A stretch of DNA of 26,492 nucleotides, from IMG/VR virus record IMGVR_UViG_3300023229_000073, positions 1 through 26,492 of that record. One strand, 5' to 3'. This document shows positions 1 through 26,492 of the stretch, piece after piece; the stretch's first letter is position 1, and each line of letters begins with the position of its first letter. The translations under genes and the position numbers were made by a program. The notes under the pieces were generated by a model, which was not told where the DNA came from, ran no database searches, and saw nothing but the letters and a program-made list of their open reading frames with translations. This DNA is from a virus. Taxonomy: Duplodnaviria > Caudoviricetes.

Positions 1-1653
1 TAGCCTTTTACCGATGCGTGGCGTAAAGAGCGGGAAAATGACGTAGTCAGTGGCATCGGATAAATGGGGCTGCTTTTCCTCGGTTTCGAGGTTCTTCCCT
101 TCTTTGGTTTTATCCTTCTTCCATTCATTCCCTGTCTCTCTCAAGCCACATCCCTCAATGGATATTATACTATCAATGCAATTGTAGTAATTCCATTGAA
201 CCACTGGAGCTCCCTTCCCACCATCTAGAATGGTGGACCATAACATATACTTCTTCATATGTAATGGATTAGCCCCTGATGTCTTCTTGATGACAGTGAA
301 GTCTGCCTTAATCAAGATGTCAGCAAACTGCTCAGCATATGTTACCTTGCTGTTGCCTACTACTTGATTACCAAACCTATCGTAGTAGAAATAGATGAGT
401 CTATTCTGATGGTACTTGTAGTACTCACATATCTTATGTGCTAAGTCGTCTATGTCTTCGGGGGACTTGACATAGAAGTCCTTTATAAAGTTAAACATAT
501 TGAACTGTGGTAAGTCCTGCCCTACCACGGCGGTGTTTATATTGCCACCAAAGTCAACCCCAAGCTGCAATGGCTCTGACACTATGCAGTCATTGTCATA
601 CATACTATTCAAACTCTTTACCATCTTAAGATTAATCGATGCCCCTGCAGCTTCCATTAGCTTATCAGCATCTGTCACGCCTTGGGTCTTGTCAAACGGA
701 GAACGCTTATACGTGTGCTTAGCTCTATCGAACTTAGCATAGAATCCACCCTCTGGCTTATTCATCCGCTTATTCATAATCTCAGTCATGAATCGTATAG
801 TGCTGGTAGTTTTATACAGCTTATAGATATAGTCGTAGCCGAGTATTCTTATATTATCAAAGGCATTACTCTCTACGTACAACGTGTTTGTCCTGCCTAC
901 CTTCTTGGGGTACCAATCTATTTTCTTACGGTGATCATTAATAGCTTTCCATATACGCTCTTGGTGATTAATGTTAGACTCCTCTAGGAAATCCATCTGT
1001 AGGCTGATCAGCTCAGCCATCATCTTTTCCTGATCTATTCCGTCCTCTAGGTAATATTCTATATTCTTAGTGAGCCACTCCGCATTAATGCCATATGGCA
1101 TAGAGCTGAAGAAGAACACACCAAGATGAAATGGAACGTGCTTAAACTGGCTTTGGTTTGCACGAATAGTCGGCATAATCTCCTCGTCAAAGTGATCTTT
1201 ATCAAGATTTAATGCCTCATCTACTATGCACCAGTCAGTGTTCAGCCCTCTAGGAGATGTCGCAGAACTATCTTGACTAATAAGTAGAATCGTCGTGCCA
1301 TTCCAGAAGGTTATCGTATTCTTATATCCTCGAATGGTCGGCTCATAGGGCGTATCCCAATGTTTGGGTGGTTCTATTCCCACCACATAGTGTACATTTC
1401 TATAGTAGCCATAGTCTTCCAGGGCTTTAAATGTAGATGGTAGCGTATTCTCGAGCATAGAGCGATAGCTCTCTGCTACTATCATGCCCTTGCTTTTAGG
1501 CAAGAAGTGAATAATGTTACGCAGCACTGTGCCCATACCCTTACTACTTTTACCTGTACCACGGCCAGCTACGAAGAAGAACATCTTCACCATATAGCAG
1601 AAGTTGTGGACCAGTTGCTGGACGGGGTTTAGATAAAGGTTAGTCCTTTCCAT
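1..1653 (-). CDS. terL: Terminase large subunit (3' end runs off the left edge; not in ORF track)
   Basis: Manual translation of both ends in one frame. ATG at 1653 gives MERTNLYLNPVQQ...AGRGTGKS (Walker A) ...WCIVDEA (Walker B). Near position 1 the same frame gives QPHLSDATDY, the RNase H-like nuclease motif. Overlaps the stop of the upstream ORF. Confidence 0.92.
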   Translation of the reverse strand, partial: MERTNLYLNPVQQLVHNFCYMVKMFFFVAGRGTGKSSKGMGTVLRNIIHFLPKSKGMIVAESYRSMLENTLPSTFKALEDYGYYRNVHYVVGIEPPKHWDTPYEPTIRGYKNTITFWNGTTILLISQDSSATSPRGLNTDWCIVDEALNLDKDHFDEEIMPTIRANQSQFKHVPFHLGVFFFSSMPYGINAEWLTKNIEYYLEDGIDQEKMMAELISLQMDFLEESNINHQERIWKAINDHRKKIDWYPKKVGRTNTLYVESNAFDNIRILGYDYIYKLYKTTSTIRFMTEIMNKRMNKPEGGFYAKFDRAKHTYKRSPFDKTQGVTDADKLMEAAGASINLKMVKSLNSMYDNDCIVSEPLQLGVDFGGNINTAVVGQDLPQFNMFNFIKDFYVKSPEDIDDLAHKICEYYKYHQNRLIYFYYDRFGNQVVGNSKVTYAEQFADILIKADFTVIKKTSGANPLHMKKYMLWSTILDGGKGAPVVQWNYYNCIDSIISIEGCGLRETGNEWKKDKTKEGKNLETEEKQPHLSDATDYVIFPLFTPRIGKRL

Positions 1654-2224
1654 TCAGCATCTTCTCTATCTCATCCCACGGTGCTATGTCTTCAGTGCTG
1701 TGCTTCGTCATCTTCTTCACCTCACTATCTTGCAGATTATAAAAACGCTCTAATGGCAGATCTACGTTAGCACCGTTAATATTTATCTGCATGTTAAAGT
1801 TTCGAGGTTCTAGCTTGTCTAGCAAGTCCTGATCTAGGTCACCGCTATCATTAATCCACTTGAATAATTGATCACTAATTCTAGCCACGGCACTCAAATC
1901 ACCTTTGTTAATGGCGAGCTCTTGAGCCATCTGAAGTTTCTCAACCTGCACCCATCGGAGATAGTCTTTATCTGGAGCGTGTGCTTGACCGCTAAATATT
2001 TCTACTTCCTTGATTAGTTTATACGCTAAACTGCGACTGATGCTATATTTTTTACGCACGACAGTCATTGCATTTTTACGATTCATAGAACGCATCTTGT
2101 CTTCTATGTACACGTAGGTATCCCACATCTTTTCCATAGATTCGTCCTCCTTGCCACTATTCAGATATTCTATTAGCTTATCTTTTTTAGTCATTCGTCT
2201 GTCTATGATATTATCTCCAGGCAT
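1640..2224 (-). CDS. Probable terminase small subunit
   Basis: 194 aa, helical, with an HTH-like segment (KKYSISRSLAYKLI). Directly upstream of and overlapping terL. Assignment is positional. Confidence 0.6.
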   Translation of the reverse strand: MPGDNIIDRRMTKKDKLIEYLNSGKEDESMEKMWDTYVYIEDKMRSMNRKNAMTVVRKKYSISRSLAYKLIKEVEIFSGQAHAPDKDYLRWVQVEKLQMAQELAINKGDLSAVARISDQLFKWINDSGDLDQDLLDKLEPRNFNMQININGANVDLPLERFYNLQDSEVKKMTKHSTEDIAPWDEIEKMLNGKD

Positions 2225-2477
2225 TAATTATTTTCTCTTGATCTCCTTCTTTTCTTAGCTTCTCTAAGTGAGTCTGGGCAGGTCCACTTCCTTGATTAGC
2301 TAGGGCTATTATCTTTTTCTTATGTCCTGCTATTGTTGTGAGACGTCCATCGGTATATGCTTGCATATACTCTTTATTTTCAGAGAATTCTTTTAAGCCT
2401 ATTCCTAATGCGTCAGCTGTCTCTTGTTGAGTCATTAGGAGTTTACCCCACTCTTCTATATCCTCTAATCTATTCAA
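2211..2477 (-). CDS. Small phage protein with HTH-like segment (likely TTG start at 2477, shorter than the track ORF)
   Basis: MTQQETADALGIGL is HTH-like. TTG at 2477 overlaps the stop of the upstream ORF, consistent with translational coupling. Confidence 0.6.
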   Translation of the reverse strand: MNRLEDIEEWGKLLMTQQETADALGIGLKEFSENKEYMQAYTDGRLTTIAGHKKKIIALANQGSGPAQTHLEKLRKEGDQEKIINAWR

Positions 2478-3054
2478 ATGGATTACTGTTTGTGAGCATC
2501 TGCTCGATGTATTTACTGTAAAAATCTGCTGTTGTAGCGTGTGTATCCAAAACGCCAGCTTCCGGTCTGGGATTATTAGTATAATTGGCACTGCCATTTA
2601 TGCTAATAGACCATTCCTCATTTTTTATGACCGTAAGCTTCGCGTGACACGGGAATGTATTCAACTCCGTAAATGAATGTGCTGCAAGCTGGTGAGCACT
2701 AGGATGACGATTCTTACTCCTGTAGTCTACTACGGCACGCAGACTTCTGATCTTACCGCTCTCTAGCATACCTACAAGCATCCTTGCAGCTGCTTCACTT
2801 ATGCTCCATACACTGATCAGAACGTCCGCGGGACCCGTGTGTGCTATAACATGGTCTACTAGCTCATGAGTGCTCCAGTGTCCGCAGCTAAAGAAGTGTC
2901 GGGTTGAATTCTTTTCCAGTGTTGGAAAACACGCTTCTACAGCATCGTTTACTTTCCCTAACGAGTAATGTAGATCTGTTGAGCCTATTGTTATAGCTCC
3001 ACAGTCTACTTTACTCGTGTCGTTTACTTCGGGTATGTCAGTAGGTCTAATCAA
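2470..3054 (-). CDS. Phospholipase D-superfamily (HKD-like) protein, putative nuclease
   Basis: CHAKLTVI followed by SINGSANYTNNPRPE matches the PLD HxK...GSxN pattern. Single domain. Confidence 0.7.
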   Translation of the reverse strand: MIRPTDIPEVNDTSKVDCGAITIGSTDLHYSLGKVNDAVEACFPTLEKNSTRHFFSCGHWSTHELVDHVIAHTGPADVLISVWSISEAAARMLVGMLESGKIRSLRAVVDYRSKNRHPSAHQLAAHSFTELNTFPCHAKLTVIKNEEWSISINGSANYTNNPRPEAGVLDTHATTADFYSKYIEQMLTNSNPFE

Positions 3055-3211
3055 GTCTACCCATCACGCTACCTGGTTCATATTTATCACACACGTATTG
3101 TGTATGATGCATCTCGTCTAGCAGTAAGCAGAGTATCTGTCTACCATCGCTAGGGCTGCCGTGCATACAAGTCACACATCGCCCTTCTAGTATTTCCTCA
3201 TCGTTAGTCAT
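3047..3211 (-). CDS. Small Cys-rich protein, 54 aa (below track cutoff)
   Basis: Manual translation MTNDEEILEGRCVTCMHG...LC...VCDKYEPG...LD*. Overlaps both neighbours and fills the gap exactly. Confidence 0.6.
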   Translation of the reverse strand: MTNDEEILEGRCVTCMHGSPSDGRQILCLLLDEMHHTQYVCDKYEPGSVMGRLD

Positions 3212-3812
3212 ATAGTTCTAGTTTCTTATTAAGTAGCGTTATACGCACCTCACGTATCTTTATCCTAGCAGCCTGCTCGTCACGCTGCGTGCCTTTGAGT
3301 TTTTCCATTTTCTTAGTGAATTTATAGATGTAATTTATATCTCTGTCTAGCTGCACAGCTGCTTCACGCATATTCATTGCCATTATCTCATCGCTATCGC
3401 TTAGTACGCTGGGTAGATATCCATACTTTTTATAGTGATCTATATCCATCCAGCACTCCTTATTGCCTCTCGCTAGTTCTACCACCTTTAGAGCTGCAGC
3501 AGATCGTACTTCTTTAGATTCGTTAAATATCAAAAGGCGTGTCTCTTTCATCTGTCTAAAAAGCCCCCGGGCTTTGTTATAGACTGCTTGCACGTTTGCA
3601 GGCTCGTCCATCATGCGGTCATGGACACTCTTTTCTTTTCTTGTTTCTGCCTTCGGCAATAAGGGTAAAATCTCCTCCAAAAGACGTTCCTGCAGGTATT
3701 CATCTATATCTCCATCCAGCAACATCTGGAAGAAGGTATTCGTACCATTCAATGTGTACCACTCCGCCATAGCGGCGTAGTCCCTCTCCTCGTATGCGGC
3801 TCTTAGGTCCAT
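3204..3812 (-). CDS. Hypothetical phage protein, first gene of the packaging operon
   Basis: 202 aa ORF directly after the late-promoter motif at 3821-3859. Confidence 0.7.
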   Translation of the reverse strand: MDLRAAYEERDYAAMAEWYTLNGTNTFFQMLLDGDIDEYLQERLLEEILPLLPKAETRKEKSVHDRMMDEPANVQAVYNKARGLFRQMKETRLLIFNESKEVRSAAALKVVELARGNKECWMDIDHYKKYGYLPSVLSDSDEIMAMNMREAAVQLDRDINYIYKFTKKMEKLKGTQRDEQAARIKIREVRITLLNKKLELYD

Positions 3813-3820
3813 ATATAGGT

Positions 3821-3859
3821 CAAAAATAGCGTGGCACTTGCCCTATTTTTACGGACAAA
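3821..3859 (-). promoter_or_regulatory. Putative late promoter 2 (TTTGTCC-N28-TTTG)
   Basis: Minus strand TTTGTCCGTAAAAATAGGG...TATTTTTG. Matches the Bacteroidota -7 box TAnnTTTG and has the same spacing as the copy at 7579-7617. Confidence 0.7.
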
Positions 3860-3890
3860 AAAAGCCCTCCCCATTGAATGGAGAGGGCTT
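3857..3890 (-). terminator. Rho-independent terminator of the head/tail-tube operon
   Basis: Minus strand AAGCCCTCTCCAT-TCA-ATGGGGAGGGCTT followed by a T run. Confidence 0.85.
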
Positions 3891-3903
3891 CTGTTATGAT
3901 TGA

Positions 3904-4164
3904 TTAATACTTGGTGGCAGTATCTTTCTTATCGTTCTTACCTTCCTCCACCTTTTTAGGTGCAGGAGTTGCGGTCGCACTCTCGGCTTTTACAGCTTTA
4001 AGCACAAATATATCAGGACTAGCATTCGCTAGTTTCAGTAGTTCACTGTCCGTCACCTCTTCTGAGCTTAGGTCCACTATGTCACCGCTAGGCAGCTGGT
4101 GCCTAGCGTGCGTAGTGTTTATATTGCCAAAGAATTCTTTAGCTTTCTTTCCTATTTTGCTCAT
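3904..4164 (-). CDS. Small hypothetical virion-associated protein
   Basis: 86 aa, last ORF before the terminator, co-oriented with the capsid gene. Confidence 0.65.
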   Translation of the reverse strand: MSKIGKKAKEFFGNINTTHARHQLPSGDIVDLSSEEVTDSELLKLANASPDIFVLKAVKAESATATPAPKKVEEGKNDKKDTATKY

Positions 4165-4167
4165 AGC

Positions 4168-4815
4168 TTAGACAGGTAGCGTTCCTTGATAGTAGATTTC
4201 ACTCTTGGCGTAGTTACTCACCTCAAATAACCAACGGCTATCAGGATTCTCTCTAGTACCAGCGGTCTTGCCACCTACTATCTCAGCAAAAGAGTTTTTA
4301 GTACCCAGTTGCACCACTTTCCCATTGGCAAGTGGAACAAGCACTACTGCTTGGCGAGCCATTGTTGCTCTTACGTTAAACTGACTTGCTTCTAAAGAAC
4401 TCCCTGGATGAAATAGTTGAGCTGACTGCTTACCGCTACGGCTGAACTTTTTACCAAGACTTTCAAAAGAAATGGTACTTTCCTCCTCGTTGATCTCCAT
4501 ACGAATGAAGGTCTTAGCTCCCTCTAGAGCGTGCGTACCATTGATACGTACATGCCCATTAGGGATCAGTGTAAAATTCCCCGCATCCCAAGCCCCTGCA
4601 GAGTGTGCTACAGTGCACTTGTATACTTCACAGTCATACGTCACTAGGTCATCTTCTGCGTAATCATCTGTCACAACGAATGGGACAGATTCCTCGGCAT
4701 AAGTATTCTTAAGTGTAGTGAAGTCACTTTTAAATGCTACGAGAGCATAACCCAGCGTTCCGCTATCGTTATTCTCGCAGTCTTTGAGCAGTAAATCTGT
4801 TATTTGACCTCCCAT
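4168..4815 (-). CDS. Probable major tail tube/structural protein with a CBM5/12-like insert
   Basis: 215 aa, beta-rich, two genes downstream of the capsid. The internal segment YAEDDLVTYDCEVYKCTVAH resembles CBM5/12. The tube call is an inference. Confidence 0.5.
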   Translation of the reverse strand: MGGQITDLLLKDCENNDSGTLGYALVAFKSDFTTLKNTYAEESVPFVVTDDYAEDDLVTYDCEVYKCTVAHSAGAWDAGNFTLIPNGHVRINGTHALEGAKTFIRMEINEEESTISFESLGKKFSRSGKQSAQLFHPGSSLEASQFNVRATMARQAVVLVPLANGKVVQLGTKNSFAEIVGGKTAGTRENPDSRWLFEVSNYAKSEIYYQGTLPV

Positions 4816-4816
4816 T

Positions 4817-5224
4817 TTACTTCGCTTTCTTTAGTTGTACTATACCATAACCAGCCTTTACGAACTCAGCTTGCATTTCCTTGCTTTCCTTAAGTTCATC
4901 AGCAGTCACTATAGTAAAGTTACTATCCTTGCCTTGCACTCGGATCTTAGGAAGTACTATATCATACTTCTTTCCATCCATTTCAAAACTTCCAAAACCG
5001 CTCGCAGTCTTCACTTCGCCCAGCTTAGCCTGTAGCTTTTTGAATTCTGCAGTAACCTGCTCCTCTTTAGTTTTGCTCTGCTCCGCTAGTGCGTTAGCTT
5101 TATCTATCTGAGCTACGAGTAGCTCTTTCATCTCATCGGTAGTATCAGCAGGAATTGTAATCCCTGCTGCCACCAATTGTTCGTCTAATGTCAATTCTTT
5201 TGCCATTTTTCTATGTTTGATCAT
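4817..5224 (-). CDS. Hypothetical head-associated protein
   Basis: Immediately after the capsid gene, with a coiled-coil N-terminal half. True start may be MAKELT. Confidence 0.65.
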   Translation of the reverse strand: MIKHRKMAKELTLDEQLVAAGITIPADTTDEMKELLVAQIDKANALAEQSKTKEEQVTAEFKKLQAKLGEVKTASGFGSFEMDGKKYDIVLPKIRVQGKDSNFTIVTADELKESKEMQAEFVKAGYGIVQLKKAK

Positions 5225-6194
5225 TTACTGTTACACTTCCATCGAAGAACGTTGCAAAGTTGAACCCTGCTTTGAAATCGATTAAAACTTTGATTACTCT
5301 TTCAAAAGGCTGAAGAATTATATTATTCCAGTCATTCATAGAGTCAAATCCAAGCACCTTGTTGGACTTGTTCGTGATACACACACGCTGACTTACACCT
5401 AGGCCGTGTTCTCTTACCAGAGTCACGTTGTATCCTTCCATAGGCAATTCATTGATTTGAGATATCTTACCTTCATAAGTGTTCACTATATCTTTGAATG
5501 TTTCTCTACGTGCTTTCCAGTACCAGTTAAAGATTTGGTTATTCACCGTCATCTGTTTCTGTATACTGGCGTACTTCGGATTGCTATCTGCAGCATCACA
5601 AAGTAGTTCTAGCTTAGCTATAACATTAGCGGCAGTGATAGCACCAGTCGCTGTAACTGTGATAGTACTAGCTGCTATCTCGTCTACTATCAGCTTATTC
5701 TGGCCATTCATAGTATCTACTGTGTCTGTGCCAGCGTTATCTCTTACGCCCTTATAAAATGCTTCTAAGTGCATCTTCTCTACTATCTTAGAGTTGATGT
5801 GACTAAAGAAGAATTGAGCAAAGCTCATATCGTGGATGTTGCTCCCTTTCTCATAGTACTTACCAGCATATGTTCTTGCCATTTCCTGCGGTACTATAAT
5901 GAGATCCACTTTCATTTCTTCGGTTTGCAACCAGCGGTTACCTACCTTAAATGCGTCATCTTGTCCTGCAAAAGCCTTGTAGTTCGCTTGTGGGCGTACT
6001 TCAAAGTCTAGATCCATATTAAACAATGGAATCTTATCTTTTACGTCATCTATTACTCTGAAATTCTCGTCCCACTTATTGTCGTAGAACATATTCATAT
6101 GAATTTCCTCCTTATTACCTATGTAATAATCTTTCAGCTCGTCTGATAGTCCACTAGGGTCTATAGCGTCTGCAGTTGTTAATCTTCCTGCCAT
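5211..6194 (-). CDS. Major capsid protein
   Basis: 327 aa, following the protease and scaffold. Size and C-terminal beta pattern (RVIKVLIDFKAGFNF) fit an HK97-fold capsid protein. Confidence 0.75.
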   Translation of the reverse strand: MAGRLTTADAIDPSGLSDELKDYYIGNKEEIHMNMFYDNKWDENFRVIDDVKDKIPLFNMDLDFEVRPQANYKAFAGQDDAFKVGNRWLQTEEMKVDLIIVPQEMARTYAGKYYEKGSNIHDMSFAQFFFSHINSKIVEKMHLEAFYKGVRDNAGTDTVDTMNGQNKLIVDEIAASTITVTATGAITAANVIAKLELLCDAADSNPKYASIQKQMTVNNQIFNWYWKARRETFKDIVNTYEGKISQINELPMEGYNVTLVREHGLGVSQRVCITNKSNKVLGFDSMNDWNNIILQPFERVIKVLIDFKAGFNFATFFDGSVTVNDQT

Positions 6195-6224
6195 CTTTTA
6201 AATAGTATATTAATAATTGATTGT

Positions 6225-6665
6225 TTACTTGTTTCCGCGAGCCATAGACACACGTTTAGCTTTAGCCTCTATAGCATCCATTAAAGGAGTTTTTACCTCA
6301 TCAGCATCCGTATGCACCTCATCCCCAGCTTTGCCAGTGGCGGTGTCTACATGTGCCATTTTACCCAGTCGCTCTATCTCTGCTACGTGTGTAGCTATAG
6401 TGCCTTCGCTTACTATTGCAGCTGCTTCTAGAGCAGCTACCTTATCACTCGTGGCTTTCACCTGACCCTCTGCCATAGCAGCGACAGTAGCCTCATCCAT
6501 CTGTGCTTGAGTATAGCTTACGCTACCTCGGGCTTCAGCTTCTAGCTCAAATCCCTCGGACTCAAGCTCCGCATTCACAGCTGCTATTTGCTCACCTGTC
6601 AGTTCATCTGCAGATACGCCTTTCACTGCTGCCAGTGCTTTCATTTCTCTTTTAAATATGCTCAT
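6225..6665 (-). CDS. Probable scaffolding protein
   Basis: Ala/Glu-rich, acidic and helical, lying between protease and capsid. Confidence 0.6.
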   Translation of the reverse strand: MSIFKREMKALAAVKGVSADELTGEQIAAVNAELESEGFELEAEARGSVSYTQAQMDEATVAAMAEGQVKATSDKVAALEAAAIVSEGTIATHVAEIERLGKMAHVDTATGKAGDEVHTDADEVKTPLMDAIEAKAKRVSMARGNK

Positions 6666-6667
6666 TT

Positions 6668-7573
6668 CTATACAAAATATCGAGTCTTAGACCCGTTGTT
6701 AGACTTACTTACTAGCTCCGCTACCACTTGCTCCTTGGTGCGTATGCCATCTATTAGGCCTATAGCCTCTGCCTCTTCAGCGTAGTACATCTTGCCGGTA
6801 AATGGACCTTCACCCGCCACCGCATTTATACCTCTACCTGCTTTCACATCTTCCACAAAACCTTCTACCACATAATCCAGATCATCCTTCATAGGCTCTT
6901 CATTGCCATCTATAGCCGCACGGTACGTTCCATTCTTATCGGTACTGTATCTACTGTATATTTCTAAGATGTTGATCCCAGCAGTTTCCAGTCTAGCTTT
7001 CATGTTCATCAGCGTGACATATGCTCCTAGGCTGCCTACGCTACTTCTCTTACTGCTTACGTATATATTATCTGTCTGACTAGCTAGCCAGTATCCTGCA
7101 CTAGCAGATATACCGTCTTCTATATAAGTAGTTGTAGGCTTAGAGCAGTTTTGTAGAGCAGATATAGCACTGGCCATTCCACTCACTTGCCCTCCAGGCG
7201 TATTCATGCAGAAGAGGACGCCTGCTATGTTTTCCATTGCATTCACCTCATTTACCAGCTTAGCTATGCTGAGAGATCCCATATCTCCACAGTTATCATT
7301 TCTAGTGATAGCGTGTTCTATGTTTATTTCTAAGATACTGCCCTTTGGAGATTCGCGTAGCTTCTCTATAGTACGTTCCATTCTATAGTAGGTCTGTACC
7401 ATATTAGTATCACCTAATGAGTAGGCCACTGGCTCACCGTCTGGATTCTTTCCCCATCCTTTGAAGTTACCTTCCAGTATACTTAGGATTAGCGGCATAT
7501 TATTTATAGCATAAGTAGGCTCTATAGCCCACTGGCCATTCAGGATAGCACTTACCGTTCTTGCAGCGTTCAT
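6668..7573 (-). CDS. S49-family (SppA/ClpP-like) prohead protease
   Basis: NTPGGQV, SASAGYWLAS and VGSLG motifs, plus A..IGLIDGI, are typical of S49 peptidases. Confidence 0.9.
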   Translation of the reverse strand: MNAARTVSAILNGQWAIEPTYAINNMPLILSILEGNFKGWGKNPDGEPVAYSLGDTNMVQTYYRMERTIEKLRESPKGSILEINIEHAITRNDNCGDMGSLSIAKLVNEVNAMENIAGVLFCMNTPGGQVSGMASAISALQNCSKPTTTYIEDGISASAGYWLASQTDNIYVSSKRSSVGSLGAYVTLMNMKARLETAGINILEIYSRYSTDKNGTYRAAIDGNEEPMKDDLDYVVEGFVEDVKAGRGINAVAGEGPFTGKMYYAEEAEAIGLIDGIRTKEQVVAELVSKSNNGSKTRYFV

Positions 7574-7578
7574 TAATT

Positions 7579-7617
7579 CAAAGATGACCTCCTCATACCC
7601 CTATATATAAGGACAAA
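7579..7617 (-). promoter_or_regulatory. Putative late promoter 1 (TTTGTCC-N28-TTTG)
   Basis: Minus strand TTTGTCCTTATATATAGGG...CATCTTTG, ending 5 nt before the protease ATG. Confidence 0.7.
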
Positions 7618-7634
7618 GCCCCTTACGGAGCTCT
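7614..7634 (-). terminator. Terminator-like hairpin overlapping late promoter 1
   Basis: Minus strand AGAGCTCC-GTAA-GGGGCTTT with a GNRA loop. The U-tract is short. Confidence 0.5.
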
Positions 7635-7684
7635 GCTTTCTAACCAAAAAAATAAAATCAAAATGAAATTCAAGCAGTCATCAC

Positions 7685-8182
7685 CTACTCTACCTTTTGC
7701 AAGGGTTTCGTATCTCTCGTAGTGTATGAGAGTAGTATTTCGTTGTCACTAATAAGATTCTCTCCCACTTTACCTATACTTTGAGCCCACTTCCCTGCTA
7801 TACGCTTGTTGCCCATTAGCCATACATTACCATTCGTATCGCTACATTTCACCATATACTTCTCCGTGAGTAGTGAGTGTACCAGTCGCATATTCGCTTC
7901 GGTCATTCCTCCTATATCCACCTTGATCATATAATTATACGGGATACTGCTACTCGCTGACATTCCTTGCTGGGTCAGACTGGCAGACTCAGGCACATAG
8001 TCTAGTTCAGTCCACGCCTTACTAGCTTTCAGTATTACAAAAATCTGTCCGTTCAGGTCTTTGAGTCTATCTACATCGCTTTGTTTGATGTACCATATCT
8101 GAAGTATCCCTCCTGTTACTATTACGTCATTCATATCGTCTAAAATAGCGTGAGGACGTTTTCGGATAAAGTCTCCGTACAC
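7685..8182 (-). CDS. Hypothetical phage protein (likely start near MNDVIV)
   Basis: Beta-rich ORF with a loose resemblance to the 4168-4815 protein (DTNGNVWLMG versus LANGKVVQLG). Confidence 0.65.
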   Translation of the reverse strand: MYGDFIRKRPHAILDDMNDVIVTGGILQIWYIKQSDVDRLKDLNGQIFVILKASKAWTELDYVPESASLTQQGMSASSSIPYNYMIKVDIGGMTEANMRLVHSLLTEKYMVKCSDTNGNVWLMGNKRIAGKWAQSIGKVGENLISDNEILLSYTTRDTKPLQKVE

Positions 8183-8637
8183 ATCCTATCCACATTCTTG
8201 TTATTTCTATACCTTAAGTATGTTTTCTTAGCTCTTTCCCGATCGAAGCTTCTCTCTATGCCGTCAAAGGTGTCTATGAACTTATCGTAGATCTTGTCTA
8301 TGCTCAGCTCGGTACACACCCTCTCATAGTCCATCAGGTTGCAGAAAAACTCTAAAAACACATTCTTTACCGCCTTATTAAAGTCTATGACGCTCTGAGC
8401 TTCTATCTCCCTGCCTATCTGCTTAGCTACCTTCCGTGGTAGCATCACCACGTAGCTATCCATATATTTAGCTTCGCAAAGTTTAGATCTGTCCATCGGC
8501 TTACGTCCCAGGGAGAGGAAGAGCTGTCGACCATATACATTATTAGTACTTACTCGCATCACGTCACCGTGCTTATAGGTAAGCCACCATTTCACGAGTG
8601 GCGTCACTGGTATCTCCTTGCGTATCTCCCTGATCAC
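8140..8637 (-). CDS. Hypothetical basic protein, candidate late-gene activator
   Basis: Own TAAATTTG promoter box and an operator copy upstream. Basic helical C-terminus (DRERAKKTYLRYR). Function is inferred. Confidence 0.55.
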   Translation of the reverse strand: MIREIRKEIPVTPLVKWWLTYKHGDVMRVSTNNVYGRQLFLSLGRKPMDRSKLCEAKYMDSYVVMLPRKVAKQIGREIEAQSVIDFNKAVKNVFLEFFCNLMDYERVCTELSIDKIYDKFIDTFDGIERSFDRERAKKTYLRYRNNKNVDRMCTETLSENVLTLF

Positions 8638-8641
8638 TCCA

Positions 8642-8683
8642 CAAATTTAATCATTTAGAAACATTAAGAAACAATTTGATACA
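8642..8683 (-). promoter_or_regulatory. Leftward promoter (-7 box TAAATTTG) overlapped by putative repressor operator
   Basis: CATTAAGAAACAATTTGA at 8662-8679 is identical to 21803-21820. GAAACA/GATACA units recur every 10 bp. Confidence 0.7.
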
Positions 8684-8974
8684 ATACAGATTTTTTCAAA
8701 CCTATAAATTTTTAATAAGACGCTTTTATATACGATATTTTTACACCTTTAAGCCTCTGTAAGTGAGCATTTAATGTCGAATTTATGCAGTTCTCCACAG
8801 AACTAAGGTATAACTAGCAAAGCGTTATGAATATGCCGAAACTTACCTTTGTAATATAAGTGATAAAAACAATAAAAAACACTATTTAGAATCATTCAAT
8901 TAAAGGGAGCGGCTAGACCGGAAAGTAGAACCGCTCTTATTTAATTGTATTTAAAATCATAATCCATAAAGAAA

Positions 8975-9124
8975 ATGAGTAAAAACAATACAAATTTACG
9001 CAAATGCGTACGAAAGACATGGAAACTGCTTAAAAAAAGTATGAAGTACATAATAAAGGTAATATTCTTCATCCTAGCATTAACACCTGAGCATTGGAAG
9101 TTCCTTTATCACATTATTGAATAA
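8975..9124 (+). CDS. Small basic/hydrophobic peptide, 49 aa (below track cutoff)
   Basis: MSKNNTNLRKCVRKTWKLLKKSMKYIIKVIFFILALTPEHWKFLYHIIE*. TACCTTTG promoter box at 8844-8851 and a leader hairpin at 8907-8936. Confidence 0.5.
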   Translation: MSKNNTNLRKCVRKTWKLLKKSMKYIIKVIFFILALTPEHWKFLYHIIE

Positions 9125-9129
9125 TTCTC

Positions 9130-9516
9130 TTAAGGAGGCTTCATCAAGCTTTGGGCTAGTGCATACTGCATTTGTTTGAGGCAGTGGATCTGTTTATGCT
9201 TGAGCTTGATGGCTTCTTCTATCTGGGAGATAGATGTTACTCGCTTAGGGCTGTGAAGCTCTATGAGTGGGAAATGTTTACTTATAAGTGAACGTGTCTC
9301 ATGTATGCTGATAAATGGAACTACTGATCCTCGGATAAGAGGATGGTACTTGTGGCTGTGCCAGAGGGCGAAGAGTTTACCGTAGGCGTCAGGATCATCA
9401 GTCCATACGCTGAAGGAGTTAATCATATACTCCTGGAGAGGTTTTCCAGAGTTATCACCCTTGCACTGAATCCACAGTGCAGGGCGATCTTCTGATTTTG
9501 TGTAGGTTAGCCTCAC
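9130..9516 (-). CDS. Hypothetical phage protein
   Basis: 128 aa, with a 4-bp GTGA overlap with the upstream ORF. Confidence 0.65.
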   Translation of the reverse strand: MRLTYTKSEDRPALWIQCKGDNSGKPLQEYMINSFSVWTDDPDAYGKLFALWHSHKYHPLIRGSVVPFISIHETRSLISKHFPLIELHSPKRVTSISQIEEAIKLKHKQIHCLKQMQYALAQSLMKPP

Positions 9517-9815
9517 GCTGCTATCTCTACCGGGTTAGACTTTAGGGCTGTCCCTATGGTTTCTATAAGCTCTATCATATCTACCGCTGCCATCTTGTTA
9601 CGCTTAGCTCGCTCGGCAAAGTCATGTAGATCTATCAGTGCATCTAGCTTGGACACTTCCAGTGTGTCTTGGTTCGCAGTAATCAGCTCCTCGCAGTAGT
9701 AGGCTATCTGAAAGAATTTTCCGCATATCCCTGAATTGTAAAGTGTGTTCTTAGCAAATCTCAGTGTGGTGATCATTCGCTCTTCTGGTGATTGGTTTTT
9801 GATGTCGTTTTTCAT
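9513..9815 (-). CDS. Hypothetical phage protein
   Basis: 100 aa, with an A-rich Bacteroidota-style translation start context. Confidence 0.7.
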   Translation of the reverse strand: MKNDIKNQSPEERMITTLRFAKNTLYNSGICGKFFQIAYYCEELITANQDTLEVSKLDALIDLHDFAERAKRNKMAAVDMIELIETIGTALKSNPVEIAA

Positions 9816-10206
9816 TTTTTTCTTTAATTTCTAATGGTTGTACCAATCAGGGACCATTGGAAAATAAAGAGAGTAAACGACTAGGAGTGGATAGCTGAAG
9901 GGTAGGCCTGAAAAAGTGTGTGACGGTTTGCTCTGCTCACCGCGTAGCAGAACGTCTATAGAAATCTGTATCCAGCTGGTTTTATGGAATAAAAATGTAG
10001 GGCTGATAAAAATGTGACGAACGGCGAAGCAAGTGAAGTTGCTTTTTCTTAGCTGTACATAAGCTCCTTTAGATACTGTTTGATATAGACTTCTGGCACT
10101 CCTTTTTCGAGCACTGGGGCTATACACACCGTTTCAGAGCCAATCACCTGAAGAGTACTATCCTCCACCTCTGAGTATTTACTACTAACACACTATATTT
10201 GGGTAG

Positions 10207-10440
10207 ATGAAAAATGATAACAGAATAGCCGCTACTATCTTAGATGCGATTTACATAGGCAAGACACACGAAGGGTTCATCTATGACACTGAGTACAGAC
10301 TTCGAGCTGTGCGTAGCCCAGGTGGTGTGGTTAAGATCAAAGTCCATAAACCAGAGGGCCCTATAGAGTTATACGGTAGTGCAGCACATTTTGAGGCTAA
10401 CTGGAGCAATGTCCGAAGAATTGCAGCAGTACTTTGGTAG
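10207..10440 (+). CDS. Hypothetical protein with its own promoter
   Basis: 77 aa. TATATTTG (-7 box) at 10194-10201 ends 5 nt before the ATG. Confidence 0.6.
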   Translation: MKNDNRIAATILDAIYIGKTHEGFIYDTEYRLRAVRSPGGVVKIKVHKPEGPIELYGSAAHFEANWSNVRRIAAVLW

Positions 10441-10497
10441 CCATCAGCTGGATCACTCTAGAAAAAAATATATTCTTGAGTTTCTGAGCTGATTTTT

Positions 10498-10634
10498 CTA
10501 CTCTCCTACTCTCCTACTCTCTTTACTCGGAGCTACTCTCCATACTCTCCACTAGTATATATGTATAATAAGTAAGTATATATCTATAAATCAATGTATT
10601 ATACTATCAGAGAGTAAAGAGAGTTAAGAGAGCA
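10498..10634. repeat. Iteron array, putative replication origin
   Basis: CTACTCTC at 10498, 10506, 10514 and 10533 (variants at 10522, 10542), then a ~60-bp AT-rich spacer, then inverted GAGAGT copies at 10610 and 10619 (GAGAGC at 10628). Confidence 0.65.
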
Positions 10635-10648
10635 CTTTTTTGAGGTAT

Positions 10649-10679
10649 TTTGTATCTATGTTAAAAAAACCTAAATTCG
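10649..10679 (+). promoter_or_regulatory. Bacteroidota-type promoter facing the cassette array (Pc-like)
   Basis: TTTG-N19-TAAATTCG, close to the TTTG-N19-21-TAnnTTTG consensus. Confidence 0.55.
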
Positions 10680-10851
10680 TATGACTTAAAGTATATATAC
10701 TGACAGCTCTAACCATTTATTGTGGTTTATTAGTGTGATGTGAATCACACCTAGCGAAAATGCTGGTGTTTTTTATGTATACGAACTTTACTTGCAATCA
10801 GAAGACTAATATTGCTTGCCATTGCTAACTGCAAATAATGAGAATTGAAAT

Positions 10852-13800
10852 ATGACTATAGAAAATTACATTGACAATATAAACCAGAGGTATAAACTAG
10901 GGAACGCTACTGAGCATACATTTAGAGGAGACTTACAGCAGCTGTTAGAAAGTTTAGTTCCTGAAATAAGAGCTACCAACGAGCCTAAAAGACAATCTTG
11001 TGGTGCACCCGACTACATCCTGACTAAAAAAGATATACCTGTTGGTTTTATTGAAGCAAAAGACGTTGGTGATAAAGACCTTGAAGGGAAAAAGAAATCA
11101 GTAAACAAAGAACAGTTTGATCGCTACAAAGCATCATTAGACAATATAATTTTTACAGATTACATAGATTTTCATTTGTACAATGATGGAGAATTCATTA
11201 CTAAAATAGCCATTGCTGAAATAACAGAAGGAGGTATTGTACCCTTGTCAGAAAATTTTGCACGATTTAAAAATATTATAAAAGACTTTTGTGTTCATGT
11301 TGGACAAAACATTAAAAGTTCAAAAAAATTAGCAGAAATGATGGCGGGTAAAGCTAGACTTCTTTCTGACGTTATTGAAAAGGCTTTAACTAGTGATGAG
11401 ACTCACAATGAGGACAGCACACTGAAAGAACAAATGACTGCTTTTAAAAGCATTCTAATTCACGATATTACTCCCAAGGGGTTTGCGGATGTTTATGCCC
11501 AAACAATTGCCTATGGGATGTTTGCAGCTCGTTTGCACGATCCCACTTTAGATACTTTTAGCAGACAAGAAGCTGCTGAATTGATTCCTAAATCAAATCC
11601 GTTTTTAAGAAAACTATTTGGTTACATAGCTGGTCCTGATATTGACGACCGAATTAAATGGATTGTAGAAAATCTTGCAGAAATATTCTTAGCCTGTAAC
11701 GTGGAAGAAATTCTTAAAAATTATGGAAAGACAACAAAAATGGAAGATCCAATCATCCATTTTTATGAAACTTTCTTGGCTGAATATGACCCAAAACTAA
11801 GAAAAGCAAGAGGCGTGTGGTACACTCCTGCCCCTGTTGTTAATTTTATTGTAAGAGCAGTTGATGATATTTTAAAAACAGAATTTGATCTTCCGCAAGG
11901 TTTAGCCGACACTTCTAAAACAAAGATTAAAGTAAACACTCAAATTCCAGATAAAAATTTTAAATCTGGCTATAAACAAACAGAACAAGAAGTACACAAA
12001 GTACAAATTCTGGACCCAGCCACAGGAACAGGTACTTTTTTAGCAGAAGTAATAAAACACGTAAATAAAAACTTTAAAGGACAAGAAGGTATTTGGAGCA
12101 GTTATGTAGAGAACAATTTGCTCCCTCGTTTAAACGGTTTTGAGTTGCTCATGGCAAGTTATGCCATGGCTCATTTACAATTGGATTTATTGCTAAAAGA
12201 AACAGGATTTAAAGCTACAAAAGAGCAAAGAACAAGAGTCTATCTAACCAATAGTTTAGAGGAATTTCACCCAGATACAGGAACTTTATTTGCCAATTGG
12301 CTAAGTAGTGAAGCCAATGAGGCAAATCACATTAAGCGTGATACACCTGTAATGTGTATTATGGGTAATCCTCCATATAGTGGCGAAAGTGCTAACAAAG
12401 GAGATTGGATTATGGATTTGATGAAGGATTATAAAAAAGAGCCTGGTGGTAAGGAAAAATTAAAAGAACAAAACTCAAAATTTATTAATGATGATTATGT
12501 GAAGTTTTTACGCTACGGACAGCATTTTATTGAAAAAAACGGAAGTGGAGTATTAGCTTTTATAAATCCGCACGGATTTTTAGATAACCCTACTTTTAGA
12601 GGAATGCGGTGGAATCTTTTGAAAACGTATGACAAAGTTTATACGATTGATTTACACGGAAACAACAAAAAAAAAGAAACTTCTCCTGATGGTTCTGCAG
12701 ATGTAAATGTATTTGACATAATGCAAGGTGTTGCCATCACAGTTTTTGTGAAAACTGGAAAGAAAAAACCTAATCAACTTGGTAAAGTATTTCATTACGA
12801 TTTATATGGTAAGAGAGATTATAAATATGATTTTCTTTCACGTAACTCCTTAGCATCTATTAGTTTTATTGATTTGCCAAATAAAGCTCCAAATTATTTT
12901 ATGACTCCCAAAGATTTTGAAGCTGAAGATTCATATAATAAGGGGTTTGCTTTAAACGATTTATATATTACCAACTCTTTAGGGCTATTGACAAAAAAAG
13001 ACAGCTTTATAACATCTTTAGATAGGGATACTCTAATAGGGAAGTTAAACGATTTTATTGATCCATCTTTTTCTGATGAAGAGTTAAGCTCTAAATATAA
13101 TTTAAAACTAAAAGATAATGACAAATGGAACTTGAATAAAGCAAGGGCTAATATTCAAAATACAGGTATTTTAAAAAGTAAATTAATAAAACAGAATTAT
13201 AGGTGTTTTGATCAACGATGGATTTATTATGATGGGAGTTTTGTTGCAAGATTAAATACAAAGGTTTTGGATAATGTTAATGAACAAAGCCTTGCTATTA
13301 TTTCTACAAGGCAGTTAGCAGGGAACGAATTCTACCATTTATTCGTATCAAATAACAGATCAGATCAATGTTTTATTTCTAATAAAACAAAAGAGGGTTG
13401 TCAAGTTTTTCCACTTTACCTATATCCTAAGCAAAATGTCCAAAGAACGATTGATATTTCTTTAAGCTTAGTGCCGGGGTCAGCCAGAACCCCAAACCTT
13501 AACAGAGAAATTATTTTAGAACTTGCCAAAAAATTAAGTTTAACATTTACCGATGAGAAAGAACCCTTCGACTCCGCTCAGGCTGACAAAAACACTTTTG
13601 CTCCGATTGACATTTTGGATTATATCTATGCGGTTTTACACTCGCCAACGTATCGTGAGAAATACAAAGAGTTTCTAAAAATTGATTTCCCAAGAGTACC
13701 TTATCCAAAAGACGCAATTACTTTTTGGAGCTTGGTAAAACTAGGCGGAGAAATACGCAAAATCCATTTACTAGAATCGCCTAAAGTAGAGAATTACATT

Positions 13801-14106
13801 ACGACTTATCCAATTGATGGAGATAATATGATCACAACTAAAGTGGCAAAAAAAGATTGGGAATTATTTGATGAACAAAAACAATTGGGCAGAATATGGA
13901 TAAATGATGAACAGTATTTTGATAACGTTCCTTTAACTGCTTGGGAGTTCTACATTGGTGGTTACCAACCTGCTCAGAAATGGCTTAAAGACCGTAAAGA
14001 AAGAACCTTAGAATTTGATGATATTCTACATTATCAAAAGATAATCGTGGCACTTTCAGAAACGGATAGATTAATGAAGGAAATCGATAAAATTGAAATT
14101 GAGTAA
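10852..14106 (+). CDS. Single-chain restriction-modification enzyme (Type IIG/IIL-like: nuclease + N6-adenine MTase + Type ISP-like TRD)
   Basis: N-terminal PD-(D/E)XK (GAPDY...GFIEAKD), SAM-binding ILDPATGTGTF, catalytic GNPPY and ISP-type C-terminus (WEFYIGGYQPAQKWLKDRK). No helicase motifs seen. AT-richer than and opposite to the phage backbone. Confidence 0.9.
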   Translation: MTIENYIDNINQRYKLGNATEHTFRGDLQQLLESLVPEIRATNEPKRQSCGAPDYILTKKDIPVGFIEAKDVGDKDLEGKKKSVNKEQFDRYKASLDNIIFTDYIDFHLYNDGEFITKIAIAEITEGGIVPLSENFARFKNIIKDFCVHVGQNIKSSKKLAEMMAGKARLLSDVIEKALTSDETHNEDSTLKEQMTAFKSILIHDITPKGFADVYAQTIAYGMFAARLHDPTLDTFSRQEAAELIPKSNPFLRKLFGYIAGPDIDDRIKWIVENLAEIFLACNVEEILKNYGKTTKMEDPIIHFYETFLAEYDPKLRKARGVWYTPAPVVNFIVRAVDDILKTEFDLPQGLADTSKTKIKVNTQIPDKNFKSGYKQTEQEVHKVQILDPATGTGTFLAEVIKHVNKNFKGQEGIWSSYVENNLLPRLNGFELLMASYAMAHLQLDLLLKETGFKATKEQRTRVYLTNSLEEFHPDTGTLFANWLSSEANEANHIKRDTPVMCIMGNPPYSGESANKGDWIMDLMKDYKKEPGGKEKLKEQNSKFINDDYVKFLRYGQHFIEKNGSGVLAFINPHGFLDNPTFRGMRWNLLKTYDKVYTIDLHGNNKKKETSPDGSADVNVFDIMQGVAITVFVKTGKKKPNQLGKVFHYDLYGKRDYKYDFLSRNSLASISFIDLPNKAPNYFMTPKDFEAEDSYNKGFALNDLYITNSLGLLTKKDSFITSLDRDTLIGKLNDFIDPSFSDEELSSKYNLKLKDNDKWNLNKARANIQNTGILKSKLIKQNYRCFDQRWIYYDGSFVARLNTKVLDNVNEQSLAIISTRQLAGNEFYHLFVSNNRSDQCFISNKTKEGCQVFPLYLYPKQNVQRTIDISLSLVPGSARTPNLNREIILELAKKLSLTFTDEKEPFDSAQADKNTFAPIDILDYIYAVLHSPTYREKYKEFLKIDFPRVPYPKDAITFWSLVKLGGEIRKIHLLESPKVENYITTYPIDGDNMITTKVAKKDWELFDEQKQLGRIWINDEQYFDNVPLTAWEFYIGGYQPAQKWLKDRKERTLEFDDILHYQKIIVALSETDRLMKEIDKIEIE
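13564..13587 (+). repeat. REP-like element in frame within the R-M gene
   Basis: CCCTTCGACTCCGCTCAGGCTGAC, a GC-rich patch resembling Flavobacteria/Cytophagia REP units as I recall them. Encodes PFDSAQAD. Confidence 0.6.
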
Positions 14107-14781
14107 ATGACGACAATAATTATAATCATAAGCATATTATTGATATTCTTGATTGGTTTTATTCAATTATTCAGAACTCATTCACGCGAAACAACAAAAC
14201 TAGAATTTGCATTAGAGTATCGGTATAAATTTATTGAATTTAATAATAAATATTTTGAACAACATAATAGTTCGAAAAAATCAGATAATCTTGATAATGA
14301 ACTTTATGTTTGGCTCACGAAAAATGTGAGCAAAATCCAAAATAATGTAGGTAGTTTTGGAGTTATGTCATATAAACCTGCCTTTGAAAACTATATGATA
14401 AAAAACTATCAAATTATCATTAATACTATTCCTAAATTTAGAAAAGGGCAAATTCAAAATTTTGATGTAGCCTCTGTTGATGATTGCCTATTGAGATATA
14501 TTGGTCACGTAGAAGAACGCATAAAAGGAACATTAAAAAACTTAAAAAATCCAATAATTTGGTTTAGAATTGGATTTCAAGAAACCATTGGTATTCCTCT
14601 CTTTATTTTAAATTGGTTTGGGATTTTTAGCAAACTTAGAGTTAATAAGATAATGGAAAGTGCTATTTATAAAATATTTACAGGAATTATTGCTTTAATC
14701 GCCTTTTTAAGTAGTCTTGTCACAATTATTCAAGGGAAAGAAAAAACTATTGAGTTTATAAACAGAATATTAGGAAATTAA
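14107..14781 (+). CDS. Membrane protein of unknown function, coupled to the R-M gene
   Basis: TAAATG junction. N-terminal TM (IIIIISILLIFLIGFI) and C-terminal hydrophobic helices. Confidence 0.8.
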   Translation: MTTIIIIISILLIFLIGFIQLFRTHSRETTKLEFALEYRYKFIEFNNKYFEQHNSSKKSDNLDNELYVWLTKNVSKIQNNVGSFGVMSYKPAFENYMIKNYQIIINTIPKFRKGQIQNFDVASVDDCLLRYIGHVEERIKGTLKNLKNPIIWFRIGFQETIGIPLFILNWFGIFSKLRVNKIMESAIYKIFTGIIALIAFLSSLVTIIQGKEKTIEFINRILGN

Positions 14782-14819
14782 AATGCCAACGCCTTGCAGA
14801 CTGAAAGAAAATAACTAAA

Positions 14820-14872
14820 GCCCAACAATGCGTATAACCGCGTTAAAACGACGGCATACGCTATCGTTACAT
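14820..14872 (+). mobile_element. attC-like recombination site 1
   Basis: GCCCAAC(R'')-AATGC-GTATAACC(L'')-GCGTTAAAACGAC-GGCATAC(L')-GCTATC-GTTACAT(R'). The 7/5/8...7/6/7 spacing is that of classical attC sites. Confidence 0.7.
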
Positions 14873-14873
14873 C

Positions 14874-15155
14874 TCACCTGAAAGCCGTTTCGTCAATAAT
14901 TGCATTTATAAATCTGAACTTTCCTGTTAGCTCTGCTATCTCCATTTCGGTAAGAGGCGTTACTCTGCTCATATTAAATATAAGATCACAGGCTTTGATA
15001 GATTGTGTAATTTCACCTCCCCGTTTTAAAAGAGCTGCAAATACTTCGTAACTAGAAAGTCTTAAGTTCTTTAGTTTGTCGCTGTTTTGTTTGAAATCTT
15101 CTGAATGAGAGAAGTGCTTCACTAATAATTCGAATTCTTTGTATGATTGCTTCAT
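14874..15155 (-). CDS. Hypothetical protein filling the space between two attC-like sites (inverted cassette)
   Basis: 93 aa. Stop is 1 bp from R' of site 1 and start is 14 bp from R'' of site 2. Confidence 0.65.
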   Translation of the reverse strand: MKQSYKEFELLVKHFSHSEDFKQNSDKLKNLRLSSYEVFAALLKRGGEITQSIKACDLIFNMSRVTPLTEMEIAELTGKFRFINAIIDETAFR

Positions 15156-15169
15156 AATAACTCAACGCC

Positions 15170-15263
15170 CAATAACAATAACTATCATCAAGCAGGGCTA
15201 TCAGCTTGACGATAGTGTACAGGTTTAAAGAACTCCTGCTGGTTTATATTTTAGTCGTTACAC
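15170..15263 (+). mobile_element. attC-like recombination site 2 (longer, degenerate)
   Basis: CAATAAC...AGCAGG...CCTGCT...GTTACAC outer fold. Alternative inner hairpin ACTATCATCAAGC/GCTTGACGATAGT followed by GTTTAAA. Confidence 0.5.
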
Positions 15264-15265
15264 CA

Positions 15266-15583
15266 CTACTCCCACCACAGCTCTTTGCTCTCTAGCTTAG
15301 CCAGAATAGTTTCTTTTTTGAGGGTTCGTTTATCTGAAGACAGCTCCCAGTGCCCTATGATCTCTGCTCCCATATCTCGCTCTATTACGAATACGCTTCG
15401 TTTCACTAGGCGTATTCCGTCCATCCTTTGGGTGTTCCTGGTCTTTTCGGATTCGGCTCTCTTCACGAATGCATTGATAGCATTGTGCCAGAAGTACGCT
15501 ATATCTTTATCCGATACTCCTTCTGCTTTTAGCTTAGCTATTTGCGTGTCTACGCAGGCGTGAATTAGGTTTATACTACTCAT
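15266..15583 (-). CDS. Hypothetical phage protein
   Basis: 105 aa, starting 2 bp after the primase stop. Confidence 0.7.
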   Translation of the reverse strand: MSSINLIHACVDTQIAKLKAEGVSDKDIAYFWHNAINAFVKRAESEKTRNTQRMDGIRLVKRSVFVIERDMGAEIIGHWELSSDKRTLKKETILAKLESKELWWE

Positions 15584-15585
15584 AG

Positions 15586-18500
15586 TTAAAATGGTTTCTT
15601 TTCGGTATTCATAAATTCTTCCTCCTCTGCAGCTGCTTGTATCTCCTTAGCTTTTTCAGCTGCTTTTTTATCGATCTCCTGCTTATAGCTCTCACTGGCG
15701 AGTAGCTGATCTGTGACATCTGGCAGCTCTGAGGCTACAAACATGTATGCACTGGTGCTAGGTCCTTTGGAGAAGGTCGTCTTCTTACACGGTCCTATGA
15801 AGCTCTCCATCTCACTTAGGTACTTTTTGAGCGAGCTACTATTCATACTGGCTCCTTTGCTGTTTTGCACATAGGCGATGTGCAGCAGCTTTACATTGAT
15901 ATAGATCACTTCTTTGGGAGTCTCAAAGTACTTACGCTCTGTGGTGTTTTCCTTGCCTAGTATCTCTACAGATGTGCAGCTTTCTATCTTGATTTCCTTG
16001 TCTCTACTTATGATTTTACTGCTCAGCATGAAGCAAACGAAATCCCAAAACTGCTGTACTCCATCTGAACTCTTTATGATCCCATTATGCTCTATGATAT
16101 CTTCCACCATCTGATCAAAGAAAGCATCCATACTAAAAGGCAACGCGATATGTTTACCCATCACCTGGAGTGAAGCGTATATATGAGAGTAGTTATCTAC
16201 CAGTCTACTTACTATCTTCTTGTTCCGCTTGCTAAAATCATCCTTTAGTCGCTTGTAGATGGCTATGAATGTACTATCGTACTTCTCTTTGAAGTAGTCA
16301 CGGTGCTTATACATATCACACAGTAGCGAGCTCACGCCTTGGTCTAGGTAACTATCGAGGTGCTCTAGTCGCTCTCTGTCTTCTATGGTAAATATACGTG
16401 CAGGAAATGAGCGTATCACAGATCTATTGACTAGGGAGTTATCATCTTTAGTAAATAGGAACTGACCTGCGAGTACTAGCGTACACGTGGGCGTCTGTGT
16501 GATAATATTCCCTTCCTTAGTGCCCTTCTGTCTACCTATACCGTCATACGTGCCTTTGATGGCTTGCATTCGCTTGTCGTCCAGACTCTTCTCATCTAGC
16601 TCATTGAGTACTATGGGGCAATTCTGAAATCGCTGTATGCTTGCCGCCAGGGCAAAGTCTGAAACGTTGTCTAGATTTATCTGTGTCATACGCTTACCGT
16701 GTTGGTCTGTGCCGCTAAAAAAGAAGTGGAGTATATGATCTGTGAATACAGACTTACCCATATTAGTAGCTCCATATACGTATAGGAATGGGATGTTAGC
16801 TTTACGCATACATATATCTCTGAATAGAGTAATGATCTTGTAGGCTATACCGTAAGCTGCATCTTCTTTAAAGACATCCTGATATGCTTTGAAATAATCG
16901 GATATGGTAACCGGGCTCTCCGTATACGTGAAGTACTTATCTTTATCCAGGGCACTGTCTCCGTCGCGTTGATCCTTCAGCTCCTCCACTACTACAGGAC
17001 TTAGGTAGTTGTGCTTATTGTGAGTGAAGATGCCGAGGTCATTGTACTTCGTCAGCTGGCCATTGTATACATAGTTGCTGAATGCCAAAAACCCTTCGCT
17101 CTGGTAGCCTAGCTGCTTTAGCTCGTAGCATTTGGGAAACTTTTCTAAGAGATACTGCACGAGTCGTATGAAGTAGGTTTTGGTAAAGTCCATTATGAAG
17201 TACGGTCCTTCCTTGATCAGTGCTTGCTCCATATACGACTGACTGCTGACTCCTACACTATCTACCAATATATTCACAGCAGACTTGCCTTTGCATATCT
17301 GAATGTATCGCTTATTGTCATCTTGGCCATACACGTGAAAGAGTGGTTTTATGACACAGTTTCCACAAGTGTCGTACCCTTTACCGTTGGAAAAATAGTA
17401 GCCAGTGTTATCTTTTTTAGGAGCAAATCGGTGTCTGAGGTAAAAATCTATATCGCAATCTGGCGGCAGTGAGGTAATGTCTGAGTCTAGCAACACGTCT
17501 TTTTGTTCCTTGAGCTCTATTACATACACACTTTTCAATGCTTTGAGTAGCGTGTTCTTTGCTATGCCCCACACATTCGCTTTGCTTAGCTTGGTGATCC
17601 ATCTATCCTGTATAGTCTCGGGATATCGCTTTAGGTAGTTTAGGAAATCTTGACGCTGTGCTTCCAGTTCATCTTCATCTGCATCTTGCTGATCTATGGT
17701 ATATTTTATTCCTTCGGGAATAAGAGCACCTATGGGTTGGCTACTGCGAAAGATCAGTTCTTTCTCTAGCTCGTGCAGGGTTACTTCTTTATCTGCTTTT
17801 TTAAATAGGTCAAATAATGCTGCGTTGGCTATGGTATTTGGCAGCGTGTAATCTGTGAGTGGTGCGTGTATCTGTGCATATATCCAGTCTAGAAAATGCT
17901 GTGGTGCTGGTCTTTTTTTCTTTTCTTTTACAAATTCATCTGGATCGTAACCCAATACGTTGATCACTTTTACTTTCTGGCCAACTTCTAGTAGGATTTC
18001 TGCGGCCTTGGCGGTAGCGGCTCTTCCGGCACTATCTCCATCATACCATATCACAGTCTCCGTACAGAACCTATGCAGCAGCTTGGCTTGCTTCATAGTG
18101 AATGCCGTGCCACAACCTGCCACAGCATTGGGTATGCCTGCTGGGTGTATGCCTACTACATCCATATATCCTTCCATCAGGTATACAGAGCCATTCATTT
18201 TGCGTATAGGAACTATCGCACGATTCAGATTATAGAGGACCTTGCTTTTGTCATATAGCCACGTCTGCGGGCTATTTATATACTTAGCATATTTACTTTC
18301 TGCTATCACTCTGCCTCCAAAACCTATGAGCATGCCTCGCTCATTGTGTATAGGAAAGGTGAGTCTGTCTTGGAATGTGTCGTAGGTAGTGATTGACTTA
18401 TCTGCTTGCTCCTTCTCAGAGAGTATACCAGATAGTACGCCTGCTTTTAGCTGACCTATTTTGATGAGTTCTTTCTGCAGCACATTGCCACTTTCTGCAT

Positions 18501-18972
18501 ATCCTATAGAGAAGTGATCTATCGTCGCTTCGGTGATGTCTCTCGCTTTTGTATAGCTCATCGCTGCGGTACTGCTCGGTAGCCCTTTGCTGTATCTACG
18601 CTGAGCGGCTATAAGGTGTAACTCTGCTTGCTTGCGGACTGTTTTTTCATCATCTGTGAGTGCTTTTTTATTGGTGTCTTTGTCGTGCTCTACGGCTATA
18701 GTGTGTGTACTGGCTATCCTCTCCAGGGCTTCCGGATAGCTCATTTTATGGTACGCCATGACAAAGCTTACGCCGCTGGCTCCACCCTCTCCACAGCCAA
18801 AGCACTTGTAGATCTGCTTGCGTATATTCACTGAGAAGCTCGGTGATTTCTCCTCGTGAAAAGGGCAACAGGCTTGGTAGTCTGCTCCTTTTTCTTTGAG
18901 TTCAATCTCGCGGCCTATTACCTCTTCTATAGGTAGGTCGTGTATTTCGGATATGGTCTTATTAGATATCAA
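15586..18972 (-). CDS. DnaG-type primase fused to a C-terminal P-loop helicase
   Basis: CHC2 zinc finger (CPFHEEKSPSF...CFGC), KYINSPQT, Toprim EGYMD and YDGDSAG, then Walker A GATNMGKS and Walker B-like IVLNE. TTG start. Confidence 0.92.
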   Translation of the reverse strand: MISNKTISEIHDLPIEEVIGREIELKEKGADYQACCPFHEEKSPSFSVNIRKQIYKCFGCGEGGASGVSFVMAYHKMSYPEALERIASTHTIAVEHDKDTNKKALTDDEKTVRKQAELHLIAAQRRYSKGLPSSTAAMSYTKARDITEATIDHFSIGYAESGNVLQKELIKIGQLKAGVLSGILSEKEQADKSITTYDTFQDRLTFPIHNERGMLIGFGGRVIAESKYAKYINSPQTWLYDKSKVLYNLNRAIVPIRKMNGSVYLMEGYMDVVGIHPAGIPNAVAGCGTAFTMKQAKLLHRFCTETVIWYDGDSAGRAATAKAAEILLEVGQKVKVINVLGYDPDEFVKEKKKRPAPQHFLDWIYAQIHAPLTDYTLPNTIANAALFDLFKKADKEVTLHELEKELIFRSSQPIGALIPEGIKYTIDQQDADEDELEAQRQDFLNYLKRYPETIQDRWITKLSKANVWGIAKNTLLKALKSVYVIELKEQKDVLLDSDITSLPPDCDIDFYLRHRFAPKKDNTGYYFSNGKGYDTCGNCVIKPLFHVYGQDDNKRYIQICKGKSAVNILVDSVGVSSQSYMEQALIKEGPYFIMDFTKTYFIRLVQYLLEKFPKCYELKQLGYQSEGFLAFSNYVYNGQLTKYNDLGIFTHNKHNYLSPVVVEELKDQRDGDSALDKDKYFTYTESPVTISDYFKAYQDVFKEDAAYGIAYKIITLFRDICMRKANIPFLYVYGATNMGKSVFTDHILHFFFSGTDQHGKRMTQINLDNVSDFALAASIQRFQNCPIVLNELDEKSLDDKRMQAIKGTYDGIGRQKGTKEGNIITQTPTCTLVLAGQFLFTKDDNSLVNRSVIRSFPARIFTIEDRERLEHLDSYLDQGVSSLLCDMYKHRDYFKEKYDSTFIAIYKRLKDDFSKRNKKIVSRLVDNYSHIYASLQVMGKHIALPFSMDAFFDQMVEDIIEHNGIIKSSDGVQQFWDFVCFMLSSKIISRDKEIKIESCTSVEILGKENTTERKYFETPKEVIYINVKLLHIAYVQNSKGASMNSSSLKKYLSEMESFIGPCKKTTFSKGPSTSAYMFVASELPDVTDQLLASESYKQEIDKKAAEKAKEIQAAAEEEEFMNTEKKPF

Positions 18973-19011
18973 TTGGTAGTTTTAGTTTTTGTGAAAATTA
19001 ATTTCTGACAG

Positions 19012-19359
19012 CTATAAATCTGAACTGATTTTCCCGTTTATTTTTTTAAGAATATTCACCAGGGCAGCGTGGTGTTTTGAAGGAAAGGTTGAACGTTCTA
19101 TAGCAGAGATCACGGCAGCTCTCATAGTCTTCAGATCGTCTAAAGTGAATACCGTCACTTTCTTATTAAAGAATCTGCGTACGAAATATCCTCTGATTAT
19201 TGATATCACGGTGAAGAACACAGTGATGCCTATATTTTTAGAGTGGGTACTCTCTATCCCAAAGAATGGAAAAATAAAGTACAGTGCTGAGAGACTAATA
19301 GCGAAGCCTATTGCAGTGCTGGCTAGTATCTCTAGGATGGAGTGTTTACGTTTTTGCAT
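19012..19359 (-). CDS. Small phage membrane protein (2 TM)
   Basis: HSILEILASTAIGFAISL...FFTVISIIRGYFVRRFF is a pattern common in phage proteins. Confidence 0.7.
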   Translation of the reverse strand: MQKRKHSILEILASTAIGFAISLSALYFIFPFFGIESTHSKNIGITVFFTVISIIRGYFVRRFFNKKVTVFTLDDLKTMRAAVISAIERSTFPSKHHAALVNILKKINGKISSDL

Positions 19360-19372
19360 ATTATTAACCTTT

Positions 19373-19510
19373 TTATAAATCGTTAGCTCTAATTAATTGT
19401 GCACTAAAGATCTCCAGTAGTATCTCAATGGTCTTCTTACGGAATTCTTTGCTTTCTGTGGAAGATGCGGAGAATGCCGCTTGCTGTGGACGATCAGATG
19501 GAGCTCTCAT
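19373..19510 (-). CDS. Small ORF, 45 aa (below track cutoff)
   Basis: MRAPSDRPQQ...RANDL*. ATGA overlap with the upstream stop, and it fills the gap. Confidence 0.45.
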   Translation of the reverse strand: MRAPSDRPQQAAFSASSTESKEFRKKTIEILLEIFSAQLIRANDL

Positions 19511-20205
19511 TTCTTGTTTCTTTCTGTGCGTTGGATGTCAAAAGACTGAGCATACATGTCATAGAGATCTAGATCTCCTGTCTTTGTGAGTACACGGTAT
19601 TTTACTACCCATACCCAGGGGTTAGCCTGGCTTGATTCTTTGCCGTTGATTGATCTCCAGAGTGAGTAGAAGCTATCTCTAGCAAGGGGAAAGAATGGCA
19701 AGACCGCTTCATAATCGTGAAATCCCTGGGCGTTAGTCATAACCCCTTCAGCTATAGCTCCATCATCTGTTATATCTTCTAGTCTCTCTAGAGATACAGA
19801 CTCTATAATAAGCCAGATGCGAGCTGCTGATTTTGGCATATGGATGGATGGTTTCCATTTAGGTTCACTCACAAGGTCCGCAGCATATTTATTCCAATCT
19901 GCTTTGTAGCCGTGAGTCTTATCATCGAAGTATTCAGGGCAATAACTTTCTCTTACCCAAAGTGCGTCACCTGGTTGGCCGTATGGGTTTTTGATGAAGC
20001 GAACTTTCTCTTCATTTAGGAAAATAGCTTCATTGCCCTCATCTGCTCCCCAGCAGATACTGCCGTCTTCTTTGCAAGTAAGATTCCAGTCATCAGGATT
20101 CTCATTTATTTCTTTGAGATTAGTAGTTCTACGCGTCTCTGTTTTTCGATCAGATTGTATGGCTTGCACCATTGAGCTACTGAATAATATTGGTCTTTCT
20201 TTCAT
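19507..20205 (-). CDS. Conserved ASCH/PUA-related phage protein
   Basis: MKERPILFS..MVQAI..RKTETRR, PYGQPGDALWVRE, WKPSIHMP and NPWVWVV signature blocks. Confidence 0.75.
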   Translation of the reverse strand: MKERPILFSSSMVQAIQSDRKTETRRTTNLKEINENPDDWNLTCKEDGSICWGADEGNEAIFLNEEKVRFIKNPYGQPGDALWVRESYCPEYFDDKTHGYKADWNKYAADLVSEPKWKPSIHMPKSAARIWLIIESVSLERLEDITDDGAIAEGVMTNAQGFHDYEAVLPFFPLARDSFYSLWRSINGKESSQANPWVWVVKYRVLTKTGDLDLYDMYAQSFDIQRTERNKK

Positions 20206-20209
20206 AGTA

Positions 20210-20401
20210 TTATTTCTTAAAAAATTTACGTGTTGGTCTGCCTAACGAGTTCAGCATTTCTTGATTTTGGCGGTAGAGGTCTATCGCATACAGTGCTGTG
20301 ATAGTTACTCCGGAGGCAAAGCCTATTAAGAGTGTGATGACAGCTACTAAGGGCTGCTCTACGAGGTAAATGATGGTTTCTTTCATAATATCAATATTCA
20401 A
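20210..20401 (-). CDS. Small single-TM protein
   Basis: 63 aa with a hydrophobic central helix, tightly packed in the operon. Confidence 0.6.
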   Translation of the reverse strand: MNIDIMKETIIYLVEQPLVAVITLLIGFASGVTITALYAIDLYRQNQEMLNSLGRPTRKFFKK

Positions 20402-20614
20402 TTAGGTTGAACTCACTAATTTTTTACGTAGTTGTAACTCTAGGGATGCATTCGTAGCCCGTAGATTAGCATTCATTTTATTTATAGCTATGTGCTGCTC
20501 CATAAGCTGCTCTAGTGTCATAGGCTGTAAGTGAGCGTGTACGATGTGCAGTCCACGCTCTGGACTCAGCAGGTAACACTTATCTCTTGTATTTCTGTAG
20601 ATAAACTGAATCAT
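20402..20614 (-). CDS. Hypothetical protein
   Basis: 70 aa, abutting or overlapping both neighbours. Confidence 0.6.
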   Translation of the reverse strand: MIQFIYRNTRDKCYLLSPERGLHIVHAHLQPMTLEQLMEQHIAINKMNANLRATNASLELQLRKKLVSST

Positions 20615-20844
20615 AGTATTCTATAGTTTCTAGAATTAGTGATAGAAAATAGTAGGTCTTTATTTACGCAGATCCGTTCTGCTCGAGTCCTATCTAGATC
20701 CTTTACCACTTTGCGATGCATCACAGGAACAAGATGTAGTTTTTGGGAGAACCTAACGAAGCATTTTCCGCAGGTAGTTCTGAAAGTTGGCTGTCGATGG
20801 TGGCAGCTATTGCACTCGAGAGTGGTTTGGTTTGATGTACTCAT
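20611..20844 (-). CDS. Small zinc-ribbon-like protein
   Basis: CNSC...CGKC pair. Confidence 0.6.
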   Translation of the reverse strand: MSTSNQTTLECNSCHHRQPTFRTTCGKCFVRFSQKLHLVPVMHRKVVKDLDRTRAERICVNKDLLFSITNSRNYRIL

Positions 20845-20861
20845 TTTCTTTTTTTTTGGTT

Positions 20862-20895
20862 AAAAAAGCCGCTGGCGATCTAGCCTCCAGCGGCT
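20862..20895 (-). terminator. Rho-independent terminator inside the early operon
   Basis: Minus strand AGCCGCTGG-N11-CCAGCGGCT followed by a T run. Confidence 0.75.
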
Positions 20896-20950
20896 GAATT
20901 AAATATAACTACTAAATCAAAATCACGCTATGTAAGCGATATCTTCATTG

Positions 20951-21061
20951 TGGTAAGAGGAGGATTCGAACCTCCGCTATACAGGCGTATCAGTTAGAGA
21001 GCCTACTTCCGGCTTCGTTCTGTAAGTCCCGGCACTATTGATTACTTTAGTGCCTCTTACC
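20951..21061 (-). ncRNA. tRNA-like RNA (~111 nt) with intact acceptor and T arms but no canonical anticodon arm
   Basis: GGTAAGA/TCTTACC acceptor plus discriminator A, GGAGG-TTCGAAT-CCTCC T arm, and GGCACTA/TAGTGCC in the D-arm position. Confidence 0.7.
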
Positions 21062-21067
21062 ATGTCT

Positions 21068-21475
21068 TTATGTGAGCTCCTTGCAGAGCTCTAGTATAGT
21101 GTTGATTTTCTCGTGACTAGCGTTATGATTTTTAGGCAGAGCGTCTCGCAGGGTAGCTTCTCTGCGGATCATCCACTCCATAAAGTCTTGCCACTTCATA
21201 TTACTTTGAGCTATATGATGATGGAGATTCTTCATAGTCTGATACCTTGGATCACCGGTAGCATTCATGGTTTCGTAAGCTTTCATTCTGCTTTTCAGGA
21301 ATCGAGAGATATAGAGCTTCATTCTTGCAGCACGTATCACATTCAGCTTATGCTCTAGTCCAGATTTAAGCACCACTAAAGTATCATCATAGCTATCGAT
21401 AAGACTCTTTACTTTTACGTGGATCTTGTCGGTGCCGTCTACTACTGTTTCTATTTTTAGGATGGAGTGGTTCAT
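21068..21475 (-). CDS. Hypothetical early protein
   Basis: 135 aa, ATGA overlap with the upstream HTH gene. Confidence 0.7.
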   Translation of the reverse strand: MNHSILKIETVVDGTDKIHVKVKSLIDSYDDTLVVLKSGLEHKLNVIRAARMKLYISRFLKSRMKAYETMNATGDPRYQTMKNLHHHIAQSNMKWQDFMEWMIRREATLRDALPKNHNASHEKINTILELCKELT

Positions 21476-21762
21476 AGTTGCTCTCCTCTAAATTCTGACA
21501 GCCCGTTATCCTCACCTTCTAGGTACTTTTCTATATCCTTAGCACAGTAGAGCACGTGGCTCTGCTTTGCCTTTCCCTTTTTGAAACGGATAGTCCCATT
21601 TTCTCTTAGCTTAATAAGGTGGTACTTGCTCATTCCCAGCTTTTTTACCGCAGCAGTTCTTGAGATGAAAGCTTCTTCACTCTTCAGGCCTAGCTTGCTT
21701 AGTACGGTAGCTGTTGTTCTTTCGATAATAGCTTCTTCTCGCTTTGTTAGTGTTTGTGGCAT
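21472..21762 (-). CDS. Excisionase/Cro-like HTH protein (likely start MPQTLT at 21762)
   Basis: FISRTAAVKKLGMSKYHLIKLRENGTI...VLYCAKDIEKYL is MerR/HTH_17-like. First gene divergent from the repressor. Confidence 0.75.
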   Translation of the reverse strand: MPQTLTKREEAIIERTTATVLSKLGLKSEEAFISRTAAVKKLGMSKYHLIKLRENGTIRFKKGKAKQSHVLYCAKDIEKYLEGEDNGLSEFRGEQL

Positions 21763-21783
21763 TACTTTTGTCTTTATCTTAGG

Positions 21784-21870
21784 CAAAGAAAGCAAAAACA
21801 ATCATTAAGAAACAATTTGAAACACATTTATTTTACAAAAAGAATCAAAAAGAAACATTAAATCAAAGAA
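21784..21870. promoter_or_regulatory. Lysis/lysogeny switch region with GAAACA operator repeats
   Basis: Lies between divergent HTH genes. GAAACA at 21809, 21819 and 21852, and an 18-bp identity to 8662-8679. Confidence 0.7.
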
Positions 21871-21871
21871 G

Positions 21872-22489
21872 ATGAAAGGATTAGACGTCAAAAGAATTAT
21901 GATAAATTATAATTTATCCCTTACAGAATTAGCCACGAAGATTAATAAGAGCCCTCAGCAAGTGGGGAGGTGGGTCAATAATCCAGAGACTAATGTATCT
22001 CATTCCGTGAGGAAACAATTCCAGACTGTTTACCCTGAATATTTTAAATACGAATCCCAAACTACAGATATAGCAATTGTCCGAGAAGAGCCAGGAGCAT
22101 TTAATCAAGCAAAATATATTGACGTTATTGAAGTTACTAATAGCAAAGATATTATGAATAAAAATCTAAAACCTGTAGGGAAAGTTGACGTGTCAGACTT
22201 TCTCGATTCCGAAAGGGGTATAATCATGCAAGGAGATGCCTTGAGTGGAGTAATAAATGGAGGAGACATCGCAGGAACCAAGGTGTGGACCCGTAGAGAC
22301 TTCTTCCTATGGGGGAGCATGTACGTGATAGTAAGTGACGGACATGTCATTTTTCGTATAGTGAAGCCAAGTGAAGATAAAGACTCAATCACCCTGATAT
22401 CAACTAAAGACACCTATGATCCCATCACCTTGCCCAAGTCGGCTATAGATGAGATGTATATCATTAATGGTGGGATAGTGAAGTACTAA
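21872..22489 (+). CDS. CI-like repressor (XRE HTH + degenerate S24 domain)
   Basis: LSLTELATKINKSPQQVGRWVN HTH. C-terminal GDAL...GGDI...LISTKDTYDPI follows the S24 pattern. Confidence 0.85.
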   Translation: MKGLDVKRIMINYNLSLTELATKINKSPQQVGRWVNNPETNVSHSVRKQFQTVYPEYFKYESQTTDIAIVREEPGAFNQAKYIDVIEVTNSKDIMNKNLKPVGKVDVSDFLDSERGIIMQGDALSGVINGGDIAGTKVWTRRDFFLWGSMYVIVSDGHVIFRIVKPSEDKDSITLISTKDTYDPITLPKSAIDEMYIINGGIVKY

Positions 22490-23615
22490 TCACGTCTTTC
22501 AGTGCATCATCTATCATCTCCTGACTGTACATTATATAGATATCCGTCACGTTTTTTTGTCTATGGCCCATTAGTACACCTATAAGCTCACGGTCATATC
22601 TCATATTTCTTGCTATTGTGGCGAAGGTGTGTCTAGCCACCTTACTTGTGAGCTTTTCACTCATCCCAGCCATAATAGAAAGCTTATTCATCATCAGATT
22701 CATTTCCTTTAGTAGATCTCTATACTGATTTACCGAGGTATATTCTATTCCGGATATTAAACGATCTTTATGCGGGTACTTCTCCATGATAGCCGCAGCT
22801 TGAGGAGTTACGTAGATTTTGACTTCGTCACCTCTCCCCCTGCTTTTCTTCCTTCGGAAATAGATATAGTCACCACTAGGTTTCTTCATCTGAGCAAGGT
22901 CTAGTACATCCACACCACCCAGACAATAGAGTAGCATCCATACATCTCTGTAATATGCCATCTTAGAGTCCAGCATTTTGAGCTCATAGATTCTAAGAAG
23001 GTTATCTTTAGATATAGATCGCTTAGCAGTACTGGCAGGACGAGGTACAGATCCTGAAGGGAATGGATTTTTCTTCGGCACTATATTCATCTTCTTACAG
23101 ATACGTTTGTAAACGGCACGCAGCCCCCTGGTGTACACGCTTATAGTATTGATACTCTTTCCGGCAGACATCAGCGAGTCCTTAAAGTCACTTATGTTCT
23201 CAGCAGTAAAGTCCTCCATAGCCAGTGTTTCTATATCAAGGATGGTTCTATATCTAGATACAGCAGTCTTCCAGGCCTCAGCATTTCGGGGGCTATTTAG
23301 TTTTTCATTTTCGTATAAGGAGGAGAATGCCTGTTCAAAATCTATCTGAATCTTACCAGACATGTCAGATCTGATCTGTGTAATAGACTTTCCTTCTGCG
23401 TAGTCTATTTTAATATTAAGAAGTCGATAAGTCAGATGCTTGCTTAGCCTTTCATTAATAGGCATCCCAGTATTAGCATCCCATTCTTTCGGGTTCACAT
23501 CAAACCCCGCATAGGTATATATCTGCTTTCTATGTTCAGTGATCCTCAGAAAAATTGGAGCTTTACCGTTTAACTTGATTTTACCCGCGATTAATACAAA
23601 CTTAAATGTAGCCAT
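22464..23615 (-). CDS. int: Tyrosine integrase (Bacteroidota arm-binding type)
   Basis: N-terminal GKAPIFLRIT arm-binding domain, SINTISVYTRGLRAVY, ARHTFAT, LMGH and TDIY. Adjacent to the tRNA-derived att core. Confidence 0.93.
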   Translation of the reverse strand: MATFKFVLIAGKIKLNGKAPIFLRITEHRKQIYTYAGFDVNPKEWDANTGMPINERLSKHLTYRLLNIKIDYAEGKSITQIRSDMSGKIQIDFEQAFSSLYENEKLNSPRNAEAWKTAVSRYRTILDIETLAMEDFTAENISDFKDSLMSAGKSINTISVYTRGLRAVYKRICKKMNIVPKKNPFPSGSVPRPASTAKRSISKDNLLRIYELKMLDSKMAYYRDVWMLLYCLGGVDVLDLAQMKKPSGDYIYFRRKKSRGRGDEVKIYVTPQAAAIMEKYPHKDRLISGIEYTSVNQYRDLLKEMNLMMNKLSIMAGMSEKLTSKVARHTFATIARNMRYDRELIGVLMGHRQKNVTDIYIMYSQEMIDDALKDVISTSLSHH

Positions 23616-23702
23616 TTTGGTACTACAATGGTACTACTTTTAGTACAAGTTTATACAAAAAGAAGGGAAAACAAGAACAAACGTGAAATAAAATGTGGGC
23701 AT

Positions 23703-23731
23703 AAAAAAAGAGCTAACTTAAGGCTAGCTCT
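23703..23731 (-). terminator. Terminator downstream of the tRNA 3' fragment
   Basis: Minus strand AGAGCTAG...TTAGCTCT followed by a T run. Confidence 0.7.
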
Positions 23732-23741
23732 CATTCTTCAT

Positions 23742-23790
23742 TGGTCGGGGTGGCAGGATTCGAACCTGCGACCTCCTGCTCCCAAAGCAG
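23742..23790 (-). other. att core: 3' half of tRNA-Pro(UGG), not a full tRNA
   Basis: Minus strand CTGC-TTTGGGA-GCAG-GAGGTC-GCAGG-TTCGAAT-CCTGC-CACCCCG-A-CCA. No D arm or 5' acceptor strand upstream. Confidence 0.9.
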
Positions 23791-23873
23791 AAGTTTTTTA
23801 ATTACAAAACACTAAAAGTGTGTATGTTATGCAATGTTTGTTGATTTTAATTCCACAATGGTACTACACTTTC

Positions 23874-24098
23874 TCAGCACAATAACCACATAACTACCGA
23901 ATTCACACGCTCGCCTTTGTATCCATTATCTCGCAGATAGCCATGCAGCATCGCCACCGTCACATTCTCGTCTACTTCTCGTATAATCTCGTATAATTGG
24001 CTCAGAGTCTTTACCTCATTGCTCTCTTCCCAGCTCTTCGCTGGGGGAAAGTGTTCTTGCAGATGCTCTTCCCAGTGTGTATTAATTGTATCGCTCAT
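23874..24098 (-). CDS. Small hypothetical protein (likely start MSDTIN at 24098)
   Basis: 74 aa with a wHTH-like pattern (TLSQLYEII...LHGYLRDNGY). Start codon lies within the repeated motif of the upstream RNA element. Confidence 0.65.
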   Translation of the reverse strand: MSDTINTHWEEHLQEHFPPAKSWEESNEVKTLSQLYEIIREVDENVTVAMLHGYLRDNGYKGERVNSVVMWLLC

Positions 24099-24221
24099 AT
24101 ATGAAAATCCCCCCGCACCCCGGCTACACTTCACAGACTCAAAGAGACGGGAAAGTAGAGATACGAGGGGCAGCTCATATATGAACTCCCCCTTATCTCT
24201 TTAAGTAACCTGAAGTGTAGC
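24093..24221 (-). ncRNA. Structured leader/ncRNA upstream of the 74-aa ORF
   Basis: 11-bp perfect stem GCTACACTTCA/TGAAGTGTAGC enclosing further stems. 13-nt direct repeat at 24093 and 24173. Confidence 0.6.
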
Positions 24222-24230
24222 TCTGCAATA

Positions 24231-25934
24231 CTAACTAATTTTCAGCAGACGAACACGTGTAACTCCATAGCCATTCGCGTCAATACTTGACTCTATAAGC
24301 TCCCATATAAAGTTTGTGCTATGCTTACGCATCAACATACGCTCGTTCCATCCAGCAGCTAGCTGCCAGTCGCCGTGCAGCATGCATATATACCTCTTCG
24401 TATCTGTGAGTCTTTTGTAAAATGGAAAAACAAGTAGCTGTGTCACACTCGAAGGATCTTGTGGCAGTAGACTGTATCTTCCATAAGTCTCAGAGTTTTT
24501 AGGAGCTACATTTGTCATACGTGTATTTGTGCAAGTAGCGTACCCATATTTATAACCAGATCTATCATTTTGCCAGCCTCTAAAAAATAACAATCTAAAC
24601 TCAAATGGATTACTTACCACATCGTCACTTATAGGTATATTCATTCTTGGCACTAGCTGAAGCTCATCATTCATGTACATAGCAGTCGTGTATATCTGAG
24701 GCAGCTGTAGCTCACCCTCACCCTCGCAGTTTTTCAAGGCTTTGTATCCCACAAACACCAGTTCCTCGTCATCATTGATACGGTAATACGCATTTTCGCC
24801 TTCTGCATATATCACATCGCCTATATCTATGTAGACTATGTTTCCGTTTAGCACGTAGACCCTCTGGCTCTTTTGTTCTAGTACTTCTCCTAGAGTAAGT
24901 GTATCTGAACTTATATAGTAAGCAGTCACTCGTGCCTGGTCTATAAATGCTATTGTATGATCTGCCACCATATCGGAGATTCCACTGATAGCACTACTCC
25001 CATAGCTGTCAGACAGTGTGATATCTTGGCACATCCCATTGTAGTCCCCCATTTCTATTTCATAGTCTCTATCTATATAGTCTGTCACATCGCACACCTC
25101 AGCGTTATCTACGGCTGCATCCATCGCATCAAAGTAGGCTATTCTTTTCACAGTATCGAGAGTGCAAGTGATCCCAAACCCTCGAAGCTTATTGAAGAAA
25201 TCCACGGCCGTCTCATTGGGCAAAAGATTCTTATACGGAATATTTACCACAGTCACGCCTCCCATAGCCATCATATAGTTATTCATCACTATCAGCGTGC
25301 AGAGCTCAGTATTCTCAAAGAAGGTCCCACTTAGCGAATAGCCTATCTTAGCACATATTTTTACCAAAGCTGCCGGTAGATAGAGAGCTGCATTGTTAGC
25401 TGTCGTCGCCCCTAAGTAGAAGACTCCATCTTTTACGTAATTTACTGCGGCGTAGTCATACTTTCCCAGATAGTACTCATCGTCATTTTGCCATGTTGGC
25501 CAGCATAAGTCCACCTGTGGCCAGTGATACTGATTCATACCAGAAGGAGCCATATCATCACCCTTGGTATAAGTCAGTGTATCGTTACCCATCAGATCGG
25601 GCAGATTAGTTTGAGGAAGATCTCCCACGCCCATGCTACCTTCTATCTGCACATAGTAGTAGTTTTTATCAGCACGTACTACGCTAAGCTCAGCAGCTAT
25701 TCGCACACTCCCATCCACCTCTACACGTACTTCTAGCGTAGCATTTCGCTCACGCGTATCTATACTATGAAGATGCTTCAGTATTTCTTCGTTCCCTTTT
25801 ATAGGTAGGGTGAATGGCCAGCTAAAAGGCCTATACAGACCATCCTCACTTAATAGGTTATTCCTGTTAGTCGTAGAAATGCTACTGCCTATAGTACTGA
25901 TCTGCCTATTATCTAGCGTAAGGATTCTTAGCAT
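24231..25934 (-). CDS. Probable tail/baseplate structural protein
   Basis: 567 aa. N-terminal FSWPFTLP..GNEEIL is of the type seen in Bacteroidota phage tail proteins. Last large gene before attP. Confidence 0.6.
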   Translation of the reverse strand: MLRILTLDNRQISTIGSSISTTNRNNLLSEDGLYRPFSWPFTLPIKGNEEILKHLHSIDTRERNATLEVRVEVDGSVRIAAELSVVRADKNYYYVQIEGSMGVGDLPQTNLPDLMGNDTLTYTKGDDMAPSGMNQYHWPQVDLCWPTWQNDDEYYLGKYDYAAVNYVKDGVFYLGATTANNAALYLPAALVKICAKIGYSLSGTFFENTELCTLIVMNNYMMAMGGVTVVNIPYKNLLPNETAVDFFNKLRGFGITCTLDTVKRIAYFDAMDAAVDNAEVCDVTDYIDRDYEIEMGDYNGMCQDITLSDSYGSSAISGISDMVADHTIAFIDQARVTAYYISSDTLTLGEVLEQKSQRVYVLNGNIVYIDIGDVIYAEGENAYYRINDDEELVFVGYKALKNCEGEGELQLPQIYTTAMYMNDELQLVPRMNIPISDDVVSNPFEFRLLFFRGWQNDRSGYKYGYATCTNTRMTNVAPKNSETYGRYSLLPQDPSSVTQLLVFPFYKRLTDTKRYICMLHGDWQLAAGWNERMLMRKHSTNFIWELIESSIDANGYGVTRVRLLKIS

Positions 25935-26492
25935 AGATCCACTACGGCATTAGTAAATGTGAAGCTGCGTTCTTCCAGTTCTCCGTCGCTACCGTCTAGT
26001 GTGCTAAAAGCGTCAGCATTCACCACTACTGGTCGCCAGAAAGCATTGGTATCTCCATAGTTTCCCTCTCGTATATATACTGCATCACTCTCAGCAAATT
26101 CACGAAGCCCAGGCATCTCGTCAGGATACTTTAATCCCGTACCCAGCTTATACTGGCTTTTGCACGTATGGTTATACGTATATATCTCGCTATCAGACTT
26201 CACGTAGTCATCACGTCCCTGCAGCTGGGCTTCCACACGCTCGTATAAAGCTAGATTAGTGATATGTCCGGTGAAGTAGATTGACTCCCACATACCTCGT
26301 GGATTCCTGTATATGAAGTGCCATGTAAATTCGCTCACTACCGCATCTTTTTCGTAACGCTGTACTTTGCTAGTCAGCGTGGAGCTATTGAGCTGTTGGC
26401 GTGCATACACCGTCACGTAGTCTATAGTCTTAGATTGAGCCGTCTCTATAGTCAGAGCATCATCCCATAGCACCACACACTGGTACACCTCC
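25928..26492 (-). CDS. Probable minor tail/structural protein, 5' end beyond the right edge
   Basis: FIYRNPRGMWESIYFTG...FAESDAVYI...WRPVVV pattern. The frame appears open to the window edge. Confidence 0.55.
   Translation of the reverse strand, partial: EVYQCVVLWDDALTIETAQSKTIDYVTVYARQQLNSSTLTSKVQRYEKDAVVSEFTWHFIYRNPRGMWESIYFTGHITNLALYERVEAQLQGRDDYVKSDSEIYTYNHTCKSQYKLGTGLKYPDEMPGLREFAESDAVYIREGNYGDTNAFWRPVVVNADAFSTLDGSDGELEERSFTFTNAVVDLC

Follow-up and report, generated by a model that had tools for sequence, protein, structure and literature searches.

Phage-borne CALINs have already been published (Qi et al. 2023, PMC9892861), an example given in the available text of that paper being Polaribacter phage P12002L, which carries methyltransferase cassettes. 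Defence hotspots of P2/P4-type prophages (Rousset et al. 2022, PMC9122126) and sedentary integrons with attG/SALIN insertions (Loot et al., 10.1101/2022.09.11.507474) are the other closest described systems. Here we compare with them a locus in a temperate phage of Bacteroidota, of which a stretch of 26,492 nucleotides, referred to as the window, was analysed. A first-pass annotation had described this locus as an integron-like cassette hotspot. Cassette-derived DNA, an attC-like hairpin (site 1) and a variable, promoter-backed slot are indeed present; loading and swapping of cassettes at GTT positions did not hold up. We consider the locus to be a prophage defence slot holding stranded cassette remnants and not a working cassette-loading platform (probability about 0.55), because the cassette front end has been lost and the cargo of a relative was exchanged at other points. 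An active cassette platform in the slot is unlikely.

A variable slot beside the primase operon

The accessory (moron/defence) slot is flanked by a rightward promoter and by the end of the primase operon, which runs leftward (Table 1). The AT-rich block that interrupts the backbone was rightly recognized in the first pass (GC content of 0.26-0.35 across 10501-15000 versus about 0.42 for the backbone) and is a real variable slot: the 95%-identical phage L002 carries different cargo, consisting of a 226-aa gene and an MmeI-like enzyme. Variable cargo of 1-5 kb between conserved phage genes, as expected of a hotspot, was thus observed in two full alleles only; both contain a Type IIG enzyme (n = 2), and no family match was obtained for the remaining three ORFs. 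L002 is the one independent close relative compared. Searches of viral contigs with the primase, the 105-aa protein and the promoter returned an identical record and L002 only. Metagenomes yielded one contig that was identical and two partial, weak matches, 401 genomes gave two primases at 26-29%, and named phages reach at most about 29%. As a lead only, contigs of run X16 cover 10506-14806 without the backbone.

The borders between the window and L002 lie near 10774 and at 15264, and neither is a GTT. The L002 cargo has no attC-like sites (best scores of at most 12.4; the 95th percentile of the null is 14.5), and a cassette origin of its MmeI-like gene is not demonstrated, because the cassette leader motif is present in none of 15 homologue leaders. 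Exchange of cargo at G/TT positions, anticipated for alignments of relatives, was therefore not seen; with the L002 borders off GTT and its cargo siteless, the first-pass annotation's own grounds for giving up its model were largely found.

The proposed promoter agrees, with one mismatch, with the Bacteroidota -33/-7 consensus TTTG/TANNTTTG given in the available part of PMC6847099. The motif is present and conserved, yet a hairpin resembling a terminator, T-run included (10751-10766), which was overlooked in the first pass, stands downstream of it, before the cargo. The integrase of the window is of the arm type, as predicted, and the absence of an integron integrase extends beyond the window: an IntI-like gene was found neither in the longer 43-kb record of the same phage nor in L002, and TIGR02249, used to detect an IntI recombinase with its specific insertion, gave no match over the cut-off in these two phage records, which are possibly incomplete (77% and 81%).

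Table 1. Features of the slot and of the surrounding phage DNA (positions in the window).
Feature	Positions	Strand	Remarks
Four CTACTCTC repeats (10498-10540) and inverted GAGAGT repeats, putative origin-like	10498-10624		Common to L002
Bacteroidota-type promoter: TTTG, 19-nt spacer, TAAATTCG	10649-10679	+	One mismatch to consensus; kept in L002
Terminator-like hairpin, T-run; separates promoter from cargo	10749-10775	+	L002 similarity stops at about 10774 (slot left border)
Junction DNA	10775-10833	+	Absent from L002; no GTT
Final 18 nt of chromosomal cassette leader	10834-10851	+	Identical to G071
Single-chain Type IIG/ISP-like R-M enzyme, 1084 aa	10852-14106	+	PADLOC PDLC03610 (E=0); Pfam
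224-aa helical protein with hydrophobic ends	14107-14781	+	Bacteroidota family
Cassette 3' flank: GCCAACGC stub and A-rich run	14784-14819	+	As beside chromosomal family sites
Site 1: 53-nt attC-like, short Bacteroidota subclass, weak-scoring	14820-14872	+	G|TT at 14866/14867
93-aa ORF	14874-15155	-	Same orientation as primase operon; 35 distant homologues
Site 2, decayed: left half of family type, 13-bp stem (about 15181-15216)	15170-15263	+	Right-end GTT at 15223 or 15257
Slot right border (15264) and 105-aa backbone gene	15264-15583	-	Common to L002
Arm-type phage integrase adjoining tRNA 3' fragment (attP-like); not IntI-like	22464-23615	-	PF17293

A truncated cassette and its chromosomal counterparts

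The R-M gene was correctly described in the first pass; the gene behind it, called a membrane gene there, encodes a 224-aa protein with hydrophobic ends. Nuclease, adenine methylase and specificity domains of the R-M enzyme lie within one intact ORF, as is typical of Type IIG systems, PD..EAK, motif I and NPPY are all intact, and the PDB matches are 7lo5 (E 9e-34), 4xqk and 5ffj. The single-chain R-M enzymes DrdV, LlaBIII and LlaGI have the same layout, and the phage enzyme is a relative of DrdV and LlaBIII; it differs in its own target-recognition region, divergent among homologues. The 224-aa protein has no match in Pfam, PADLOC, named Atlas clusters or PDB folds; its family, found in Bacteroidota, is usually coupled behind a large gene, which is an R-M gene where checked. 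The term defence-type cargo is borne out for the R-M gene only.

The Type IIG gene and its 224-aa partner also form a cassette in chromosomes of Bacteroidota; one such cassette stands first in an array that follows an IntI-like recombinase devoid of the IntI insertion. Integron-like arrays were seen in G001-G005, and an IntI-like recombinase adjoins such arrays; a clean example of the system is L016 (Algoriphagus sediminis), with a recombinase and an attI-like site. Similar sites and a recombinase beside arrays, which the first-pass annotation proposed to look for in host genomes, do exist in Bacteroidota chromosomes, with the reservation that the recombinase lacks the IntI insertion. The ends of these cassettes are self-complementary, i.e. 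the starting GTT+N7 pairs with the cassette's own N7+AAC, in 20 of the 24 bacterial cassettes (match of at least 7 nt), a count confined to chromosomal pairs shorter than 4.5 kb; two of the five longer pairs follow the rule. RYYYAAC and GTTRRRY are each present in 4 of 40 sites of the family. A first, loose hairpin scan was dropped, as it gave many matches inside genes. No description of this integron-like system was found in the literature searched, supplements and most subscription papers lying outside it, and similar sites may be contained in the supplementary CALIN table of PMC9892861.

Site 1 directly follows a gene on the same strand, as family-type sites do in Bacteroidota cassettes. 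Both its attC-type spacing and its strand asymmetry were confirmed: the spacers are of 5 and 6 nt, AAC-GTT pairing has a probability of 0.89 on the bottom strand versus 0.33 on the top strand, the hairpin has a z of -2.7, and A/C mismatches of the top strand become G-T pairs on the bottom strand. Single-base bulges occur on opposite arms, the spacers are paired, and RYYYAAC is present, GTTRRRY absent. Site 1 is identical to chromosomal site L194 at 28 of 53 nt, and its flank and loop match those of L189, L194 and L020. The exact pattern was absent from 301 genomes and gave 12 matches in viral contigs, one being the phage itself and the other 11 not site-like; the 17-nt flank preceding the site gave 31 viral matches, 30 of them unrelated. 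Site 1 thus scores weakly but genuinely belongs to the Bacteroidota attC-like family.

The 5' end of the cassette is different. In the closest chromosomal homologue, G071, the leader starts with a G|TT 130 nt before the ATG; the phage copy shares the last 18 of these 130 nt only and has no G|TT start, nor was the predicted start GTTGGGC found in 10001-14110. The segment 10796-10833 has a marginal likeness to the leader end (18-152 of 2000 shuffles reach its score), and an nhmmer leader profile did not detect 10600-10851. The top strand of 10601-10852 contains four GTTs (at 10623, 10660, 10725 and 10768), none of them at about 10787/10788, where the first-pass annotation had placed a G/TT position. 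Since attI sites are poorly conserved, an attI was tested for by its G|TT core only, which is absent from 10775-10851; no attI-like or right-half motif was found on either strand of 10660-10860 (no half-site score above 2.0). Comparison of 14600-15420 with 216 genomes of the G071 family gave short chance-level matches only, and the whole block, looked for as a contiguous unit of a bacterial chromosome, was therefore not found among them.

Site 2 and the origin of the present cargo

The inverted 93-aa ORF does fill the interval between the two hairpins, as described in the first pass. The ends of this interval match over 4 nt only and thus break the self-complementary-ends rule. The sole homologue seen in context (52%) sits among ordinary phage genes, in a row devoid of sites, no homologue was found among 401 Bacteroidota genomes, and the Atlas and the phage collection gave no usable match. 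Of the second AAC...GTT hairpin, the family-type left half stood; the 94-nt core as originally drawn is unpaired (P 0.06, or 0.22 for a 60-nt version) and the stem ends at about 15216. Site 2 shows the 5/7 spacing of the family only if its GTT is taken to be that at 15223, and has neither RYYYAAC nor GTTRRRY; of the two hairpins, our covariance models match site 1 only. A direct-repeat search revealed no sequence repeat common to the two sites, and an Rfam scan of the block gave nothing.

Taken together, these data show that the cargo of the slot turns over at non-GTT borders, as seen for one relative, and that the present cargo includes a 5'-truncated cassette of the Bacteroidota integron-like pool (R-M gene, 224-aa partner and site 1). 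The rest of the cargo is probably a small gene of phage type together with a second site that has decayed. The cassette is probably now a fixed passenger, which could not be excised as a proper circle because its G|TT start is lost. By analogy with its family, the R-M enzyme most likely defends the lysogen against incoming DNA that is unmethylated and marks the DNA of the phage itself. Homologous recombination within the conserved flanks is the most likely means by which alleles pass from phage to phage, probably after illegitimate capture or trimming.

Stranded remnants are favoured by the borders and siteless cargo of L002, the missing GTTGGGC start, the short leader and the weakness of site 1, as well as by the plain phage operon of the 93-aa homologue, the lack of an IntI-like gene and the terminator-like hairpin. 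Against them stands the fact that cassette DNA stops exactly at a G|TT 7-8 nt from convergent stops, which random capture would rarely produce: both GTTACA cores lie at this distance from the stop of a convergent gene of phage type. Further points against are the two family-type left halves in the block, compared with 2 of 131,154 background positions, the single relative, and two contigs, one (run X15, depth 16.7, shorter side 32 nt) joining 14826 to 15262 and the other (run X6, depth 4), with a loose end at 14819, bearing the same 224-aa flank followed by a different family-type site. Run X15 also contains a joint between 10728 and 15264. It is possible, and we state this tentatively, that secondary GTT sites immediately past the final stop codon of the leftward operon received cassettes on one or two occasions through a host IntI-like recombinase, i.e. 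by site-specific, attG-like entry without a dedicated platform, and that the 5' ends were deleted later, the locus being inactive now. The position of the right ends, both continuing as TTACA, the X15 joint and the IntI-like recombinases adjoining Bacteroidota arrays agree with such insertion, as does the insertion of IntI1 at GWT genomic sites (10.1101/2022.09.11.507474, available text); it requires an extra step (deletion), no left G|TT junction survives, the activity of the Bacteroidota recombinase is putative, and the GTT at 15257, missing from L002, may therefore not be target DNA. A more far-reaching and doubtful version makes this spot a recurrent landing site for a host recombinase of the Bacteroidota integron-like system, at which temperate phages without a recombinase of their own would repeatedly sample the cassette pool of the host, trim front ends to lock cassettes, and occasionally package small genes of their own (the 93-aa ORF) between sites, thereby seeding new cassettes.

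The first-pass model, in which a host recombinase continually loads and exchanges defence cassettes at a dedicated docking site equipped with a promoter, is unlikely. A fixed slot, a conserved promoter, R-M cargo in both alleles, two same-strand family-type sites and hints of further alleles with such sites are in keeping with it; the L002 borders and siteless cargo, the lack of an attI-like motif, the failure of both units to follow the cassette-end rule, the weakness of both sites and the hairpin separating promoter from cargo are not. It is highly unlikely that the two hairpins have nothing to do with cassettes and arose by chance or as terminator-type structures separating convergent genes. 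The whole-sequence E-values of site 1 (0.57 and 0.11 with the two covariance models) are not significant, the background of model R1 reaches 11.8 bits, and neither model matches site 2; however, site 1 is the only R2 match in 93.8 kb (17.2 bits, E 0.11, versus 33-60 bits for chromosomal family members), with exact ends and placed as in chromosomal homologues, its flank and loop are those of the family, no T-run terminator was called there, and in a position-restricted test 1 of 700 random 200-nt stretches reaches either score.

Relation to known systems

The preferred reading, a slot with stranded cassette remnants, provides a traceable case in which a defence gene left a chromosomal pool of cassettes, entered a prophage hotspot and became trapped in it, and both junctions can be read to single-base resolution. 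It adds an example and not a new mechanism, as phage CALINs and hotspots in prophages are already published. The more important subject is the cassette system of Bacteroidota, of which the window is a poor, decayed example; repeated recombinase loading, if shown, would link this system directly to the turnover of prophage defence. The phage copy shares with the Bacteroidota arrays the sequence class, flank, loop and orientation of site 1 and the R-M/224-aa cassette, whereas the 7-10 nt self-complementary ends, the stronger sites and the often adjacent recombinase of chromosomal cassettes all are lacking.

As far as the available text of PMC9892861 describes them, phage CALINs likewise combine attC-like sites and methyltransferase-type cargo with the absence of an integron integrase, include a Bacteroidota phage, and are proposed to arise by illegitimate capture. 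In contrast, the sites studied here belong to a Bacteroidota family tied to a recombinase without the IntI insertion, and the slot, variable in a relative, holds a full R-M enzyme and a 5'-truncated cassette. Sedentary integrons and attG/SALIN insertions, in the available text of Loot et al., have a comparable bottom-strand AAC/GTT hairpin, the same gene-then-site order and a promoter motif upstream, whereas neither IntI nor an attI-like core was found in the phage, its cassette start is gone, GTTRRRY is absent and the spacers pair; site 1 is also shorter (53 nt) than the attC sites of 57-141 bp given in the available part of PMC3053210. The P2/P4-type hotspots, according to the available text of PMC9122126, are likewise variable loci of 1-5 kb with defence cargo and conserved flanks, for which exchange by homologous recombination has been proposed. 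The present slot differs from them in residing in a Bacteroidota phage, by the primase operon and not by cos, and in presenting two alleles seen in full, one of which contains cassette remnants.

A variable slot in a temperate phage

The window comes from a temperate phage, with genes for terminase-like and capsid-like proteins, an S49 protease, a primase, a repressor and an arm-type integrase, and is identical to the 43-kb viral record of the same phage (L001/G006) in the stretches compared. The best named matches of the primase are Cellulophaga and Porphyromonas phages (~29%), which points to a probable Bacteroidota host; runs containing the phage are labelled as salt-lake or lake metagenomes. 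The tRNA 3' fragment beside the integrase is attP-like, which suggests the excised form of the phage.

Across the block the GC content falls to 0.26-0.35. A single close relative turned up, L002 (95% in the primase arm), whose cargo between the borders is a 226-aa ORF together with an MmeI-like enzyme of 912 aa. Identity to the window is ~97% to position 10625 and 68-92% per 25 nt over 10626-10775, then drops to chance level; the alignment ends at ~10774 and restarts at 15264. The slot is real and variable. The first-pass annotation had cargo being swapped at GTT crossovers, and this single relative speaks against it: its borders are not GTT sites, the GTT at 15257 is absent, and no family-type site occurs in any of its three intergenic stretches (best score 12.4; null 95th percentile 14.5), so that cargo changed at points other than those predicted. 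L002 shares only the replication arm with the window, without alignment beyond positions 9130 and 21476; since the integrase/immunity and head regions cannot be aligned, both phages are mosaics.

The spacer of Bacteroidota promoters ranges from 19 to 21. The block promoter, also present in L002, has one mismatch to the consensus of this group (PMC6847099), and a terminator-like hairpin, weaker in L002, lies downstream. Together they could yield a predicted RNA of ~90 nt, whose sequence is 68-92% conserved in L002 but whose fold is not.

Locations of features in the window (plain numbers) and in compared loci
Feature	Location	Strand	Remark
Second small variable patch	9926-10100		Replaced in L002 and in one contig of metagenome run X15
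Pieces seen in metagenome run X16	10506-14806		Promoter, R-M ends and 224-aa gene present as near-identical pieces; specificity region diverged
AT-rich block	10649-15263		
Predicted RNA	10686-10775	+	
Leader common with G071	10834-10851		
R-M gene	10852-14106	+	
R-M target-recognition region	~12830-13590		All compared homologues have it replaced or diverged; flanks conserved
224-aa ORF	14107-14781	+	
Collapsed stub of GCCAACGC element	14784		
Site 1	14820-14872		G/TT at 14866/14867
93-aa ORF	14874-15155	-	
Stable stem of site 2	~15181-15216		
tRNA 3' part	23745-23810	-	Upstream of integrase; anticodon TGG, read as Pro
GCCAACGC element, example	L168:11969-12099		Others in L170, L016, L010, L017, L013
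Clean Bacteroidota integron-like array	L016:5107-20050		Algoriphagus sediminis (G001); also L081, L084
True IntI	L035 (G002:C5:110033-110971)		Prolixibacter denitrificans; over TIGR02249 cut-off; genome also has family-type sites

Cassette origin of the R-M and 224-aa pair

The 224-aa protein has 237 homologues. Among the 26 genome loci examined, mostly of Bacteroidota, its gene is coupled behind an ORF of >300 aa in 14 of 21 readable cases, confirmed as R-M in four (L013, L018, L025 and L016), and is followed within 330 nt by a strong AAC...GTT hairpin in 5 of 21 scored loci (four broken loci and one short locus excluded). In L016 a PF13495+PF00589 recombinase is followed by an array with seven same-strand sites in a row, whose first cassette consists of the R-M gene, the 224-aa gene and a site. 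The three clean arrays contain 6-10 same-strand sites, self-complementary cassette ends of 7-10 nt and an attI-like G/TT directly past the stop of an IntI-like recombinase devoid of the IntI insertion. All five PF13495+PF00589 recombinases (one or two per genome, four genomes) lack this insertion, present in true IntI, which exceeded the cut-off in one of five genomes searched. In G214 the R-M homologue is an intact single-gene cassette. A second conserved element of ~100 nt, in which GCCAACGC is repeated, serves as the leader in many R-M cassettes. It is likewise present 3' of the 224-aa gene, where its stub is found in 9/26 loci (two of them duplicates) and is retained in collapsed form in the window. 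These analyses demonstrate the cassette origin of the window's R-M and 224-aa pair. No published description of the Bacteroidota cassette system was found in the literature searched.

Recombination sites and cassette ends

Two site models, R1 and R2, were derived exclusively from bacterial sites, R2 from nine short ones. R1 ranked site 1 first (bottom strand, exact ends; 11.2 bits, E 0.57), below its background maximum of 11.8 bits in 84 kb. Searching 93.8 kb of phage DNA with R2 returned this site alone (17.2 bits, E 0.11); chromosomal sites gave six matches at 33-60 bits. Its half-site PWM plus pairing score, 23.4 versus a family leave-one-out level of ~37, is narrowly the highest in the window and is matched by 1 in 700 random 200-nt stretches. 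Length, loop and upstream flank agree with sites in loci L194, L020 and L189 (28/53 nt identical to L194), and the 5/6 spacing, classical for attC, occurs in none of the 28 family sites that were classified (the other 12 of 40 being unclassified). Site 1 is a genuine but weak family-type site. Site 2 was matched by neither R1 nor R2. Its left half scores 13.4, equalled at 2 of 131,154 background positions, and taking the GTT at 15223 gives a 5/7 spacing, shared by 7/28 family sites, but this core is degenerate; site 2 is a decayed remnant. The earlier observation is partly confirmed: the AT-rich block and the hairpin of site 1 hold, but not site 2 as a 94-nt hairpin, which was drawn too long (core-pairing P 0.06).

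The first bases of chromosomal cassettes are the reverse complement of those preceding their own AAC, with a run of at least 7 in 20 of 24 adjacent pairs <4.5 kb and in two of five longer pairs; in the window interval 14866-15176 this run is 4. The expected start of the R-M cassette, GTTGGGC (as in L017 and G075), is absent from 10001-14110. In G071, which holds the closest R-M homologue (95% across the first 300 aa), a GTT located 130 nt upstream of the ATG begins the cassette, and the phage has exactly the last 18 nt of this leader in common; a further ~40 nt are perhaps present in decayed form (18-152 of 2000 shuffles reach the score). The 5' end of the window's R-M cassette is truncated, and neither window unit is an intact cassette.

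The 93-aa ORF, co-oriented with the primase operon, has 35 distant homologues, none of them in 401 Bacteroidota genomes (a set without a positive control genome). The sole homologue viewed in context (L198, 52%) makes up the C-terminal part of a longer, 193-aa gene, which stands among phage genes and has no adjoining site. The ORF is best interpreted as an accessory gene of the phage.

Formation of the slot and related systems

The analyses show the variable slot, the cassette origin and truncated 5' end of the R-M pair, the weak sites and the non-GTT borders of the relative. It is somewhat probable (roughly 55%) that the slot holds a captured, trimmed cassette. Capture and trimming would have left it as a non-excisable passenger, retained for restriction or self-methylation, and alleles would be exchanged through the conserved flanks. 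The earlier interpretation is partly supported: the cassette origin of the pair is upheld, but there is no support for GTT borders in the one relative or for intact cassettes.

Recombinase-mediated entry into the slot appears unlikely, yet is kept alive by observations that speak against the reading above. The cassette DNA ends exactly at G/TT, and both GTTACA cores are 7-8 nt away from the stop codon of a convergent gene of phage type, where a random break would seldom fall. To these come two contigs among public ones compared from 4 of 24 runs. One, from X15, joins 14826 to 15262 and omits the 93-aa unit (shorter side 32 nt, intervening DNA not read; likeness threshold 80, at which other organisms may enter); the other, from X6, has one difference over 14305-14819, followed by a different family-type site (depth 4, possibly an error). 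That the slot is an active cassette-loading platform has, on the same ends and contigs, just a small chance. Another X15 joint, 10728-15264, is consistent with an L002-type allele. No backbone cover was seen beside the R-M module pieces of X16, so that the module may there belong to a different element.

The block is not an integron, as neither IntI nor an attI core was found; neither phage record, both estimated to be incomplete, contains an IntI or IntI-like gene. According to the IntegronFinder 2 report (PMC9024848), Bacteroidetes have almost no complete integrons, and another study (PMC8138268) describes a subgroup of integron-like recombinases in which conservation of the insertion is incomplete. 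The block resembles a phage CALIN (an attC cluster without integrase), 17 of which are recorded in 10,705 phage genomes (PMC9892861), including a Polaribacter phage with methyltransferases. The slot would work like a prophage defence hotspot: allele exchange through conserved flanks has been proposed for those of P2/P4 (PMC9122126).
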